DNA from: a virus
Lineage: Duplodnaviria > Heunggongvirae > Uroviricota > Caudoviricetes
Length of the DNA: 44,960 nt
Reading direction: 5' to 3' (one strand)
Virus record (IMG/VR): IMGVR_UViG_2529292828_000011
Shown: positions 1 through 44,960 of the stretch, piece by piece
Position numbering within the stretch: position 1 is the first letter of the stretch
Layout of the letters: every line of letters begins with the position of its first letter
Program-made: the position numbers and the translations under genes
Notes under the pieces: generated by a model
Seen by the model: the letters and a program-made list of their open reading frames with translations, nothing else
Database searches by the model: none
What the model was told of the DNA's origin: nothing

Positions 1-10345: not shown

Positions 10346-13300
10346 TACCGATACACTCCGCTTAACTGACCGCCATCACGGGACTGCTGTTGCATAAAGT
10401 CCGCTGCAGCTTTTTTCCCGAGGTCATAAACCACCTTCAGGGCAGCCGGACCTATCTGCCCGTTCGTACCGTCGTTATTGATCGCGATGTTGTACTGCGG
10501 GGCAAACATCACCATGCCTGAACCACCAATATCCGCCACAACACCCAGCTTACCGTCGGCACCACGACGCAGTGGCAGAATGGCTTCAGGCCCCGCTTCT
10601 CCCATCACCCCCGCGCCTTTTGCAAAGGCAAAAAACGTCGGGCGGTTAACCACTGAGCCACTGTAACGGCTCAAATCCGCAGACTGATAAACACCGCCAT
10701 CCGCATTGGGCGTCACACTGGCAGCGGATGCGCTCCCCCAGCCAAACGCCGAACCAATCCCCTTCACCGCCTGCATAATGGCCATCTGCGCCATGATTTT
10801 TGCCAGGTCGGAAAGAAGCGAGGCGGTAAAGGATTTGAAATTCAGTTTACCTGTCGTGCAGAACGTCGCCAGTGCATTACCTGCACTGTTAAATGCCGCT
10901 GTAAACATCTGCTCAGCAGTTCCTGCCGCATTATCCGCATCTGCCGTAAAATTCTGAAACGCCCGCATGGCACCGTTTTTCCAGTCTGCCTGCATCAGTT
11001 CCTGCTCCTGCCAGTAGCGTCTGTTTTCGTTCAGTTGCCGGTTAAGACTGTCTGTCAGCGTCTGCTCAGCATTCCGGTATTCATCTGTGCCATATGTTCC
11101 TTTCCGCTTACTGTCACGCTCCAACTGTTCCCGCTGCTGCTGATATTTTTGTTGCAGACTGAACTGTGCCTGGTATCGCTGACGCTGTTTATCCCCCATC
11201 CCTGTCGTGGCGATATCCAGGTCATGTTGCTGACGCAGAACCCGCTCCTCTTCCGCCAGCTGGCTGGCAAGCTGAATGGATTTTTTCTTAAGGTCATTCA
11301 GCGCCGTCTGCTTCTGCAGCTCCTGCTGTTTTGCATCCAGCAGCGTCAGCGCCTGAATCAGTTCATCCTTATGCGCCAGCACGCTTTTTTCATCTGCCGT
11401 CAGCTTTTTACCGGCTAAATCACTGATACGCTGCTGCAGGGCCAGAAGCTGCTTATGCGCTTCCGTCATTTTTTTCGTGGTCAGTCCCGCGGACTGTCTG
11501 GCGGCGGCGATCTGCCCCTCCACCTGCGCCTGTTGCTGGCTGTACTGCAGTAATAACCGGGTGGCCTCATCATTACGGGTGGCAGGCGTTTCTTTCTTAA
11601 TGGCTTTTTTGTGACGTTTATTTTCACGCTGTATCGCTGCGTCCCTGACCGACTGATCTGCGTACTGCATGGCATTAATACGCGCAATTTCACGCTGATG
11701 TCGTGCCGCTTCCGTTTCGTTCATCCGGTTCAGCGCGGCATTTTCAGCATTCCGGCGTTTCTGTTGCTCCTGATAATTCCGCTCTGCCTGCTCTTTTGCA
11801 TCCTGTAAATCTTTCTGGCGCTTTTTCTCCTGAAGTTCATCAAGGCGCTGCTGGTCGTATTCCACTGTGGTGGATGCATTTGTCCAGGGCGATTTTTTCG
11901 CACGCTGAATTTTTTCCTGCAGCGCCGCAATCTGCGCATCAAGGGAATCATTACGCCCGATATTCATGGCGGCATCCCAGAACTGCTTCCACCAGTCAGA
12001 TAAGGTTTGCAGCGTACTGCCCAGCGCATTGAGATTATTATCAATATCAGATGTGCGTTTACCGGTTTCCTCTGCCAGCGCTGACATGGCGATCCGGGCA
12101 GCATCACTGGCACGCCCCTGTTCCCCGAGAACACGGATTTGTTCAAGCTGGGTGGCAGTCAGGAAATGCAGTTCATTATCCAGCGTCCTGGCTGCATTTA
12201 CCGGGTCATCCTTCAGTCGCTTAAACTGACTGATGGTGTCGCTGACAGACTGCCCCACTGAACTTTCCATTTGCGCGGCAGCTTTCGCCACCATGGCGAT
12301 ATCACCTCCACGAAATGCACCGCTGCCAACCGCCTGAGCCAGCGCACTGGCTGCAGCATGTTGCGTGATACCATTCCCGGAAATGGCGCGACTGAGAGTC
12401 CACAGCTGTCCGGTAGTGATGCCCGCATAATGCCCTGTCAACGCCAGCTGACGATTAAACACCTCCCCCTCCTTCTGACCGTCATACCAGGCCTTTCCCA
12501 GCCCGACAACAGCAGCAGTGAGTCCACCGATAACCCCGCCGACAGCCATGCCTTTCGGGGACATCAGCGCGTCAATCCATCCGGCACGGTTAGCCAGGGT
12601 GATCCCGGAGCCACGAAGCGCACCGAAATTACCCCGGGCAATTTCACCTATCAGAACACCTATCTCCTGGCGGGCCGCCGCACTTTTCAGCCCCAGCGAA
12701 TGCGTGACCTTCCCGGCTTTTTCCATTTTGCTGATATACACCTCAGCCGCACTACTGACACCCAGCTGCGCGGCTTTTGCCCTGAGCAGCTCCGTGGATG
12801 AAAGATTCTGAGCGGATACCTGCTCCTTCAGCCGCCGGATAAAGGCCGTCTTCTGGCGGGTGGCGGATTCTTCAGCCTGAGCCAGCACGCGGGTTTTTGC
12901 CGTCACTTCGGAGATTAACGCCAGATAATCCTGCTGCGCGATGCCACCATTGTTTCTGGCCTGACGGACCTGCTGCTGAATACGCTGCAGCTCCTGCAGT
13001 CCGGCCCCCGCCTGTTTCACACTGTCAATCTGACGATAAAATGCAGCAGCGGCTTTATCCTGAGCAGCAGCCAGTGCCGCCGCCTGCGCCTGCTCCTCAC
13101 GCATTTTCCGGTTCAGGGCATCAAGTCGCTGACGGGTCTGTTCCACATCCTCTGACAACGAAACATGCGCCTGCGCATTCCCCGCCAGTGCCTGAGTCTG
13201 TTTCACCGCGGTAGTCGCCGCCTGCTTCTGACTCGCTTCAAACTGTCTGACCCGCGCTTCTGCGCGCGCCGCTTCGCTGGCGGTACCATTGAGTTGCGCT

Positions 13301-13377
13301 TTAATACGCGGAAGCTGTTCCTTAAAATCAGCCGTATCAACACTTAAATCAATAACAAGGTCAGCTATCTGGCTCAA
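10345..13377 (-). CDS. H: tail tape measure protein H
   Basis: 1010 aa, coiled-coil rich, Gly-rich C-terminal part; lambda H position. Confidence 0.85.
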   Translation of the reverse strand: MSQIADLVIDLSVDTADFKEQLPRIKAQLNGTASEAARAEARVRQFEASQKQAATTAVKQTQALAGNAQAHVSLSEDVEQTRQRLDALNRKMREEQAQAAALAAAQDKAAAAFYRQIDSVKQAGAGLQELQRIQQQVRQARNNGGIAQQDYLALISEVTAKTRVLAQAEESATRQKTAFIRRLKEQVSAQNLSSTELLRAKAAQLGVSSAAEVYISKMEKAGKVTHSLGLKSAAARQEIGVLIGEIARGNFGALRGSGITLANRAGWIDALMSPKGMAVGGVIGGLTAAVVGLGKAWYDGQKEGEVFNRQLALTGHYAGITTGQLWTLSRAISGNGITQHAAASALAQAVGSGAFRGGDIAMVAKAAAQMESSVGQSVSDTISQFKRLKDDPVNAARTLDNELHFLTATQLEQIRVLGEQGRASDAARIAMSALAEETGKRTSDIDNNLNALGSTLQTLSDWWKQFWDAAMNIGRNDSLDAQIAALQEKIQRAKKSPWTNASTTVEYDQQRLDELQEKKRQKDLQDAKEQAERNYQEQQKRRNAENAALNRMNETEAARHQREIARINAMQYADQSVRDAAIQRENKRHKKAIKKETPATRNDEATRLLLQYSQQQAQVEGQIAAARQSAGLTTKKMTEAHKQLLALQQRISDLAGKKLTADEKSVLAHKDELIQALTLLDAKQQELQKQTALNDLKKKSIQLASQLAEEERVLRQQHDLDIATTGMGDKQRQRYQAQFSLQQKYQQQREQLERDSKRKGTYGTDEYRNAEQTLTDSLNRQLNENRRYWQEQELMQADWKNGAMRAFQNFTADADNAAGTAEQMFTAAFNSAGNALATFCTTGKLNFKSFTASLLSDLAKIMAQMAIMQAVKGIGSAFGWGSASAASVTPNADGGVYQSADLSRYSGSVVNRPTFFAFAKGAGVMGEAGPEAILPLRRGADGKLGVVADIGGSGMVMFAPQYNIAINNDGTNGQIGPAALKVVYDLGKKAAADFMQQQSRDGGQLSGVYR

Positions 13378-13693
13378 TTCTTATTCCTCCCGCGATACCT
13401 TCCCCCAGAAACATCAGCTCTTCATCTGTCCGGACGGGCGCTTCTGTCTCTGAAGGCAACAGGCTGAACATATCCGCCGCCACGGTTTTTCCGGAAACCA
13501 TCTGCACAATCAGCGTTTTCAGTGTGGCAAATTGCGCATCCAGCCACACATCACTGAAACTCTGCCGCCGGAAATAATCCCCCCACTCTCCCAGTTCTGT
13601 GGCTGACATTTCTGACAGCATTCGCCGCCAGTCGCCCCGCCGGAACTCCCGGGCCAGCCGCATGACAAACTGCATTTCCTGCGTCAGGACTTT
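13361..13693 (-). CDS. T: T-frame segment of tail assembly chaperone G-T (expected -1 frameshift product)
   Basis: ORF in the -1 frame relative to G, overlapping the H start; A-rich slippery-like ccggaaaag just before the G stop. Confidence 0.55.
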   Translation of the reverse strand, partial: KVLTQEMQFVMRLAREFRRGDWRRMLSEMSATELGEWGDYFRRQSFSDVWLDAQFATLKTLIVQMVSGKTVAADMFSLLPSETEAPVRTDEELMFLGEGIAGGIRIEPDS

Positions 13694-14073
13694 TCCGGCG
13701 TCAGCCCCTCCTTCACGTCATCCCCCTCTGTCGCCACTGTCAGTGCCATACCGCTCAGCGCCAGAATGCTTTCCGCCGCCATCCCCAGCGCATCCCAGGA
13801 CCATGTCACGCGCACGGAGGAAAAAAGCGCCGCCACATTCTGAGACTGGTCGGCATTCCACAGCGAACGGGAAACCAGCCAGGCGTTGATGTCCATCCCC
13901 ATTTCCATAAAAGCAATCTGGCGGGCCCCTTCTTCCATTCCTGCAGAAGCCTCATCAAACTGCGCCGCGCGTTCACGGGCATAAGCCAGGTATTCCACAC
14001 GCTGCAGACCAGACAGTTCATTCAGTACCACCGACTGATTGCCGTAATTAAACGTATCCTGTTTCAGAAACAT
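13684..14073 (-). CDS. G: tail assembly chaperone G
   Basis: 129 aa, MFLKQDTF.. like lambda gpG (MFLK.. N-terminus). Confidence 0.8.
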   Translation of the reverse strand: MFLKQDTFNYGNQSVVLNELSGLQRVEYLAYARERAAQFDEASAGMEEGARQIAFMEMGMDINAWLVSRSLWNADQSQNVAALFSSVRVTWSWDALGMAAESILALSGMALTVATEGDDVKEGLTPEKS

Positions 14074-14133
14074 TTCTCTTCTCCCCGAATAAAAAACCCC
14101 GGCGAACCGGGGCTGATGATAAACATGGCCCTG

Positions 14134-14907
14134 TTATCCCCGGGTACGTCCGGTACTCTTCTCCTCAGCAGGGGCCACGGTCACCTTGACCACCTGCCCC
14201 GTACGGCCATCACCGCTCATACCCACAATACTGACCGTCCCTTCCTGGCGGGCAGATACCGTAGCCACAAGGCCGCTCAGGCTTACCGTTGCTGTCTGCG
14301 GATCCGTGGAAAACACCGTGAGCGTTTTATCCGAGGCGTTTTCCGGTACAAGCACAAACGTCAGTTTGGACGTTTCACCAGGATGCAGTGTCACCGCCAT
14401 CGGTGTCACCGTCACACCGGTGACGCTGACCACCTCCTGACACTCTTCCGCCAGGTACGGACGCCCAATCCCGGTGATTTTGATGGTCCGGGTCATCACT
14501 TCCGTTGACGTCACCGCTTTGCCCAGCGAACTCAACCAGCCACGAAAAACATCAACTGTGCCGTTGGGGTACAGAATGCGAAACGCACAAACCTCGCCGG
14601 AATAAAACAACTCAACCAGTTTTTTCTGTCCGCTGTCGCCCGGACGCCATGCCAGTGTGGCAGACGTATCGCCAGCGGTTTTCTGGCCCTGAGATGTGCT
14701 CTTCCAGTCCGCATTCTCATCATCAAGATACGTGTCGTCTTCCGCATCAGCCGTCATTTCGCCCGGCTGCAAATCCTTCACCATTGCCAGTCGCAGCCAG
14801 TCCGTGTCTGACAATGCAGACGCAAACGGATCTCCCATCCCGGTATACATCCAGAATGTTGTCCCTGCGCCTTTCGTTTTCTCCAGTGGATTCGGTGTGG
14901 ACATCAC
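14134..14907 (-). CDS. V: major tail protein V with C-terminal Ig-like domain
   Basis: 257 aa; N-terminal ..KGAGTT.W.Y.G.GDP.. matches lambda gpV; C-terminal Ig-like (Big_2-type) segment. Confidence 0.85.
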   Translation of the reverse strand: MMSTPNPLEKTKGAGTTFWMYTGMGDPFASALSDTDWLRLAMVKDLQPGEMTADAEDDTYLDDENADWKSTSQGQKTAGDTSATLAWRPGDSGQKKLVELFYSGEVCAFRILYPNGTVDVFRGWLSSLGKAVTSTEVMTRTIKITGIGRPYLAEECQEVVSVTGVTVTPMAVTLHPGETSKLTFVLVPENASDKTLTVFSTDPQTATVSLSGLVATVSARQEGTVSIVGMSGDGRTGQVVKVTVAPAEEKSTGRTRG

Positions 14908-14926
14908 TCCTCCTTACATTATTTAT

Positions 14927-15328
14927 TCAGTTCGTGTAGGCGATCTGATACGTGATTTCCGCCATCGCCCACGTCGCCATCTCATCATCGCGCTGGTAGT
15001 TAAACCCCTGCGGTGTCATGGTGTCGATCAGCCCGGAAAGCGCCGGTATATGCCTCAGCGCCGGATAAATGCTATTTTCCATCCACTCATCCAGCTCTGA
15101 ATCCGGTGCCTGCGCACGGATAAACACAGCGATATGCAGAACGGCCTGCCAGTCGTCCTCATCTGTCATTTTTCCGGTATACCGGGCATCGCTCAGCCAG
15201 ACCGCCACAGCGGGCAACTCCTGTGCATCAATAAAGGCCGGAAGCCCGTCAAAAAATGTGGCGCACTCGCCACACTCCTCACACAGACGTGCCAGTACCG
15301 CCTGACGGATTTTTGTATGTCTGTTCAT
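14927..15328 (-). CDS. U: tail terminator protein U
   Basis: 133 aa, lambda gpU-like sequence and position. Confidence 0.85.
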   Translation of the reverse strand: MNRHTKIRQAVLARLCEECGECATFFDGLPAFIDAQELPAVAVWLSDARYTGKMTDEDDWQAVLHIAVFIRAQAPDSELDEWMENSIYPALRHIPALSGLIDTMTPQGFNYQRDDEMATWAMAEITYQIAYTN

Positions 15329-15903
15329 CGTGTCAGAAATAACCTCAGTTGCTGCTTCAGTGCATAACCCAGTTGTTTCGGCATCTCCGTTTCAGCAATA
15401 TGCCGACTGGCTTCCGTAAATGCCTGCGTCAGCGGTCCGGACAACGGGATTTTCACCACATCAATGGGGTAACGATTTTTGCCGTCAATACGCCGCATCA
15501 CATGCCAGCGACCGTTCGCCAGTTGCTGAATAAACGCATCCCGGAAAAGATATTTGCCCACCTTCAGCACACTTCCCCGGTACCGTAGCTTTCCGCCACG
15601 CCGCGCCAGCCTGACCTGAGCCGCCCCCAGCTTAATGGCTGGCAGGTTGCCCCGGTTAATCCGGATACGGGCATACATTTTTCCTGACGGGCTGGCCTTC
15701 AATACCCGGACGCGCTGACGCACCGTTTTCAGGGGGATCCCTTTGACGTGGTTGTCACCCGCAACGGTATTCTGCGCAACCTGCCGGGTAGCTACCGAGA
15801 CCGCTTTCTGCGCTACACGGTTTATCGCCCATGCGCTGGCCTGTGGCACCATACGGGTATCAAGGCTGTTCAGATTACGGATGGCGTTTTCAAGACCTTT
15901 CAT
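15325..15903 (-). CDS. Z: tail completion protein Z
   Basis: Start at MKGLENAIRNL.. gives 192 aa, ending ..LRLFLTR; lambda gpZ-like; overlaps FII end. Confidence 0.8.
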   Translation of the reverse strand: MKGLENAIRNLNSLDTRMVPQASAWAINRVAQKAVSVATRQVAQNTVAGDNHVKGIPLKTVRQRVRVLKASPSGKMYARIRINRGNLPAIKLGAAQVRLARRGGKLRYRGSVLKVGKYLFRDAFIQQLANGRWHVMRRIDGKNRYPIDVVKIPLSGPLTQAFTEASRHIAETEMPKQLGYALKQQLRLFLTR

Positions 15904-16264
15904 AATATCGCCCAGTACTGATATCACCCCGGGAAGTGTCACACCGTTGCAGGCGGATATAACAGCATCCCCCGTCGTCCGGAGTAATGCGATCCACCCG
16001 AAAAAGATCCCCACCAACCTCCAGCGTATCCAGACGGCGCAGTCCCGTAATATCTGCTGTTTTCACAAACAAAGACGGTGAAGAATCTTCAAACCGTACT
16101 CCTCCGGCAACGAAAGAAATTTTTTCAGGATCATCAAAAACACCCCTGAGTGTTTTTCCTTCAAGCTGACCGGACGTAATTACCGCCGTAATCCCCATAT
16201 GACAAAGAATGACCTCGTCAGCCATGGCGACGGCGGCATCAAACGGATTATCGAAATCTGCCAC
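15890..16264 (-). CDS. FII: head-tail connector protein FII
   Basis: MADFDNPFDAAVA.. matches the lambda gpFII N-terminus; divergent C-terminal tail. Confidence 0.8.
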   Translation of the reverse strand: MADFDNPFDAAVAMADEVILCHMGITAVITSGQLEGKTLRGVFDDPEKISFVAGGVRFEDSSPSLFVKTADITGLRRLDTLEVGGDLFRVDRITPDDGGCCYIRLQRCDTSRGDISTGRYYERS

Positions 16265-16277
16265 CTTTCCCCCACAT

Positions 16278-16661
16278 TCAACACATTTTCACGAGGCCAC
16301 TTTCTGCCATGCTGGCTGCCACCACAGCAGATACACGAAACACTTCTCCCGGACGTACAAATTCCACGGGGTTATCCCGTGTGCCGTGGAGTGCATTGAC
16401 ATGTAACATCACCACAGCTTTGACCATGACCATATCCACAGAATTTCGGTTCTCACTCTCCCCACGTTCGGATCGTGTTTCGTTTTTTTGTTGTGGTTCT
16501 TCATCATCCTTATACAGGCCGTCTGAACCATCACTTAATTCTTCTTCCCACTCCGCCAGACGTTGTTCAAGATCAGCTTTAGAGCCTGAAATATCGGCAT
16601 CGCGCCCGAGTGCTACCGCCAGCTCCTGAAGACGCGCTGTTATTTCTTCTTTTGTCATCAC
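16278..16661 (-). CDS. FI: DNA packaging protein FI
   Basis: 127 aa, MMTKEEITARLQ.. with acidic linker and conserved C-terminal domain like lambda gpFI. Confidence 0.8.
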   Translation of the reverse strand: MMTKEEITARLQELAVALGRDADISGSKADLEQRLAEWEEELSDGSDGLYKDDEEPQQKNETRSERGESENRNSVDMVMVKAVVMLHVNALHGTRDNPVEFVRPGEVFRVSAVVAASMAESGLVKMC

Positions 16662-16708
16662 ATCTCTCCTGTGCGATAAAGAAAAAGGCGGGAATATCCC
16701 ACCTGACC

Positions 16709-17737
16709 TTATTTCACCTTAACTACCACAAACGCGTCCGGATCCGGCAACACCATCAACGGCGCAGATTGCGTCATGGTATATTCGCACCCCGGGTCCC
16801 CCACCTCTAACCAGTGTTTCGGATAACGAATTGCAGAGGTGATCCCTTCACTCAACGCCTGGTTATCCTGGATTGCGCCATAACAACGGACACCATCCAC
16901 CTGAGTGTTTCCAAGAATCAGTGTGCCTTCCGGCAGATAGCGCTGCTCATCCCCGCTTTCATCAACATACGTTGTTTTCGCCACCATGATGGCCAGATCA
17001 CCGTAATAACCTTTAAAAGAAACCACGGAACCCAGATCTTTCAGCGCGGTTTCCAGTTCAGATTTTGAGCCACGGCGGGTATCCAGTTTTTCACGAAACA
17101 GCTTAAAACCGTTCAGCATACGCCAGACAGTACCGTCCATAATCGCAATATTGATGGTACCGGAAGCAAAATCGCAGTACGCATCCAGATCATGCGTCGG
17201 ATCAAAGGTGTCAACATTCTGTTTTGACCATTCGCGTCCATCTGCCTGCGTTATGTTATTGGCGGCAGAACGTCCAAAATCCACTTCCACCGTCTCAAAC
17301 TGTTCACCGCTCATGGTGTACTTACCCTGCAGAACAGCGCTGACCGCCTGCATTTCTTCCACCTGCACAATCGCCTGCTCTTCCTGTTTCAGGTTGTCAG
17401 TCAGAATACGCAGGCGACGGTAGGCCGGGTCATTAAGACGGGCCGGATCTTCCCCCGGAAGACGCTCCACCGCCTGCTGATAATCCAGCCGGTGTTTTGG
17501 TTTAACATAGCCGGGGCGTAACACGCGGGTTTCACCACCACGACTGCGCAGTACCTTACCTGACACAACCGGAGACACATATGCCGCAACCGGTGTTTTT
17601 CCAGTGATTTTATCCAGCATCACTTCCTGAGTATGGAAAGTGACCGTACGACGAAAAAACAGCTCCAGAAACAGCGCACGGAATTTCACTTTCTGCTCGG
17701 TGTAGCCGAGCAACTGACGCGTGGTAAATAACCCCAT
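16709..17737 (-). CDS. E: major capsid protein E
   Basis: Start at MGLFTTRQLL.. gives 342 aa; strong similarity to lambda gpE through ..SAPLMVLPDPDAFVVVKV. Confidence 0.9.
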   Translation of the reverse strand: MGLFTTRQLLGYTEQKVKFRALFLELFFRRTVTFHTQEVMLDKITGKTPVAAYVSPVVSGKVLRSRGGETRVLRPGYVKPKHRLDYQQAVERLPGEDPARLNDPAYRRLRILTDNLKQEEQAIVQVEEMQAVSAVLQGKYTMSGEQFETVEVDFGRSAANNITQADGREWSKQNVDTFDPTHDLDAYCDFASGTINIAIMDGTVWRMLNGFKLFREKLDTRRGSKSELETALKDLGSVVSFKGYYGDLAIMVAKTTYVDESGDEQRYLPEGTLILGNTQVDGVRCYGAIQDNQALSEGITSAIRYPKHWLEVGDPGCEYTMTQSAPLMVLPDPDAFVVVKVK

Positions 17738-17806
17738 AATTGACTTTCCTTTAAAAACACAAACGGGCCGCATCACGACCCGTTTTTTCAGTTAATCATT
17801 TCACCA

Positions 17807-18142
17807 TCAGGCGTGGCTGATGGCACTTCCCACAAACGCGTTGGCTTTTTTCACCGCATCCACCGAATCCGGCCAGACCAGCGATTCGGTGGCAAACGTA
17901 CCACTTTTGTAGTACGTCAGTGTGGGCTCGGTCCCGGCCAGCGCCAGTACCAGCCCCCCCACAGCCGTTCCGGCTTTCTGACCATCCCATGCCACCAGTT
18001 TTCCGCTGGCGTCATCCAGCATCAGTGGCGTCAGTGAAGGCGTGGCAACACTGATACCACTGGTACCTGTTGCGGTATATACCGGATCGCTTCCGGCAAA
18101 AATGCGCCCGTCCGCGCGCTTTTCTGTGGTGGTTTTAATCAT
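17807..18142 (-). CDS. D: capsid decoration protein D
   Basis: Start at MIKTTTEK.. with AGGAGA Shine-Dalgarno 8 nt upstream; lambda gpD-like (..TPLMLD....KLVAWDG..). Confidence 0.85.
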   Translation of the reverse strand: MIKTTTEKRADGRIFAGSDPVYTATGTSGISVATPSLTPLMLDDASGKLVAWDGQKAGTAVGGLVLALAGTEPTLTYYKSGTFATESLVWPDSVDAVKKANAFVGSAISHA

Positions 18143-18182
18143 TTTCTCAGTCTCCTGATTTATCTGAATCACGGATCCACGC

Positions 18183-19661
18183 TTACGGCATACTCATCAG
18201 CAGTTCTTTTTCCCCGTTCCCGGCAGTTCCGCCACCGGAAACGGCACTGGCGGCATGCTGTGCCATGAAGCGCTCAAAAAGTGTTACCTGTGACGGTTGC
18301 GATACTGATGGCGCAGCTGCCAGCAGCGTTTTCGCCTGCTCCACTGTCATTCCCGGTTGTTCAGCCAGCGCCTGTGCCAGTTTTTCGCGTCCTTTTGCTT
18401 CCGGCAACGCAATAATTTGATCACCGGAACTTGCCGTGCCGGTTGCCGGTGCCGCTGCCAGTAACGTTTTCGCCTGCTCCACCGTCATTCCCGGCTGTTC
18501 AGCCAGCGTCCGTGCCAGTTGTTCACGTCCTTTTGCTTCCGGCAACGCAATAATTTGATCGCCGGAACTTGCCGTGCCGGTTGCCGGTGCCGCTGCCAGT
18601 AATGTTTTTGCCTGCTCAACTGACATTCCCTGCTGACCTGCCAGCATCTGCGCCAGTTTTTCGCGTCCTTTCGCCTCCTGACAATTCAGGATCCCCATCA
18701 CGCGCTGATTTTCCTGGGACACCGCTTCAGCAACGGTGAGATTTTTTGGTGTCATCGTATTCTCCTGTGTAACAGAGTCGTTCAGAGCAGAAACCATTAC
18801 ATCAACGGCATCTGCAGCATTAATCAGTTGATCAGCCAGGCCTGTATCAATGCCTGCCTGACCGTCATAAACGGCAGCCTCGGTATTCATCACCACCTCT
18901 GAACTCAGCCCCGTATAAAGTGCCACCTTGTCGACAAACATCCGGCGGGCATCATCAATACGGCGCTGAAAATCCGCACGCACACCTGTCGGCAACGCCT
19001 GAATACTGTTGCCGTCAACCTTGTGCTGCCCGGAGTAAATCAGCGTGATATCCACGCCTTCCTGTGCCAGTTGTTTCTCGTAACTGGTGTGCGCCATCAT
19101 CACACCAATCGACCCAATTTTTGCCGTCTGCGTGCCCAGCCGACGCGTACAGGCCGCCGCCAGCAACATGGCGGCTGAACAGGCCATGTCATTACACAGC
19201 GCCCACACGGGCTTCTGTTCCCGCAGACGGTAAATCATGTCAGCACAGTCAAACGCCCCGGCAGCCTGACCGCCCGGACTGTCGATATCCAGTAAAATGC
19301 CGCGTACATCCGGGTCGTTCACCGCTGACTTAAGACGGGCAGTCAGACCGTCATAACTGGTCATACCGGAATATGGCTGCAGGGTACCCATTTTATGTAC
19401 CAGCGTGCCGCTCACCGGCAGAATGGCAATACCATTTTTCACCTGGTAACTCTTTACCGGACGCGGACCACCAGTCATATAATCGGTAACCTCCAGCTGC
19501 ATACCATCGGCATCAAGCTGAACGGCCTGCTGCGGAACGGCAAGGCTGCCCGCCCCCATCTCCTTACCCAGTGCGCAAAAGAAAACCCGCGCATAGGCGG
19601 GTTCCAGTAAAAGCGGCTCATTAAATGCCATCGCGGCAATATGTGATAAATTACAGCGCAT
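18183..19661 (-). CDS. C: head maturation protease/scaffold C (S49 peptidase-like, Nu3-equivalent C-terminal part)
   Basis: 492 aa; N-terminus ..HIAAMAFNEPLLLEPAYARVFF.. matches lambda gpC; C-terminal scaffold region contains a tandem repeat. Confidence 0.85.
   Translation of the reverse strand: MRCNLSHIAAMAFNEPLLLEPAYARVFFCALGKEMGAGSLAVPQQAVQLDADGMQLEVTDYMTGGPRPVKSYQVKNGIAILPVSGTLVHKMGTLQPYSGMTSYDGLTARLKSAVNDPDVRGILLDIDSPGGQAAGAFDCADMIYRLREQKPVWALCNDMACSAAMLLAAACTRRLGTQTAKIGSIGVMMAHTSYEKQLAQEGVDITLIYSGQHKVDGNSIQALPTGVRADFQRRIDDARRMFVDKVALYTGLSSEVVMNTEAAVYDGQAGIDTGLADQLINAADAVDVMVSALNDSVTQENTMTPKNLTVAEAVSQENQRVMGILNCQEAKGREKLAQMLAGQQGMSVEQAKTLLAAAPATGTASSGDQIIALPEAKGREQLARTLAEQPGMTVEQAKTLLAAAPATGTASSGDQIIALPEAKGREKLAQALAEQPGMTVEQAKTLLAAAPSVSQPSQVTLFERFMAQHAASAVSGGGTAGNGEKELLMSMP
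18309..18677 (-). repeat. in-frame tandem repeat (about 138 bp, 2 full copies plus a partial third) inside gene C
   Basis: Protein shows EAKGRE.LA..LA.Q.GM.VEQAKTLLAAAPATGTASSGDQIIALP twice, then a third copy diverging after ..LLAAAP; matching near-identical DNA units are visible. Confidence 0.8.
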
Positions 19662-21222
19662 CGCCTTTTTCTCCCGTTGTCTGTCGGATCTGCTGTTGAA
19701 ACGCGTCCTTTATCCAGACCGGACGCGGAAGACCGGCAGCCTGTCGCTCCTGAGTTTCCCGTAGCTGCTGGCGGAAAATCTCCTGATAGTCATCCCCCAT
19801 CAGGGCCAGCTCTTTCTCGTATGTACTCAGGCCGCCTTCAATGCGCATCACCGCTTCCTGCACTTCCTTAAGGCCATCAATCGCCATGCGACCGGCACCA
19901 ATCCACTCGGCACGGCACCACCCGGAACGGGCCTCCCAGAATGAGAAACGGGATTTCGGCGGACGGATCACACCACGAATAAGGGCTTCCTCCAGCCAGC
20001 AGGCAAACATCTGTGACGCCAGGCGACTGGCCACAAATTTTCGTTTTCCCATAAAATACCGCCACGACTCATTGGCGGATGCCCTGGCACTGGAATAACT
20101 GACCTGTGAATAATCACGGGAAAGCTGCTCATACGACACACCCAGTCCGGCAGCAATGTAACGTAACAGCGCCTTTTCCAGTTCAGAAAAACCATTATCC
20201 GCATTCTGGGCTGTCTGCAGATTCAGTGAATCTCCCGGGTAAAGATGCGGAATACGGACCCCGCCCAGTTTTACCGTATTGGTGGCGTAATAACGCGCGT
20301 AGCCTTTCATGATGGTGTTCAGGGGATTTTTACCTCCATCTCCCACCCCGGCGATATATTCAAACGCTTTTTCCGAATCCAGTGTGGATTCAATCGTGGC
20401 GGCATACATGGCGCGAACCACCGCCGACTGCAGTTGCGTGGCCTGCAGTGTGTCGAGCATCTTGAGACGCTCCATTACAGAATAAAACTGGTTGGCCCCG
20501 CGGGTCTGCCCGTCTTCCTGTGGCTGAAACACATGGATCATTCCCGGTCGTCCGGAAGGCAGTGTTGCCGTAATTCGTGTCCATTTACTGACACCGTAGC
20601 CGGGCCAGTCATCATCCTGAACATGGTAGGCCAGCGCTTTTCCGTGTCGGTTTATTTCCACCCCGGCACGCATAAAACGATCGCTGGTACCATAACCGGG
20701 TGTACTGACACGCTTCGGGCTGATGGTTTTGAATTTCGTCCGGAATAATGACGTGGATTCCGCATCCCATACGGGCTGGACAAAAATTTCACCGTTAAAC
20801 GTATGGACCCCCACCCCTTCACGAATGAATTCGGTAAACGAACGACGCCCTTCCACATCCATCATACCAAACACCGGATCGCAGTATTCCATCCACGCCG
20901 CCTCAACATCTTCAATAAAAGCATGTGAATCTGCTTCCGACATCCCCAGCCAGCGCCAGTTGGGACGGTAACTCAGACGAAACATGTGCCCGACAATATG
21001 ATCCTTATGAATTTCCACTGCATTCGATGCAATACCGTTGTTACGGACCAGATCATCCGCGCGGGCGTTACCCAGATGAATGGAAGGTAAGAGCGCCACG
21101 TCGGCACTTTCCGGTGCAGGCAGCCATTCTGCCATTTGCCCACCGAACCCGGAACCACCACCAGAATATCCCATGCTTTGCCGTAAAGGCTGCCCATGAA
21201 TATCCACCAGTTCCCCGTTCAC
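19651..21222 (-). CDS. B: portal protein B
   Basis: 523 aa; lambda gpB-like (..GGGSGFGGQ.., ..GNARADDLVRNNG..). Confidence 0.9.
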   Translation of the reverse strand: MNGELVDIHGQPLRQSMGYSGGGSGFGGQMAEWLPAPESADVALLPSIHLGNARADDLVRNNGIASNAVEIHKDHIVGHMFRLSYRPNWRWLGMSEADSHAFIEDVEAAWMEYCDPVFGMMDVEGRRSFTEFIREGVGVHTFNGEIFVQPVWDAESTSLFRTKFKTISPKRVSTPGYGTSDRFMRAGVEINRHGKALAYHVQDDDWPGYGVSKWTRITATLPSGRPGMIHVFQPQEDGQTRGANQFYSVMERLKMLDTLQATQLQSAVVRAMYAATIESTLDSEKAFEYIAGVGDGGKNPLNTIMKGYARYYATNTVKLGGVRIPHLYPGDSLNLQTAQNADNGFSELEKALLRYIAAGLGVSYEQLSRDYSQVSYSSARASANESWRYFMGKRKFVASRLASQMFACWLEEALIRGVIRPPKSRFSFWEARSGWCRAEWIGAGRMAIDGLKEVQEAVMRIEGGLSTYEKELALMGDDYQEIFRQQLRETQERQAAGLPRPVWIKDAFQQQIRQTTGEKGDAL

Positions 21223-21431
21223 AGCCCCACTCCTGCCGGGCCACGACGCCGTCCGGATACACCCAGCGCACTTTCCAGCTCTTCAATATACTGACGCAGT
21301 TCACCAATTGTCGCCCGCGAATACTGAACCTGACGCCCGTCCTTGCTGACGGAAACCACAGCACGTCCGATCATCAGTTCATGTAACGCCCGGCGGGCAT
21401 CGCATAGCATTTCATGCGTATAAATCATCAC
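21219..21431 (-). CDS. W: head-tail joining protein W
   Basis: 70 aa ending ..RRRGPAG.., lambda gpW-like; between A and B. Confidence 0.75.
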   Translation of the reverse strand: MMIYTHEMLCDARRALHELMIGRAVVSVSKDGRQVQYSRATIGELRQYIEELESALGVSGRRRGPAGVGL

Positions 21432-23351
21432 TTATCCTCCACTCAGAGCAGCTGCGATTTCTTCAATAGTCATTTCATCGTCGTCCTGTTCATCTCTTCT
21501 GGCGCGGGCCAGTGCATCCAGATCCAGTTGCCACCGCTGAACGGAAATGCGCAGCGCTGCATAGGCATACACCAGACAGTCCAGAGCTTCATTACGCCGT
21601 TTTCTGGCATCCCACTGGAGTTTCACCCGCCCGTTCACAACTTTTTCAACCAGCTCTTCTGCCACGAGTTGTTTAGCTTCAACATCAGAAAAAATGTCCG
21701 GGTTATCCGGAAAACGGAAGGTATACGGTGCGACTTCACTGGGAGATACCACCGGCAGGGCAAAACGCGCATACAGCATTTCCTTGACGGTATCGGAACC
21801 CACCTCACACAAAAACACCCCACGCTGGTTTCGCTTTTTTGGCATGGTGATCACCGGCTTGCCGTACACCGACGCCCCTTTGATGGGGAGCACAAAAAAA
21901 GTGCCGTGTTTTCTGGATCGCTGATACACAATGTCCTGGTCAATACCACCGGTATCCCAGCAGACGCGGGAAATGGAAATTTCAGTGCCATCTGCATGAC
22001 GGTATTTTTTCCGGATCACGGCATCAACGCGTTTAAGGGTGTCCTCATCTTCCGGTCTCCCCATGATGATCTGCTTGTCAATCAGAAAAGCTTCTTCGCC
22101 AGGAGCCCACCCCCAGACATAAATCTCATAACGGTTTTTCTGAGAGTCGATCCCTGCGGTCAGGTAAACCACCCGCAGGGGAACCTGCGCATCATAGTGG
22201 CAGACTTTTTCCAGCAACAACTCAAAGCTCAGTTTTTCTGCCACAGCCTCTTCATAAGGCTCCCCCAGCGTGGTGTTAATGAACGTCTTGACGCCATTCG
22301 GATCCTTCAGTGCATCAAGCCAGTCATAAACAATCTGTACCCAGGTGGTGAACGGGCTGTATGCCGTCCAGATGTGGTACGAGATTGAGCGCGGCGGCGG
22401 GATTTCCTCATCACCGGCGCTGTAAAATGTCAGACCGTCACGCGTCCACATCCCGGTATTGTCACAAATCCACCGCCCGTCGGTCTGGTCAAGTTCCGAC
22501 TGCCGGATCACACAGCCATTATGTTCACACAGGTAATACACCGTCTCCGGTTTACCCTTCTCCCATTTCAGGCCAAACGGCGTCGCATCATCGCCAAACT
22601 TCAGATACTGGGCTTCACCACAATGAGGGCAAGGGACATAAAATCGCATGAAATGCGCAGATTCATTCGCGGCTTTTTCAATCTGGCAAAAACCTTTAAT
22701 TTTGGGCGTTGAGCCGCGTATGGATTTAGGCCATACCGAACCTTCGATACGCTTATCGCCAAGCAGGGTTGGTGAACCTTCTTTTTCCACATCCGGTTCA
22801 AACGAGGAGAGTTCGTCATAGCAGACCACATCCACAGATTTTTCACGGTAGTTTTTGGCAGCAGCTCCGCCCAGACACCAGAATCCCACACCGGAGGAGA
22901 AACGTTTCAGGGTAAGCGTGTTGTCCCGATGTTTTCTGCCAAACCACGGAGCCAGCTCCAGTAATACAGGAACGTCTCTTATCGTTGGTTCGACATGGGA
23001 TTTCATAAAATCTTCTGCCGCAGAATCTGTCGGCTGAAAAAGCAGGCTGTTACGGGATTTGTGTTCAATAAAATAAGCCTCCACCCCCAACAGCATTTTG
23101 GTGTAACCAACACGCGCCGATTTAATCAGATTAACGGTGCGGATCCGGTCATTCCCCATGCTGTTCATGATGGCAACCTGAAACGGCAGTGTTTCCCATT
23201 GCCCGGGAGTATATGAAGACTCTTTTGGCAGATAATAATACTGATCAGCCCACTGAACTGTCGTCAGTGGTACCGGAATATTGAGAGATACAAGCCCTGT
23301 TGCTATCGCACCGGCTGCATTAGCTGCCTTCTGTGCGTCTGAAATCATCAA
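21432..23351 (-). CDS. A: terminase large subunit A
   Basis: 639 aa; lambda gpA-like (..[21 protein letters not shown]..); overlaps Nu1 end as in lambda. Confidence 0.9.
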
Positions 23352-23868
23352 TCCCCCCGCCTACGTTCTCACCAGCTTTAGCTGCAACGTTGGAGGCTTT
23401 TGCGATTTCAGTTTTCACCACATCAAGGTGTGACGGTGAAATATCCGGATATTTACGCTGTAATGTCAGCGGCACACGTACAAGTATCCCCGAAATCTCC
23501 TGTGCCACACGTTGCAGAATGAAGGTAAACAATTCCGTTTCCAGTACCAGCCCTTCTTCGCGGGCATTTTTCAGTTCCTGTGCATCAGCCTGTGCTTTTG
23601 TGAGTCGGTAGCGCTCATAGTCAATGGTGCCGGGTTGTAAATATGATTCCGCAGCCGCACGCAAATCCTCGGTCTCTTTGCGGAGTTTTTCGTTTTCAAT
23701 ATCGGCTTCGCGCTGCGCATACCACTGAATTGCCATGGCGGTATCAAATACAGATTCAACCCCCTTACTACCACCAGAGACACAAGAGAGCCCCTGAGAC
23801 TGCCAGCGTTCAATCGTTCGTGGATCCACGTTGAAAATTTCCGCGAGCTTCTTTTTGTTAACCTTCAT
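23320..23868 (-). CDS. Nu1: terminase small subunit Nu1
   Basis: Start at [12 protein letters not shown].. gives 181 aa; lambda Nu1-like HTH N-terminus. Confidence 0.85.
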
Positions 23869-24029
23869 AAAACATTTCCATATCAAATGCAGGGTCCGAC
23901 ATGGAAGTGCTCAAAAACGTCTTTTTCGGGCACTTTCATGTCGTACCTTTTACGGATGTGATTTATGAAAAAACAATGAGTTATACACGAGAAGTACCGA
24001 CACGCTTTTTCCCGAAAAATTTTCATAAA

Positions 24030-24060
24030 TAGCGAAAATCCGCGCCGCTGCCGCCCCGTG
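24030..24060. other. cos-like site (cosN/cosB region) upstream of Nu1
   Basis: Minus-strand sequence gggcggcagcggcgcggattttcgctatttatgaaaattttc resembles lambda GGGCGGCGACCTCGCGGGTTTTCGCTATTTATGAAAATTTTC, at the lambda position upstream of Nu1. Confidence 0.6.
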
Positions 24061-24497
24061 GCAGGCCACCCCACCGGAAGGACCCGCACAAATGAGAGCG
24101 TTTGTCATTAACATTTACAGATAAGATGACGTACATCATTGAAACGCCATTCAGCCATATACCGGCAGCATTCGTAGTTGCACTCCGTAACTCTGCGACT
24201 AAGGTTAAAAACATGGCCCTCTTTTGCCACCGGCAAATCTTCAATGGATTTCCCCTGCCGGTTTTTTATTTTCGTCGATGCATAACATTGCATTTACATC
24301 AATAGCGGCTATTGTCATTAGTATGTTACATCAATGCATGGGTGGTATTGGCGGTCTTCGCCGGCCGCTTCTGTGTAGCTGCTCCCTGTGACCGGTTTTT
24401 TATTTCTCACATTACAGCAACCCCTTAGAGTGAAGGGCTGCTGTAATGCCTGTTACTCACGAATCAGGCGAGCACTCTTACTATTCATTTCAATACG

Positions 24498-24848
24498 CTA
24501 ATACTGCGGTTTACCATCAATGATGTCTGTCATTACGAACACCTCCCCCGGCTGCAGTTCAACTGCACCTTCCGGTAATTTCATACCGGCAAATACCGGA
24601 CAGCCCGGATGGCGATCATCTTCTGTTGCTCCCAGCATTGACTCACCAAACCACGCCGTTGTGGCGCGACCATCAGCAGCCTTGTAGTGGATCAAGTACT
24701 GGTTTTCGCCATCCGCATACTGCGCGCGAGCTTTAACCTCACCCCATTCATCACTGATGCGCATCTCCACCAGTTGAGACAACTCAAACTTAAACGGGAC
24801 AGTAGCGGCACCAATTACAATCGGTTTGTTTTCTGTTGTTTCCATCAT
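24498..24848 (-). CDS. hypothetical protein
   Basis: ORF from MMETTENKPIV.., about 116 aa, between lysis region and cos; no recognised family. Confidence 0.4.
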   Translation of the reverse strand: MMETTENKPIVIGAATVPFKFELSQLVEMRISDEWGEVKARAQYADGENQYLIHYKAADGRATTAWFGESMLGATEDDRHPGCPVFAGMKLPEGAVELQPGEVFVMTDIIDGKPQY

Positions 24849-25019
24849 CGTCTCCTGATATCGAAGCCCGTCGCCGCACCGGGCACTGATCAACATTTGA
24901 GTATTCGCGGCGAAAGAAAGAATTTATTTTATTGAGTAGCCACAAACACAGAATTTCATGCTTTCCGGACGCTGACGCATCCTTCATTTTTCAGCAAAAT
25001 ATTCTGCTCTTACAGGCGA

Positions 25020-25202
25020 TCAGTTCTGCATACAATGCCGGACACCGTCGACAATTTTGCAGACCTGAGAAGCTGTATCGAAAAGCTGGCGCGCCTTATC
25101 CAGGCTGACGCATCCCACCAATAAAAAAGGCACCAGTATCGCTACCAGTGCCCATTTCGCCGCCGTTCGCGGCATTCTGTGTGTCCAGTGTTTTCGCTTC
25201 AT
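25020..25202 (-). CDS. small predicted lipoprotein (signal peptide with lipobox LVGC)
   Basis: MKRKHWTHRMPRTAAKWALVAILVPFLLVGCVS..; about 60 aa; downstream of lysis genes; not proline-rich like Rz1. Confidence 0.4.
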   Translation of the reverse strand: MKRKHWTHRMPRTAAKWALVAILVPFLLVGCVSLDKARQLFDTASQVCKIVDGVRHCMQN

Positions 25203-25206
25203 CTCA

Positions 25207-25340
25207 CTATCCACCAATCAATCCGGATAAGCTCAATACTCGCCAGGTGGTGGAAATGAAAATGGCAACCAACATTGCTGAAAATGAAAGGCCAACAACC
25301 ACACAGAGAATTCGCGCCAGTTTTATAATGCTATCTGACA
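25207..25340 (-). CDS. small hydrophobic protein (single TM helix)
   Basis: About 44 aa from MSDSIIKLARILCVVVGLSFSAMLVAIFI..; coding status uncertain. Confidence 0.3.
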
Positions 25341-25358
25341 TATTTACCCCTGCCCCAC

Positions 25359-25541
25359 TTACGATTTCACAGCAATGATCAATTTTGCCATCCCATACAG
25401 CATCGGAGACACAGTGATACCGACAGCCACCCACTTAATGGCAAAAGCCACCGCTCTGCTGATGTCATCAGTTACGGGCGCTTTCAATTCAAGGCCGTTT
25501 TTCATAGTCAACCTCAACAGAATTAGTTTATACTTCCTCAT
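25359..25541 (-). CDS. small membrane protein
   Basis: About 60 aa from MRKYKLILLRL.. with C-terminal hydrophobic helix; coding status uncertain. Confidence 0.3.
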   Translation of the reverse strand: MRKYKLILLRLTMKNGLELKAPVTDDISRAVAFAIKWVAVGITVSPMLYGMAKLIIAVKS

Positions 25542-25702
25542 GTTCTCCTTTGCCTTACCCAGGGTCAGAAACAGAAAACCCCGGACTGTTCCAGCAGCCG
25601 GGGTTTTTGCTATCTGATGCTGCCCCCCCTTATCTTCGCTCATCGTAACCCCAAAAAAGAGCCTGCATGAGTTGAGGGTGTTCAGCACTTCAGTGTCAGT
25701 TT

Positions 25703-26269
25703 TTAAACTGCTACGCGCTCTTTCATCCAGCCGTAAACAAACGACTCGTTAGCCTCCCGTTTCTCTGCCAGCTCCAGATAGCGGTCACCCTGCGTACAGT
25801 TCAGTGCGGTCAGCATTACCAGCTCTCCATCCCTGCCACGATTTTTCAGATATACCCGTAATGCATTAAGAGTACGCGGCCCGATACGTCCGTCTGCATC
25901 CATATCCGGATACAGTTTCCCGCGCAGGTTGAAAACGTTCAGCCAGCGTTGAAGCATTTTTGACGCCACGGCTGGCCCCATGTTGACGCCCGTATCACAC
26001 AACTCTGCGGCAATATCAGGGGATAACGCTGCCACCTGGTCAAAACGTGGTCCATACCAGTAGTCCGCCTCGAGTATTTCCAGCGCCTGTCCGCGCGTCA
26101 GATCACGCATATCGCCCTGGTATCCGTGCGCACGGGCAACTTTTTCAGTAATACCCCATTTTGTCGGTCCGCCTTTATCATCCTGGTGATTGACGTAACC
26201 GCCCTCTTTTCCCAGAACTTCGTCAAAAATTTCATCTTTCGACTTCATATCAGCGCCTTCGTAATACAA
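25703..26269 (-). CDS. endolysin, GH108-type N-terminal domain plus peptidoglycan-binding C-terminal domain
   Basis: ..GKEGGYVNHQDDKGGPTKWGIT.. (GH108-like) and ..DADGRIGPRTLNAL.. (PG-binding-like); start may instead be the internal Met (MKSKDE) at 26248. Confidence 0.8.
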   Translation of the reverse strand: MYYEGADMKSKDEIFDEVLGKEGGYVNHQDDKGGPTKWGITEKVARAHGYQGDMRDLTRGQALEILEADYWYGPRFDQVAALSPDIAAELCDTGVNMGPAVASKMLQRWLNVFNLRGKLYPDMDADGRIGPRTLNALRVYLKNRGRDGELVMLTALNCTQGDRYLELAEKREANESFVYGWMKERVAV

Positions 26270-26531
26270 AGATTTTTGAAACGTTCCCGCGTGCGCGAAT
26301 CACCAACACGCAGAACAGCAGATTAAGCCCCCCCGCCAGCCAGTTCGCCGCTAACGGGCGACCGCACAGATAGCTGAGGGGCGCAAAGGCATACAGCAGC
26401 ATCAGCAGCCAGGCCAGCCATGACATCAGCGGTTTGTGTCTGGAGTCACGACGACGATAAAAAAAGAGCGTCAGCACGATAACCGTGCATAACGCCACAT
26501 TCAGCAATCCGGGAAGGTTACTTAACATTGC
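26250..26531 (-). CDS. lysis-cassette membrane protein (holin/antiholin-like)
   Basis: About 93 aa from MLSNLPGLLNVALCTVIVLTLFF.. with two hydrophobic helices; overlaps flanking lysis genes. Confidence 0.55.
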   Translation of the reverse strand, partial: AMLSNLPGLLNVALCTVIVLTLFFYRRRDSRHKPLMSWLAWLLMLLYAFAPLSYLCGRPLAANWLAGGLNLLFCVLVIRARGNVSKIFVLRRR

Positions 26532-26910
26532 CGCCTCCTCCGCCCCGCAGGCGGGAGAACACACCGGACACCAGTGATGCAATATCCTGCTGGTGGATGA
26601 ACGACAGAATCTTCACCGACACCACTGACACCAGCACTGCACACAGTGCGTCGACAGGTGCACCGTCAAACCCTGTATGCTTTACCAGCCAGGACGCCAG
26701 AACCTCTGCCCCCAGCACGCCGATAATGAACGACACCAGAAAATGCGCCGCCACACGCCAGGCTGAAAGCGCCTGCGGCATCGTTGCCACAAATAACGCA
26801 CCGGCGAACGCACCAAACACAATCCCGAAATCCGTCCCGGTAAACAGCCCGTACACCGTCGCCCCGCCGAGCGCCGCAGCCGTGCCGGAACCGGATAAGG
26901 GTTCAGACAT
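26518..26910 (-). CDS. putative holin (multi-TM membrane protein)
   Basis: Start at MSEPLSG.. with AGGAGA Shine-Dalgarno; Gly/Ala-rich TM helices; first gene of the lysis cassette. Confidence 0.6.
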   Translation of the reverse strand: MSEPLSGSGTAAALGGATVYGLFTGTDFGIVFGAFAGALFVATMPQALSAWRVAAHFLVSFIIGVLGAEVLASWLVKHTGFDGAPVDALCAVLVSVVSVKILSFIHQQDIASLVSGVFSRLRGGGGGNVK

Positions 26911-26925
26911 ACTTTTTTCTCCTGT

Positions 26926-26951
26926 AAATAAAAAAGGGCCACCAGCGGCCC
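26926..26951 (-). terminator. rho-independent terminator-like hairpin just upstream of the lysis cassette
   Basis: gggccgctggtggccc stem followed by a U-run on the minus strand. Confidence 0.5.
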
Positions 26952-27224
26952 GTAAAAAACACCCCGTCAAAAGCACCGGCATCCGCAGATGCCCTTTGCG
27001 TGGCGTTATTTGATGCGCGCCAGATGTGGCGCAAAGAAATGAAATAAGACTTATCGGAAATTAATGTTAATTTGAGGATTTAAACCACTTCTGAATCTTA
27101 GTAGTATGAACATGTCCCCGGAAGGGGGGCCAATACTTATTATTCTTCATGGACTTTGTCCCGCGGTCTTAATCCGACGACCGCGCTACTTTTCACCCTC
27201 TCGCAAATTGCTATCCAAAGGACG

Positions 27225-27262
27225 TTGTCCCACGAGTATTCCTGGATGCTCGTGTCTTTTTT
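27225..27262 (+). terminator. rho-independent terminator-like hairpin (plus strand)
   Basis: cacgag..ctcgtg stem followed by tctttttt. Confidence 0.4.
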
Positions 27263-27278
27263 CGTCATGAGAAAGGAA

Positions 27279-27305
27279 TAAAAAAACCGCCAGATATGGC
27301 GGTTG
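27279..27305 (-). terminator. rho-independent terminator, likely for the tRNA transcript
   Basis: accgccatatctggcggt hairpin followed by a run of U on the minus strand. Confidence 0.5.
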
Positions 27306-27667
27306 GTCAATGCAAGGGATGAATTTTTTAATTGTTATTAAACCGAGGCGTCTGGCGCCTCCCGAAGTATTCCGTGCTGTATGGATACTGTGATTTCCAG
27401 CTAAACCGACTCTTTAAACCACACTCGCACTTAGGTGCGCCTCTTTGGTGCGATTTACAACACCAGAATGATGCATCACCGACCCTGCCAGGAAATACAA
27501 AATCTCCACCGATAATGCACCATTCTGCTGTCGTAAAAAAATCAGCACTGAGGCTACACCTGGCCTCAAATTATAGCCAGAGAACAGAATGCTTTTTCAA
27601 AACAACCTGCTCCCACGTAATAAAAAATACACCAGTGCCGCAATACAATAAGGCTTGTTGCAAATGC

Positions 27668-27742
<75 letters not shown>

Positions 27743-27745
27743 ATA

Positions 27746-27820
<75 letters not shown>

Positions 27821-28014
27821 CATTGGTTCCTCAAGAGAAATAAAAATGACCGCGCTTTATATCCCATTCGGAACCGAAGATGGATATTAATAATGCCGGC
27901 TCTTTTTTCAATAGAAAATCATGTCAATATTCGTAAATATATGTATGTATTTTTATTATTCATGAATTTTAGAAAAATAACATGCGCATTTAACGTACTG
28001 CACCACTTTCCGGA

Positions 28015-28040
28015 CACAAAAAAACCCGCTCGGCGGCGGG
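28015..28040 (-). terminator. rho-independent terminator downstream of the ORF6N gene
   Basis: cccgccgccgagcggg hairpin followed by a U-run on the minus strand. Confidence 0.55.
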
Positions 28041-28118
28041 TTTAAGCTGTGTGGCGTAGTAACCACTCTTAACAGGATATTCAACTTTTTACGATCGTAA
28101 AGCGTTCGGGGGAAATTT

Positions 28119-28706
28119 TTAAAGCCTCATCAGTCGTTCCACCAGTTGCTCTTTACGGGCAACGATCCAGCCGTATTGCTCCAGATAAAATTTAAACCGT
28201 TCCAGAGTGCATACCATCGCATCGGCGGGGGCTTTTTCCGTGAATTCGACCTGACCATGTTTATCGAAGTGGATCAGCAATGCGCATCCATCATTTGGTG
28301 TTGGGGAGTTTTGTGCTGCTGGTGGCTGTTTCTGGCTGAAATAACAGTCTTCCAGTTTTTCGAACACATCCCACGCCTGATCGGTTTCCAGCATTTTGGC
28401 ATGACGGGCTGCTCCGCGTTCTGTCCAGAGGATAAGGGAGCGGGTTTTCGGGGAAATTTGTAACCCTCTTAAAGATGGTTGCAAATTTTGTGAGTTACTT
28501 AAAGTAACCCGCAAATTTTTCAACTCATCACCAACAACCTTGAAAAAGTGTTTACCCTCAACAAAACGCTCGGAATTACGGGTGTAATTTACTTTGATGT
28601 TGTTGATATCGGTACAGTAAAGCTGTGCCAGTAACTCGGTAGTGATAACGGGAATTTGGTTGTGTGTAATTGGGGAAAGAGTTTCGACAGAAATCTGAGT
28701 GGTCAT
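28119..28706 (-). CDS. ORF6N-domain protein (antirepressor-like phage regulatory protein)
   Basis: ..LLAQLYCTDINNIKVNYTRNSERFVEGKHFF.. matches the ORF6N signature; start at MTTQISV.. with GGAG upstream. Confidence 0.6.
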   Translation of the reverse strand: MTTQISVETLSPITHNQIPVITTELLAQLYCTDINNIKVNYTRNSERFVEGKHFFKVVGDELKNLRVTLSNSQNLQPSLRGLQISPKTRSLILWTERGAARHAKMLETDQAWDVFEKLEDCYFSQKQPPAAQNSPTPNDGCALLIHFDKHGQVEFTEKAPADAMVCTLERFKFYLEQYGWIVARKEQLVERLMRL

Positions 28707-28987
28707 AACGATAACTCCGTACATTTGGACATTATCGCCACCGTCAGGTGCTAATCATCGTGGTGGCGAACTGTGCGGGGTTAGCACTACCGGGCACGGA
28801 AACCGGCGAGCCTTTCGGCTCCCCCACACAGCCCGCCATAAATCGCGAATATGACTGTGCAAACGATATGAAAAAAGACGCGGGCGCGCCTCATATCGCT
28901 CCGTAAACATCCGGGGTGCTAATCCCGACAACCGATTTTGCGGTTGCGTCGGAAATATAGCCCCGGACAATGTGTCTGGTCAAGCTC

Positions 28988-29374
28988 CTACATGATTCGT
29001 TCTACGTATCTGTCCATCTCCAGTCGGATATCAAGCATCATCAACATGCCATCAATAACCCCTTCCGCTTTCTGCAGGCGCTTGCCAATACAGGTATCCG
29101 AACACCCATGCTTTCGTGCCAGCCCCATAAAAGTCATTCCACCTACGTAATAATCCACCAACAAATCGTGCAAATCCTGATTTTTCTTGTTCAACCGGGC
29201 CATGCAGCCACAAATTATCATTGCATCATCATCAGAACACTGAGGGCGTGATTTCACTTTCGGCGGGATTAATCCTTTAAAACCAGCAGCTATTGACTCC
29301 CATGACACATCTTCGTGATTGTTTGCAGCCCATGCTCCCCACCGCTCCATAACCTGCTGAATATCACGCGCCAT
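28988..29374 (-). CDS. late-gene antitermination protein Q (QuuD/QuuQ-like)
   Basis: [39 protein letters not shown].. closely resembles E. coli cryptic-prophage Q proteins. Confidence 0.85.
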
Positions 29375-29735
29375 CGTTATCACCTGTAATTTCGTAAATC
29401 TTCACGCCCAGCCGACCACCAGGAACGAGCTGACCGCGCACAATATTGATTTCATCAAACTGCTCATCGTCCATTAACCCTCCCGCATGCGTCAGCGCAT
29501 CCAGCGGTGCTTTCAGGATATTGTCCAGGTCGCGACGACGCTTATCCGGTGGCTCTGCAATCACCTTTATCGCCAGCCTTCCGGACAGCCTTAATTTCAG
29601 CCGCTGCTGGCGAACAATAAGCGCCACAGCCCGGCGATAACGCTTTCCCTCCTCAGAGATAAAATATGTGCTGCCACGGCGTCGCCAGTAGGTGTTCACC
29701 GTCGGCGGGTAAGGCAAAACAAACTCTATACGCAT
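29364..29735 (-). CDS. rusA: RusA-family Holliday junction resolvase
   Basis: 123 aa with ..[23 protein letters not shown].. and ..[11 protein letters not shown].. typical of RusA. Confidence 0.8.
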
Positions 29736-29747
29736 CAGTAACCTCTT

Positions 29748-30797
29748 TTACCCGAGCACGCCGGTTGCAAAGGCGTGATCAAGAAAACGAAAAATTAAAT
29801 CAATCTGAGAACCATATTTTTCTTCAAACGCCAGCGGATCCGCATGAAGCTCGTTGTGATGCTCCCGACACAGCGGTAGCGTGAAAATATCGTGGGATTT
29901 TGTTCCTATCCCTCCCTGACCGTGACCAATCAGGTGATGGGGATCGTCGGCTGGCTGACCACAACACGCACACGGCTGTGTCTTTACCCAGCGTGTGTAT
30001 TTCTCATTTATCCAACGGCGACGTTTAGGTCGTTTCATGAAAGATTCCGGAGACTCCGGATCTACGGCAATGCTGACCACCGTCTTTTCCTGTGGTGCGT
30101 TCTGTTGCTGGTGGACGTGAGGCAGCGGCGCAAGATTTTTTGTGCGCTGTTTCAGTATGCTGGTGGCGGTCTGCTCTCCCGGTACGATGTCGCTTTCGCG
30201 GTACACCGAGCGGATTTTTTCCGCACGCAAGCCCAGCGAACGACGTAATACCGCTTCCGGTAGCGCGTCCGCCACCTGATTGCGGACCGCCCACCAGGAT
30301 AATTCAGCCAGAGATAATTCACGCTCCTGCGTACCGCTTATTGCGTGACCGATGACGTCAATCATCCATGCTGACAGGTTTTGATGAGCAAGTTGCTCGA
30401 GTGATTCGGATGTCTGGTCACGCAGCTGGTTGTCGCAGTGCCAGCACAACACCATTGCGCCGGTACCATAACGGTGAATGACGGTTTCGCTGTGATGATA
30501 ATCGCCGTGTGGCCACTGGCAGGATTTAATATGGCGCAACAGCCAGTCAGACAATGCACCAGCACCACCAGCAGCACAAATCACCCGTGCGTTACTGAAA
30601 AACGGCAGCAATGTTTTGTCTTCCACCAGCGGCTGGCGAACGGCAGGAACGACCCCGGACGGCAGATTACACATGCTTTTCGGTTCCGGCTCCACCAACA
30701 CTCGAGGATTATGAAATACCTGCATGGATTCACGCCCTGGTTTAAGGACCACCAGCCCAAGTTCTGGTACCAGAGCAGGTCGAAGTAATACCCGCAC
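29748..30797 (-). CDS. ydfU: DUF968-family protein (YdfU-like)
   Basis: 349 aa; C-terminal Cys/His cluster (..CACCGQPADDPHHLIGHGQGG..CREHHNELH..); position next to Q/RusA as in Qin. Confidence 0.7.
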   Translation of the reverse strand: MRVLLRPALVPELGLVVLKPGRESMQVFHNPRVLVEPEPKSMCNLPSGVVPAVRQPLVEDKTLLPFFSNARVICAAGGAGALSDWLLRHIKSCQWPHGDYHHSETVIHRYGTGAMVLCWHCDNQLRDQTSESLEQLAHQNLSAWMIDVIGHAISGTQERELSLAELSWWAVRNQVADALPEAVLRRSLGLRAEKIRSVYRESDIVPGEQTATSILKQRTKNLAPLPHVHQQQNAPQEKTVVSIAVDPESPESFMKRPKRRRWINEKYTRWVKTQPCACCGQPADDPHHLIGHGQGGIGTKSHDIFTLPLCREHHNELHADPLAFEEKYGSQIDLIFRFLDHAFATGVLG

Positions 30798-30798
30798 G

Positions 30799-31077
30799 TT
30801 ACCTCCAGATCCGTTGCTGGAATGTGCGGGATGGGCGCGGTGGGCGTTCGGAGTAAGGGAGTCTGACTGAGATTATCCAGTGACGGTAGTCAAGGCTAAG
30901 GGCTTTCTTAACCTCGTATCCGCGCCTGCGGTAACACTGAATTATCCATTCAGCCTGCTCTTCAGTGCATGGAGGATGCTGGAACCATTCAGACTTGAAT
31001 GCGTGAGAATACCGCTCGTGCGTGCAGGCAAGAACGGGCGAATTCTCAGAATTGTAATATTTTACGTTGCGTGCCAT
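30799..31077 (-). CDS. hypothetical protein
   Basis: 92-aa ORF translationally coupled to the upstream gene; no family recognised. Confidence 0.4.
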   Translation of the reverse strand: MARNVKYYNSENSPVLACTHERYSHAFKSEWFQHPPCTEEQAEWIIQCYRRRGYEVKKALSLDYRHWIISVRLPYSERPPRPSRTFQQRIWR

Positions 31078-31143
31078 CGGTTTTCTCCGGTGGCACGGTG
31101 TTACTCAGCGGGAGTTCAGCCCCGCGCAAGATTGTAGATGAGT

Positions 31144-31395
31144 TTATTCTTCTGCAAAAGCTGAAAAGCCTGCTTTTATTCCGATCTCTTTCAGTGCCTG
31201 TAATGAAGTGACAAACTCACCTTCGCGCAAGATAAATCCGTCTGTCACTCGACTATCCACAAAATTAATTAACGCAGCCCCATTCTTTCGCAAACACATA
31301 ATGCGGTAATGACTAACAAGATTTCCATTTTCAACGCACACAGCATAGAGGCCATCTTCACAAAAAATTTTACGCAGTTCTTCGATGTTCATCAT
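31144..31395 (-). CDS. hypothetical small protein (possibly Rem-like, by position next to hok)
   Basis: 83-aa ORF between DUF968 gene and hok; assignment by Qin gene order only. Confidence 0.35.
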   Translation of the reverse strand: MMNIEELRKIFCEDGLYAVCVENGNLVSHYRIMCLRKNGAALINFVDSRVTDGFILREGEFVTSLQALKEIGIKAGFSAFAEE

Positions 31396-31510
31396 CAGAA
31401 TCCTTCCGGATAATTAGCTCTCCCCTTTAAGGGACCATCCCTCTTATCCCTGCGCGCTACTTAAGTATTTTTGATTCTATTCCGGCACCGTCCAGAACTT
31501 CAAACGCGTT

Positions 31511-31541
31511 GAAAATAAAAACAAAAACCCGCCGAAGCGGG
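31511..31541 (-). terminator. rho-independent terminator downstream of hok
   Basis: cccgcttcggcggg hairpin followed by tttttgttttt on the minus strand. Confidence 0.55.
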
Positions 31542-31611
31542 TTAAGTGTGGGTGCATTGAGGATGCCTGACTCATCAGAGATGGCGAGGGATTTCTCCCC
31601 CGCCTGGTCTC

Positions 31612-31767
31612 TTACTCCTCAGGTTCGTAAGCTGTGAAGACAGCGACCTCCGTCTGGCCGGTTCGGATTCGTACCTCGCAGAGGTCTTTCCTCGTTACCA
31701 GCGCCGTCACTATGACGGTTAAACAGATGACGATCAGGGCGATTAACATCGCCTTTTGCTGCTTCAT
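31612..31767 (-). CDS. hok: Hok-family type I toxin (HokD/RelF-like), 51 aa
   Basis: Translates to MKQQKAMLIALIVICLTVIVTALVTRKDLCEVRIRTGQTEVAVFTAYEPEE, a canonical Hok sequence; absent from the ORF track because it is under 60 aa. Confidence 0.85.
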   Translation of the reverse strand: MKQQKAMLIALIVICLTVIVTALVTRKDLCEVRIRTGQTEVAVFTAYEPEE

Positions 31768-31979
31768 AGCCCGCTTCTCTTTGACCTTTTGGTCGGTAAG
31801 AGGCTAATCTACGTATGCAAAGTATAGATGTGGCCTCAGATTAATGTTAAGCGTCTTGCAGGACGTGTAATGTTAACTGGGGCTTTTCTCTATCTGCCGT
31901 TGGTGTTCATGCCCGAGGCAGACAGCCTCAAGCACCCGCAGCCATTCTACTTAACTCCCGTTACCTCGCCAATATGAAA

Positions 31980-32069
31980 TCAGTCAGAAAGGCGATCCAT
32001 AAGAATAATGGCAAGACAATAAATCGCCATTACAGCCACAATAGCCAGCGCACATTTGAGAACCAGCAC
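31980..32069 (-). CDS. candidate small hydrophobic peptide (29 aa; type I toxin-like or truncated hok paralogue)
   Basis: GTG start preceded by AGGAGG at 5-nt spacing; encodes MLVLKCALAIVAVMAIYCLAIILMDRLSD. Confidence 0.3.
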   Translation of the reverse strand: MLVLKCALAIVAVMAIYCLAIILMDRLSD

Positions 32070-32247
32070 GGCAACCTCCTGTATAGAACGTACACCTGTC
32101 CTGATAAATATGAGGCTGTCTCGTCAGTGATTCAATACAACTATTGGGTATAGTTTCTGTAATTTTGTTCTGTAGAAATAGAACACAGCAACCAGTCACC
32201 ACCAGCACTTATTTAAATACGCAAAGTCCGGCGCAAGCCAACATTTT

Positions 32248-32275
32248 AGTCCGCTTTGAGCGAGAAGCGGAAGTT
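32248..32275 (+). repeat. left copy of an imperfect direct repeat flanking the 449-aa gene
   Basis: agtccgctttgagcgagaagcggaagtt; 15-bp core tgagcgagaagcgga identical to the right copy; contains inverted arms ccgctt/aagcgg. Confidence 0.6.
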
Positions 32276-32400
32276 CGCGGTTGAAAATAACACCATTAAG
32301 GTTGCGGTTGATTGATGGTGAATAAACGTTATATTAACCCACCCAATAACTCCTATAAAGAGGGAGTCATTGATTCCCTCTGTTATTTTTAAAACGAATA

Positions 32401-33750
32401 TCAAAGATATCTTTCTTCAAAATCCTTTGCTTCACATAGAGCTGGATTTATTCTTGCAATTATTTCTTGGCAATTAGAGATATTATCCTGCAGAGCTTTA
32501 ACAGCCTTTTCTTTAATTTTAGGGATATTATTGAATTTTCCTTTCATCATACCTTCAGCTCCAAATGAACCCCAATTGCCTGCAGCACAGATATGAACAA
32601 TGAGTTCGAAGCAATTTATGTTGTCCATCAAACTGGAGATGTCACCATCGTATGAATTTACACTCTGAGCAAAAGTGTTAGCTTCAGAGAAAGTTGTAGA
32701 TCCGGCCTGCCCAAAAATTGATTGGATGACTTTCTGTCTAGCCCACTCATGCCCTTTTATATTCTTCATCAGCACTGGGCTAAGTTTATATTTTTCAAGA
32801 ACATCATCAATGCTAGATCTAAAGCATCTATCAATAATTTCTCTTTCCAACCCAAGAACACTAATTGCAATCTGTACAGGGTGCCTTAAATAGGTATGCT
32901 GATCGGAGGATTTTGTAGTTGAAATTGTATCCTCAAACATTTTATTTAATCTTAAGTAAACAATATCCTCCATACCTTTTAGCAAATTACCATTGGTTGA
33001 AATACATTCCATTAAACATTGTCTTTTACTTTCATCCGAACTGCACTCAACTAAGAAATGCTTTTTTATTTGCTCAAGAACATCGTTATTTAGTGGTTTA
33101 AAAGATAGGCCTAAAAGATATCTTTTTGCATTAAGTTTTATTTGTTCATTGGCATTGTCTAATGACTCTATGAGTTTTTTCAGGAGGTATGAGTAACCAT
33201 CATGATGAAGATTTTTAACACCCTCATTTACTACGATAGCATGGTCCTGAATATTAGATGTTGGGAATAAGTATGAATTGGTAAGCTTAGATAGGATTTG
33301 GTCGGCAACTTGAGTTGTTGAAAGAACTGGCTTTGAAAGAAATCTATTTATAGTTTCTGAATACACATATCGAGCTTCTTCAGCTGTCGGTTTATGGCCT
33401 GAAGGATGTGCAGCTTTATTTCTGAGAGTTCTTAACACAGTGAGAAAGTCAGCATCAATCTCTGTAATTATTTTTTCAGATTTCAATTTATTAAGCAAAT
33501 CATTTTCGTAAACTTTTTGTTCATCTCTTTTCTTGGATATTTCTGTAAAGATCGCTTTAGCAACTCTATTCGTAGTGGCCATCCCGTCTAACTTTTTGAA
33601 TAAGTCCTCGAAGATGGCAATGAACGAAAGCACTACGCATGCTCGATGAGCACCAGTCATATAGCAAATTAGTGCTTCTCGCATGTATTCTTTAAGCTCA
33701 ACATCCACGATATCACCAATAAGCTCTTCCATATCTCTCAGACTCGACAT
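32401..33750 (-). CDS. orphan 449-aa protein with N-terminal HEPN-like domain (Rx4H motif RNKAAH), candidate abortive-infection/defence protein
   Basis: AT-rich gene with AAGGAG Shine-Dalgarno; N-terminal about 140 aa resemble DUF4145/HEPN-type domains (..LRTLRNKAAHPSGH..); C-terminal 300 aa helical with no recognised domain. Confidence 0.5.
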   Translation of the reverse strand: MSSLRDMEELIGDIVDVELKEYMREALICYMTGAHRACVVLSFIAIFEDLFKKLDGMATTNRVAKAIFTEISKKRDEQKVYENDLLNKLKSEKIITEIDADFLTVLRTLRNKAAHPSGHKPTAEEARYVYSETINRFLSKPVLSTTQVADQILSKLTNSYLFPTSNIQDHAIVVNEGVKNLHHDGYSYLLKKLIESLDNANEQIKLNAKRYLLGLSFKPLNNDVLEQIKKHFLVECSSDESKRQCLMECISTNGNLLKGMEDIVYLRLNKMFEDTISTTKSSDQHTYLRHPVQIAISVLGLEREIIDRCFRSSIDDVLEKYKLSPVLMKNIKGHEWARQKVIQSIFGQAGSTTFSEANTFAQSVNSYDGDISSLMDNINCFELIVHICAAGNWGSFGAEGMMKGKFNNIPKIKEKAVKALQDNISNCQEIIARINPALCEAKDFEERYL

Positions 33751-33849
33751 AATTGCTCCTTTTGTTTAAATTTTATACGAAAACACCTCAAGCAATTAGA
33801 ATGCCTTGCTCATCGTTGATTGGCAACATCCACTTTACAGGCCCACTAA

Positions 33850-33878
33850 AGTGCCGCCATGAGCGAGAAGCGGACGTT
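33850..33878 (+). repeat. right copy of the imperfect direct repeat flanking the 449-aa gene
   Basis: agtgccgccatgagcgagaagcggacgtt; same 15-bp core as the left copy. Confidence 0.6.
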
Positions 33879-34394
33879 TCACTCATAAAGACTGGATTTA
33901 CTATTACATTAAACTCAACAAGACCTGGCCGCACCCACTCAGCGCGATCTTTGCGCGTCCGGCCCGTTTCCGGCACTATTCCCCGTCCGTATTGTGAAAA
34001 AACACCCATGCTAATTTCTGCGCATCTGAATGCCTGCGCACGCGGGTGAATGGCGGGCGGTTTCGGGCAAATGCGGGAATTAAGGGAGGATTTCCGGCAG
34101 TAAACGTGCGAAGTATATTGATAAATCTGTACGTGATTCACGGTTAACAGGTGCGCTGTTTAGTGGGTGAACGTGAGGCGTTAAGCAGCGAGCTTTGTGA
34201 GGCGATAGCGGTTTTTAGAGCCAGCTGCAGGCTCAGGAAAAAATATTCTGTTTTCGGGGCAGACACCGCAAATGACGACATTTTGCGGGGGTCTGCCCTA
34301 TCCTGCATCTCAGCAAAGCGGTGCCCTGTTCCCACCATGAGGTTTACCCGTCGCAGACCGCCGTAAGGTCGCGTTTTCCCATTCCTTTCCGTAC

Positions 34395-34735
34395 AACGGG
34401 TTTCCTTAAAGGTGGTGCGATCCAAGCTTGGCTATATGCACGAACTCCCCGATCCACCCGACTACCACAGCAATTTAGGTAACTGTTCTCTTGATCCCAA
34501 TCTTGACAGGCACGATAAATCGCCAATGGTGGTAACCATTGGTAACTGGTTTTATGGAGCGAGTAAACGCACGAAAGTACAAAGAATTCTTGAAGTGTCG
34601 GCCTAACTACAGATACACTGAAAAGACAGTTTTGGTTACTGCGCTCCGTTAAAGCCAGTTACCACGGTTCAAAAAGTTGGTAGCTCTAAGAACCTTGAAA
34701 AAACACCATTGGTAGCGGTGTTTTTTCTTATCTAG
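34395..34735. other. ColE1-type plasmid replication origin remnant (RNA II body and antisense RNA I region)
   Basis: Collinear similarity, judged by eye, to the pBR322/ColE1 ori region (e.g. gaattcttgaagtgtcggcctaactacagatacactgaaaagacag vs gagttcttgaagtggtggcctaactacggctacactagaaggacag); weaker similarity may extend left to about 34170. Confidence 0.6.
34626..34726 (+). ncRNA. RNA I-like antisense RNA of the ColE1-type origin (possibly a relic)
   Basis: Begins ACAGUUUUGGUUACUGCGCUCCG.. (ColE1 RNA I begins ACAGUAUUUGGUAUCUGCGCUCUG..) and ends in a ..GGUAGCGGUGUUUUUU terminator-like stem. Confidence 0.45.
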
Positions 34736-34778
34736 AGCTGGATACTATCACCACACATAAATTCATTAAGGAAAAAAG

Positions 34779-35249
34779 ATGTCTTCTGGAAGAAGGAAAA
34801 AAACCGAAACACAAAAGAGAAATAATCAAAGCCTTATAGATATTATATCTAGCATAAGTGAGTTTAATAATATAAAAGAATTAGAGAGAGAAGAAGGATT
34901 TGAATTGGTTGCATTTAAATTCAATGAAGTCAATTTAATACTTGAGAAGAGAGTAGCATCTAGAATAATAGTAATGAGACTGATGAACTCTTTTAACACC
35001 AACGCCATGAAAATAGGCAAAGATAAACAATCGCTACTGTCCATTGCTAATAATTTTAATAGAAAATCAATAGGAATAAAATCGACAATAATTGAAGAAG
35101 AACAAACACCATTGATTGTTTTCACAGTAGAAGAGATTGCTGTTGATGAAAAGATGCTCAACTTATCTGGTGATTCGTTAAGAATGCTAGCCGCAATTTT
35201 AGCTGGAGCACCGACATTATTTGAAAAATTAGGAATGGCCAAAGATTAA
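34779..35249 (+). CDS. hypothetical 156-aa basic protein, first gene of an AT-rich two-gene operon
   Basis: ATG with AAGGAAAAAAG upstream; Lys/Arg-rich N-terminus; no recognised domain; followed 9 nt later by the membrane-protein gene. Confidence 0.55.
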   Translation: MSSGRRKKTETQKRNNQSLIDIISSISEFNNIKELEREEGFELVAFKFNEVNLILEKRVASRIIVMRLMNSFNTNAMKIGKDKQSLLSIANNFNRKSIGIKSTIIEEEQTPLIVFTVEEIAVDEKMLNLSGDSLRMLAAILAGAPTLFEKLGMAKD

Positions 35250-35258
35250 GGGATTAGC

Positions 35259-35966
35259 GTGGGCACCGAGATTGAAAACAAACAATTAGAAATCAATACG
35301 CCATCTACTGTAAGTAGCTATACTGCTGAAAAAAATAGTAATTCATCAGTAACTGAGGTCGCTTCAAGTTTTGCTGCGATACTTATTATCGTTGTTATAG
35401 TAGTTTTAATCCTTTGCCTTTTGCAAAAGATGCATGTGGCGATAACACGTTTTTTCGAATTCATAATCTCTGTACCTTGGTATAAAAGAACAGTATTAAT
35501 AGTCATAGGAGCCATATCAACCTACCTAACAACAAAAGTACCAACTTCCTATTCATTCCTTCCTATAATAATAGGTTACATAACCACTTTTGCATTTAAT
35601 GAGTTTGCGTCAAAGAAAGATATAGAGAAAGCAAAAGCGCCTCTTGAAGAGGATATTATAGGAAAAGAAAAAACAATAGTTCTTTTTAGAAGAATAATTG
35701 AGGAAAAGAAAAACATATTCCAAGAAATAATAATTAATCGTATTAATGCTTGTGTGAGGATCACAGGAAAAAACGATAGTGACACCCTAAGAAAGTTGAA
35801 AATAAAGATATGCGAACTACAAGATATTATTTTTGCTGAAAAAACCTTTACCGAAACGCCAGATGAAGCTATTAGAAGATACGAGAATTCAGTATCTGGA
35901 GATGTTGACATGGCAGCACAGACTATGTTTGGTGATAGCAGAAGTGAGCAAGCGACTGCTGCCTAA
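35259..35966 (+). CDS. hypothetical 235-aa membrane protein (three predicted TM helices plus charged C-terminal domain)
   Basis: GTG start with AAGGGA upstream; hydrophobic segments ..FAAILIIVVIVVLILCLL.., ..TVLIVIGAISTYL.., ..FLPIIIGYITTFAF..; C-terminal Lys/Glu-rich region. Confidence 0.55.
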   Translation: MGTEIENKQLEINTPSTVSSYTAEKNSNSSVTEVASSFAAILIIVVIVVLILCLLQKMHVAITRFFEFIISVPWYKRTVLIVIGAISTYLTTKVPTSYSFLPIIIGYITTFAFNEFASKKDIEKAKAPLEEDIIGKEKTIVLFRRIIEEKKNIFQEIIINRINACVRITGKNDSDTLRKLKIKICELQDIIFAEKTFTETPDEAIRRYENSVSGDVDMAAQTMFGDSRSEQATAA

Positions 35967-36187
35967 AAAGATCAATCGGCTTATGTTCATACATTGTAGT
36001 AAAAAGCTTATTTGGTAAAAGCCAATCTACAATAAGAGCATAAGTATGCTAAATATCACTTCAAATGCTCTATGTCTGCGATATTTACCATAACATCTCT
36101 TTCCGGCACCACCTGAGAGGGCCTCAACGAGGTTCTGCTGCTTTTCCTTGTCCGTATCTCGAAAAAACTCCTCAGATGTTCCTGCAT

Positions 36188-36224
36188 GTTTGCCTGATTA
36201 TGCGGTGAGATCTTTTCTACGCGG
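36188..36224. other. second ColE1-ori-like segment (RNA II promoter-proximal region), separated from the main remnant by about 1.46 kb
   Basis: gtttgcctgattatgcggtgagatcttttctacgcgg resembles pBR322 gtttgcaagcagcagattacgcgcag...gatcttttctacgggg, which directly follows the RNA I terminator in ColE1-type plasmids. Confidence 0.45.
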
Positions 36225-36338
36225 ATTAGTGATTACAAATGTTTAAAACGTCCGTTACTGGCACAAAGCGGACAACCACGCTAGCTCAACCCTGTGCCAT
36301 GAAAATGTCAATTCATATCTGAACTAATGCTCTTTAAT

Positions 36339-36764
36339 CTAGTAACGTCTAAAATATCGAACATTTCCCTGATAAAATGCCAGTATGCGCTGCATAACTT
36401 CACTCCTCCGGCACTCGCTACAAATTATGTTTAGACGACTGTCGTAGCGACGTATTTCTCCGTCAGATAATGACCAGATAAGATCCGGATCAACCACAGC
36501 AGGTTTCTTCACCTTTGCCCTCGAGAGTTTTTTGCGGGCGTTTTGCCAGTCCTTACGCGCCTGTTCAGACGGGAATAACCCGTAGCCGGAGTTGTATACA
36601 TCACCACTGGCAACCAACTCTCTGGCAAGAACGCTCATCAGATATCTTGTCGCACCTGTTTTAGCTTCCAGTTGCCGTAACGTCTCACGACCGCTCTGGC
36701 GCACGAGTTCCACCACCTGCCCTTTAATTTTTTCCCGCTCTTCTTGTGTAAAAACTTTTGCCAC
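36339..36764 (-). CDS. hypothetical protein in the replication module
   Basis: 141-aa ORF downstream of the replication initiator; no family recognised. Confidence 0.4.
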   Translation of the reverse strand: MAKVFTQEEREKIKGQVVELVRQSGRETLRQLEAKTGATRYLMSVLARELVASGDVYNSGYGLFPSEQARKDWQNARKKLSRAKVKKPAVVDPDLIWSLSDGEIRRYDSRLNIICSECRRSEVMQRILAFYQGNVRYFRRY

Positions 36765-36804
36765 AAGTCCCCCTTAAAATTACCTCATGACCTGAAATCA
36801 ACAC

Positions 36805-37770
36805 TTATCCCCTGAAACCAGGCGGAATTTCTGTATCCGGTTCAGAAATATGATTCACACAACGCTGTACAGGTGAACGTCCCAGGCGGATGACCAGTTC
36901 GTCCCATTTTTCACGGAGTTTTGACGGGCTCATGATGTTTTTTACCCAGAATGGATCTCGCTGAACCCGACCAAACATTTCGCAAATTTGTCTGTGGCTT
37001 CTGCCATCCAGCATCCGCATTGTACGCACGTCATTGGCCCAGGCAGTCCAGTTAGGCTCTTTTGGTCGCATGATCTCGCCATCATCACTGGCGGCCTGTT
37101 CGTAGAGACCCACGATCCGTCCCCAGATCCACTGCGCACACGCCAAATCCTCATGGCTACCCCACTGGCGTTTTTTCGTGCTAAACACAACTGCGTCAGG
37201 GTGCCGGATTAAAAAATCCTGTTCAGCCGTCTGCGGGTCCGGTTGCGAGGCTTCCGGACTAAAAGTGTTTTTATTCTCTGTAGTAATCTCTGTTGTATTC
37301 TCTGTAGGATCATCGGGCCATTTTGACCCGATGACATTGGGTCGTTTTGAACCAATGGAGCGTTTCATTTTGACCTCTTCCATCGTGTCATTTTGACCTG
37401 ATGGAGCGGCGCATTTTGAACCGATGGATTCGTTCAATTTGCCACCATCTAAAAGCTCGCTCCCATAGTTGATCGTGTAGAAATTGGTCATATCGCGCTT
37501 TGATTTATTGAGCTTTTCACAACGCAAAAGCCCCAGCGTTTTCAGACTTGCAAACGCGCGCTTTAACGTTGACTCTGACCAGAATGGGAACTGTTCCAGC
37601 CATTGTTCCGTTGTGTTATAAATCCAGCGAACACCATCACATTCCATACCGGAGTTGGTATCTCTCAACCAGTAGTGCAGTTGTTGCAAAACAATGGCTT
37701 CGTTTAAGCCGATTTTCATTGCCAGCTGCGTGTTTATAACCAGTGGGCGTTCAGCAAAAAGAAGACTCAT
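36805..37770 (-). CDS. replication initiation protein (lambda O-like role), with origin iterons inside the gene
   Basis: HTH-like N-terminal domain; internal SIGSK peptide repeats encoded by DNA iterons; position after the cro-side genes. Start at MSLLFAERP.. chosen to limit overlap. Confidence 0.55.
   Translation of the reverse strand: MSLLFAERPLVINTQLAMKIGLNEAIVLQQLHYWLRDTNSGMECDGVRWIYNTTEQWLEQFPFWSESTLKRAFASLKTLGLLRCEKLNKSKRDMTNFYTINYGSELLDGGKLNESIGSKCAAPSGQNDTMEEVKMKRSIGSKRPNVIGSKWPDDPTENTTEITTENKNTFSPEASQPDPQTAEQDFLIRHPDAVVFSTKKRQWGSHEDLACAQWIWGRIVGLYEQAASDDGEIMRPKEPNWTAWANDVRTMRMLDGRSHRQICEMFGRVQRDPFWVKNIMSPSKLREKWDELVIRLGRSPVQRCVNHISEPDTEIPPGFRG
37310..37440. repeat. iteron array (five to six direct repeats of about 20 bp), candidate phage origin
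   Basis: Repeated cattttgacc(c/t)gatgg-type units (cattttgacccgatgacat, cgttttgaaccaatggagcg, cattttgacctgatggagcg, cattttgaaccgatggattcg). Confidence 0.6.
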
Positions 37771-38272
37771 AATTCCATCCAGCTTTTTGTTGGTATTGCT
37801 GTCGATACGCAAGCTTGAAAGCAATTGCTTTTTCTATAAGTTCGTCAGTTTCACGATCTACAACGGCAGGATCTGCAAAAAGCAGTCCGGATTCCACCAC
37901 ATCGCCATATTCTTTATTTAACCCGGCGATCATGTACGTAATACTTTTTCCATCACTGATCTCACGATACAACCTGAAATCACTAATCCGGATAGCCTCC
38001 ATAATTGCAGGCACTAGCGCTGTGAACTTTTCACGCTTATCCCTGGTGTCGATAGCCTTCCAGCGTTCGAATATCTTCACTCGATTAACGCTAAGCGCTC
38101 GCTGATCAACCGCGCCACCTTCATATGTGACACGCTGAACATCGATGTTCGGGCGCTCTTTCAAAGCCCAGAATGCTTCAGTGATTAATATCGTCGCCTG
38201 CTCCTGTGTCATTCCTGGTCGACATATCCAGGCATCCAGAGCCTCACGAGCCTGTTCAGGAGTGATTTTCAT
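37751..38272 (-). CDS. hypothetical early-operon protein (cII-position; possibly YdaT-like)
   Basis: 173-aa ORF directly downstream of dicC; no confident family assignment. Confidence 0.4.
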   Translation of the reverse strand: MKITPEQAREALDAWICRPGMTQEQATILITEAFWALKERPNIDVQRVTYEGGAVDQRALSVNRVKIFERWKAIDTRDKREKFTALVPAIMEAIRISDFRLYREISDGKSITYMIAGLNKEYGDVVESGLLFADPAVVDRETDELIEKAIAFKLAYRQQYQQKAGWNYESSFC

Positions 38273-38483
38273 TGTTCAACCGCCCCGCCCGCTTCGTCTT
38301 ACGATATTCGTCATAAACCTTGGGATCATACAGAAGCTCGCCGCCAGATGCCTCCTGTAGACGCATCGCGCGACCTTCAGGAACCAGCTCTTGCCATTGA
38401 GAAACAGCAGATGGGTCAACGCCAGCAGCTTTCGCTACTTTGGCTTTCGTACCGTAAAAATTAATTACGTCTGATTTAAACAT
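38256..38483 (-). CDS. dicC: DicC-like Cro-type regulator
   Basis: 75 aa ending ..LVPEGRAMRLQEASGGELLYDPKVYDEYRKTKRAGRLNNENHS, as I recall E. coli DicC; divergent from dicA. Confidence 0.85.
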   Translation of the reverse strand: MFKSDVINFYGTKAKVAKAAGVDPSAVSQWQELVPEGRAMRLQEASGGELLYDPKVYDEYRKTKRAGRLNNENHS

Positions 38484-38560
38484 CGCACCTCCAATATTGA
38501 GTTTTCTCAATGCTAATCACTCAAGGAATCTCAAGTCAAGGGTTATTAAGATATCTAAAT
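38484..38560. promoter_or_regulatory. divergent dicC/dicA promoter-operator region
   Basis: 77-bp intergenic region between divergent repressor genes; contains the palindrome ttgagttttctcaa. Confidence 0.5.
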
Positions 38561-38968
38561 ATGAACGAGAAAACTTTAGGTCAACGCATTAGAGAAAGAC
38601 GTAAGCAGGTAGGCTTAAGTCAAAACGGTTTAAGCAAAGCTGCTGGCGTATCTGGCTCATCAATTTCATTATGGGAAAGTGACCATACAGCCCCGCGCGG
38701 GCAAAATTTGCATCGCCTCGCCGAGGTATTGCAATGTTCACCAACCTGGATACTGTTTGGCGACGAGGACAAAACACCAGCTCCCCCTGTTTCACTCGAT
38801 AGTGCCTTAGACTTATCGGAAGATGAGTTAGAGATGCTGCGTTTGTATCGCGCACTTCCTAAATCAGAGCAACAAGCACAACTCAGCGAACTCCGCGCCC
38901 GCGTTGAGAATTTTAATCGCCTGTTCACCGAGCTATTAGAGGCTCGCAAACGCAACAAGCATCAATAA
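38561..38968 (+). CDS. dicA: DicA-like HTH (XRE-family) repressor
   Basis: 135 aa, MNEKTLGQRIRERRK.. with ..LAEVLQCSPTWILFGDEDK.. matching E. coli DicA. Confidence 0.85.
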   Translation: MNEKTLGQRIRERRKQVGLSQNGLSKAAGVSGSSISLWESDHTAPRGQNLHRLAEVLQCSPTWILFGDEDKTPAPPVSLDSALDLSEDELEMLRLYRALPKSEQQAQLSELRARVENFNRLFTELLEARKRNKHQ

Positions 38969-39160
38969 TCATCCCTTCACAAAATTTTAAAGCCTTACAT
39001 TTCAATGTATTGGCTTTATCTTGCGCCAATACTTGAGTTTTCTCATCAAAAAACCTTGACGAAAAATAATGAGAAAACTAAATTACCTCCATCAAGACAC
39101 CGCACGGTGTTCTCAGCAAACAGTTCCGCTACCCCGGCGTTAAGGGGAAATGAGGTCAGC

Positions 39161-39316
39161 ATGGATACTATCGATCTTGGCAACAGCGAATCTCTGGTAT
39201 GTGGCGTGTTCCCCAACCAGGACGGCACGTTCACCGCGATGACGTATACCAAAAGCAAAACGTTTAAAACCGAAAATGGTGCCCGTCGCTGGCTGGAAAG
39301 AAACTCAGGTGAGTGA
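39161..39316 (+). CDS. ydfA: YdfA-like small protein
   Basis: 51 aa, MDTIDLGNSESLVCGVFPNQDGTFTAMTYTKSKTFKTENGARRWLERNSGE. Confidence 0.8.
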   Translation: MDTIDLGNSESLVCGVFPNQDGTFTAMTYTKSKTFKTENGARRWLERNSGE

Positions 39317-39317
39317 T

Positions 39318-39893
39318 ATGGATTTCGACACAATCATGGAAAAGGCTTACGAAGAATACTTCGAAGGCCTTGCCGAAGGCGAAGAAGCTCTCAGCTTCAG
39401 TGAGTTTAAACAGGCACTCAGAATAAGAATGTGCTCTCACAATGACGCGGAGCACAAATATGAGAAGCAAAATCAGACCGCAGAAAATTTTGTTCTGGAA
39501 CCCGGAGAAACGCTTTTCAAAATTCCCGTTACGTGCCCCATTTGCGGTTTTACATCAGAAGAACTTGACGACTCCTGTAACAATCAGGAAACAACCAAGT
39601 ATGTCGAAGATGATACCGAGTGCGCACGAAGAACGATTATATCCACGAGTCCAAACTCCAGGACCAATAAATCTCACTTTGAGAGGGTGATTAATCCACT
39701 CCCCCAAACCAATAAAAAAGATGCCGGAGGACAAAAAACCCAATGGAACAACGGGATATCTGTCAAAAAAAGACGTTCCATTAAAGACAAACAACGCAGC
39801 GCCAACAACTGTAAGCGCTTTATACCAGTAATCAATTTTCATGTTCTTAAGCGGATTTATTGGTGGTTGCGACATTGCTTAATGAATCCTTAA
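39318..39893 (+). CDS. YdfB/YdfC-like protein (single ORF spanning both regions)
   Basis: ATG immediately after the ydfA stop; N-terminus MDFDTIMEKAYEEYFEG..; a Cys motif ..TCPICGFTSEELDD..; extent of true coding region uncertain. Confidence 0.4.
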   Translation: MDFDTIMEKAYEEYFEGLAEGEEALSFSEFKQALRIRMCSHNDAEHKYEKQNQTAENFVLEPGETLFKIPVTCPICGFTSEELDDSCNNQETTKYVEDDTECARRTIISTSPNSRTNKSHFERVINPLPQTNKKDAGGQKTQWNNGISVKKRRSIKDKQRSANNCKRFIPVINFHVLKRIYWWLRHCLMNP

Positions 39894-40152
39894 AACTGTG
39901 GTGATTTTAAGGATACCACCTCGCCTGACGTGGTTAAAAGCAGGCACACAACACGAAAGCGCACGGCGAAGTTCGTCTCACTGTACGGTGTCGTTAAATT
40001 TAATTCGACCGTGCGCTTCTGGTTGTGGCAACCCGCAAAATGGCGCGGCGGTAAGTATGGCGGGGGTATTCCTTCCCCGTTGAGGACACCGAGTTGTCAG
40101 GTTGACCATACGCTTAAGTGACAACCCCGCTGCAACGCCCTCTGTTATCAAT

Positions 40153-40210
40153 TTTCTGGTGACGTTTGGCGGTATCAGTTTTACTCCGTGACTGCTCTGC
40201 CGCCGTTTTT
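40153..40210 (+). ncRNA. dicF: DicF small RNA
   Basis: tttctggtgacgtttggcggtatcagttttactccgtgactgctctgccgcc followed by gttttt matches E. coli DicF as I recall it; upstream of dicB. Confidence 0.85.
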
Positions 40211-40379
40211 AAAGTGAATTTTGTGATGCTGTGAATGCGGCTAAGCGCACGCGGAACAGTTAAAACCAAAAACAGTGTTATGGGTGGATTCTCTGTATCC
40301 GACGTTAATTGTTAACTGGTTAACGTCACCTGGAGGCACCAGGCACTGCATCACAAAATTCATTGTTGAGGACGCGATA

Positions 40380-40568
40380 ATGAAAATGTTATTACCAAAC
40401 GTTAATACGTCTGAAGGTTGTTTTGAAATTGGTGTCACGATCAGTAACCCTGTATTTACTGAAGATGCCATTAACAAGAGAAAACAAGAACGGGAGCTAT
40501 TAAATAAAATATGCATTGTTTCAATGCTGGCTCGTTTACGTCTGATGCCAAAAGGATGTGCACAATGA
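40380..40568 (+). CDS. dicB: cell division inhibitor DicB
   Basis: 62 aa, MKMLLPNVNTSEGCFEIGVTISNPVFTEDAINKRKQERELLNKICIVSMLARLRLMPKGCAQ. Confidence 0.9.
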   Translation: MKMLLPNVNTSEGCFEIGVTISNPVFTEDAINKRKQERELLNKICIVSMLARLRLMPKGCAQ

Positions 40569-40756
40569 ATTCAGCATTTGCGCTTGTTCTGACAGTTTTT
40601 CTTGTTTCCGGAGTGCCAGTTGATATTGCAGTCAGTGTTCACAGGACAATGCAGGAGTGTATGACTGCAGCAACCGAACAGAAAATTCCCGGTAACTGTT
40701 ACCCGGTCGATAAAGTTATTCACCAGGATAATATCGAAATCCCGGCAGGTCTTTAA
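40565..40756 (+). CDS. ydfD: YdfD-like small membrane lysis protein
   Basis: 63 aa, MNSAFALVLTVFLVSGVPVDIAVSV..; start overlaps the dicB stop (ATGA). Confidence 0.85.
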   Translation: MNSAFALVLTVFLVSGVPVDIAVSVHRTMQECMTAATEQKIPGNCYPVDKVIHQDNIEIPAGL

Positions 40757-40849
40757 AACAGTTCCGTAATAAATATCCGGTTTCATTCTTATATGCCAGC
40801 AATGGCAGGGATTTGTTCATCCTTAAATCTGTCATGAGGTTAAAACAAA

Positions 40850-43321
40850 ATGAGTAAAGTCTTTATTTGCGCCGCTATTCCTGACGAACTGGCAACAAGG
40901 GAAGAAGGCGCTGTGGCTGTAGCCACAGCCATTGAAGCTGGCGACGAACGCCGTGCTCGAGCAAAATTTCACTGGCAATTCCTGGAACATTATCCGGCTG
41001 CTCAGGACTGCGCTTATAAATTTATTGTCTGCGAGGATAAACCTGGCATACCCCGCCCTGCCCTCGATTCATGGGATGCTGAATATATGCAGGAAAACCG
41101 CTGGGATGAGGAGTCTGCTTCTTTTGTCCCGGTTGAGACTGAATCCGATCCGATGAACGTCACTTTTGACAAGCTGGCCCCTGAAGTACAGAACGCTGTC
41201 ATGGTTAAGTTCGACACATGTGAAAACATCACCGTTGATATGGTTATAAGCGCACAGGAATTGTTGCAGGAAGACATGGCAACATTCGAAGGACATATCG
41301 TTGAAGCGTTGATGAAAATGCCAGAAGTTAACGCCATGTATCCGGAGCTTAAGTTGCACGCCATTGGGTGGGTTAAGCATAAATGTATTCCTAGTGCTAA
41401 ATGGCCCGAAATTCAGGCAGAGATGCGCATCTGGAAAAAACGTCGCGAAGGTGAACGCAAGGAAACCGGAAAATACACGTCTGTTGTTGATCTCGCCCGC
41501 GCCAGAGCCAATCAACAGTACACTGAAAATTCAACAGGAAAAATCAGCCCGGTCATTGCTGCCTTTCATCGCGAATACAAGCAGACATGGAAAACACTGG
41601 ATGACGAACTGGCCTACGCTCTCTGGCCTGGTGATGTGGATGCCGGAAACATTGACGGCAGCATCCATCGCTGGGCAAAAAAAGAAGTTATCGACAACGA
41701 CCGCGAAGACTGGAAGCGTATCTCGGCATCAATGCGCAAACAGCCAGATGCCCTTCGCTACGACCGCCAAACTATTTTTGGCCTTGTCCGTGAGCGTCCG
41801 ATCGACATTCACAAAGATCCCGTAGCACTGAACAAATATATCTGCGAATACCTGACGACAAAGGGCGTGTTTGAGAATGAAGAAACAGACCTGGGCACTG
41901 TTGATGTTCTCCAGTCATCAGAAACACAAACTGATGCAGTGGAAACTGAGGTATCTGATATCCCAAAAAATGAAACCGCGCCGGAAGCTGAACCATCTGT
42001 AGAGCGTGAGGGGCCGTTCTATTTCCTCTTCGCAGATAAGGACGGAGAAAAATACGGTCGCGCAAACAAACTTTCTGGTCTGGATAAGGCACTGGCTGCT
42101 GGCGCCACTGAAATCACAAAAGAAGAATATTTTGCCCGAAAAAATGGCACATACACGGGCTTACCGCAAAATGTAGATACCGCTGAAGATTTAGAACAAC
42201 CAGAGCCGATAAAAGTTACCGCTGACGAAGTAAACAAAATTATGCAGGCAGCCAATATCAGCCAGCCTGACGCCGATAAGTTGCTTGCTGCATCACGTGG
42301 TGAATTTGTTGAAGGGATTAGTGACCCGAATGATCCGAAATGGGTTAAGGGGATCCAGACCCGCGATTCTGTGAACCAGAACCAGCATGAATCGGAACGG
42401 AACTACCAAAAAGCGGAACAAAACAGTCCAAATGCGTTACAAAACGAGCCAGAAACGAAACAGCCTGAACCAGTGGCGCAACAGGAAGTGGAAAAAGTCT
42501 GCACCGCCTGCGGTCAGACCGGCAGCGGCAACTGCCCTGATTGTGGCGCGGTGATGGGCGACGCAACATACCAGGAAACATTCGATGAAGAGTATCAGGT
42601 TGAAGTTCAGGAAGATGATCCGGAGGAAATGGAAGGCGCTGAACATCCACACAAGGAGAACACTGGCGGCAATCAGCATCACAATAGCGATAATGAAACT
42701 GGCGAGACGGCAGATCACCCAATTAAGGTGAACGGTCATCACGAAATCACATCCACCAGCAGGACGTGTGACCATCTAATGATCGACCTTGAAACCATGG
42801 GAAAAAATCCTGATGCCCCGATCATCTCAATAGGTGCAATATTTTTCGATCCGCAAACCGGAGATATGGGACCGGAATTTAGTAAGACTATCGATCTGGA
42901 AACTGCTGGCGGAGTCATTGATCGGGACACCATTAAATGGTGGCTTAAGCAATCACGCGAAGCGCAATCTGCCATTATGACCGATGAAATCCCGTTAGAT
43001 GATGCACTGTTACAATTGCGGGAATTTATCGACGAAAACTCCGGTGAATTTTTTGTTCAGGTTTGGGGAAATGGAGCCAACTTCGACAACACGATTTTGC
43101 GCCGTTCATACGAACGGCAGGGGATCCCCTGCCCGTGGCGTTACTACAACGATCGCGATGTACGCACAATCGTTGAGCTGGGGAAAGCCATAGACTTCGA
43201 TGCCAGAACGGCTATTCCATTCGAAGGTGAGCGCCATAATGCACTTGATGACGCCCGTTACCAGGCAAAATACGTTTCAGTTATCTGGCAAAAACTGATC
43301 CCGAGTCAGGCTGATTCTTAA
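40850..43321 (+). CDS. prophage exonuclease, intact YdfE-like protein with C-terminal DEDDh-type 3'-5' exonuclease domain
   Basis: 823 aa; acidic low-complexity centre; C-terminal ..MIDLETMG..NGANFDNTIL..RHNALDDARY.. fits a DnaQ-like exonuclease fold; lambda exo/bet position. Confidence 0.65.
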   Translation: MSKVFICAAIPDELATREEGAVAVATAIEAGDERRARAKFHWQFLEHYPAAQDCAYKFIVCEDKPGIPRPALDSWDAEYMQENRWDEESASFVPVETESDPMNVTFDKLAPEVQNAVMVKFDTCENITVDMVISAQELLQEDMATFEGHIVEALMKMPEVNAMYPELKLHAIGWVKHKCIPSAKWPEIQAEMRIWKKRREGERKETGKYTSVVDLARARANQQYTENSTGKISPVIAAFHREYKQTWKTLDDELAYALWPGDVDAGNIDGSIHRWAKKEVIDNDREDWKRISASMRKQPDALRYDRQTIFGLVRERPIDIHKDPVALNKYICEYLTTKGVFENEETDLGTVDVLQSSETQTDAVETEVSDIPKNETAPEAEPSVEREGPFYFLFADKDGEKYGRANKLSGLDKALAAGATEITKEEYFARKNGTYTGLPQNVDTAEDLEQPEPIKVTADEVNKIMQAANISQPDADKLLAASRGEFVEGISDPNDPKWVKGIQTRDSVNQNQHESERNYQKAEQNSPNALQNEPETKQPEPVAQQEVEKVCTACGQTGSGNCPDCGAVMGDATYQETFDEEYQVEVQEDDPEEMEGAEHPHKENTGGNQHHNSDNETGETADHPIKVNGHHEITSTSRTCDHLMIDLETMGKNPDAPIISIGAIFFDPQTGDMGPEFSKTIDLETAGGVIDRDTIKWWLKQSREAQSAIMTDEIPLDDALLQLREFIDENSGEFFVQVWGNGANFDNTILRRSYERQGIPCPWRYYNDRDVRTIVELGKAIDFDARTAIPFEGERHNALDDARYQAKYVSVIWQKLIPSQADS

Positions 43322-43393
43322 TGTTCAACTGTCGCCGGTTGTGACTGGTATTCTGCAACCGGCGCTCGTCTGATGTAAGAGATAAAGAAATCG

Positions 43394-43645
43394 ATGAGCG
43401 AAGTAATCATGATTGTCTCTCCCGGCAAATGGGTATCCGAAGAGCAGTTAATTGCGCTGAAAGGAATAAAAAAAGGTACGTTAAAAAAGGCCCGGGAAAA
43501 ATCGTTTATGGAAGGAAGGGAATATAAGCATGTCGCTCATGACGGTATGCCATGGGATAACAGTCCATGCTTTTACAACCTGGAAGAAATTGATCGCTGG
43601 ATTGAGCGCCAGGCATCAGCGAGACCAAGACGTCATCTTACTTGA
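43394..43645 (+). CDS. xis: excisionase-like protein
   Basis: 83-aa ORF immediately upstream of int; small basic protein typical of lambdoid Xis. Confidence 0.6.
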   Translation: MSEVIMIVSPGKWVSEEQLIALKGIKKGTLKKAREKSFMEGREYKHVAHDGMPWDNSPCFYNLEEIDRWIERQASARPRRHLT

Positions 43646-43679
43646 CTAAAAGCCACACTAACTAATGAGAGAAGTTGAA

Positions 43680-44960
43680 ATGAAATATCCGACAGGCGTG
43701 GAAAACCATGGAGGGAAATTACGTATCTGGTTTGTTTATAAAGGCGTAAGAGTCAGGGAAAATCTGGGGGTTCCTGACACAGCAAAAAACAGGCGCGTTG
43801 CAGGTGAACTACGCTCCTCTGTTTGTTACGCAATAAAAACTGGTGTTTTCGACTATGCAAAACAGTTTCCCTCCTCACGCAATCTGGAAAAATTTGGTGA
43901 GGCCCGACAAGATTTAACCATAAAAGAACTGGCTGAAAAATTTCTGGCACTGAAAGAAACTGAAGTCGCCAAAACATCACTCAACACATACCGTGCCGTC
44001 ATCAAAAATATCCTGAGCATAATCGGTGAAAAAAATCTTGCCTCATCGATTAATAAAGAAAAATTACTGGAGGTTCGTAAAGAGCTACTGACTGGATACC
44101 AGATCCCCAAAAGTAACTATATTGTTACACAACCAGGGAGATCGGCTGTAACTGTAAATAATTACATGACAAATCTTAACGCCGTGTTCCAGTTTGGTGT
44201 TGATAACGGTTACCTGGCAGATAATCCGTTTAAGGGGATCTCGCCATTAAAGGAATCAAGAACCATTCCGGATCCTCTTTCGCGGGAGGAATTTATCCGT
44301 CTTATCGATGCGTGCAGAAATCAGCAAGCAAAAAATTTATGGTGTGTTTCTGTTTATACTGGCGTTCGCCCTGGTGAGCTGTGTGCACTTGGATGGGAGG
44401 ACATAGATCTGAAAAATGGAACAATGATGATCAGGAGAAATTTAGCAAAAGACCGTTTCACGGTACCAAAAACACAGGCGGGAACCAATCGGGTCATTCA
44501 TCTTATTAAGCCAGCAATCGACGCTCTCCGGAGTCAGATGACATTAACGAGACTGAGTAAAGAGCATATCATTGATGTTCACCTCAGAGAGTATGGCAGA
44601 ACAGAAAAACAAAAATGCACCTTTGTTTTTCAACCTGAAGTGTCAGCGAGAGTAAAAAATTATGGTGACCATTTTACCGTTGACTCAATAAGGCAGATGT
44701 GGGACGCAGCGATAAAACGTGCCGGACTCCGCCATCGAAAATCATATCAGTCGAGACATACTTATGCCTGCTGGTCGCTGACAGCTGGTGCTAACCCGGC
44801 ATTTATAGCAAACCAGATGGGCCATGCAGATGCGCAAATGGTATTTCAGGTATACGGAAAATGGATGTCTGAAAACAATAATGCACAGGTAGCTTTGTTA
44901 AATACACAGTTAAGCGAGTTTGCCCCAACCATGCCCCATAACGAAGCAATGAAAAATTAA
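43680..44960 (+). CDS. int: tyrosine recombinase, phage integrase
   Basis: 426 aa from MKYPTGVENHGG..; N-terminal arm-binding domain; C-terminal catalytic region with ..RHTYACW.. and conserved Tyr; stop at the window edge. Confidence 0.85.
   Translation: MKYPTGVENHGGKLRIWFVYKGVRVRENLGVPDTAKNRRVAGELRSSVCYAIKTGVFDYAKQFPSSRNLEKFGEARQDLTIKELAEKFLALKETEVAKTSLNTYRAVIKNILSIIGEKNLASSINKEKLLEVRKELLTGYQIPKSNYIVTQPGRSAVTVNNYMTNLNAVFQFGVDNGYLADNPFKGISPLKESRTIPDPLSREEFIRLIDACRNQQAKNLWCVSVYTGVRPGELCALGWEDIDLKNGTMMIRRNLAKDRFTVPKTQAGTNRVIHLIKPAIDALRSQMTLTRLSKEHIIDVHLREYGRTEKQKCTFVFQPEVSARVKNYGDHFTVDSIRQMWDAAIKRAGLRHRKSYQSRHTYACWSLTAGANPAFIANQMGHADAQMVFQVYGKWMSENNNAQVALLNTQLSEFAPTMPHNEAMKN

Follow-up and report, generated by a model that had tools for sequence, protein, structure and literature searches.

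We have found that the scaffold part of a lambda-type prophage gene for the head protease/scaffold protein, in a 44,960-nucleotide stretch of Caudoviricetes DNA (IMG/VR record IMGVR_UViG_2529292828_000011; the whole stretch is called the window below), carries an in-frame tandem array. Judged from sequence comparisons, the array is genuine and of old date, and it had been recorded before, in phage 21. The reading that we favour, with a probability of roughly 0.7, is that this is a genuine coding array of a small helical scaffold module, multiplied long ago, whose number shifts by recombination and gene conversion and which may act as a multivalent contact element. The most recent event visible in the window allele appears to be the opposite of an expansion.

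Results

The array lies on the minus strand inside a 492-aa open reading frame (18183..19661) that we identify, from the ORF list, Pfam, phrog_53 and the PDB structures of SppA, as a prohead protease/scaffold fusion gene homologous to lambda gpC. Routine annotation labels the protein an S49 family peptidase. It matches Pfam PF01343 (Peptidase_S49) over aa 146-290 (18792..19226, minus strand; E 4.3e-32, 111.7 bits with the cut-off at 24.9) and phrog_53, head maturation protease (E 1e-201), and SppA structures match this SppA-like protease domain both by sequence (E 3e-16) and by fold (1.5e-7). All 69 homologues compared keep Ser162, whose aligned counterpart in SppA is the serine of the GSMAASGG motif. 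All of the neighbouring head genes are also on the minus strand: a lambda-family portal gene immediately upstream (19651..21222; PF05136, Phage_portal_2, E 3e-95), a gpD-like head decoration gene immediately downstream (17807..18172; PF02924, HDPD, E 1.5e-19) and a gpE-like major capsid gene (16709..17776; PF03864, Phage_cap_E, E 4e-64), whose likely product is 342 aa from MGLFTT and is identical at 337 of 342 positions to the capsid proteins of PapRG-04-4 and VG35A2. This portal-C-D-E order is that of a lambda-type head module and is identical in the source contig, where gpW and terminase lie upstream.

The gene is thus a lambda gpC homologue with the repeat in its Nu3-equivalent part, which is where the initial annotation had placed it. 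A Shine-Dalgarno-like AGGAGA (18761..18766) stands 5 nt upstream of an internal ATG (AGGAGA-N5-ATG at 18766-18753, ATG at 18755, minus strand), and the array is downstream of this predicted start, which was read from the letters of the window. It would open a nested in-frame scaffold ORF of 190 aa (18183..18755, minus strand; start MTPKNLTVAEAV) equivalent to Nu3 and to phage 21 gp6, and it aligns with the annotated start and ribosome-binding site of phage 21 gene 6 and is also the start picked by gene callers in many homologues. The nested ORF of N15 and of phi80, the lambda-type gp6, is 137 aa, in keeping with the earlier suggestion that the repeat lengthens the scaffold domain.

Tandem Repeats Finder places the repeat at 18316-18678 with a period of 138, 2.6 copies, 88% matches, 0% indels and a score of 579, by far the strongest repeat in the whole window. 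The 138-bp period is 46 codons, so the array is in frame, as had been proposed for a module of roughly 46 residues, and the span given to it at first (18309-18677) is exactly that of E329-P451. The protein units begin at E329, E375 and E421. Unit 1 (E329-P374; 18540..18677, minus strand) and unit 2 (E375-P420; 18402..18539, minus strand) each consist of a 31-aa core and a 15-aa linker, and unit 3 (E421-P451; 18309..18401, minus strand) is a core only, followed by a unique C-terminal tail. The three cores read EAKGRExLAxxLAxQxGM(S/T)VEQAKTLLAAAP and the two linkers ATGTASSGDQIIALP. The tail (S452-P492; 18186..18308, minus strand), with its FERFM and LLMSMP motifs, is common to phage 21-type and, more loosely, lambda-type scaffolds, and its columns F462, M466 and P492 are conserved in 69 homologues.

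The array had been described as two full copies and a partial third of a module that lambda has once. The 2.6 copies found by Tandem Repeats Finder fit the first part of this description, but the structural unit also takes in a short leading helix, which puts its start some 9 residues closer to the N-terminus. This helix reads RVMGIL in unit 1 and DQIIAL in the other two, and in the register that includes it there are three complete structural units. An HMM of the module, whose consensus is approximately RxMxIL-x3-EAxGRE-x-LA-x2-LA-x4-M-x-V-x2-A-x2-LAAAP, matches the window protein three times (aa 328-358, 374-404 and 420-450) and lambda, N15 and ev099 once each; the single lambda copy is borne out by the peptide EEAHGREEQARVLAETPGMTVKTARRILAAAPQ, which occurs once in lambda C (J02459). 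The 138-bp repeats are less alike than the 'near-identical' of the initial annotation: identity between units is 88%, with 121 of 138 nt the same in units 1 and 2 (16 of the 17 differences fall in the first 75 nt and one in the last 63), each unit can be told from the others, and exact repeats inside the gene reach 41 nt at most. Units of the window lineage are 78-91% identical in protein and keep a regular 46-aa period.

An AlphaFold2 model of the full-length protein predicts two helices per core plus the short leading helix, with a local pLDDT of about 78-87 and a whole-model pLDDT of 58.8; a model of the 191-aa Nu3-like region built with 21 sequences had a mean pLDDT of 51 and was left out of the fold search. 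Foldseek of the full-length model against the PDB returned only SppA and crotonase-fold matches, to the protease domain, a PDB sequence search gave nothing that matches the scaffold part, and Pfam holds no model for the module. Matches to T2SSK, HTH_15 and Bac_DNA_binding were disregarded as sub-threshold, chance-level Pfam matches. The title of Medina et al. 2011, as cited in PMC11922011, describes lambda gpNu3 as intrinsically disordered, so the predicted module helices may form only on binding.

Between the paralogous cores of the window dS is 0.42-1.06 and dN/dS is 0.08-0.18, and each unit is under purifying selection. The dS between the window and its PapRG orthologues is 0.19-0.22, below that between the unit cores. 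Counterparts can be named unit by unit: for the unit 1 core this is unit 1 of E. coli R1 (NZ_CP031706) and of PapRG-04-4 (98% DNA identity), for the unit 2 core unit 2 of R1 and of VG35A2 (100%), and for the unit 3 core the fourth and last unit of R1 (99%). Because the units are 98-100% identical to counterparts in other E. coli prophages, the array is not a fresh expansion. The units of phage 21 have a pS of 0.62-0.69 and nonetheless keep the protein motif.

Copy number does vary between strains, a check that the initial annotation had proposed: related prophages carry 3, 4 or 5 copies, with confirmed protein lengths of 492, 538 and 584 aa. By flank-span BLAST, 52 of the 58 sampled E. coli complete records have four copies, five have five and one has three; PapRG-04-4 (complete genome) has three and VG35A2 four. 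Among the best 120 full-length homologue clusters three copies are found in 70, four in 41, two in 4, five in 3 and one in 1, and the single cluster with none is a truncated sequence. Protein clusters and flank-span BLAST were used for these counts because a contig scan gave only five loci, which is not enough to survey a species; four of the five were of the phage 21 type and had three units. More widely, a module profile search found 480 representatives of 50%-identity clusters among 1.84 billion proteins; in the best 144 new representatives of these, 128 have one copy, 13 have two and 3 have three. Of 54 single-copy proteins that are 380 aa or longer, 52 have 40-71 aa between the end of the module and the C-terminus; in the window protein 41 residues follow the last module. 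The module has also been duplicated independently, in stand-alone proteins of Bradyrhizobium and in others.

The capsid protein is identical (342/342) in PapRG-04-4, with three copies, and VG35A2, with four, so copy number is apparently only loosely constrained. A link between unit number and capsid or genome size was rejected on this ground and also because the capsid proteins of lambda (one unit) and phage 21 (three units) are homologous and of about 341 aa. When only the scaffold part was used as query, most of the homologues found were truncated, and the search was informative only on assembly breaks: 19 cluster representatives stop inside the array or right beside it, and some of them represent hundreds of sequences. 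Short-read assemblies often break at the array, and unit numbers in drafts are untrustworthy without spanning reads.

When the window is aligned with E. coli R1 the flanks are 98.9% identical, and the window is without exactly one 138-nt unit and has in addition a patch that suggests conversion. The unit of four-copy relatives is absent at the junction 18456..18457 (minus strand; alignment gap columns 305-442), between ...TTACTGGC and AGCGGCACCGG..., and the patch, a probable gene-conversion tract of about 50 nt, surrounds linker 1 (18544..18594, minus strand; alignment columns about 167-217). At this patch linker 1 is unlike linker 1 of R1 and PapRG and like the linker of the next unit; it is 98% identical to window linker 2, 96% to R1 linker 3 and 64-67% to linker 1 of R1 and PapRG. 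Such a short conversion tract would account for the near-identical 3' halves of units 1 and 2. The simplest reading of the window allele is a four-copy allele minus one unit, with linker 1 overwritten by a neighbouring linker, and we infer that the last event was a loss from four rather than a gain from three. In four-copy alleles the extra unit and its neighbours share only 83-89% identity.

Discussion

The arrangement that we describe is also that of gp5/gp6 of phage 21 (M81255; also OL657228), which occupy the same position among the portal, protease/scaffold, decoration and capsid genes, share the nested scaffold start and likewise carry the module in triplicate, in tandem and in frame, in their scaffold part. 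At the homologous positions M81255 annotates a 'Tri1 box', a 'Tri box' and a 'Tri3 box', which its feature table marks as DNA repeat regions of unknown function; our search of the literature available to us found no paper on 'Tri boxes' or on repeat number in lambda-type scaffolds, and the prior art is cited here from this feature table. The full-length proteins of phage 21 and the window are about 63-64% identical, and the module HMM matches the former at 325-355, 375-405 and 422-452, close to its positions in the window. The phage 21 units are strongly diverged from one another (pN 0.21-0.32), with unequal linkers and a period of 47-50 aa, whereas the window period is regular, and phage 21 has three units whereas the window lineage has 3 to 5. 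Window unit 1 is orthologous to Tri1, with 81% amino-acid identity and the MLAGQQGMSVEQA signature common to both. Units 2 and 3 have no one-to-one match in Tri2 and Tri3 (identities of 56-66%); at 91% they are closer to each other, which is consistent with later homogenisation.

Lambda gpC/gpNu3, N15 gp5/gp6 and phi80 gpC/gp6 resemble the window gene in having an S49 protease with a nested in-frame scaffold, and lambda-type scaffolds contain the same module (SRIMGILNCEEAHGREEQARVLAETPGMTVKTARRILAAAP) followed by a tail of about 40 aa. Lambda, N15 and phi80 differ in having one module, with a long Thr/Ala/acidic low-complexity stretch before it. Similarity at the DNA level between the lambda-type genes and the window is confined to a patch of about 70 nt at the 5' end of the gene (megablast), and the window module cores are 53-66% identical to that of lambda. 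In two-hybrid tests lambda Nu3 interacts with C, E and itself, although the Nu3-E interaction has not been mapped to the module (PMC3224144). Scaffolds of the P22 gp8 type have a C-terminal helix-turn-helix that binds coat protein, an element also invoked for the phi29 and 80alpha scaffolds (PMC11922011; bioRxiv 10.1101/2022.12.13.520362). The resemblance to these is one of working only, in that both would use a short two-helix element in a flexible scaffold that is expelled or degraded after assembly (PMC11922011; bioRxiv 10.1101/2022.12.13.520362); neither the PDB sequence search nor Foldseek found a sequence or fold match between P22-type scaffolds and the window scaffold. Unlike the P22 element, the window module lies off the extreme C-terminus, is repeated and is fused to a protease, and its capsid binding is putative. 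It could also be that capsid binding falls to the conserved C-terminal tail and not to the module, which would parallel the P22-type scaffolds.

We propose that the gene gives two products in one frame, a full-length S49 protease with a C-terminal scaffold and, from the internal ribosome-binding site, the nested scaffold alone. The module is the single conserved element of the lambda-type scaffold family, mostly present once, 40-70 residues from the C-terminus, and would have been multiplied anciently in the lineage of phage 21, Gifsy-1 and the window, the copies having since been kept by purifying selection. Unequal recombination (or slippage), together with gene conversion between units, would alter both their number and their mosaic make-up; it is probably ongoing because the 138-bp units are still similar, which would account for close prophages with 3, 4 or 5 copies. 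As a putative contact element the module may join the scaffold to itself, to the inner face of the gpE-type capsid shell or to both, and through the same contact the protease may be brought into the procapsid. With several modules strung on flexible Ala/Gly/Thr/Ser linkers the scaffold would be multivalent, and we infer that the module is a contact element of lambda-type scaffolds that is repeated for multivalency.

Three other accounts concern how the array arose or what it encodes, and all fare poorly. The initial annotation had raised the idea of a recent slippage or duplication in this genome that took a single module to three copies. The nearly unchanged last 63 nt of units 1 and 2 and the shifts in copy number between close relatives would suit it, but the core dS exceeds that between the window and its PapRG orthologues, all units have 98-100% identical orthologues in other E. 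coli prophages, three diverged units are already present in phage 21, Gifsy-1 and a Trabulsiella prophage, and the window has one unit fewer than its closest relatives, not more. Recent slippage is contradicted by the core dS, the unit-by-unit orthology and the shared triplication, and we give it very little credence. It is somewhat easier to imagine, though still unlikely, that the three-copy state is an artefact of assembly, a longer array having been collapsed, or followed along a chimeric path, in a short-read draft; the exact protein is recorded in one draft assembly only (GCA_000355555.2), the nearest relatives commonly have four copies, and many drafts break in the array. Against this, no two units are identical and no exact repeat exceeds 41 nt, the two similar linkers are one base (C/T) apart and so are not one path walked twice, and simple collapse of an R1-like array would not put an L3-type linker after unit 1; moreover, the 667-kb contig AQDV01000018.1 reads straight through the array, and ungapped three-copy alleles occur in the complete PapRG-04-4 genome and in a 492-aa cluster of 196 member sequences. 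That the repeats act as a DNA or RNA element, such as protein-binding boxes or a structured element, with the protein repeat incidental, is an idea in line with the label that the phage 21 annotators gave to the Tri boxes, and it is the least probable of all the readings considered here. Conservation is at the protein level (dN/dS 0.08-0.18), synonymous sites of the phage 21 units are near saturation while the amino-acid motif persists, and the motif recurs in Bradyrhizobium and other distant proteins; a scan of 17700-19800 gave no promoter-like site, and the terminator-like sites there all lie below 18130, outside the array.

Two further accounts accept an old coding array and differ over what the extra units do. 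It is unlikely, to our mind, that they are tolerated as a neutral spacer and drift in number, the protein being disordered and degraded once assembly is over. Purifying selection acts on every unit, the three diverged units keep their order across the phage 21, Gifsy-1 and Trabulsiella prophages, no full-length form with zero copies was seen, and two-copy forms are rare (4 of the 120 best homologue clusters), all of which sits badly with a spacer, even though copy number varies widely, one copy suffices for lambda and N15, identical capsid proteins go with three- and four-copy scaffolds, and the title cited in PMC11922011 reports disorder in gpNu3. A more speculative account, which we consider more doubtful still, takes module number as a fast-evolving selected trait rather than drift, recombination switching between 3, 4 and 5 modules and so tuning procapsid assembly or a surface sensed by host defences. 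In phage Bas13 it is the scaffold domain of a protease-scaffold fusion that sets off Type I CBASS, and mutations in that domain escape it (bioRxiv 10.1101/2023.05.21.541620); our analysis found no link from the present array to any defence system.

We return, then, to an old coding array of a putative multivalent contact element as the reading to be preferred. As a discovery it is an ordinary finding that matters little, the triplicated module having been on record in phage 21 for three decades. Related prophages and phages nevertheless offer a natural series of 1, 2, 3, 4 or 5 modules, sometimes with an identical capsid protein, which could be used to probe the role of the conserved Nu3 module and the effect of scaffold valency on the assembly of lambda-type procapsids.

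Results

The array lies within a 492-codon open reading frame (18183..19661, minus strand) in which residues 146-290 match Pfam Peptidase_S49 (E 4e-32). The full protein matches PHROG 53, head maturation protease; its N-terminal part is SppA-like by sequence and by fold, and its C-terminal part is matched in three stretches by several scaffold or capsid-assembly PHROGs. The flanking open reading frames encode a lambda-family portal, a gpD-type decoration protein and a gpE-type capsid protein, with gpW and terminase upstream in the source contig. An AGGAGA box stands 5 bases 5' of an in-frame ATG (18755-18753, minus strand) that aligns with the annotated start and ribosome-binding site of phage 21 gene 6, the Nu3 equivalent, and in many homologues gene callers chose the matching start; we infer that this internal start is probably used for a separate scaffold product. 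Because of this alignment the array, which is downstream of the ATG, can be placed in the Nu3-like scaffold part, as the initial annotation had it. The feature fits the lambda gpC/Nu3-type protease-scaffold and the phage 21 Tri-box architecture. We also note a strong terminator-like hairpin (17761-17785, minus strand; 11 pairs and a T-run) between the decoration-protein and major capsid genes; at the matching position in N15 a putative rho-independent terminator is annotated.

Tandem Repeats Finder reports the array as the window's one outstanding repeat (18316-18678; period 138, 2.6 copies, 88% matches, 0 indels, score 579), and it is in frame because 138 nt is 46 codons; the span initially claimed, 18309-18677, is exactly E329-P451. 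In protein order it reads EAKGREKLAQMLAGQQGMSVEQAKTLLAAAP-ATGTASSGDQIIALP, EAKGREQLARTLAEQPGMTVEQAKTLLAAAP-ATGTASSGDQIIALP, EAKGREKLAQALAEQPGMTVEQAKTLLAAAP, followed by a unique tail. A short helix (RVMGIL in unit 1, DQIIAL in units 2 and 3) marks a structural start about 9 residues ahead of the core, so that there are three complete units; the repeat described as two full copies and a partial third stands, but its count does not. Nor are the units near-identical, as had been suggested: units 1 and 2 match at only 121/138 nt; the first 75 nt hold 16 of the 17 differences and the last 63 nt a single one. The quoted lambda peptide occurs once in lambda C, confirming that lambda has a single module.

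GenBank M81255 (phage 21 head operon) annotates three repeat_region features in gene 6 ('Tri1 box', 'Tri box' and 'Tri3 box', 'function unknown'), which translate to three copies of the window's module, although the phage 21 units are far more diverged among themselves than those of the window and one-to-one orthology with the window is strict for unit 1 only. Three units are also present in Gifsy-1, in the isolated coliphages 4A7, ev017 and PhiR5_1, and in prophages of E. coli, Shigella, E. albertii and Trabulsiella, whereas lambda, ev099 and N15 have one each. The array is a real and ordinary feature that adds one more example to a class of repeat already on record. Searching 1.84 billion representative proteins with a module profile gave 480 matches (E <= 0.001); among the best 144 new matches one copy was found in 128, two in 13 and three in 3, so that a single copy is the rule. 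In 52/54 single-copy proteins of at least 380 aa, 40-71 residues separate the end of the module from the C-terminus. It has been multiplied several times, including in stand-alone Bradyrhizobium proteins. Seven homologues from Bradyrhizobium and metagenomes (P0068, P0085, P0095, P0097, P0115, P0116, P0261) are stand-alone proteins of 160-200 aa with two copies (ERRRLARIMGTPEAAGRE…, ILALPEAKGRE…), which points to independent duplication in distant, presumably phage-derived scaffold genes.

Copy number varies between strains, the check initially proposed. RefSeq lengths of the homologous gene are 492 aa (E. coli PapRG-04-4), 538 aa (R1, VG35A2) and 584 aa (STEC313, STEC005), stepping by exactly 46 residues and corresponding to 3, 4 and 5 units by the module HMM. 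When array length was taken as the span between matches of a flanks-only BLAST query, four units were counted in 52 of the 58 complete E. coli records sampled, five units in five and three units in one. Among the best 120 full-length homologue clusters, counts that take in out-of-register and larger internal duplications, 70 have three units, 41 four, four two, three five and one a single unit, with none in one truncated match. The array region is rearranged in other ways in phage 21-type genes (P0164, 657 aa; P0171/P0172, 551 aa; P0169/P0230, 449-451 aa): a 156-aa internal duplication over the protease-domain end and the array, a fourth unit out of register (…ACPGMTEMTVEKARP…) and two-unit forms lacking unit 1. 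At an E. coli SE11 locus (NC_011415.1 1759387-1760886) the flanks match the window lineage at 86% and the array is of phage 21 type, with three diverged units; this head gene is thus a mosaic, with a recombination joint between flanks and array.

Window cores 1, 2 and 3 share 98%, 100% and 99% DNA identity with cores 1, 2 and 4 of the four-unit R1 gene and only 80-88% among themselves; the units therefore diverged before the prophages did. Pairwise dS between window cores is 0.42-1.06 (dN/dS 0.08-0.18, Nei-Gojobori), against only ~0.2 for the window and its orthologue in PapRG-04-4. A recent expansion in this genome by slippage or recombination, as first envisaged, is ruled out. Synonymous sites approach saturation between the phage 21 units (pS 0.62-0.69), yet the motif is kept, and every module copy is under purifying selection.

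R1-type genes share 98.9% identity with the window in their flanks, and the aligned 3' parts differ in two respects only: a window gap of exactly 138 nt between ...TTACTGGC and AGCGGCACCGG, and a ~50-nt patch around linker 1 in which the window is unlike both R1 and PapRG-04-4. This patch is 98% identical to window linker 2 and 96% to R1 linker 3, and only 64-67% to the relatives' linker 1.

In a separate region of the window we observed 4-5 iteron-like direct repeats (37320-37430; ~TTTTGA(A)CCGATGGAGCG, 23-bp period; Tandem Repeats Finder rows 37275-37307 and 37345-37428) inside a 339-codon open reading frame (36805..37824, minus strand) for which no Pfam match was found; the arrangement is reminiscent of a lambda-type origin of replication lying within its initiator gene.

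Discussion

The simplest reading of the alignment is that unit loss and a short gene conversion gave the window allele: unequal crossing-over or slippage would have removed one unit from a four-unit allele, and conversion would have overwritten the linker 1 patch. We favour loss over gain as the probable last event because in four-unit alleles the extra unit shares only 83-89% identity with the units beside it and so is no recent duplicate. That the three-unit array might instead be an assembly artefact seems very improbable. Only a single draft assembly (GCA_000355555.2, on a 667-kb contig) is on record with the exact window protein, and drafts often break in the array, 19 cluster representatives ending or starting within or immediately beside it. 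Against an artefact, each unit differs from the others in sequence, exact repeats inside the gene reach 41 nt at most, and a single base separates the two similar linkers; a collapsed R1-like array would not give the window's linker after unit 1, and ungapped three-unit alleles occur in a complete genome and in a cluster of 196 member sequences. Breaks at the array are common in short-read assemblies of E. coli and Salmonella: many entries annotated 'S49 family peptidase, partial' (P0001, P0003, P0004, P0020, P0026, P0062, P0064 and other homologues) lie on contigs of 0.5-1.5 kb and start or stop inside the array or directly beside it, and some such clusters represent 90-380 sequences.

The module is the conserved element of this lambda-type scaffold family and is predicted to be helical (local pLDDT ~78-87). 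It may mediate contacts of the scaffold with itself and/or with the inside of the gpE-type shell; such contacts would bring the protease, fused to the scaffold, into the procapsid, and a scaffold with several modules on flexible linkers would be multivalent. Two-hybrid work in lambda detected Nu3-Nu3, Nu3-C and Nu3-E interactions, not mapped within Nu3 (PMC3224144). Lambda gpNu3 is described as intrinsically disordered in a title cited in PMC11922011, so the helices may form on binding. The module may act in the manner of the helix-turn-helix domain by which P22-type scaffolds bind coat protein, but because it has no sequence or fold match to that family and is not at the extreme C-terminus, on present evidence we do not regard it as a member. 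PapRG-04-4, with a three-unit scaffold, and VG35A2, with a four-unit one, have an identical 342-aa capsid protein; unit number is therefore loosely constrained, which leaves some room for the explanation, rather doubtful in our view, that extra units are a neutral spacer. A role of the 'boxes' as nucleic acid is unlikely given conservation at the protein level. A link to defence evasion is speculative and supported by nothing found in this analysis; the idea comes only from the report that scaffold domains of protease-scaffold fusions, in Bas13, trigger Type I CBASS (bioRxiv 10.1101/2023.05.21.541620).

Polymorphism for three, four and five units is unsurprising in a 138-bp tandem array. To our knowledge, such variation between close relatives, marked by clear footprints of recombination, has not been described, and these alleles form a handy natural series in which the Nu3 module can be studied.

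What the first reader, a model, noticed from the sequence alone, without database searches (positions are those of the whole stretch)
31400..36340. Accessory island between the Q-proximal genes and the replication module, dense in toxin and defence-like cargo
Within about 5 kb the prophage carries a Hok toxin gene, a small hydrophobic peptide ORF, the HEPN-like gene, a plasmid-origin relic and the two-gene membrane operon, much of it AT-rich. None is needed for the lambda life cycle, which marks this as a variable cargo hotspot.
Basis: inference. Interest (0 to 1): 0.6.

Follow-up and report, generated by a model that had tools for sequence, protein, structure and literature searches.

The report
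Prophage defence hotspot with captured plasmid
This 5-kb stretch of an E. coli lambda-like prophage is a real swap-in/swap-out cargo site: it holds a Hok/Sok toxin module, a HEPN RNase defence gene, and a small ColE1-type plasmid that has lost its replication start point, and the movable pieces are separated by copies of one 24-bp hairpin motif.

Summary
The window is an intact-looking Qin-like lambdoid prophage.

**Parts**
- Shared with relatives: hok/sok plus a 29-aa hydrophobic ORF. This is semi-conserved flank, not variable cargo.
- A 1.6-kb AT-rich cassette encodes a 449-aa DUF4145/HEPN protein with an invariant RNKxAH motif. It is distantly related to PD-T7-3/DARNA. The cassette is 99.9% identical in an unrelated E. 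coli island.
- A 2.4-kb cassette is a circularly permuted pPA3.0-like ColE1-family plasmid. It keeps RNAI, the 5' 410 nt of RNAII, cer-like Xer sites and the plasmid's only two genes. It lacks the RNA–DNA switch, so it is not a working origin.

**Variability**
- Among 60 close relatives the interval has 13 cargo configurations.
- Others carry PD-T7-1, PDC-S15, QueH-like, GNAT or relBE/flxA cargo.
- Only 26 of 5426 complete E. coli genomes carry this configuration.

**New here**
- Every cassette junction carries the motif GTCCGCTT-N8-AAGCGGAC.
- In two Cronobacter prophages a cargo swap breaks exactly at these sites.

The function of the two-gene module and the mechanism acting at the motif are inferred, not shown.

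The parts
31612..31767 (-). hok (51 aa), type I toxin
   Evidence: Pfam HOK_GEF E 1.2e-23; PHROG 251; NCBIfam Hok-family model below its cut-off; RefSeq annotates it as hokD. A terminator-like hairpin lies at 31543-31526.
31762..31937 (-). hok mRNA leader / sok antisense region
   Evidence: Rfam RF01794, 97.9 bits against a gathering score of 59, full-length model. Promoter-like sites on the - strand at 31972-31944 and 31850-31821.
31980..32069 (-). 29-aa hydrophobic ORF with a strong Shine-Dalgarno sequence; no family match
   Evidence: Sequence read; RefSeq WP_000960667.1; no hit in Pfam or NCBIfam. It lies in the part shared with relatives.
32249..32272 (.). junction motif site A (L-type): GTCCGCTT TGAGCGAG AAGCGGAA; boundary between backbone and the DUF4145 cassette
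   Evidence: Homology to mEp460, Evi and Tritos ends at 32271-32276. Homology to the vat-island copy starts at 32272. Motif located.
32273..33875 (-). DUF4145/HEPN cassette. The gene lies at 32401-33750 (449 aa), with a terminator-like hairpin at 32359-32381. The cassette is flanked by a 15-bp direct repeat, TGAGCGAGAAGCGGA, at 32257-32271 and 33860-33874.
   Evidence: PADLOC PD-T7-3 4.2e-15 over residues 6-282; Pfam DUF4145; invariant R110NKxAH115. The same 1604 bp occurs at 99.9% identity next to vat in three E. coli genomes. GC 0.36.
33852..33875 (.). junction motif site B (L-type loop and right arm intact, left arm degenerate): TGCCGCCA TGAGCGAG AAGCGGAC
   Evidence: vat-island homology ends at 33875 and Yersinia cassette homology begins at 33860.
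33876..36249 (.). captured pPA3.0-like ColE1-family plasmid, circularly permuted at its cer region
   Evidence: Window 34410-36141 matches pPA3.0 2187->458 at 82%. Window 33938-34043 matches 476->371 and 34140-34231 matches 298->207. The same cassette is present in a Yersinia intermedia prophage at 88-90% and a Cronobacter prophage at 86%.
33896..33935 (.). degenerate cer-like Xer core: ATTTACTATTA, then a central region carrying a 12-nt insertion, then TGGCCGCACC
   Evidence: Alignment to the pPA3.0 cer-like core; coordinates. The cer consensus was recalled from memory.
33938..34312 (.). cer accessory-like region
   Evidence: 72% identity to Salmonella plasmid p3 109-464; 74-80% to pPA3.0 207-476.
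34325..34735 (-). 5' ~410 nt of RNAII with a promoter-like element (TTAATG-16 nt-TGaTAGTAT at ~34766-34738). The 3' part and the RNA-DNA switch are deleted, with the junction at ~34313-34324.
   Evidence: The pUC ori aligns only to its position 362 here, but to ~600 in the free plasmids L003, L004 and L021. Alignments of L004 and L020-22 stop at 34325. The promoter was read by eye.
34627..34729 (+). RNAI antisense RNA gene, with a ColE1-like promoter (TTGAAG-17 nt-TACACT, 34590-34619) and a terminator
   Evidence: Rfam RF00106, 68.4 bits against a gathering score of 47, full-length. Promoter and terminator strings located.
34779..35249 (+). orf156: soluble protein with a YbjN / type III-secretion class I chaperone-like fold
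35259..35966 (+). orf235: membrane protein. It has one strong TM segment (about aa 37-58), two weaker hydrophobic helices, and a conserved helical C-terminal domain.
   Evidence: Hydropathy; alignment A2 with an invariant FAFNE..KKDIEK..LQDII..PDEA block. AlphaFold2 pLDDT 67.5, all-helical. 83% aa identity to a pPA3.0 ORF. No significant fold or family match.
36083..36110 (.). intact cer-like Xer core: ATTTACCATAA CATCTCT TTCCGGCACC, followed by a second, diverged partial accessory region (36113-36205)
   Evidence: Alignment to pPA3.0. The left and right accessory copies are only ~70% identical to each other. Coordinates.
36250..36273 (.). junction motif site C (R-type): GTCCGTTA CTGGCACA AAGCGGAC; boundary between the plasmid cassette and backbone
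   Evidence: Backbone homology to mEp460, Evi and Tritos restarts at 36238-36247. Yersinia and Cronobacter cassette homology ends at 36254 and 36269. Motif located.
31144..31395 (-). rem (conserved left flank)
   Evidence: RefSeq annotation; PHROG 340.
36339..36764 (-). DUF977 / Ren-like gene (conserved right flank)
   Evidence: Pfam DUF977 8.8e-28; PHROG 142 'Ren-like exclusion protein'.

Best explanation
The interval is the cargo (moron/defence) hotspot of a Qin/Rac-type lambdoid prophage. It sits where lambda has the start of its nin region, between the Ren-like gene and rem/DUF968/RusA/Q. It was assembled from three independently acquired units.

**1. hok/sok.** This is a complete type I toxin-antitoxin module that most relatives also carry. 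Its likely role, from established Hok/Sok biology, is post-segregational or abortive killing.

**2. The HEPN cassette.** This self-contained 1.6-kb cassette has a terminator-like hairpin just downstream of the gene (no promoter was identified). It encodes a 449-aa protein with an N-terminal HEPN RNase domain (Rx4H) and a helical C-terminal domain. The architecture matches PD-T7-3/DARNA. By analogy it would be an abortive-infection RNase that cleaves tRNA or other RNA when an infecting phage produces its trigger. That mechanism is inferred, not shown.

**3. The captured plasmid.** A whole small pPA3.0-like ColE1-family plasmid was captured, opened in or near its cer (Xer) region, and later lost the 3' end of RNAII with the origin. 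It can no longer replicate. It still carries an apparently expressible RNAI gene and the plasmid's only two genes.
- orf156 has a YbjN / type III-secretion-chaperone-like fold.
- orf235 is a membrane protein.
- The pair travels together between small plasmids and prophage cargo sites of E. coli, Yersinia, Cronobacter and Serratia, usually beside recognised defence genes.
- I infer a two-component membrane-acting exclusion, abortive-infection or addiction module, in which the chaperone-like protein holds or regulates the membrane effector.

**How the units are exchanged.** The units are separated by copies of a 24-bp inverted-repeat motif, GTCCGCTT-N8-AAGCGGAC. An L type has loop TGAGCGAG and an R type has loop YTGGCACR. 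Related phages exchange cargo precisely at these sites. The sites therefore most likely act as short conserved recombination linkers that make the locus a cassette-exchange hotspot. The enzymology is unknown. The candidates are phage Rad52/RecET-type short-homology recombination or a dedicated recombinase.
For: **Context**
- The window is 100% identical to E. coli 13KWH46. There it is a complete prophage between rspB and ydfJ, with integrase, lysis genes and a full head/tail module.

**Variability**
- 13 configurations in 60 relatives.
- Six named phages share only the flanks.
- Cargo in relatives: PD-T7-1 (4e-157), PDC-S15/FRG, GNAT, QueH, relBE/flxA.

**HEPN gene**
-. DARNA architecture and mechanism come from bioRxiv 10.64898/2026.02.22.705581.
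- The cassette is mobile: 99.9% identity in the vat island with the same flanking repeat.

**Plasmid**
- Both proteins match only pPA3.0 among 72,556 plasmids, at 80-83%.
- The window segment is a circular permutation of that plasmid, with cer-like cores at both ends.
- RNAI is present.
- The origin is missing in prophage copies and present in free plasmids.
- RNAI scores fall from 78-88 bits in plasmids to 68, 49 and below threshold in prophage copies.

**Two-gene module contexts**
- Cronobacter prophages: beside PtuA (2e-238) plus PDC-M01B, or beside an AbiJ_NTD4-like gene.
- Y. enterocolitica prophage: between Q and the lysis genes, beside another DUF4145 gene.
- Serratia prophage, and 3-4 kb plasmids carrying ParE/RHH.
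- Fold of orf156.

**Motif**
- The exact 8-mer AAGCGGAC occurs only three times in 45 kb, each at an independently mapped breakpoint.
- L/R pairs bracket the cargo in mEp460, Evi, Tritos, Cronobacter, the vat island and a K-12-like Qin.
- HSP ends pile up at the two sites, 30 and 29 of 140.
- Cronobacter prophages L014 and L343 are 96-98% identical except for one cassette, whose breaks coincide with the end of an L site and the start of an R site.
- Cassette-proximal arm variants travel with the cassette in Tritos, mEp460 and Cronobacter.
Against: - No function was tested. The anti-phage role of the HEPN protein rests on a distant HMM match: 54 bits, covering the N-terminal two-thirds of the model. 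All family members score similarly low, so this is a sister family and not PD-T7-3 itself.
- orf156 and orf235 hit no defence, Pfam, PHROG or NCBIfam model. The orf235 model is of modest confidence and has no fold match.
- The motif is absent or degenerate in 4 of 13 configurations. It is degenerate in the commonest one, the 1080-bp QueH-like cargo.
- In the window, sites B and C are imperfect and fold no better than shuffled sequence.
- The contigs used were selected for having the motif.
- Hairpins with the same arms occur as REP/BIME-like intergenic repeats next to ordinary genes in Alphaproteobacteria. The motif may therefore have a general role unrelated to cassette exchange.
- How the plasmid entered is unresolved. 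pPA3.0 carries no L/R site, and the two cer-flank copies are only ~70% identical.
Confidence: 0.72

Rival explanations
1. The 24-bp hairpins are ordinary REP-like or RNA stem-loop elements, such as mRNA stabilisers, insulators or weak terminators, that simply sit in intergenic DNA. Breakpoints coincide with them because cargo boundaries are intergenic. Exchange would then occur by recombination in the longer conserved flanking genes, not at the motif.
For: - Hairpins with the same arms and a related loop consensus (NTGACCCA) occur singly or in inverted pairs about 20 nt apart, next to housekeeping-type genes in Alphaproteobacteria.
- The motif is missing or degenerate in several hotspot configurations.
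- No recombinase was identified.
- The hairpins in the window are weak.
Against: - In Cronobacter the backbone flanks are not alignable to the E. coli phages, yet the motif is conserved.
- The internal swap between L014 and L343 has 4.5 kb and 2.8 kb of 96-98% identical flank available. It still breaks within a few bases of the sites.
- The DUF4145 cassette carries its half-sites into an unrelated island.
- No T-run follows the hairpins, so they are not canonical intrinsic terminators.
Confidence: 0.3
2. The two-gene module (orf156/orf235) is a plasmid maintenance function, such as an addiction or toxin-antitoxin-like pair or another plasmid housekeeping role. It was dragged into prophages passively and is not an anti-phage system.
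For: - The two genes are the only genes of the 2.9-kb plasmid pPA3.0.
- They sit next to ParE/RHH toxin-antitoxin genes on 3-4 kb plasmids.
- There is no PADLOC hit.
- A small binder protein paired with a membrane protein is a common toxin-antitoxin-like layout.
Against: - The pair is retained intact after the replicon decayed, in prophages of at least four genera and at different prophage positions.
- It is repeatedly adjacent to defence genes.
- Addiction and abortive-infection roles are not mutually exclusive.
Confidence: 0.25
3. The island is mostly inert debris: decaying relics with no present function for phage or host.
For: - The origin is truncated.
- RNAI scores decline in other prophage copies.
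- The left cer core is disrupted.
- Several genomes carry IS2 or IS3 insertions in the interval.
Against: - All three protein genes are full-length.
- The HEPN catalytic motif is invariant.
- orf156 and orf235 homologues down to 43-49% identity keep long invariant blocks.
- The interval is >=99.9% identical in 26 genomes from varied hosts.
Confidence: 0.1
4. The ColE1-like segment is a working second replicon, making this a phage-plasmid.
For: The RNAI gene, its promoter and the RNAII promoter look intact.
Against: - The last ~190-240 nt of RNAII and the RNA-DNA switch are absent. Free plasmids align to pUC position ~600, the window only to 362.
- All 26 chromosomal copies lie inside an integrated prophage.
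Confidence: 0.03

Closest known systems
Prophage defence hotspots (P2/P4 hotspots of Rousset et al. 2022; hotspots in Vassallo et al. 2022, PMC9519451)
   Same: A fixed position between conserved phage genes holds different, often AT-rich, defence genes in different relatives. PD-T7-1 and a PD-T7-3-like gene occupy this very locus.
   Different: The host is a Qin/Rac-type lambdoid phage and the position is nin-equivalent. The cargo includes a whole captured plasmid. The cassettes are delimited by a specific 24-bp palindromic motif. The held papers that I searched do not describe one: a search for the two arm sequences returned only unrelated papers, and 'hairpin' and 'terminator' do not occur in the 2026 P2/P4 paper.
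PD-T7-3 / DARNA (ssDNA-activated HEPN tRNase; bioRxiv 10.64898/2026.02.22.705581)
   Same: Single gene of about 450 aa. N-terminal HEPN domain with Rx4H (R110/H115 here, R117/H122 in DARNA). Helical C-terminal domain. PADLOC model hit at 4e-15.
   Different: The relationship is distant: 54 bits, with model positions 5-298 of 432 matched. The whole family (precomputed Pfam PF27235) scores 42-65 bits, so it is a sister family. The trigger and the RNA target are unknown.
hok/sok of plasmid R1 and chromosomal hok loci (hokD/relF of K-12 Qin)
   Same: Hok_Gef toxin with the hok leader/sok antisense region, at the same prophage position as hokD in Qin.
   Different: In the K-12-like Qin relative (PhiR42_1) relE and relB lie directly upstream of hok. 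Here the leader/sok region matches the full-length Rfam model.
ColE1/pMB1-type replicons with cer (XerCD) sites; closest relative Pantoea agglomerans pPA3.0 (NZ_EU092237.1)
   Same: RNAI, the RNAII promoter and 5' region, a cer-like core whose XerD arm TTATGGTAAAT is identical to cer as I recall it, and the same two cargo genes in the same order.
   Different: It is integrated in a prophage and circularly permuted. The ori switch region is deleted. One cer core is disrupted by a 12-nt insertion, and there is a duplicated, diverged cer flank.
PeSL regulatory cassettes of T4-type phages (Arbiol et al. 2010, PMC2839356)
   Same: Short conserved stem-loop-containing motifs flank non-essential genes in hyperplastic regions and mediate modular shuffling of cargo.
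   Different: PeSLs combine a strong early promoter with a terminator. The motif here is a bare 24-bp palindrome with two loop types, no promoter and no T-run, in temperate lambdoid phages.
REP/BIME elements and integron attC cassettes
   Same: Like REP/BIME elements, these are intergenic palindromes occurring in inverted pairs. Like integron cassettes, gene cassettes are arrayed between hairpin sites.
   Different: No RAYT or IntI was found nearby, although neither was searched for systematically. The sequence does not fit the attC R''/R' consensus or the E. coli REP consensus, both recalled from memory.

Membership tests
Hok/Sok type I toxin-antitoxin | Hok/Gef-family small membrane toxin | tested here: met
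   Pfam PF01848 E 1.2e-23, profile positions 1-42 of 42.
Hok/Sok type I toxin-antitoxin | hok mRNA leader with overlapping sok antisense RNA | tested here: met
   Rfam RF01794, 97.9 bits, full-length model.
Hok/Sok type I toxin-antitoxin | mok reading frame and fbi/tac folding elements; killing activity | not tested
   Not examined in detail. Activity cannot be tested with these tools.
PD-T7-3 / DARNA | N-terminal HEPN domain with a catalytic Rx4H motif | tested here: met
   R110-NKAA-H115, invariant in 117 homologues. Weak alignment of the same motif to a solved HEPN chain, 9wx2.
PD-T7-3 / DARNA | Full-length match to the PD-T7-3 profile, including the C-terminal ssDNA-binding domain | tested here: inconclusive
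   The PADLOC hit at 4.2e-15 covers model positions 5-298 of 432. Relatives reach 369 of 432 at 42-65 bits. No structure was predicted for this protein.
PD-T7-3 / DARNA | Abortive infection by ssDNA/SSB-activated tRNA cleavage; dodecamer | not testable with these tools
   Known only for DARNA itself.
ColE1-type replicon | RNAI antisense regulator | tested here: met
   Rfam RF00106, 68.4 bits, model positions 1-102 of 102. Promoter TTGAAG-17 nt-TACACT.
ColE1-type replicon | Complete RNAII primer and RNA-DNA switch (origin) | tested here: not met
   Alignment to the pUC ori stops at position 362. Free relatives reach ~600. 850-920 bp present in the closest relatives (the Salmonella plasmid p3 and pPA3.0), including their origin region, are missing here; other plasmid hits also show ~0.5-0.8 kb of extra sequence between the two matched parts.
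ColE1-type replicon | cer-type XerCD multimer resolution site | tested here: inconclusive
   A 28-bp core at 36083-36110 aligns to the pPA3.0 core and fits the recalled cer consensus. There is a second, disrupted copy at 33896-33935. Xer activity was not tested.
Prophage defence hotspot | Variable gene content between conserved flanking phage genes | tested here: met
   13 configurations in 60 relatives. 26 of 5426 genomes carry this one.
Prophage defence hotspot | Known defence systems at the same position in relatives | tested here: met
   PD-T7-1 (mEp460), PDC-S15 (Tritos), and PtuA plus PDC-M01B (Cronobacter).
Integron gene-cassette array | IntI integrase and attC sites with R''/R' core consensus | tested here: not met
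   The motif sequence does not fit RYYYAAC...GTTRRRY (by inspection, with the consensus recalled from memory). No integron integrase appears in the annotated neighbourhoods.
REP/BIME-like repeats | Intergenic imperfect palindromes, often in inverted pairs, many copies per genome | tested here: inconclusive
   This holds for hairpins with the same arms in Alphaproteobacteria. In the 45-kb window there are only three copies, all at cassette junctions. RAYT association was not tested.
YbjN / type III secretion class I chaperone fold (orf156) | alpha-beta-beta-beta-alpha-beta-beta-alpha fold similarity | tested here: met

The most novel reading that the evidence does not exclude
The GTCCGCTT-N8-AAGCGGAC hairpins may be dedicated recombination sites of a previously undescribed cassette-exchange system in temperate phages of Proteobacteria. 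Two loop types (L and R) would bracket each cargo unit. Units could then be swapped between phages, islands and plasmids without being deleted, which is functionally like heterospecific-site cassette exchange or an integron without a linked integrase.

Under the same reading, the orf156/orf235 pair, which shuttles between small ColE1 plasmids and these sites, would be a new membrane-acting anti-phage system.
Probability: 0.18. Interest if true: 0.85.

Novelty: new variant of a known kind. Interest (0 to 1): 0.6.

Why it matters
How defence genes move between phages and unrelated elements such as plasmids is stated as an open problem in the recent literature. The discussion of PMC13586616 notes that homologous recombination would need homologous flanks, which plasmids lack. 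This locus bears on that problem in three ways.

- It gives a concrete fossil of plasmid-to-phage transfer. A whole small plasmid became a prophage cargo cassette and then spread among prophages of several genera.
- It points to a short sequence motif that marks the exchange points. That makes the mechanism directly testable.
- It nominates two untested candidate defence genes or systems: a DARNA-like HEPN family and a chaperone-like/membrane protein pair.

Tried and rejected
**Motif**
- Rfam, at both gathering and E-value thresholds, finds no family at the junction motif.
- Literature searches for the motif sequence, and for hairpin-flanked cassettes in lambdoid phages, found nothing relevant.
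- Intrinsic terminator reading: no T-run follows the hairpins, and the scan did not call them.
- Integron attC reading: rejected on sequence.
- The raw number of genome-contig hits is uninformative. With 16 fixed bases in 596 Gb, roughly 140 hits are expected by chance. Only the non-random loops, the pairing and the multi-site contigs carry information.

**Proteins**
- PDB sequence searches for the three proteins gave nothing significant. The best hit was E 0.08, to a HEPN chain.
- Foldseek of orf235 against the PDB, and of orf156 against viral structures, gave no significant match.
- NCBIfam has nothing for the HEPN protein, orf156, orf235 or the 29-aa ORF.
- tblastn of the HEPN protein against 50,697 phage records found no match.

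**Plasmid segment**
- Functional second replicon: rejected, because the origin is deleted.
- Clean Xer integration into a pre-existing site is not supported as stated. The left core carries a 12-nt insertion, and the duplicated cer flanks are only ~70% identical.

**Not done**
- I did not use the one representative-library search.
- I did not predict the HEPN protein's structure.

Full report
**Context.** The window is 100% identical to a chromosomal segment of E. coli 13KWH46 and about 25 other complete genomes. In that record it is a full-length lambdoid prophage inserted between rspB/ynfA and a truncated ydfJ, the Qin site. The prophage carries the following:
- integrase, excisionase, exonuclease and dicB;
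- cI/cro-like genes, ydaT, an O-like replication gene and a DUF977 (Ren-like) gene;
- the interval under study;
- rem, DUF968, RusA, Q, lysis genes, terminase, head and tail genes.

Phage early-rightward genes lie on the window's minus strand. The interval therefore sits where lambda has the start of its nin region.

**Checking the observation.**
- hok lies at 31612-31767 (-). It matches Pfam HOK_GEF at 1.2e-23. The leader/sok region lies at 31762-31937 and scores 97.9 bits in Rfam.
- A 29-aa hydrophobic ORF with an AGGAGG ribosome-binding site lies at 31980-32069 (-) and is annotated in RefSeq. It has no family match.
- The HEPN-like gene is a 449-aa DUF4145 protein at 32401-33750 (-).
- Rfam finds a full-length ColE1 RNAI at 34627-34729 (+). 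The surrounding 33935-34745 resembles thousands of small enterobacterial plasmids at 68-83% identity.
- Two tightly spaced ORFs follow at 34779-35249 and 35259-35966 (+).
- GC is 0.36 for the HEPN cassette and 0.33 for the two ORFs, against 0.47-0.50 for the neighbouring backbone. The hok part and the ori relic are not AT-rich.

**Is it a variable hotspot?** Yes.
- Megablast against phage genomes finds 81 records that share only the flanks.
- In six annotated relatives the space between hok and the Ren-like gene holds different cargo:
  - mEp460: a PD-T7-1 gene (PADLOC 4e-157);
  - Tritos: an FRG/PDC-S15 gene;
  - Evi: a GNAT acetyltransferase plus a gene annotated as a transcriptional regulator;
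  - HannyBb: a QueH-like gene;
  - a K-12-Qin-like phage: relBE, ydfV, flxA and an IS;
  - 689R5: ea22-type genes.
- For an unbiased count I fetched 80 viral contigs selected only by a >=91% identical DUF977 protein. Sixty also carry hok. Their DUF977-hok interval is 1.08-7.3 kb and falls into 13 configurations. The window's configuration occurs once.
- Only 26 of 5426 complete E. coli genomes hold >=80% of the interval.
- Backbone homology to relatives runs through hok/sok and the 29-aa ORF up to 32271-32276, and resumes at 36238-36247. The variable part is about 32272-36250.

**The HEPN cassette.**
- The protein hits the PADLOC PD-T7-3 model at 4.2e-15, over residues 6-282 against model positions 5-298 of 432.
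- PD-T7-3 is now called DARNA. It is a 456-aa abortive-infection protein with an N-terminal HEPN RNase (R117x4H122) and a helical C-terminal domain. It cleaves tRNA anticodon loops when activated by phage SSB-bound ssDNA. It was isolated in the Vassallo screen.
- In the window protein R110-N-K-x-A-H115 is invariant across 117 full-length homologues.
- All sampled homologues hit the PD-T7-3 model at only 42-65 bits. This is a sister family with the same architecture, not PD-T7-3 itself.
- The cassette is mobile. Window 32272-33875 occurs at 99.9% identity in three E. coli genomes in a different place, an island beside the vat autotransporter gene.
- In both contexts the cassette is flanked by the repeat TGAGCGAG(A/G)AGCGGA. 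In the window the two copies lie at 32257-32271 and 33860-33874.

**The "plasmid relic" and the "two-gene operon" are one captured plasmid.**
- Each of the two proteins matches exactly one record among 72,556 plasmids: the 2901-bp Pantoea agglomerans plasmid pPA3.0. These are that plasmid's only two annotated genes, matched at 80% and 83% aa identity.
- Aligning the doubled plasmid to the window gives three blocks:
  - window 34410-36141 corresponds to pPA3.0 2187->458;
  - window 33938-34043 corresponds to 476->371;
  - window 34140-34231 corresponds to 298->207.
  The window segment is thus a circular permutation of the plasmid, apart from the 920-bp origin-containing stretch that is missing.
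- The permutation point is the plasmid's cer-like Xer site. An intact core ATTTACCATAA-CATCTCT-TTCCGGCACC lies at 36083-36110. A disrupted copy, with a 12-nt insertion in the central region, lies at 33896-33935. My comparison with ColE1 cer rests on a consensus recalled from memory.
- About 100 bp of cer-flanking sequence is present at both ends, but the two copies are only ~70% identical. The capture event was therefore not a simple single crossover of one monomer, and I cannot reconstruct it.

**The origin is dead.**
- A pUC/pMB1 origin sequence, recalled from memory, aligns at 73% through its position ~600 (the RNA-DNA switch) in the free plasmids pPA3.0, Salmonella p3 and a metagenomic plasmid carrying the same two genes.
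- It aligns only to position 362 in the window and in the Yersinia prophage copy, and only to position 188 in the Cronobacter copy.
- Relative to the free plasmids, 850-920 bp including the origin are missing. The junction lies at ~34313-34324.
- What remains is the RNAII promoter and its 5' ~410 nt, plus an RNAI gene with a ColE1-type promoter (TTGAAG-17 nt-TACACT) and a terminator.
- RNAI scores fall from 78-88 bits in free plasmids to 68 in the window, 49 in Yersinia and below threshold in Cronobacter. This fits relaxed constraint.
- Whether the window's RNAI is still made, and whether it interferes with incoming cognate plasmids, is an open and testable point.

**The two genes.**
- orf235 has one strongly hydrophobic segment at about aa 37-58, two weaker hydrophobic helices, and a conserved helical C-terminal domain. 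It has no significant fold or family match.
- The family is small and restricted to Enterobacterales. The two genes always occur together and in the same order.
- Their contexts:
  - small ColE1 plasmids, some carrying ParE/RHH;
  - Cronobacter lambdoid prophages, between the replication gene and NinB/RusA/Q, next to a Septu-like PtuA (2e-238) plus PDC-M01B pair or an AbiJ_NTD4-like gene;
  - a Yersinia enterocolitica prophage, between Q and the lysis genes, next to a different DUF4145 gene;
  - a Yersinia intermedia prophage;
  - a Serratia prophage.
- The Yersinia intermedia copy shares the window's truncated origin and both cassette ends at 88-90% nucleotide identity. The capture and the deletion therefore predate spread among genera.
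- I infer a two-component, membrane-acting exclusion, abortive-infection or addiction module. This rests on association only.

**A motif at every junction.**
- When I lined up the independently mapped breakpoints, each fell in or beside the same 24-bp inverted repeat:
  - site A, 32249-32272: GTCCGCTT TGAGCGAG AAGCGGAA;
  - site B, 33852-33875: TGCCGCCA TGAGCGAG AAGCGGAC;
  - site C, 36250-36273: GTCCGTTA CTGGCACA AAGCGGAC.
- The exact octamer AAGCGGAC occurs only three times in the 45-kb window, at these three places.
- In mEp460, Evi (two perfect sites) and Tritos, an L-type site (loop TGAGCGAG) and an R-type site (loop TTGGCACA) bracket the cargo.
- In Cronobacter the backbone flanks are unrelated in sequence to the E. 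coli phages. The same sites nevertheless delimit three successive cassettes, in the order L, R, R plus L 17 nt apart, R.
- The vat island has L, L and R sites around its cargo. In a K-12-like Qin the ydfV/flxA segment lies between an inverted R and L pair.
- The cleanest evidence is a natural swap. Cronobacter prophages L014 and L343 are 96-98% identical over 4.5 kb and 2.8 kb of flank. They differ only in L014 10580-13640 (PtuA plus PDC-M01B) against L343 10105-11181 (AbiJ-like). The breaks coincide with the end of an L site and the start of an R site.
- Arm variants next to a cassette travel with it. In Tritos the L site reads GTCCGCTT...AAGCAGAC and the R site reads GTCTGCTT...AAGCGGAC. Similar patterns occur in mEp460 and Cronobacter. 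This is what crossovers inside the sites would produce.

**Limits on the motif.**
Loops clustered tightly into CTGGCACA/TTGGCACA, TGAGCGAA/G and a few other types. One flank was conserved and the other variable.
- HSP ends between the window and those contigs pile up at the two sites. Those contigs were chosen for having the motif.
- In the unbiased sample the motif is found in 9 of 13 configurations, and both L and R in 5. The commonest configuration keeps only the backbone-side arm.
- In bacterial genomes the number of perfect-arm hits is about what chance predicts. The loops, however, are strongly non-random (NTGACCCA), and sites often come in inverted pairs about 20 nt apart. In Alphaproteobacteria they lie between ordinary genes. 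Elements with the same arms therefore behave there like REP/BIME repeats.
- The hairpins are not followed by T-runs, are not in Rfam, and were not found in the literature I could search.
- The closest described analogue is the PeSL motif that mediates modular shuffling in T4-type phages.
- I therefore treat "conserved recombination linker" as the best-supported reading. The enzymology is open. It could be short-homology recombination by the phage's own recombinase, or a dedicated enzyme.

As a kind of thing, a prophage defence hotspot is known. The captured, origin-less ColE1 plasmid, its uncharacterised two-gene module, and the junction motif are the parts that go beyond what is described.

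Noticed in passing
window 32249-32272, 33852-33875, 36250-36273; also L008 2231-2254 and 3649-3672; L014 7648, 9486, 10516, 10557, 13643: A 24-bp inverted-repeat motif, GTCCGCTT-N8-AAGCGGAC, with two loop types (TGAGCGAG and YTGGCACR), sits at every cassette junction in the window. It brackets the variable cargo in related phages of E. coli and Cronobacter.
   Followed up: partly
L014 10580-13640 versus L343 10105-11181: Two Cronobacter prophages are 96-98% identical except for one cassette: PtuA plus PDC-M01B in one, an AbiJ_NTD4-like gene in the other. The boundaries fall exactly at an L site and an R site. This is a natural cassette swap.
   Followed up: yes
L144-L263 (bacterial genome contigs), e.g. 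L196 1485-4475, L239, L248: Hairpins with the same arms and loop consensus NTGACCCA occur in many Alphaproteobacteria (Pseudolabrys, Sphingomonas and others) and in Xanthomonadales. They often form inverted pairs about 20 nt apart between ordinary genes, like a REP/BIME family.
   Followed up: partly
L011-L013 (E. coli CS18F, FY10, E06), island next to vat: The DUF4145 cassette recurs at 99.9% identity in a non-prophage-like island. It lies beside a 331-aa unknown gene, a 200-aa integrase and a 439-aa protein with weak LmuA/metallo-beta-lactamase-like PADLOC hits. L, L and R motif sites lie at L011 5978, 7581 and 11020.
   Followed up: partly
window 28759-28843 and 28871-28947 (-): Rfam hits to C4 antisense RNA (78 bits) and isrK Hfq-binding RNA (71 bits) lie just downstream of the Q antiterminator gene, between it and the lysis genes. 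They are outside the finding.
   Followed up: no
records H17, H19 and H126-H129: Several of the 26 genomes carrying this island have IS2 or IS3 insertions inside it. In four chicken-meat or human isolates the insertion lies within the stretch matching the DUF4145 cassette.
   Followed up: no
L007 2875-3889 (phage PhiR42_1, K-12-Qin-like): The ydfV-flxA segment of Qin-type prophages lies between an R-type and an L-type site, both in inverted orientation relative to the backbone. This suggests that it too is a motif-bounded cassette.
   Followed up: no
L344 10278-10940 (Yersinia enterocolitica prophage): A shorter (220-aa) DUF4145/HEPN gene sits next to the orf156/orf235 pair in the Q-lysis moron position. 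This is a second, independent co-location of this pair with a HEPN gene.
   Followed up: no
window 31980-32069 (-): A 29-aa strongly hydrophobic ORF with a consensus Shine-Dalgarno sequence lies upstream of the hok/sok locus, within DNA that several related phages share. It could be a second small membrane toxin. It has no family match.
   Followed up: partly

Follow-up and report, generated by a model that had tools for sequence, protein, structure and literature searches.

How is a Hok-family toxin gene controlled when the reading frame that overlaps it in the position of mok has no start codon? In hok/sok systems, translation of Hok depends on prior translation of mok by ribosomes that reach the hok start. 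A locus that poses this question lies in a 44,960-nt stretch of DNA (the window, which denotes this whole stretch as we analysed it; IMG/VR record IMGVR_UViG_2529292828_000011, Caudoviricetes), and all positions given below follow whole-window numbering. A preliminary description of the locus had called attention to the startless frame, to a long leader and to the lack of a relBE partner, and had left open whether a Sok-like antisense RNA or transcriptional read-through controls the toxin.

A hok gene with a predicted hok/sok leader

The hok coding sequence (31612..31767, minus strand; 51 codons plus a stop) yields on translation the peptide MKQQKAMLIALIVICLTVIVTALVTRKDLCEVRIRTGQTEVAVFTAYEPEE. 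This peptide matches the Pfam family HOK_GEF (PF01848, Hok/Gef; E=1.2e-23) and PHROG 251, annotated as 'MokW-like host killing' (2.8e-33), and it is 100% identical to HokD of Escherichia coli K-12, which bears out the earlier identification of a canonical 51-aa Hok. That description also called the gene unlisted, which is accurate in that the ORF fell below the length cutoff then applied, but RefSeq annotates the gene as hokD in identical genomes. By megablast, at least 21 complete E. coli chromosomes from diverse hosts contain a 601-nt region that is 100% identical to the window, and this sequence conservation could mean either that the haplotype has lately spread with a clone or that it is kept because it serves some function. 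We also observed that the codon for Tyr47 of hok (TAC, 31629..31627) is embedded in the context CTTACGAA (31631..31624, minus strand), the motif for A-to-I editing by TadA, which, according to published work, changes a Tyr codon to Cys in hokB mRNA and, at a low level (6%), in hokD mRNA.

Immediately upstream, the segment 31937..31762 (minus strand) matches the Rfam hok/sok family RF01794 at 97.9 bits (gathering score, 59; E=2.6e-22), far more than chance would give. The match covers the full length of the model (positions 1-157) and takes in the 170 nt upstream of hok (31937..31768) together with the first hok codons. Because the model is built on the sense strand of hok, with the hok AUG as its end, the strand of the match, which is that of hok, says nothing about the strand of Sok. 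The long leader of the preliminary description is present and structured, but its length is 170 nt from a predicted +1 near 31937 and not 200 nt.

A consensus scan places the putative hok promoter at 31944..31972 (minus strand), with a -35 element TTGGCG (31972..31967), a 17-nt spacer and a -10 element TAGAAT (31949..31944). The -10 element and the sequence 3′ of it are conserved in an alignment with 933W, Rac442, L73 and HYM1. If the 5′ end of the message corresponds to position 1 of RF01794 and its 3′ end to the intrinsic terminator found by a terminator scan (AACCCGCTTCGGCGGGTT followed by a T-run; 31526..31543, minus strand), then the full-length hok mRNA would be approximately 416 nt long (31522..31937, minus strand). 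This RNA is predicted to fold with a free energy of -168.4 kcal/mol (z = -7.9 relative to shuffled sequences). In both the minimum-free-energy and the centroid structures, a tac-like 5′ element (GGGUGCUUGAGG; 31926..31937, minus strand) that is invariant in eight aligned loci pairs, over 31937..31926, with an fbi-like 3′ element that is complementary to the mRNA 5′ end and conserved in most relatives (CCUCAAUGCACCC; 31550..31562, minus strand). Such a tac/fbi fold-back arrangement is a defining trait of hok mRNAs.

With these elements in place, the extent first assigned to the cassette (31612-31960) proves too narrow on both sides, since the promoter -35 element reaches 31972 and the 3′ UTR ends near 31522. 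Rfam matches to ceN48, isrK and rsmX within 31522..31924 do not reach their gathering thresholds and coincide with parts of the hok leader or terminator, and we discarded them as chance or generic terminator matches.

A predicted Sok antisense RNA gene

The opposite strand carries a predicted Sok-type antisense RNA gene of 71 nt (31817..31887, plus strand), consisting of a 5′ tail, a long hairpin and the tail GGGGCUUUU. Its boundaries follow from the annotated sokW gene of 933W (741..671 of the 933W locus in our collection, L003), which aligns exactly, base-for-base, to this interval. The sequence 31817..31893 folds into a 5′ tail, a long hairpin and a U-rich tail with a predicted free energy of -30.2 kcal/mol (z = -5.6). 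Upstream lies a putative Sok promoter (31781..31810, plus strand) composed of a -35 element TTGACC (31781..31786), an 18-nt spacer and a -10 element TAATCT (31805..31810). It is positionally homologous both to the region upstream of 933W sokW and to the Sok promoter of plasmid R1, and its hexamers are conserved in relatives. The -10 element matches the consensus at only 3/6 positions and is therefore not reported by a generic promoter scan. The predicted gene overlaps, in cis, the translation-initiation region of mok.

The hokW-sokW pair is an experimentally demonstrated type I toxin-antitoxin system with a 71-nt Sok (PMC8621323). Thus, at the sequence level, the regulation that had been described as unclear is accounted for by a Sok gene with its own promoter exactly at the 933W sokW site. 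Among five family features that can be tested in sequence, the toxin, the leader, the predicted tac/fbi pairing and the Sok gene are all present, and the mok start codon is missing. Judged from these features, the locus is a hok/sok toxin-antitoxin cassette of a lambdoid E. coli prophage, predicted to be complete at the RNA level, and its homologies assign it by descent to the hokD/hokW subtype of the hok/sok family.

Relationship to known hok loci

The identical toxin in the Qin prophage of K-12, encoded by hokD (relF), provides the most direct contrast. The two loci share the 51-aa HokD, the downstream rem and DUF968 (ydfU) genes, the 3′ UTR, the fbi element and the terminator, and they are nearly identical from a point approximately 15 nt 5′ of the hok ATG up to and including the terminator. 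Further upstream the sequences are unrelated. In K-12, where the gene order is relB-relE-hokD-rem-ydfU, relBE replaces the entire leader, mok and sok, whereas the window retains the full leader and the Sok gene with point mutations in translation signals. As had been stated previously, relBE is lacking: tblastn searches with the K-12 RelB and RelE proteins detect no homologue anywhere in the window, and the sequence upstream of hok is a hok leader rather than part of a relBE-hokD operon. Because homology to K-12 stops approximately 15 nt 5′ of the ATG and relBE is absent here, the sequence comparison identifies the relBE-linked arrangement of K-12 as the derived, truncated form, and the window as the one that keeps the ancestral leader lost in K-12. 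Inactivation of the K-12 gene has been ascribed to 'genomic rearrangements' in which canonical components of the toxin-antitoxin system were lost (PMC12214031).

The hokW-sokW loci (with mokW) of the Stx2 phages 933W and Sakai Sp5 are about 91% identical to the window at the nucleotide level over the 400-nt cassette (90.7% for 933W), and 933W shares with it the promoter -10 element, tac, the position of Sok, fbi and the lambdoid prophage setting. The Hok peptides differ only near the C-terminus. However, 933W has a mok ATG, a GGAG Shine-Dalgarno core ahead of hok and an A at position -5 of the hok ATG, whereas the window has none of the three, and in 933W a 1-nt deletion puts mok in frame with hok to create a 70-aa fusion. 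In addition, 8/16 of the first Sok nucleotides differ between the two loci, and for this reason the specificity of Sok probably differs as well.

Further relatives are found in Escherichia phage Rac (strain 442/2, MN652886), whose annotated mok/hok locus is 95.5% identical to the window, and in the chromosomal loci of HYM1, L73, Ceylon31 and GPEC1258. All five loci have the same leader subtype, the same 58-nt distance between the mok and hok starts and a colinear 68-aa Mok frame, but they have the ATG, the GGAG and the A at -5 that the window lacks. The more distant hok/sok (parB) locus of plasmid R1 likewise exhibits the same order of elements, the 58-nt spacing, a mok frame that overlaps hok in the +1 register, the same tac/fbi pairing logic and the same targeting of the mok initiation region by Sok. 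It differs in that it resides on a plasmid and not on a prophage, in that its Hok is only about 45% identical to that of the window, and in that the window Sok hairpin has an insert of approximately 16 nt relative to R1.

Loss of the mok start codon

On the minus strand, the frame equivalent to mok runs without a stop between 31840 and 31619, overlapping hok in the +1 register. No ATG, GTG or TTG occurs within this interval, in agreement with the earlier observation of an open overlapping frame without a canonical start. We located the position of the mok start by aligning the window with Rac 442/2, in which mok is annotated, with 933W and with an R1-type plasmid. These alignments define a mok-equivalent reading frame of 68 sense codons and a stop (31619..31825, minus strand), colinear with the annotated Mok of Rac 442/2, that begins with a degenerate start codon, ATA (31823..31825, minus strand), at which relatives have ATG; the mutated base is 31823. 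Eight nucleotides 5′ of this codon is the mok Shine-Dalgarno sequence GAGG (31834..31837, minus strand), which all aligned loci share with R1-type plasmids. A displaced or non-canonical mok start elsewhere was considered and rejected: the mok frame holds no ATG, GTG or TTG, the hok frame is closed by a TAG that lies 14 codons before the hok ATG, and stop codons interrupt the third frame throughout.

In an eight-sequence alignment, ATG occupies the mok start in 7/7 relatives as well as in the R1 type, and ATA is private to the window. The same is seen in a larger sample from IMG/VR of 80 viral loci whose Hok is identical to that of the window, 77 of which have the leader: all 77 leader-bearing loci have ATG at the mok position. 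Over the region compared among these loci (L011-L090; -57..-40 relative to the hok ATG), the mok ATG alone is invariant, and the 12 nt that follow it, which correspond to the Sok 5′ tail (window 31822..31806 region), occur in 15 versions. The frame into which mok is read also varies. In 66/77 loci mok and hok share a frame and form a 70-aa fusion like that of 933W, and in 11/77 mok is a 19-codon ORF that ends in an ATGA overlap with hok; the lineage of the window has the R1-like +1 overlap of mok and hok. That ATG persists in 77/77 loci despite 15 versions of the adjoining 12 nt indicates that ATA is the derived loss of a strongly constrained base.

The frequency of the two alleles was estimated by searching 5,426 complete E. 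coli genomes with two 60-mers that differ only at the mok-start base. The leader subtype of the window is present in 106 of these genomes, with exact matches to the ATA version in 27 and to the ATG version in 45, and with the remaining 34 closer to ATG. Mok thus begins with ATG in 79/106 genomes of this subtype and with ATA in 27/106. On the basis of these alignments and counts, we regard the missing mok start as the result of one derived G-to-A change (ATG to ATA) on a rare haplotype, and not as the mark of a different type of hok locus.

A haplotype altered in three initiation signals

The mok start is not the only translation signal that has changed. Within the hok mRNA, the eight-sequence alignment reveals six substitutions private to the window, three of which fall in translation-initiation signals (a proportion singled out post hoc). 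These three are the A for G at 31823 in the mok start codon; an A for G at 31780, which converts the core of the hok Shine-Dalgarno sequence from GGAG to AGAG; and a G for A at 31772, position -5 of the hok ATG. The other three are an A for G at 31866 in the apical part of the Sok/hok hairpin, a G for A at 31702 that is synonymous in hok, and a T for C at 31581 in the 3′ UTR. As aligned, the hok Shine-Dalgarno sequence of the window (31777..31781, minus strand) reads AAGAG where relatives have AGGAG, and the altered base corresponds to position 161 of R1.

Both of these additional sites are otherwise nearly invariant. Only one of the 77 viral loci departs from AGGAG, and none departs from A at -5; K-12 hokD and R1 both have GGAG and A at the positions equivalent to 31780 and 31772. 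A 60-mer spanning 31780 and 31772 finds exact matches in 27 genomes, the same count as for the ATA allele. This agreement in number indicates that the three changes form one haplotype, carried by approximately 0.5% of complete genomes (27/5,426).

Functional interpretation of the allele

The distance from the mok start to the hok start is 58 nt in the window (31825 to 31767) and also in R1, where the two AUGs are at nt 116-118 and 174-176, and this equal spacing permits positions of the two loci to be mapped 1:1. The three changes in the window then correspond to G118A, G161A (the Shine-Dalgarno core) and A169G of R1, an equivalence drawn across leaders that are only about 65-70% identical. 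In R1, a deep mutational selection of variants that had lost toxicity recovered T117C, T117G, G118T and G118A in the mok start, and the same study found that translation of mok has to extend at least as far as the hok Shine-Dalgarno sequence (PMC9841398). A169G was likewise recovered as a loss-of-toxicity mutation, with truncated hok mRNA present and Hok protein absent (PMC9841398). The window therefore carries natural equivalents of two R1 suppressor mutations, G118A and A169G.

We hypothesize that this hok allele is translationally silenced or strongly attenuated while its Sok gene is intact, a reading to which we assign a probability of roughly 70%. With a weak hok Shine-Dalgarno sequence, a G at -5 and, at the start of mok, an AUA codon, which in E. 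coli supports only about 1-2% of the initiation seen with AUG (10.1101/063800), Hok would not be made, or its level would be no more than about 1% of normal. The argument is that Hok translation needs prior translation of mok and that the initiation features have been lost, so the toxin is probably not produced. Both the hok mRNA and Sok RNA would probably still be transcribed, and the allele would resemble those hok loci of the K-12 chromosome that have been inactivated. The mok frame remains open, but too few substitutions have accumulated for its openness to be informative. A structural rationale for the three mutations was also sought and is not relied on, as ViennaRNA folds of the window and of 'repaired' alleles, both full-length and 3′-truncated, gave differences in accessibility that were small and inconsistent.

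Alternatively, the locus might be a working but attenuated hok/sok system in which AUA, following the GAGG Shine-Dalgarno sequence, initiates at a low rate and permits coupled Hok synthesis when Sok decays, for example during prophage induction. AUA is a near-cognate start codon whose initiation in E. coli reaches approximately 1-2% of that of AUG (10.1101/063800), and even small amounts of Hok are potent. The mok Shine-Dalgarno sequence, its spacing and the open frame are preserved, all other RNA elements are intact in sequence, and a role at induction has a precedent in the functional hokW-sokW system of Sp5, which aids phage release (PMC8621323). However, the same AUG-to-AUA change abolished the toxicity of R1 (PMC9841398), and the haplotype bears two further down-mutations, in the hok Shine-Dalgarno sequence and at -5. 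The invariance of ATG in all 77 viral loci amid a hypervariable flank also suggests that a non-AUG mok start is not tolerated in functional loci. We consider such residual function unlikely, though it deserves serious consideration.

A silent toxin gene with an intact Sok gene might have been kept as a module for 'anti-addiction' or immunity in which Sok alone acts, its antisense RNA neutralising the hokD/hokW-type cassettes of superinfecting lambdoid phages or of P1-like phage-plasmids. P1-like phage-plasmids do carry a nearly identical leader 60-mer, and the start-codon mutation also alters position +7 of the Sok 5′ recognition tail. We view this proposal as improbable; if it were true, the change at +7 may retune the specificity of Sok.

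More doubtful still is the possibility that hok has been rewired to operate independently of mok and Sok. A sigma-70-like site on the hok strand (31850..31821, minus strand) comprises TTAACA, 18 nt and TATACT, where relatives have TATGCT in place of the last hexamer, and this -10 hexamer includes the mutated mok-start base. The G-to-A change improves the site to a 10/12 consensus match, the best in the region by promoter scan. A short transcript starting near 31814 would be free of tac and of nearly all of the Sok target, and the weakened Shine-Dalgarno sequence would keep Hok sublethal. However, the site is a consensus match in an AT-rich hairpin, the version found in relatives, with 9/12 matches, also exceeds the scan threshold, and no comparable internal promoter has been described for any hok locus. 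The hok Shine-Dalgarno sequence on which such a transcript would depend is, moreover, both mutated and predicted to be largely paired.

Finally, a stand-alone hok gene without a Sok-type antitoxin, served by read-through from upstream genes, would suit the missing mok start, the absence of relBE and the small ORF and DUF4145 gene that lie upstream on the same strand, but it is scarcely credible given a conserved Sok gene and promoter that map onto annotated sokW, a promoter of the cassette's own and full-length homology to Sok-bearing loci. The read-through suggested in the preliminary description is not needed, as the cassette has a putative hok promoter, a terminator and the predicted tac/fbi pairing.

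Prophage surroundings

The window is a lambdoid prophage. On the 3′ side of hok it encodes rem, a DUF968/ydfU homologue, RusA, a Q antiterminator and lysis genes. Its RNA genes include DicF, a C4 antisense RNA, isrK, tRNA-Gly(TCC) and tRNA-Thr(TGT), with sites at 40154..40205 (plus strand), 28759..28947 (minus strand) and 27668..27821 (minus strand). A full-length match to the Rfam family RNAI (RF00106) is also located inside the prophage, at 34627..34729 (plus strand), with 68.4 bits against a gathering score of 47. The approximately 800 bp that surround it (about 33935..34745) resemble, at 68-78% identity, the RNAII/RNAI origin of thousands of small ColE1-type plasmids, and they have no annotation in an identical RefSeq genome. 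This region may be a remnant of a ColE1-like origin or an integrated small plasmid.

Directly upstream of the hok promoter is a strongly hydrophobic ORF of 29 aa (MLVLKCALAIVAVMAIYCLAIILMDRLSD; 31980..32069, minus strand), which PGAP annotates as a hypothetical protein (WP_000960667.1) and which has no match in Pfam, PHROGs, NCBIfam or PADLOC. Further upstream of the cassette, a 449-aa DUF4145 protein (32401..33750, minus strand) has a match (4.2e-15) to PD-T7-3, a candidate defence gene in PADLOC. In HYM1, the closest relative with a mok ATG, the position of the DUF4145 gene is taken by a gene pair encoding an AAA ATPase and a DUF4435 protein. This exchange suggests that a variable cargo or defence slot adjoins hok.

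Implications for hok loci

The existence of the hok/sok system, the prophage location of this locus and the annotation of its gene are already known. The sole new detail is the rare triple-mutant haplotype, which mirrors mutations selected in the laboratory as suppressors of toxicity. If the allele is silenced as we propose, 'hokD' annotations in these genomes point to a toxin gene that probably cannot be translated, and counts of 'active' toxin-antitoxin systems that are based on the peptide alone would overestimate function. Among the viral loci, an invariant mok ATG combined with a varying mok frame agrees with the idea that all that is required of mok is translation reaching the hok start. 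Similarly, the occurrence in the wild of a haplotype with the laboratory-selected AUG-to-AUA and -5 A-to-G changes corroborates the mutagenesis of R1, and it supports mok-coupled translation as the point at which hok loci tend to be inactivated.

Follow-up and report, generated by a model that had tools for sequence, protein, structure and literature searches.

Several described systems come close to the locus analyzed here. In E. coli, the small toxins of the type I systems include TisB (29 aa), ZorO (29 aa), ShoB (26 aa), IbsC (19 aa), and DinQ (27 aa). The known type I toxin mRNAs of this species carry a long structured 5′-UTR, and both Pfam and NCBIfam include models of type I toxins (Ldr, Ibs, TisB, ShoB, Fst, and others). 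Hok, the toxin of the hok/sok system (Hok/Gef family, PF01848), has about 50 residues: a basic N-terminus and one transmembrane helix, probably oriented N-in/C-out, are followed by a C-terminal periplasmic domain with a conserved Cys. Another group is that of the small single-pass membrane regulators, such as KdpF (29 aa), PmrR (29 aa), MgtS (31 aa), AcrZ (49 aa), and MgrB (47 aa); a strong Shine-Dalgarno (SD) sequence is typical of genuine small membrane proteins. The last group consists of the phage morons and superinfection-exclusion membrane factors, among which are HK97 gp15, T4 Imm, and P22 SieA.

The window, i.e., the whole stretch of DNA analyzed (44,960 nucleotides), is a complete Qin-like lambdoid prophage, and is 100% identical over the tested 1-kb stretch to one in E. 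coli 13KWH46. Its early-right operon contains a 29-codon open reading frame (ORF), located between a variable cargo/defense slot and the nin/Q region; in related prophages, too, this site is usually just upstream of the hok promoter. The features in and around the ORF are as follows:

31980–32069, minus strand: the 29-codon ORF, with a GTG start (32069–32067) and a TGA stop (31982–31980), encoding MLVLKCALAIVAVMAIYCLAIILMDRLSD (from the sequence and the ORF list).
32080–32075, minus strand: the SD sequence AGGAGG, separated from the GTG by a 5-nt spacer (ttgcc).
32088–32095, minus strand: a leader element, GTGTACGT, conserved in the alignments as GTRTACGT in most lineages and as TTACGT on the Shigella virulence plasmid pINV.
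32107–32135, minus strand: a putative weak sigma-70 promoter, composed of a −35 TTGAAT (32135–32130), a 17-nt spacer, and a −10 CATATT (32112–32107).
31964–31979, minus strand: the trailing 16 nt, TTTCATATTGGCGAGG, which the alignments show to be kept even in hok-less copies.
32141–32272, minus strand: an upstream block of about 130 nt, conserved only within the common E. coli lineage and beginning at the hairpin TCCGCTTCTCGCTCAAAGCGGA.
31612–31972, minus strand: the neighboring and separate hokD locus (promoter scan, Rfam, and Pfam).
31972–31944, minus strand: the hok promoter, TTGGCG-17-TAGAAT (promoter scan).
31937–31762, minus strand: the hok/sok leader (Rfam RF01794, 97.9 bits).
31767–31612, minus strand: the hokD coding sequence (Pfam HOK_GEF, 1e-23, 82.9 bits).

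A first-pass annotation of this DNA had described a GTG-initiated 29-aa ORF with AGGAGG at 5-nt spacing, and exactly this arrangement is present. The annotation named no strand; the ORF was established here to be on the minus strand, and its placement upstream of hok is correct in the direction of transcription, along which hokD (31767–31612) is downstream of the ORF. The accompanying remark that standard ORF callers would miss so short an ORF was mistaken for this allele: PGAP annotates exactly this ORF, and Prokka calls the Shigella copy in pWR100. The RefSeq entry given by PGAP is WP_000960667.1, a “hypothetical protein,” whose NCBI record reads “MULTISPECIES ... [Enterobacteriaceae]” and lists the protein on 650 contigs; the other alleles in RefSeq are mostly without annotation.

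In the window, 1323 start codons open frames of 20–60 codons, and the ORF is the only one among them that has a full AGGAGG 4–9 nt on its 5′ side. By our own estimate, one or two such cases are expected in the window by chance. Thus, the SD sequence by itself proves nothing, and the evidence that raises the ORF above chance is its conservation.

The conservation was examined among the IMG/VR prophage copies with two patterns. One was a degenerate pattern of the coding region: the frame was open in 127 of the 129 true copies, and in the two frameshifted copies (L068 and L102) the SD sequence was found to be decayed to AGAAAG. Another was a pattern of the leader only, which leaves the ORF unconstrained and hence involves no ascertainment through the ORF itself: a frame of at least 29 codons was open in all 140 copies found, a count of intact copies that is, like the former one, not independent and is inflated by shared ancestry (all homologues are close, with at least 77% nucleotide identity). 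The loss of the frame at homologous loci, which the first-pass annotation had pointed to as evidence against the peptide, was therefore not seen. The start codon is GTG in all of the 140 leader-found copies. The frame has exactly 29 codons in 136 of them, and in the remaining four the stop codon is lost and the C-terminus is longer by 2 or 6 codons. These copies encode 18 peptide variants. Counted by codon position, the variable sites of the ORF number 9, 7, and 18 at positions 1, 2, and 3, respectively. Compared with the window, the most divergent prophage allele, that of L006 (77% nucleotide identity to the window), has 12 changes that are synonymous and 5 that are nonsynonymous and conservative (pN/pS 0.15; p = 2e-5, Fisher). 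The pN/pS values are 0.2–0.57 for the remaining allele pairs and 0.19–0.45 for the pINV allele against the prophage alleles. An SD sequence is found in all divergent lineages, as AGGAGG, AGGAGA, GGGAGG, or GGAGA. Since the frame is kept open and the changes are mostly synonymous, the ORF is conserved as a coding frame; as judged from this substitution pattern, it is a genuine gene under purifying selection on the protein.

The extent of the conserved unit became clear when six lineages (the window type, L006, L008/L165/BL21, L013, L062, and pINV) were aligned. The shared unit is composed of a −35-like TTGAA(T/G), a 17-nt spacer, an invariant CATATT, a leader of about 30 nt, the SD sequence, the ORF, and 16 nt past the stop codon; outside this unit, the sequences of the lineages are unrelated. 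The 16 nt overlap the −35 of the hok promoter and mark the 3′ recombination boundary of the module. The terminator scan detected no terminator between the stop codon of the ORF and the hok promoter. On the other side, the upstream block corresponds to the right edge of the variable cargo slot and lies outside the minimal module: it is missing from the L006, L008, L013, and L214 lineages, and the column conservation falls sharply at about −203. Neither an ORF nor, on either strand, a significant fold was found in this block, and the folding of the mRNA and that of the block on both strands gave nonsignificant z-scores of −0.2 to −1.3. Three candidates were rejected in this region. One is a second copy of the ORF, tandem or decayed, within the upstream block, of which the repeat search found no instance. 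Another is an 8-bp stem formed by GUGUACGU of the leader with codons 5–7 (RNAalifold), which has no covariation support and pairs nearly as well after a 2-nt slide. The last is an inverted repeat of 19 nt with one arm in the upstream block and the other in the ORF; by eye, it is broken without compensation in the L003 allele, and it was treated as a chance occurrence.

The putative promoter is located about 37 nt upstream of the coding part of the module in most lineages. Among five divergent lineages, 11 of the 12 hexamer positions are invariant, as against 6 of the 17 spacer positions (Fisher p = 0.003), and this better conservation of the hexamers than of the spacer is the pattern of a real promoter. 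The promoter scan did not list TTGAAT-17-CATATT because it matches the consensus at only 8 of 12 positions. In four types (L023, L055, BL21, and L214), the site is replaced, altered, or deleted, and an upstream gene directly precedes the ORF. For Shigella pWR100, the table of transcription start sites obtained by dRNA-seq contains no start at the homologous promoter position, and the nearest start on the same strand lies 321 nt 5′ of the first codon of the ORF (PMC7132871, Table S3). The chance that this site is the promoter of the ORF is put at about even; the mRNA is also likely to come from early-operon read-through. In L023, L022, L025, and related IMG/VR loci, the −35 region TTGAATCACTGACGAGA gives way to a perfect 17-bp palindrome, TCTCATCAATGATGAGA (window equivalent 32121–32137). 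This palindrome could be an operator-like site; no similar site was matched elsewhere in the window or prophage, which is against the operator hypothesis.

As for the product, the first-pass annotation had proposed a single transmembrane helix with a short polar tail, and our prediction of a single-pass membrane peptide agrees with it: the best 19-residue Kyte-Doolittle window of the 29-aa sequence has a value of 2.86, corresponding to a clear transmembrane helix. The near-invariant residues are Ile16-Tyr17-Cys18-Leu19 and those of the tail, which give the signature IYCL...LM[DE]R[LF]SD, while Cys6 and Cys18 are not strictly invariant among the 140 leader-found copies. The variability within the helix tends to one face, a tendency that is not significant (p = 0.07).

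The reading that we prefer is that of a translated phage gene forming a small module of its own: a ribosome-binding site, 29 codons, and the trailing 16 nt, to which most lineages would add the weak sigma-70-like promoter. Transcription would probably be achieved by early-operon read-through and, where it is present, from this promoter. The product would be a 29-residue single-pass inner-membrane peptide with a helix of about 19 residues. From the positive-inside rule (Met1 and Lys5 as against the acidic tail), the N-terminus (Met, Lys5) is predicted to be cytoplasmic and the conserved tail M-[D/E]-R-[L/F]-S-D to be outside. Such a small membrane protein would be tolerated at native levels, and its helix may pack against another copy of itself or against a membrane protein of the host or phage, in a mode of action like that of the small-protein regulators or exclusion factors. 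It is the near-invariant residues, the one-face tendency of the variability (with the p value given above), and the strong SD sequence that suggest helix packing. We consider that a phage-made small inner-membrane peptide acting by helix packing, independently of hok, has close to an even chance of being the correct description.

The locus shares several features with the two groups to which this mode of action is likened. KdpF, PmrR, MgtS, AcrZ, and MgrB are similar to the peptide in size, in the single helix with a short polar tail, in the strong SD sequence, and in the purifying selection on specific helix and tail residues, all of which is compatible with a helix-packing partner. The peptide differs from them in that it is phage- or plasmid-borne rather than encoded in the core genome, and in that no partner gene is linked to it. 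The morons and exclusion factors are similar in being temperate-phage genes with predicted inner-membrane products, often under their own sigma-70-like promoter (putative in the present case) in an otherwise repressed operon. In contrast to them, the peptide is far smaller and has no homology to them, its gene has no terminator of its own, and the ORF belongs to the conserved part of the region, not to its variable cargo.

The ORF adjoins hok, and two other readings are built upon this adjacency. One of them, proposed in the first-pass annotation, is that the ORF is a truncated or degenerate hok paralogue, i.e., the N-terminal transmembrane half of Hok ended early by a stop codon. By eye, the Cys-containing hydrophobic stretch followed by D-x-L indeed resembles the N-terminal halves of Hok proteins; furthermore, the basic N-terminus, the single helix, and the probable N-in/C-out orientation are common to both, and the same lambdoid prophages carry the peptide, whose gene is directly next to hokD. 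However, HOK_GEF (PF01848) matched neither the 29-aa peptide nor its 39-aa read-through at E ≤ 10 (hmmscan), and the DNA alignment between the module and the hok locus gave a score of 27, which is not beyond the shuffled controls (21 ± 2.8, maximum 31). Rfam gave nothing at E ≤ 1 over 31980–32300, RF01794 being confined to 31937–31762, and the mok, sok, and fbi elements are absent around the ORF. The peptide ends 5 residues past the helix and has neither the length of about 50 aa nor the C-terminal periplasmic Cys domain of the Hok type. The position of the stop codon and the 29-codon length are conserved across the lineages, unlike those of a decaying pseudogene. The distributions of the two genes also differ. 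Among 115 copies, hok is downstream in 97 (84%), while in 17 (~15%) a DUF1971 gene region on the opposite strand occupies its place; on pINV, the ORF is intact and hok is truncated to a promoter/leader remnant; and in the divergent lineages the homology extends over no more than the promoter, the leader, the ORF, and the 16 nt beyond it. Conversely, in the Qin prophage of K-12 (L166, K-12 MG1655, 3120–3873), the place of the hok promoter, mok/sok leader, and ORF is taken by relBE, so that K-12 is without the ORF; the homology to the hok locus of the window starts 12 nt before the hokD ATG (window 31779), and the K-12 hokD is thus a 5′-truncated locus. In O157, the query matches cover only the hok-promoter end, and hok apparently occurs without the ORF. 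Judged by these distributions and homology limits, the ORF is genetically independent of hok, though adjoining it, and descent from hok is scarcely credible. Another reading is that the ORF is a uORF and a regulatory accessory of prophage hok: on early-operon or own-promoter transcripts that continue into hok, its translation would alter how the hok mRNA folds or is expressed. The ORF, which lies outside the hok transcript itself, ends at a distance of 8 nt from the hok −35 and of 43 nt from the hok mRNA leader, with no terminator between; the junction sequence is conserved, and the high frequency of hok immediately downstream is consistent with this idea. Nevertheless, a purely positional uORF does not need the purifying selection seen on the amino acid sequence, and the ORF stays intact where hok is absent or truncated, while it is missing beside the K-12 hokD and apparently the O157 hok. 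The hok of plasmid R1 also functions without such an ORF. We therefore regard the uORF role as improbable. The conservation may also be ascribed to a DNA or RNA element (a recombination boundary, a promoter region, or a noncoding RNA) in which the frame is incidental. All copies are at least 77% identical, a mosaic boundary is located beside the variable slot, and on pINV the ORF is no better conserved (77% of nucleotides) than its flanks (74–76%). The concentration of substitutions at third codon positions and their mostly synonymous or conservative effect are contrary to this possibility, as is the lack of significant RNA structure. Moreover, this frame alone stays open: two others, one of 59 aa on the antisense strand and one of 74 aa overlapping the ORF, are often interrupted or without a start codon, and in simulations with 21 randomly placed substitutions the 29-codon ORF survived in only 18% of the trials. 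An incidental frame is accordingly very improbable.

The likeness to type I toxins, which the first-pass annotation had put forward, was borne out in size and hydrophobicity, and the antisense side of such a system was not found. As a type I system, the peptide would be a membrane-damaging toxin whose translation is checked by an antisense or trans-acting sRNA. TisB, ZorO, ShoB, and Ibs are in the same size class as this peptide of 29 aa with one hydrophobic helix and a charged end, and a place outside conventional annotation is a further feature in common with TisB, ZorO, ShoB, IbsC, and DinQ. Toxicity upon overexpression is plausible for any such peptide, this one included. The gene is prophage-borne and adjoins another type I toxin gene, hokD; the invariant GTG of the E. 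coli prophage copies would keep translation low; and an addiction role would fit with the retention of a copy on the Shigella virulence plasmid. On the other hand, no antisense promoter-like site or terminator was found within or just past the ORF in the window, the hok-less L005, or the pINV copy L213, and no Rfam antitoxin RNA family was detected at the ORF even at E ≤ 1. The complementarity of the mRNA to the 200 nt upstream, in both orientations and in seven lineages, was not above that of shuffled sequences. In these respects the locus differs from those of the five toxins listed above, which have antisense or divergent complementary sRNAs. The leader also differs: instead of a long structured 5′-UTR, the gene has one of only about 30 nt with an exposed consensus SD sequence, whose sole predicted stem is without covariation support, and an unrepressed killer would be hard to tolerate with such a leader. 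The peptide matched none of the type I toxin models in Pfam or NCBIfam, and the ORF is not tandemly repeated. An antitoxin RNA may come from another part of the prophage, or lysogens may keep the gene silent. A type I toxin appears unlikely, and a membrane protein is favored over an antisense-controlled toxin because of the exposed strong SD sequence, the absence of a detectable antitoxin RNA, and the near-invariant signature. That the membrane protein is the more likely of the two is an argument from the absence of the antitoxin RNA.

A broader proposal is that the peptide founds an unrecognized Escherichia/Shigella family of phage and plasmid membrane effectors, either an unconventionally controlled toxin or a small-protein modulator or exclusion factor. 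We regard this as possible but doubtful. If it is true, the peptide should alter, to a measurable degree, membrane physiology, phage development or exclusion, or the retention of the prophage or plasmid. A third of the E. coli genomes would express it, as would the Shigella virulence plasmid, where its gene lies within the well-studied upstream regulatory region of icsP.

The distribution of the gene was examined at several levels. A 191-nt query centered on the ORF had matches in 3055 of the 5426 complete E. coli genomes, and in 1847 of the 5426 (about a third) the coverage of the query was at least 80%, mostly with 90–95% identity. The ORF is also found in the isolated phages mEp460_ev081, Tritos, Evi, and HannyBb. 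When a padded 42-aa query was searched against 5.8 billion proteins, 19 clusters were obtained, every named one of which is from Escherichia; 16 matches came from 1.84 billion representatives searched with an HMM. With a degenerate DNA pattern, 185,579 species genomes gave true matches in E. albertii, E. ruysiae, and S. flexneri alone; a further 31 matches were due to chance. No model in Pfam, PHROGs, or PADLOC matched the peptide, and NCBIfam gave a weak, sub-threshold similarity to ATP synthase subunit c helices (E 0.02–0.1). The K-12 small proteins YnfS, YdfB, and YdfW were compared as candidate homologues and are not homologous. Within the reach of these searches, the peptide family is an orphan, known only from Escherichia and Shigella sequences. 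Its most distant members are MLAALKGFVAILAVVAIYCLVVVLMDRLSD and MLIIKGVLAIVIVVAIYCLVVTLWERLSD, from which the signature AIYCL-x3-L-[MW]-[DE]-R-L-S-D is obtained. The former (P0041) keeps the synteny: replication genes, DUF977, cargo, ORF, and hok. The literature search retrieved neither the peptide sequence nor the accession, and no description of the ORF; the preprints on a survey of Hok, on UPEC small proteins, and on the Pas sRNA do not describe it either.

The Shigella virulence plasmids carry an intact, diverged ORF with an ATG start, encoding MLVLKGTLAIAAVMTIYCLIVVLMERFSD (~77–79% nucleotide identity), and 124 Shigella plasmid records with the ORF are contained in PLSDB. On pINV (L213, pWR501, 4042–4131), the ORF precedes the icsP start codon by 290 nt, its own start codon being about 380 nt from the icsP ATG; behind it comes the truncated hok promoter/leader remnant, the hok gene being gone. 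The retrieved papers on VirB and H-NS treat the long icsP upstream region, in which this ORF is located, as regulatory DNA. In BL21-RIPL (L164, 2693–3102), the allele is MLVLKCTLAIVAVMAIYCLVIVLMDHLSD, just upstream of hokD; here, a deletion removed the cargo slot together with the putative promoter, and the annotated 119-aa DUF977 coding sequence overruns the SD sequence and the first codons of the ORF. Translation of the ORF may hence conveniently be sought in data already available for BL21.

If functional, the ORF is among the commonest unstudied small genes of E. coli, being present in about a third of the complete genomes, in BL21, in lambdoid phages, and on pINV. It was probably overlooked because K-12 is without it and most alleles are unannotated. 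The observation is sound, the gene is real, and nothing about it is mechanistically surprising: it is already known as a hypothetical protein in RefSeq, and the class to which it belongs, that of the small hydrophobic peptides of temperate phages, is familiar rather than a new kind of system. Its importance would come mainly from its abundance, from where it is found (at the edge of the defense-cargo slot, upstream of icsP, and in BL21), and from its being missing in K-12. The regions upstream of prophage hok and of Shigella icsP hold a second coding gene, for which deletions, clones, and reporter fusions of these regions should allow. In addition, the ORF constitutes the conserved right-hand edge of the defense/cargo slot and is a useful landmark for mining such slots.

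The variable cargo slot of the window extends over 32401–36338, between the DUF977 gene (36339–36764) and the small ORF. It contains the gene of a 449-aa DUF4145 protein (32401–33750, minus strand), which matches PADLOC PD-T7-3 (E = 4e-15), and two unassigned plus-strand genes (34779–35249 and 35259–35966). In related prophages, the same slot is occupied by SMODS and SLATT genes; by adenosine deaminase, NTP pyrophosphatase, and SIR2 genes; by QueH; by an acetyltransferase; or by an IsrK/C4 RNA and ORF6N module. The slot looks like a lambdoid defense/cargo hotspot with the small ORF as its right boundary. Just past the 3′ end of the DUF4145 gene, a plus-strand promoter-like sequence, TTGATT-16-TATATT (32308–32335, within 32308–32391), is followed by a strong hairpin with a T-run (32359–32381 plus GTTATTTTTA). 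The hairpin may be a bidirectional terminator of the DUF4145 gene or may belong to a very short RNA; the promoter-like site and hairpin at 32308–32391 are specific to this cargo. As for the IsrK Hfq-binding RNA, a sub-threshold Rfam match (25.7 bits as against the gathering value of 50, E = 0.003) was found at 31522–31603 on the minus strand, just downstream of hokD and upstream of rem, while the cargo slot of L214 (3135–3333) gave full-scoring matches to IsrK, C4, and c4-a1b1. Finally, dicB and the small lysis protein gene ydfD are located near the int end of the prophage, at window 40380–40768 (as located from L212, 4205–4581). Together with hokD and the gene of the 29-aa peptide, they bring at least two further small toxic or membrane-active genes into one element.

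Follow-up and report, generated by a model that had tools for sequence, protein, structure and literature searches.

The window analysed here is a stretch of 44,960 nucleotides in which a gene for a 449-aa protein (RefSeq WP_000096969.1, 'DUF4145 domain-containing protein') lies close to the hokD toxin gene. The gene is carried as a moron by its host element, an E. coli prophage of the lambdoid, Qin-like type. The following features were recorded at the locus:

32401..33750, minus strand: candidate HEPN-HEAT defence gene, from open reading frame and annotation (449 aa plus stop codon, ATG start)
33756-33761, minus strand: Shine-Dalgarno sequence AAGGAG, 5 nt 5' of the ATG, read from the sequence
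32359..32381, no strand given: G+C-rich hairpin with a 10-bp stem, 20 nt past the stop codon, from the terminator scan
32251..32275, plus strand: left copy of an imperfect 25-nt direct repeat, at the junction between prophage and insert
33854..33878, plus strand: right copy of the imperfect 25-nt direct repeat, ~100 nt upstream of the start of the HEPN gene
31612-31767: hokD, ~630 bp from the HEPN gene
31762-31937: sok RNA of hokD

An earlier sequence-only reading had reported the open reading frame without its strand, and what it said about the surroundings was confirmed. The gene is AT-rich (GC content of 0.353 vs 0.513 in the remaining window), is preceded by a strong Shine-Dalgarno sequence, and stands alone, with no same-strand gene in the ~330 bp downstream and ~1 kb of unannotated DNA upstream. 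It is also flanked by imperfect direct repeats, as had been claimed: the two copies are identical at 22 of 25 positions, and their 19-nt core was matched twice where 0.01 matches were expected. Homology with other Qin-like prophages stops at position 32278, and DNA homology to the copies of the HEPN gene in other prophages extends from 32359 to 33769; the hairpin is thus included in the shared DNA. This hairpin, placed on the plus strand by the terminator scan, is likely to be both the terminator of the gene and the 3' edge of a mobile cassette. No minus-strand promoter was called upstream of the gene by a consensus promoter scan, the sole promoter-like element visible there being a −10-like TATAAA.

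An integrated small-plasmid remnant adjoins the HEPN gene. One reading of the direct repeat, as a footprint left when a whole plasmid integrated, is unsupported because the right junction lacks a third copy. Two adjacent plus-strand ORFs (156 aa and 235 aa) were also considered as partners of the gene and rejected, their co-occurrence being limited to the E. coli copies and to plasmid pPA3.0, which has both ORFs and lacks the HEPN gene.

The sequence-only reading had rightly placed the gene next to toxin genes, and the proximity of hokD/sok and of the plasmid remnant would fit a HEPN toxin that does not sense infection but helps to stabilise the prophage or the integrated plasmid as part of an addiction or toxin-antitoxin module, being neutralised by an unrecognised antitoxin (protein or RNA). 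A PD-T7-3-like candidate, ORF5348, was indeed toxic in the absence of phage (PMC10799925). We nevertheless regard such a module as quite improbable. The hokD toxin is backbone prophage cargo and not a functional partner of the HEPN gene, no conserved partner, MNT included, was found across 27 homologue-bearing loci, and a search from 31900 to 36300 revealed no tandem repeats resembling the RNA arrays of type III toxin-antitoxin systems. A simple toxin would also leave a conserved, sensor-like domain of 300 aa unexplained, and both characterised relatives of the protein, DARNA and BxaP, are self-contained and phage-triggered.

The domains and motifs predicted within the protein are as follows:

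33325..33750, minus strand: predicted N-terminal HEPN RNase domain (~aa 1-142, seven helices)
33406..33423, minus strand: predicted catalytic motif R110-N-K-A-A-H115 (Rx4H), followed by P116
32404..33324, minus strand: C-terminal all-helical HEAT/ARM-like repeat domain, predicted sensor (~aa 143-449)
32677..32700, minus strand: motif 1 of the predicted ligand pocket, S351-x-x-F354-x-x-x-N358, aligned with S365/F368/D372 of DARNA
32557..32586, minus strand: motif 2 of the predicted ligand pocket, A389-A390-G391-N392-W393-G394-S395-F396-G397-A398 (AF_1680 consensus AAxxGAxx[FWY]xA)

The RNKAAH sequence from R110 to H115, proposed beforehand as a HEPN signature, is present, and it lies by itself within chance, as shuffled versions of WP_000096969 contained an Rx4H motif in 38% of cases and an Rx4-6H motif in 76%. 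The weight of the motif comes from the complete invariance of R110 and H115, from profile matches and from the fold. Among 128 diverse homologues, R110, H115 and P116 were invariant (100%) and N111 was conserved at 95%; R110 and H115 align with R117 and H122 of DARNA and with R110 and H115 of BxaP. The DUF4145-like context that had been suggested for the motif was borne out by a Pfam match to DUF4145 (PF13643) above the gathering cut-off (26.2 vs 23.1 bits, E 8.4e-6) covering 42 residues (aa 86-127), and the suggested structural check was likewise positive as regards the fold, since the N-terminal region of a monomer model folds as an all-alpha up-down helical bundle matching solved HEPN domains. 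These results indicate that WP_000096969 is very probably a HEPN RNase. The remaining ~300 residues had been described as unrecognised helical sequence: they are helical, and are in fact recognisable as a predicted sensor domain of the HEAT/ARM-like type found in DARNA and BxaP.

The description of the protein as an orphan did not hold, since, besides the RefSeq name, its homologues amounted to 264 matches in 90% clusters and to 738 cluster representatives at E<=1e-3. A precomputed match to PF27235 ('AF_1680') was found for the cluster of the identical protein and for almost every homologue with an identity of at least 33%. DUF4145 and AF_1680 are both families of unknown function, and neither gives a mechanism. 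The PHROGs and NCBIfam profile searches gave no meaningful match, the viral fold library BFVD and a tblastn search of a phage genome collection gave none, and the sole match of a sequence search in a PDB copy lacking the full-length DARNA entries 9tra-9tre was 9wx2 (E 0.08), 'Dandelion-hepn', which is the HEPN domain of DARNA. Literature searches for AF_1680/PF27235, WP_000096969 and 'Dandelion' returned no relevant paper and no published experiment on the protein or its family.

The HEPN gene is under strong purifying selection, with a dN/dS of 0.056-0.066 when compared to homologues that are 84-85% identical, and an intact copy is present in 31 of 5426 complete E. coli genomes. Its relatives in P2/186-like prophages were located by int-CI-CII, between the tail gene S and the baseplate gene V, or following gpD and next to an AIPR protein. 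In P2-like phages, three or more distinct insertion points are used. Relatives in Burkholderia and Vibrio adjoin known defence genes. Among the neighbours seen, an OLD-like ATPase-nuclease adjoins one relative and a SLATT/GTPase conflict system is near another, and a relative from Pectobacterium lies with putAbiC in an ICE-like region. In another Qin-like prophage, the slot between hokD and the replication genes is occupied by AbiH. Some relatives are flanked by housekeeping genes with no defence context, as might be expected if the protein were an accessory RNA-processing or regulatory factor outside immunity, controlling for instance prophage or plasmid transcripts and using its HEAT domain as a protein-protein scaffold. 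Such a role appears very unlikely to us, given the patchy, rare and mobile distribution of the gene, its AT-rich foreign DNA, the presence of Abi, OLD and conflict-system genes among its neighbours, and its homology to two proven defence proteins.

The first of these, DARNA, is the PD-T7-3 system of E. coli ECOR30 (Vassallo et al. 2022, PMC9519451; Puteikiene et al. 2026, 10.64898/2026.02.22.705581), a self-contained, phage-triggered and ssDNA-activated tRNA anticodon nuclease for which abortive infection was proven (bioRxiv 10.64898/2026.02.22.705581). It forms a dodecamer, is activated by ssDNA with 'CT' motifs presented by the phage SSB, and cuts tRNA anticodon loops; in its pocket, F368 stacks on the thymine and D372 bonds the cytosine of the activating ssDNA (10.64898/2026.02.22.705581). 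In DARNA, the two histidines equivalent to H115 and H115' are ~8 Å apart. The DARNA sequence was located by means of a back-translated residue pattern, and 16 of the 16 residues named in the preprint agreed. A search with the published DARNA cloning primers led to the P2-type hotspot but not to the gene itself. Sought by its published residue numbers, DARNA was absent among the homologue matches of WP_000096969, and it was not found in a PADLOC scan of ten distant homologues.

The two proteins are alike in being single chains of ~450 aa with an N-terminal HEPN domain (R-x4-H-P) and a C-terminal HEAT/Pds5-like helical domain, and in being encoded by lone genes in prophage hotspots. Alignment of the AF_1680 and DARNA family profiles with hhalign gave a probability of 99.3% (E 1e-20) over 372 columns (WP_000096969 4-389 vs DARNA 5-400), extended under relaxed settings to 415 columns (3-433 vs 4-446), so that homology to DARNA extends over both domains, the HEPN domain and the Pds5/HEAT-like C-terminus. 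Pairwise identity is just ~17-22%, however, with similarity limited to the HEPN domain, and the site of DARNA is the G/FI hotspot of P2-like phages whereas that of WP_000096969 is the lambdoid hokD/replication slot.

These similarities raise the question of whether WP_000096969 is a true orthologue of DARNA/PD-T7-3, assembling into a dodecamer, responding to SSB-presented 'CT' ssDNA and cleaving tRNA anticodon loops as published. In line with this, the PADLOC PD-T7-3 model matches the protein, the family profiles align as given above, length and two-domain architecture are equal, and two pocket aromatics are shared (F354 corresponds to F368, and aromatic 396 to Y405). The PADLOC match was weak, however (53.9 bits, E 4.2e-15), and covered only 68% of the profile (5-298 of 432; aa 6-282), while in reciprocal searches neither protein found the other among the best 120-150 matches. 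The families are also separate in sequence, PF27235 matching AF_1680 and not the DARNA family. Furthermore, the DARNA occluding loop 81-85 (NPxSP) is 3 residues shorter in WP_000096969 (Q78-K79), and the RNA-binding residues of DARNA are not conserved (R98 falls in a gap, K69 is replaced by A66 and K201 by Y188); K204 has a counterpart in K191, but this lysine is not conserved in the AF_1680 family. Similarly, the dodecamer residues F6/N33/E347 correspond to R5/T32/H334, none of which is conserved in AF_1680. Autoinhibition and oligomeric state may therefore differ and, as most of the proven residues of DARNA are not conserved, its trigger and regulation are not simply transferable to WP_000096969.

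The pocket residues point in the same direction. The Ser-x-x-Phe that opens the ssDNA-binding helix of DARNA is conserved, together with one more aromatic residue, whereas D372 is replaced by N358, each residue being 95% fixed within its own family: motif 1 has S in 93%, an aromatic in 97% and N in 95% of the AF_1680 family, and D in 95% of the DARNA family. Motif 2 aligns with the ssDNA-reading segment N401-N402-Q403-x-Y405-W406-R407 of DARNA, but shares none of its residues except the aromatic character of position 396 (F/W/Y in 88% of the AF_1680 family). Two residues that do not vary in the DARNA family, Q403 and R407, are thereby lost together with the NNQ motif (Q403 corresponds to N392, W406 to G397, and R407 to A398), and the 'CT'-reading set of DARNA (F368, D372, N402, Q403, Y405, W406, and N408) is not matched overall in WP_000096969. 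Given the change of the cytosine-contacting Asp to Asn and the replacement of the thymine-reading NNQxYWR, a ligand or base specificity other than the 'CT' of DARNA is predicted, and we consider strict orthology unlikely.

The second characterised relative, BxaP (ORF376), comes from an Akkermansia muciniphila MAG and was shown to defend against T4 on its own, in an Abi-type manner (Duan et al. 2024, PMC10799925). It shares with WP_000096969 a DUF4145-type HEPN N-terminus and a HEAT-like C-terminus, and the first 190 residues of the two proteins share their numbering (R110, H115, P116, and P121). Comparison of the AF_1680 and BxaP families by hhalign gave 98.0% (E 2.7e-13) over 400 columns (WP_000096969 1-424 vs BxaP 1-411), and BLASTP showed 22% identity across 190 aa without gaps. 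The P121A mutation weakens defence by BxaP (PMC10799925); the same proline is P121 in WP_000096969, and this position is occupied by P in 67% of the AF_1680 family and by A in 25%. At the pocket, BxaP has S-x-x-W-x-x-x-N at motif 1 and AAEGxAxSA at motif 2, both of which resemble AF_1680. In contrast, overall identity is ~16-22%, BxaP is longer (500 aa vs 449 aa, with ~90 extra aa at its C-terminus), and its gene is embedded within BREX type 3 or type I R-M loci and is not a lone prophage moron like that of WP_000096969; no BREX or R-M neighbours were seen in the relative loci that we examined. Compared directly, DARNA and BxaP are alignable in the HEPN domain only, and the AF_1680 family links both. 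AF_1680 is a sister family of DARNA and BxaP and a member of neither. The wider HEPN-HEAT superfamily also includes proteins of 500-550 aa in which the shared part is limited to the N-terminal ~200 residues.

RAZR (PD-T7-4), which combines a zinc finger with a DUF4145/HEPN RNase whose catalytic R and H are essential (PMC13017515), is by its description also a single-protein abortive-infection system of E. coli with a divergent, DUF4145-type HEPN effector. It differs, again by description, in having an N-terminal zinc finger, a C-terminal HEPN domain and no HEAT-like domain, and in being activated by assembly around phage ring proteins.

The earlier proposal of a single-gene abortive-infection effector is thus supported by the near full-length homology to DARNA and BxaP and by the lack of a conserved partner, which make the gene a plausible candidate for this role. 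Being distantly related to two single-protein anti-phage systems that are proven, DARNA/PD-T7-3 and BxaP, WP_000096969 would represent an interesting variant and not a new kind of system. The comparisons suggest that it probably functions in anti-phage defence, and there are good grounds, if slightly less firm ones, for predicting that it does so as a stand-alone abortive-infection protein of the HEPN-HEAT type. It is likely a phage-triggered HEPN RNase with a ligand specificity unlike that of DARNA. Nucleic-acid-activated cleavage of tRNA specifically, predicted by analogy, is a reading to which we give somewhat less than even weight.

By homology to DARNA, the protein would be latent before infection. 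Upon infection, the distal C-terminal pocket (S351/F354/N358 and aromatic 396) would capture an infection-specific ligand, most likely an exposed single-stranded nucleic acid as presented by the phage SSB. Binding may then activate a HEPN site built across a dimer, and host RNA, most likely the anticodon loops of tRNAs, would be cut, leading to a halt of translation and to aborted infection.

A more tentative proposal is that AF_1680 is a natural variant of the DARNA sensor with a changed specificity, forming a graded series with DARNA and BxaP and reading a different signature, maybe with a different oligomer or mode of autoinhibition. In this variant, the stacking aromatics of the pocket are kept and the base-reading residues swapped, so that a different nucleic-acid signature would be read. 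The ligand could be, for example, another ssDNA dinucleotide, RNA, modified bases, or even something other than a nucleic acid. Because the ssDNA contacts of DARNA are known residue by residue, the Asp-to-Asn switch and the replaced motif 2 offer a concrete test of how specificity is set. The changes in the AF_1680 pocket also hint at a possible trigger of BxaP, which would become predictable if the variant reading is true.

At the level of annotation, 'DUF4145 domain-containing protein' could be replaced by 'DARNA/BxaP-like HEPN defence protein (predicted)'. The location of the gene, together with that of AbiH in another strain, identifies the slot from hokD to replication in Qin-like prophages as a hotspot for defence genes. 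Finally, with its 738 cluster representatives, AF_1680 would be a widespread addition to the abortive-infection systems that consist of a single HEPN-HEAT protein, as far as can be predicted from homology.

The window protein corresponds to RefSeq WP_000096969.1 ("DUF4145 domain-containing protein") and was found in 31 of 5426 complete E. coli genomes, being at least 99.9% identical in 29 of the 31. The Pfam DUF4145 model matched aa 86-127 with 26.2 bits (cut-off 23.1), and the DUF4145/HEPN assignment of the sequence-only reading was thus supported by profile search. The same reading had described the protein as an orphan, which was not borne out: 264 matches were obtained among 90% clusters and 738 representatives among 50% clusters at E ≤ 1e-3, including 102 at E ≤ 1e-30, in Enterobacterales, Vibrio, Burkholderia, Psychrobacter, and others. 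Close and mid-distance homologues carry a precomputed match to Pfam PF27235 (AF_1680). When 128 diverse full-length members were aligned, E8, E25, Y30, E82, R110, H115, P116, E124, and R127 proved invariant and, with a dN/dS of about 0.06 against homologues 84-85% identical, the gene bears the signature of purifying selection.

The following features were located in and around the gene.

32401..33750, minus strand: HEPN gene, ATG start, 449 aa
33406-33423, minus strand: codons of RNKAAH (R110-H115) within this ORF
32251-32275 and 33854-33878: 25-nt imperfect direct repeat bracketing the gene, 22/25 identical
34627-34729, plus strand: ColE1-type RNAI antisense RNA (Rfam, 68.4 bits, cut-off 47)
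34779-35249, plus strand: AT-rich 156-aa ORF, 80-83% identity common to plasmid pPA3.0
35259-35966, plus strand: AT-rich 235-aa ORF with one clear hydrophobic segment (aa 34-55), 80-83% identity with pPA3.0
27671-27821, 28759-28947, 31762-31937, and 40154-40205: further Rfam matches (two tRNAs, C4 antisense RNA, isrK, sok, and DicF)

An AAGGAG precedes the ATG by 5 nt, the GC content of the gene is 35.3% vs. 51.3% in the remaining window, and hokD, with its antitoxin RNA sok, is about 630 bp away. The ORF, its RNKAAH motif, strong Shine-Dalgarno, AT-richness, flanking repeats, and toxin neighbour, all noticed from the sequence alone, therefore stood up to the ORF, GC, repeat, and hokD checks. 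Because 38% of shuffled versions of the protein contain an Rx4H, this motif by itself proves little, and the weight comes from homologues, profiles, and structure. The 19-nt core of the direct repeat gave two matches where 0.01 were expected, and no third copy of the 25-nt repeat was found. Within the repeat there is a small hairpin, which in the left copy reads CCGCTT-N8-AAGCGG. This left copy belongs to the prophage backbone and sits exactly where homology to other prophages stops; the right copy falls between the HEPN gene and plasmid-like DNA. Could this repeat be a recombination footprint?

The AlphaFold model was confident (pLDDT 94.1, pTM 0.78) and all-helical, showing a HEPN fold with the invariant catalytic dyad. 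The C-terminal ~300 residues, previously considered unrecognised, resemble HEAT/ARM repeat proteins such as MMS19, SCC2, and condensin Ycg1, in agreement with Foldseek; this repeat domain is conserved and contains a conserved distal pocket.

PD-T7-3 (Vassallo 2022, PMC9519451), since renamed DARNA (preprint 10.64898/2026.02.22.705581), is an abortive-infection protein composed of a HEPN domain spanning aa 1-159 (R117x4H122) and a C-terminal domain resembling Pds5. [quoted passage not shown] To recover its sequence, we converted seven published residues back into a DNA pattern and scanned IMG/VR with it; every one of the 16 residues that the preprint names was matched. The recovered gene (locus L005, 4818-6185, minus strand) sits in a P2-like hotspot between tail-fibre-assembly and tail-sheath genes. 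PDB entry 9wx2_A, "Dandelion-hepn" (163 aa), matches the DARNA N-terminal HEPN domain over the aligned stretch shown, and DARNA seems to have a third name from another group.

That the window protein is an exact DARNA orthologue might be proposed from the PADLOC PD-T7-3 model, which matches it (E 4.2e-15) over aa 6-282 only. The catalytic residues, R117/H122 in DARNA and R110/H115 in AF_1680, are invariant in both families. Pairwise identity was 22%, in the HEPN domain only. Family-family comparison with hhalign gave 99.3% (E 1e-20) over 372 columns (window protein 4-389, DARNA 5-400), or 415 columns under relaxed settings, and the C-terminal domains are therefore homologous as well. In the DARNA pocket, F368 stacks on T and D372 bonds C (10.64898/2026.02.22.705581). 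The first pocket motif, S365-x-x-F368-x-x-x-D372, reads S351-x-x-F354-x-x-x-N358 in AF_1680; the Ser and the aromatic residue are retained, whereas the Asp (95% in the DARNA family) is replaced by Asn (95% in AF_1680). The second, N401-N402-Q403-x-Y405-W406-R407 with invariant Q and R, is AAxxGAxx[FWY]xA in AF_1680, keeping one aromatic residue only (F396). The DARNA loop occluding the active site (81-85, NPxSP) is three residues shorter in AF_1680, RNA-binding R98 falls in a gap, and neither RNA-binding K201 and K204 nor the dodecamer residues F6, N33, and E347 are conserved. On these alignments, exact orthology is less well supported, and AF_1680 is best described as a sister family of DARNA with the same architecture, probably sharing its working principle; oligomerisation and autoinhibition possibly differ.

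Another relative, likewise validated, is BxaP, in which DUF4145 is joined to a HEAT-like domain; it protects against T4 in Abi fashion, and the P121A mutation impairs it (PMC10799925). Its first 190 residues align without gaps to the window protein, with identical numbering of R110, H115, P116, and P121. AF_1680 and BxaP aligned over 400 columns (98.0%, E 2.7e-13), whereas the DARNA and BxaP families aligned over the N-terminal 188 columns only (94.2%, E 1e-7); AF_1680 therefore bridges the two. In BxaP the pocket motifs are S-x-x-W-x-x-x-N, with Asn as in AF_1680, and AAEGxAxSA, similar to that of AF_1680.

Among 27 loci carrying homologues, no neighbour was conserved across contexts. The settings included:

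beside int-CI-CII in P2/186-like prophages
between tail protein S and baseplate V
L013, 6769-8433: following gpD, adjoining an AIPR protein
adjoining UmuC
L029, 4815-6587: Burkholderia, beside an OLD-like TOPRIM ATPase and a SymE-like gene
L030, 5888-10767: Vibrio, near a SLATT/GAP1/DO-GTPase/GASH conflict system
L033, 2034-3386: Pectobacterium ICE-like region with MobA, TraD, a shufflon, and putAbiC

Full-length relatives were also found on plasmids, and the gene is mobile as a single gene. A non-immune RNA regulator could be imagined for those homologues standing alone amid housekeeping genes; the AIPR, OLD-like ATPase, SLATT/GAP1/DO-GTPase/GASH, and putAbiC neighbours are known or candidate defence genes, and this explanation is less well supported than abortive infection. 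The same is true of an addiction toxin, which the proximity of hokD might evoke: no MNT partner was present in the homologue loci, and a search for an RNA-antitoxin-like repeat array found none. Klebsiella, Enterobacter, and Bacillus plasmids encode proteins in which only the N-terminal ~200 residues are held in common with AF_1680, the C-termini being different. Many proteins (P0222-P0263, of 500-550 aa, and plasmid matches H99-H114) resemble the family in no more than the N-terminal ~200-280 residues (HEPN and first repeats) and continue into longer, different C-termini, which suggests that sensor domains may be swapped modularly on one HEPN effector.

A Qin-like lambdoid prophage, residing at the rspB/ynfA locus of E. 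coli, makes up the window; in it, the HEPN gene is flanked by a replication module (DUF977, O-like) and hokD-rem-DUF968-RusA-Q. Homology to other Qin-like prophages breaks off at 32278 and returns at 36247, so that 32279-36246 represents a foreign, AT-rich insert of 3.97 kb, composed of the HEPN gene and a plasmid remnant. Since the equivalent slot in a Qin-like prophage of E. coli 10035210-2 (L002, 4546-6935) is occupied by an AbiH-family gene together with a 463-aa hypothetical protein, the hokD-to-DUF977 slot is variable and of defence type, behaving like a defence hotspot of these prophages. Positions 33938-36141 match nearly all of pPA3.0, a 2.9-kb circular plasmid of Pantoea agglomerans, at ~82% identity, except for a partial deletion of the ori region; as RNAI lies inside this stretch, a small ColE1-like plasmid appears to have integrated directly adjoining the HEPN gene. 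RefSeq annotates no CDS in the ~1 kb separating the HEPN gene from its next neighbour (33751-34778; GC 0.475, higher), and part of this stretch is a degraded plasmid ori; ORFs of 117 and 93 aa there look spurious. The 156-aa and 235-aa ORFs gave no informative match in Pfam, PADLOC, PHROG, or NCBIfam and were ruled out as partners, since no other HEPN-gene homologue is accompanied by them.

Homology to two proven Abi proteins, the HEPN fold, and single-gene mobility support the proposal of a single-gene Abi effector. The protein would be latent before infection. Ligand binding to the C-terminal pocket would release the HEPN RNase, the likeliest ligand being exposed single-stranded nucleic acid, and host RNA, probably tRNA, would then be cut, aborting infection. 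As the base-reading residues differ from those of DARNA, we expect a specificity other than "CT". The window protein is, by predicted function, a divergent, uncharacterised newcomer to an already known system type, which existing defence-finder models already touch, and it is chiefly of value as a natural pocket variant that links DARNA with BxaP.

Follow-up and report, generated by a model that had tools for sequence, protein, structure and literature searches.

A coupled gene pair from ColE1-type mini-plasmids in a Qin-like prophage of Escherichia coli: a candidate membrane defence or exclusion module

The window analysed here is a stretch of 44,960 nucleotides from a tailed-phage record (IMG/VR IMGVR_UViG_2529292828_000011), in which an AT-rich pair of genes, A and B, lies beside ColE1-type plasmid sequences. 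An earlier note, made from the sequence alone, described the pair as a cargo inserted into a plasmid-type origin and as a candidate defence or toxin system. This raises the question of what the two proteins are, how they came to lie in a prophage, and what they may do there.

The gene pair and its proteins

The features of the pair are as follows.
34779-35249, + strand: gene A, open reading frame with ATG start, 156 aa
35250-35258, + strand: A-B coupling spacer of 9 nt, TAAGGGAnnnnnGTG
35259-35966, + strand: gene B, open reading frame with GTG start, 235 aa
Protein B, residues 1-36: variable acidic N-terminal tail (alignment, charge)
Protein B, residues ~37-57, ~78-96 and ~100-117: transmembrane (TM) helices TM1, TM2 and TM3 (hydropathy, helical model)
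Protein B, residues 118-235: conserved helical, coiled-coil-like C-terminal domain (alignment, hydropathy and charge, helical model)

Both reading frames were confirmed, and the pair, 1.2 kb in size, is AT-rich as the earlier note had stated, with a GC content of 0.312 in A and 0.343 in B compared with 0.502 in the whole window and 0.47-0.50 in the prophage flanks (GC3 is 0.26 in A and 0.27 in B). The translational coupling described there was also found: the Shine-Dalgarno sequence AAGGA sits 6 nt 5′ of the ATG of gene A, and that of gene B, TAAGGGA (35247-35253), overlaps the stop codon of A and lies 5 nt 5′ of the GTG. The spacer or a one-base variant of it is present in 11 of the 12 loci compared, down to approximately 41-51% protein identity, and the Serratia locus has a gap of 2 nt in place of 9 nt. 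A and B are adjacent in every context examined. The dN/dS of A and B ranges from 0.14 to 0.24, including prophage-to-prophage pairs of three genera, and by this sequence measure both genes are under purifying selection. These values, the conserved spacer, the constant adjacency and the retention of the pair where the replicon is lost argue that the genes are functional. The evidence supports A-B as a discrete cassette that was acquired horizontally, is translationally coupled and lacks characterised relatives.

Protein A had been described as basic, which is correct for the whole protein (pI 8.9) because of an 18-residue tail alone (pI 11.7); the folded part has a pI of 5.2, and its fold is not of a nucleic-acid-binding type. 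The invariant basic N-terminal tail (MSSGRRK) is followed by a domain with the order alpha-beta-beta-beta-alpha-beta-beta-alpha, the fold of the type III secretion system (T3SS) class I chaperone / YbjN superfamily. Protein A is presumably cytoplasmic, and its fold is of the peptide-binding chaperone type and not of an RNA-binding one. Its identity to the known proteins of this fold, the 'TY-chaperones' (CesT, SycH, ShcA, AmyR, DR_1245), is 6-13%, A differs from them by the extra invariant basic N-tail, and the contexts examined contained no secretion system. Some antiviral systems are predicted to include proteins with the T3SS-chaperone/YbjN fold (PMC9503650). Window protein A did not match the Pfam families YbjN (PF10722) and CesT (PF05932), and for one homologue the YbjN match, at E 0.039, did not reach the cut-off. 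An exhaustive HMMER profile search with the A alignment in 1.84 billion representatives, one of the checks proposed in the earlier note, retrieved only 10 proteins; all belong to the same family and therefore provide no bridge to a known one.

For protein B, hydropathy agreed with the three TM helices and charged tail of the earlier description, with one very hydrophobic helix (TM1, Kyte-Doolittle 3.5), two moderate ones and a charged helical C-terminal half. The N-terminus is rich in Ser, Thr and Asn, the loop between TM1 and TM2 is conserved, and the alignment contains invariant motifs such as GYxTFAFNE and LQDII. B is presumably an inner-membrane protein. The predicted structure is helical and poor (pLDDT 67.5, pTM 0.32), and the ExbB and BAR-domain matches that Foldseek returned for it against the PDB, all with E > 1, were rejected as noise. 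A word-indexed search with the B alignment yielded only 13 clusters.

No significant match was obtained in Pfam, PADLOC, PHROGs or NCBIfam for A and B, for their divergent homologues or for any member of the B alignment, nor did profile searches with A and B against PDB sequences yield one, in agreement with the earlier statement that neither protein belongs to a recognisable family. In PADLOC-DB v2, A had no match and B matched nothing better than a 4TM effector at E 0.14, which is not significant. Neither protein is similar to toxin-antitoxin (TA) families. The A-B genes were not described in the literature searched on the plasmid pPA3.0, on the RefSeq accessions of both proteins and on ColE1 plasmids integrated in prophages.

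The chaperone fold of A, the adjoining gene for a putative partner and the composition of the N-terminus of B could together suggest a type III secretion pair carried as a prophage moron, with A as chaperone and B as secreted, membrane-targeted effector. Among TM-containing effectors, however, extreme TM hydrophobicity favours insertion into the bacterial inner membrane, and TM1 of B has such a value. The hosts include Cronobacter, Serratia, commensal E. coli and Pantoea mini-plasmids, and to our knowledge the host range of A-B does not track injectisome carriage. We consider a secretion pair very improbable.

A ColE1-type mini-plasmid in a prophage hot spot

The surroundings of the pair contain the following features.
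32263-32275, + strand: boundary motif AGAAGCGGAAGTT, left edge of the variable region
32401-33750, - strand: AT-rich gene of 449 aa, DUF4145, PD-T7-3-like (PADLOC PD-T7-3, E 4.2e-15; Pfam DUF4145)
33866-33878, + strand: boundary motif AGAAGCGGACGTT, where the PD-T7-3-like cassette gives way to the plasmid module
33914-33941, - strand: hybrid Xer-like core GGTGCGGCCAG GTCTTG TTGAGTTTAAT, of which only the XerC arm is plasmid-like
33938-34317: plasmid backbone, left copy of the cer accessory-like region with downstream non-coding DNA (73% identity to pKpnB1_7)
34318-34324: deletion junction, where the alignment jumps from position 416 to 950 of pKpnB1_7
34325-34729, - strand: first ~405 nt of the RNAII coding region, replicon remnant (76-81% identity to pKpnB1_7 and p3-LC-1303-2020)
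34627-34729, + strand: ColE1-type RNAI antisense RNA gene (Rfam RF00106, 68.4 bits, E 1.5e-10)
34730-34778, - strand: RNAII promoter, -10 TAGTAT at + strand 34742-34747 and -35 TTAATG at + strand 34764-34769, 16 nt between them
36083-36110, - strand: cer-like Xer core GGTGCCGGAAA GAGATG TTATGGTAAAT (pattern scan)
36111-36250: right copy of the cer accessory-like region, diverged from the left copy (direct repeats D3 and D4, alignment A3)
36247-36259, - strand: boundary motif, inverted copy AGTAACGGACGTT (repeat I1), right edge of the module

The host element is a Qin-like lambdoid prophage of E. coli, with the plasmid unit in a variable hot spot between hokD and a DUF977 gene of the replication region. 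Comparison with a related prophage, as the earlier note had proposed, bounded the variable region at 32277-36247: homology of the flanks to prophage RM11911, which carries different cargo there, stops at 32276 and resumes at 36248. PD-T7-3 is a known defence family, and the PD-T7-3-like gene, for which no plasmid match was found, shares the variable region with A-B and places the pair in a defence island or hot spot. Homology to the corresponding module of a Yersinia prophage begins at 33859. In Yersinia and Cronobacter the right-edge copy of the boundary motif occupies the equivalent position in exact form (GAAGCGGACGTTT). The 'AAGCGG' motifs might be read as PriA primosome sites of the plasmid, but the free plasmids lack the motif A(A/C)GCGGANGTT, which leaves this reading without support for the boundary copies.

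The ColE1-type element suspected in the earlier note is present, since the RNAI match is full length (1-102), includes three stem-loops and exceeds the gathering score of 47. RNAI is co-directional with A-B and its 3′ end lies 50 nt before the ATG of A. The 49 nt in between, which we take to be the RNAII promoter by analogy with that of pBR322, form the entire upstream leader of gene A and are conserved across the plasmid homologues; the + strand of 34730-34778 revealed no sigma-70 consensus promoter. In comparison with the free plasmid pKpnB1_7, which like p3-LC-1303-2020 is of the ColRNAI type, 534 bp are replaced by 7 nt in the window. The missing part holds GGTTTTCCATAGGCTCCGCC...GACAGGACT, and the RNA-DNA switch region of the origin proper (GGTTTTCCATAGG...GACAGGACT) was not found in the window. 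As the origin proper falls within the missing 534 bp, the replicon of the window is a relic. Approximately 300 small enterobacterial plasmids match window positions 33935-34312 at 72-84%.

The free 2.9-kb plasmid pPA3.0 of Pantoea agglomerans matches window positions 34410-36141 at 82% and encodes A and then B directly after RNAI. Small plasmid-like contigs carry A-B in the same slot. RNAI lies directly 5′ of A in 8 plasmid-like loci, and the RNAI-A-B arrangement is common to L001, L004-L007, L020, L022, L023, L011 and L015; contigs L017 and L018 have other sequence 5′ of A-B, with no RNAI match. No terminal overlaps were found in the small plasmid-like contigs, so that among the A-B carriers of this size circularity is attested for pPA3.0 alone. 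A-B makes up about half of a non-mobilisable plasmid of 2.3-2.9 kb. It is well supported that A-B is a conserved operon and native cargo of a small ColE1-type mini-plasmid lineage, that its native slot is bounded by the RNAI terminator / RNAII promoter on one side and by a cer-like Xer site on the other, and that the window holds a nearly complete plasmid of this lineage in a prophage, minus the 534 bp with the origin proper. Insertion of the pair into an origin, as first proposed, is therefore not borne out: A-B lies outside the replicon, just 5′ of the RNAII promoter, as in pPA3.0. The cassette is discrete, as the earlier note held, but it sits in its native slot, and it was a whole plasmid that entered the prophage, with no origin split by cargo.

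The fixed position beside RNAI and the RNAII promoter would be explained if A-B served ColE1 replication or copy-number control, for example as a Rom-like modulator or a membrane anchor. The linkage of RNAI, A and B with intervals of 50 nt and 9 nt persists in comparisons in which synonymous sites have reached saturation, and the invariant basic tail of A may bind nucleic acid. Nonetheless, purifying selection persists in prophages with a deleted origin (the window and Yersinia), with an RNAI below threshold (Cronobacter) or with no replicon remnant (Serratia). The fold of A is also of the peptide-binding and not the RNA-binding type, and no RNAI match was found 5′ of A-B in L017 and L018. A plasmid housekeeping role is accordingly improbable.

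The core at 36110-36083 is a cer-like site, with an 11-nt XerC arm, a central region in the range of 6-8 nt and an 11-nt XerD arm TTATGGTAAAT that is identical to that of ColE1 cer at 11/11 positions; ColE1 cer reads GGTGCGTACAA TTAAGGGA TTATGGTAAAT (PMC2410131). Equivalent cores are present in plasmid loci L001, L004, L005 and L020-L023. The hybrid core at 33914-33941, whose counterpart in pPA3.0 is GGTGCGGCCAA GAGATG TTATGGTAAAT, has a central region and an XerD-side arm that are not plasmid-like, the latter with 8/11 matches to dif. Homology to plasmids begins at 33935-33938, within the XerC arm of the hybrid core. The DNA next to the cer-like core is homologous to the equivalent region of the approximately 300 small plasmids, and an accessory role is putative. 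The right accessory-like copy is ~77% identical to the left copy (D3, D4) and ends at the boundary of the variable region.

In pKpnB1_7 the segments found left and right of the window unit are contiguous. The earlier note had placed this junction within a ColE1 origin; it lies at the cer-like site of the circular plasmids, and it is the origin proper that is deleted in the window. The plasmid was apparently opened at the cer-like Xer site on entering the prophage, Xer involvement being suggested solely by the positions of the homology breakpoints. A plasmid dimer as source of the duplicated cer regions was rejected, because the two copies are ~77% alike while the same copies compared between E. 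coli and Yersinia are 77-93% alike.

The plasmid origin of the pair also calls to mind bacteriocins. Immunity proteins to pore-forming colicins are small inner-membrane proteins with 3-4 TM helices, and B has three TM helices and a variable tail that is predicted to be periplasmic. A-B could confer immunity to a pore-forming bacteriocin, or serve the host through another envelope function such as keeping out non-phage DNA. Colicin and immunity genes are classical cargo of ColE1-type plasmids (PMC8683028), which favours such a role. However, no bacteriocin gene was found near A-B in any context, B did not match the Pfam colicin immunity families, and its predicted cytoplasmic domain of 118 aa is absent from colicin immunity proteins. 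We give an envelope function of this kind little credence.

Distribution and possible function

The A-B family is tiny and confined to the Enterobacterales. It was found in 26 of 5426 complete E. coli genomes and in one of 72,556 PLSDB plasmids; IMG/VR holds two copies only, both identical and from E. coli, and phage records contained no B homologue. Strain BL21 has a natural deletion of the A-B locus. An IS2 copy in strain AH01 was considered as a natural knockout and rejected, as IS2 lies 3′ of B. The rarity of the pair and the relic state of the surrounding replicon would be expected if A-B were functionless plasmid debris trapped in a prophage. Against this, both reading frames are intact in 25/25 listed E. 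coli copies, which are ~100% identical across the region, the dN/dS of 0.14-0.24 holds between prophage copies of three genera, and the coupling signal is conserved. A mere hitch-hiker is thus hardly likely.

Prophages of four genera carry A-B, several with known or candidate defence genes next to it. In Cronobacter prophages the neighbours are Septu PtuA/PDC-M01 (L008) and PDC-S32/AbiJ-like (L014), and plasmid contig L017 also carries a PDC-S32/AbiJ-like neighbour. No recognised defence gene was found in the Serratia context or among the Yersinia neighbours. The Serratia prophage keeps A-B without any replicon remnant, Cronobacter keeps it with an RNAI below the Rfam threshold, and the Yersinia module has its origin deleted as in the window. 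Several of the contexts on the defence side share ancestry, through one plasmid-to-phage capture and later spread, and the association of A-B with defence comes from a handful of contexts.

Several A-B plasmid contigs also carry classical TA pairs (YoeB/YefM, ParE-type), which bears on addiction as the role of the pair. Post-segregational killing by a membrane toxin B, held in check by A as labile antitoxin or chaperone, would stabilise mini-plasmids of limited copy number and secondarily prophages. In its tight coupling, and in a gene order by which the upstream partner is made first, the pair resembles type II TA operons; it also fills about half of its non-mobilisable plasmid and persists under purifying selection. 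On the contigs with classical TA pairs, however, A-B would be redundant as an addiction module, high-copy ColE1 plasmids have little need to kill plasmid-free segregants, and similarity to known TA families is lacking. We regard addiction as unlikely.

An undescribed defence or toxin system, as the earlier note had suggested, is a live hypothesis for A-B because of the discrete cassette, the PD-T7-3-like neighbour and the homologues beside Septu-like and AbiJ-like (PDC-S32) genes. No experimental or homology link of A-B to a defence, toxin or exclusion family was found, and the PADLOC search proposed in the earlier note gave no catalogued match for either protein while detecting the PD-T7-3-like neighbour. 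Our leading guess, held with considerable doubt, is a membrane-acting defence or exclusion module. It is possible, with the same reserve, that the pair is an undescribed two-gene anti-phage system of the exclusion or abortive-infection kind in which A gates or senses for the 3-TM coiled-coil effector B, and that this system is the sole cargo of mini-ColE1 plasmids and was captured with a crippled replicon by lambdoid prophages of at least three genera. Taken together, the anatomy and this functional proposal form the explanation that we tentatively consider the best.

In such a module, RNAI transcription that runs past its terminator, or a weak promoter located in the 49-nt leader, would probably supply the A-B transcript, and the RNAI promoter of the crippled replicon may drive the pair. 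Cytoplasmic A would be made just before B through translational coupling, and may bind and control it. B is predicted to have its acidic variable N-tail in the periplasm, three TM helices in the membrane and its conserved coiled-coil domain, which probably drives oligomerisation, in the cytoplasm. The pair would act at the membrane as a conflict module, most likely in phage exclusion or abortive infection, with benefit to the cell that carries the plasmid or prophage.

If A-B is a defence, exclusion or addiction module, it has a new effector-regulator architecture of a chaperone-fold partner and a three-helix coiled-coil membrane protein, and carriage of a module of this kind can be in essence the reason for which cryptic mini-plasmids of 2-3 kb exist. 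A rarely seen route of gene flow is also recorded at the locus: a temperate phage took up an entire ColE1-type plasmid, seemingly through the multimer-resolution site of the plasmid. Loss of the origin then disarmed the plasmid, which spread between E. coli, Yersinia and Cronobacter prophages. As the pair is small, rare and naturally deleted in BL21, the hypothesis is cheap to test.

Comparison with known systems

Similar to the ColE1-type (ColRNAI) mini-plasmids pPA3.0 and Klebsiella pKpnB1_7, the window has RNAI, the RNAII promoter, the 5′ part of RNAII and the cer-like core with its accessory region in plasmid order, and with pPA3.0 it shares the slot of A-B. It differs from these plasmids in that its copy lies within a prophage, was apparently linearised at the cer-like site, has diverged cer regions on its two sides and is devoid of the 534 bp.

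As in Xer-exploiting integration and Xer-site plasmid rearrangement, the breakpoints of the window lie at the boundary between XerC arm and central region of a cer-like core, and the unit is flanked by two cer-type regions. In contrast to such integration, the partner site has a degenerate XerD arm and the event is ancient, with later deletions; its Xer dependence is putative. The reference list of PMC8683028 includes work on Xer-site recombination in ColE1-like plasmid evolution.

Type II TA operons likewise consist of two tightly coupled genes on plasmids and prophages. A-B differs from them by the lack of TA homology, by a proposed toxin B that is a 3-TM protein of 235 aa, and by a proposed antitoxin A with a chaperone fold and no recognisable DNA-binding domain.

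RexA/RexB of phage lambda is a two-component membrane defence module of prophages that bears on A-B by analogy only. A-B has no sequence or fold relationship to RexA/RexB, and gene sizes and order differ. The arrangement as proposed for A-B would nevertheless be alike, namely a cytoplasmic partner and a multi-pass inner-membrane protein encoded in an accessory operon of a prophage, with expression presumed independent of the lytic genes.

Genes A and B as cargo of small plasmids

Genes A and B were found where the earlier note had placed them, and the ColE1-type element reported beside them is real, since a full-length match to RNAI, the antisense RNA of such replicons, adjoins the pair.

Genes A and B and the adjoining RNAI in the window
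34627-34729, + strand: RNAI (Rfam, full-length, 68.4 bits)
34779-35249, + strand: gene A, 156 aa, ATG start
35259-35966, + strand: gene B, 235 aa, GTG start

The GC content of A (0.312; GC3 0.26) and B (0.343; GC3 0.27) is low compared with the window (0.502) and the prophage flanks (0.47-0.50). AAGGA precedes A, and the Shine-Dalgarno sequence of B (TAAGGGA) overlaps the stop codon of A, leaving a gap of 9 nt. Eleven out of twelve loci have the spacer TAAGGGAnnnnnGTG or differ from it by one base, even where the proteins share only 41-51% identity and synonymous sites are saturated. The 49 nt from the RNAI terminator to the ATG of A showed no sigma-70 consensus promoter on the + strand. This leader is taken up by an opposite-strand promoter (-35 TTAATG, 16 nt, -10 TAGTAT), which, by analogy with pBR322, we take to be that of the pre-primer RNAII.

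Window 34410-36141 has an 82% match in the circular plasmid pPA3.0 of Pantoea agglomerans (2901 bp). This plasmid has just two annotated genes, homologous to A and B and arranged in that order directly after RNAI. Metagenomes and read archives also yielded small contigs (2.2-4.6 kb) with the layout RNAI, about 50 nt, A, 9 nt, B, and several also carry a cer-like site and toxin-antitoxin genes. These contigs are probably plasmids; no terminal overlaps proving circularity were found in them. The ColRNAI plasmid pKpnB1_7 possesses a different 252-aa gene between RNAI and the cer-like core, so this slot is a cargo position, occupied by A-B in one plasmid lineage. The earlier observation is largely right, but its reading of an insertion into the origin is wrong, as the pair is plasmid cargo with the same layout in pPA3.0 and the small contigs.

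An unannotated ORF at 2710-2901 of pPA3.0 resembles, by eye, a VbhA-family antitoxin. A VbhA-type gene is annotated between cer and origin in several related mini-plasmids (plasmids H88, H89, H102 and H108 are named); this ORF is absent from the window module.

The replicon relic and its cer-like sites

The module, that is, A-B and the plasmid-derived DNA around it, retains RNAI, the RNAI and RNAII promoters and about 405 nt of RNAII. The alignment with pKpnB1_7 breaks off at plasmid position 416 and resumes at 950, and the missing 534 bp include the canonical origin sequences GGTTTTCCATAGGCTCCGCC...GACAGGACT.

Junction and cer-like cores in the window
34318-34324: deletion junction, 7 nt in place of 534 bp (alignment with pKpnB1_7)
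36110-36083, - strand: cer-like core, GGTGCCGGAAA GAGATG TTATGGTAAAT
33941-33914, - strand: hybrid second core, GGTGCGGCCAG GTCTTG TTGAGTTTAAT

By RNAI and the RNAII promoter the DNA around A-B belongs to the ColE1 family, but the origin proper is missing, and the integrated replicon should therefore be unable to fire. A Yersinia copy aligns without a break across the junction, so the 534 bp were lost before the module spread. With the RNAI gene and both promoters retained, the prophage might still exert ColE1-type incompatibility or drive flanking genes.

The 36110-36083 core and ColE1 cer, GGTGCGTACAA TTAAGGGA TTATGGTAAAT (table in PMC2410131), have identical XerD arms. At the left end, matches to about 300 small plasmids begin at window 33935-33938 and extend rightwards; this start falls inside the XerC arm of the hybrid core (for comparison, the pPA3.0 core is GGTGCGGCCAA GAGATG TTATGGTAAAT). 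In pKpnB1_7 the counterpart of 36082-36137 runs directly into that of 33938-34317. The segments said to be contiguous in ColE1 origins are thus contiguous at the cer-like site, being two sides of a plasmid circle opened there. Judged from position alone, the breakpoints at the boundary of XerC arm and central region would fit Xer-mediated exchange. Being only about 77% alike, the two flanking cer-type regions probably stem from two different sites and not from a duplication.

The module in prophages and their variable region

The region is 100% identical to the chromosomes of 25 listed E. coli strains, and at least 80% of 33700-36400 is present in 26 out of 5426 complete E. coli genomes. Its location in strain 13KWH46 is a Qin-like lambdoid prophage adjoining rspB/ynfA, with hokD on one side and a replication-region DUF977 gene on the other. 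Rfam matches to sok (with hokD), C4 antisense RNA with isrK, DicF and two tRNA genes (31762-31937, 28759-28947, 40154-40205, 27671-27821) are typical of such prophages and fit the lambdoid identity of the window.

Prophage RM11911, with different cargo, matches the window up to 32276 and resumes at 36248, which defines the variable region as 32277-36247. This contains the module and the following gene.

Defence-like gene of the variable region
32401-33750, - strand: PD-T7-3-like gene, 449 aa, GC 0.35, DUF4145

In PADLOC, residues 6-282 of its product match the model of PD-T7-3, a known defence gene (E 4.2e-15); the gene has no plasmid match, though it shares the variable region with the plasmid module. 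The RNAII promoter (34742-34769, - strand) points left, across the truncated RNAII and then the cer-type region, to this gene, whose right edge is 33750 and which lies on the same strand; the RNAI promoter points right into A-B. For this reason the relic could, speculatively, serve as a two-way constitutive promoter cassette.

BL21 and its derivatives (BL21(DE3) 1591223-1591485 region) carry a deletion relative to window 32082-36466, which takes out the entire variable region together with the 3′ end of DUF977; BL21 is therefore a natural strain without the A-B locus, usable for tests. One of the 26 E. coli genomes, AH01, has an IS2 copy at the right edge of the module (positions 2839-4067 of its locus, about window 36240), near a boundary motif, and A and B are intact despite it.

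In Yersinia prophages, window 33859-36254 recurs at about 90% identity, flanked by the Q gene and by the lysis genes, and Cronobacter prophages possess 34489-36269 at about 86%, just past the replication gene, with RNAI below the Rfam threshold. A Serratia prophage encodes a 46-49% identical pair near the integrase, with no replicon remnant beside it. Since A-B outlast a crippled or lost replicon in prophages, they are selected for themselves and not for plasmid replication; a role in plasmid housekeeping is improbable.

The next cassettes in Cronobacter are Septu-like PtuA/PDC-M01 or PDC-S32/AbiJ-like, and an AbiJ-like gene also lies beside A-B in plasmid contig L017. In E. coli, Cronobacter and Yersinia alike, all cassette boundaries of this hot spot carry the motif AGAAGCGGA(N)GTT, in many cases preceded by a short hairpin.

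Positions of the boundary motif
Window: 32263-32275 (+), 33866-33878 (+), 36247-36259 (-)
L008 (Cronobacter prophage): 9483-9493, 10513-10523
L014 (Cronobacter prophage): 9006-9016, 10037-10047, 11593-11603
L015: 7212-7222, 9484-9494

The Yersinia module is bracketed by copies of the motif that make up a perfect 13-nt terminal inverted repeat; the free plasmids lack the motif. The 45-kb window contains two exact copies, against an expectation of about 0.01. The motif may mark boundaries or act in recombination when cassettes are exchanged.

In both Cronobacter prophages a 245-aa protein (L008 9631-10368, L014 9155-9892), without Pfam or PADLOC match, is encoded between the A-B module and the Septu-like/AbiJ-like genes. 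Bounded by the same motif, it may be another uncharacterised hot-spot cassette.

Protein features and possible function of A and B

At 90% identity the A family forms 39 clusters in a set of 5.8 billion proteins, and a set of 1.84 billion yielded only 10 representatives; the B family comprises 13 clusters. All named members belong to Enterobacterales. B is encoded by only one of 72,556 PLSDB plasmids, and no homologue was found in phage records. For the closer homologues, among them the prophage copies of Yersinia and Cronobacter, dN/dS calculated pairwise with the window copy lies at 0.14-0.24. A and B are inherited together, coupled in translation and subject to purifying selection, and we give little weight to a functionless hitch-hiker.

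A is a member, by fold only, of the T3SS/YbjN chaperone superfamily. Its residues 1-7 (MSSGRRK) are invariant, and its tail has a pI of 11.7 versus 5.2 for the folded domain. This fold would suit a T3SS chaperone-effector pair, the last-ranked and very improbable alternative; chaperones of the same fold have been predicted to belong to antiviral systems (PMC9503650). The structure model of B is poor (pLDDT 67.5, pTM 0.32) and all-helical, with TM3 running on as a long helix to residue 165. In B, the N-tail is acidic and variable, TM1 is very hydrophobic, the other two TMs are conserved and lined with polar residues, and the C-terminal domain is strongly conserved; going by the distribution of charge, the N-terminus would lie outside and the C-terminus inside. 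A would bind and control B, which would act in the inner membrane.

Phage exclusion or abortive infection is the first-ranked role, though tentatively held. Neither A nor B belongs to a catalogued defence or toxin-antitoxin family; an addiction module ranks second and is rather unlikely, and other envelope functions are less probable still, on a par with plasmid housekeeping and the hitch-hiker. That the pair is an undescribed defence or toxin system is plausible, though not proven. As an experimental candidate the locus is good and cheap, and it illustrates neatly the capture of a plasmid by phages. The closest functional analogies to A-B are RexAB-type two-component membrane modules and type II toxin-antitoxin operons, in both cases by analogy and not by membership.
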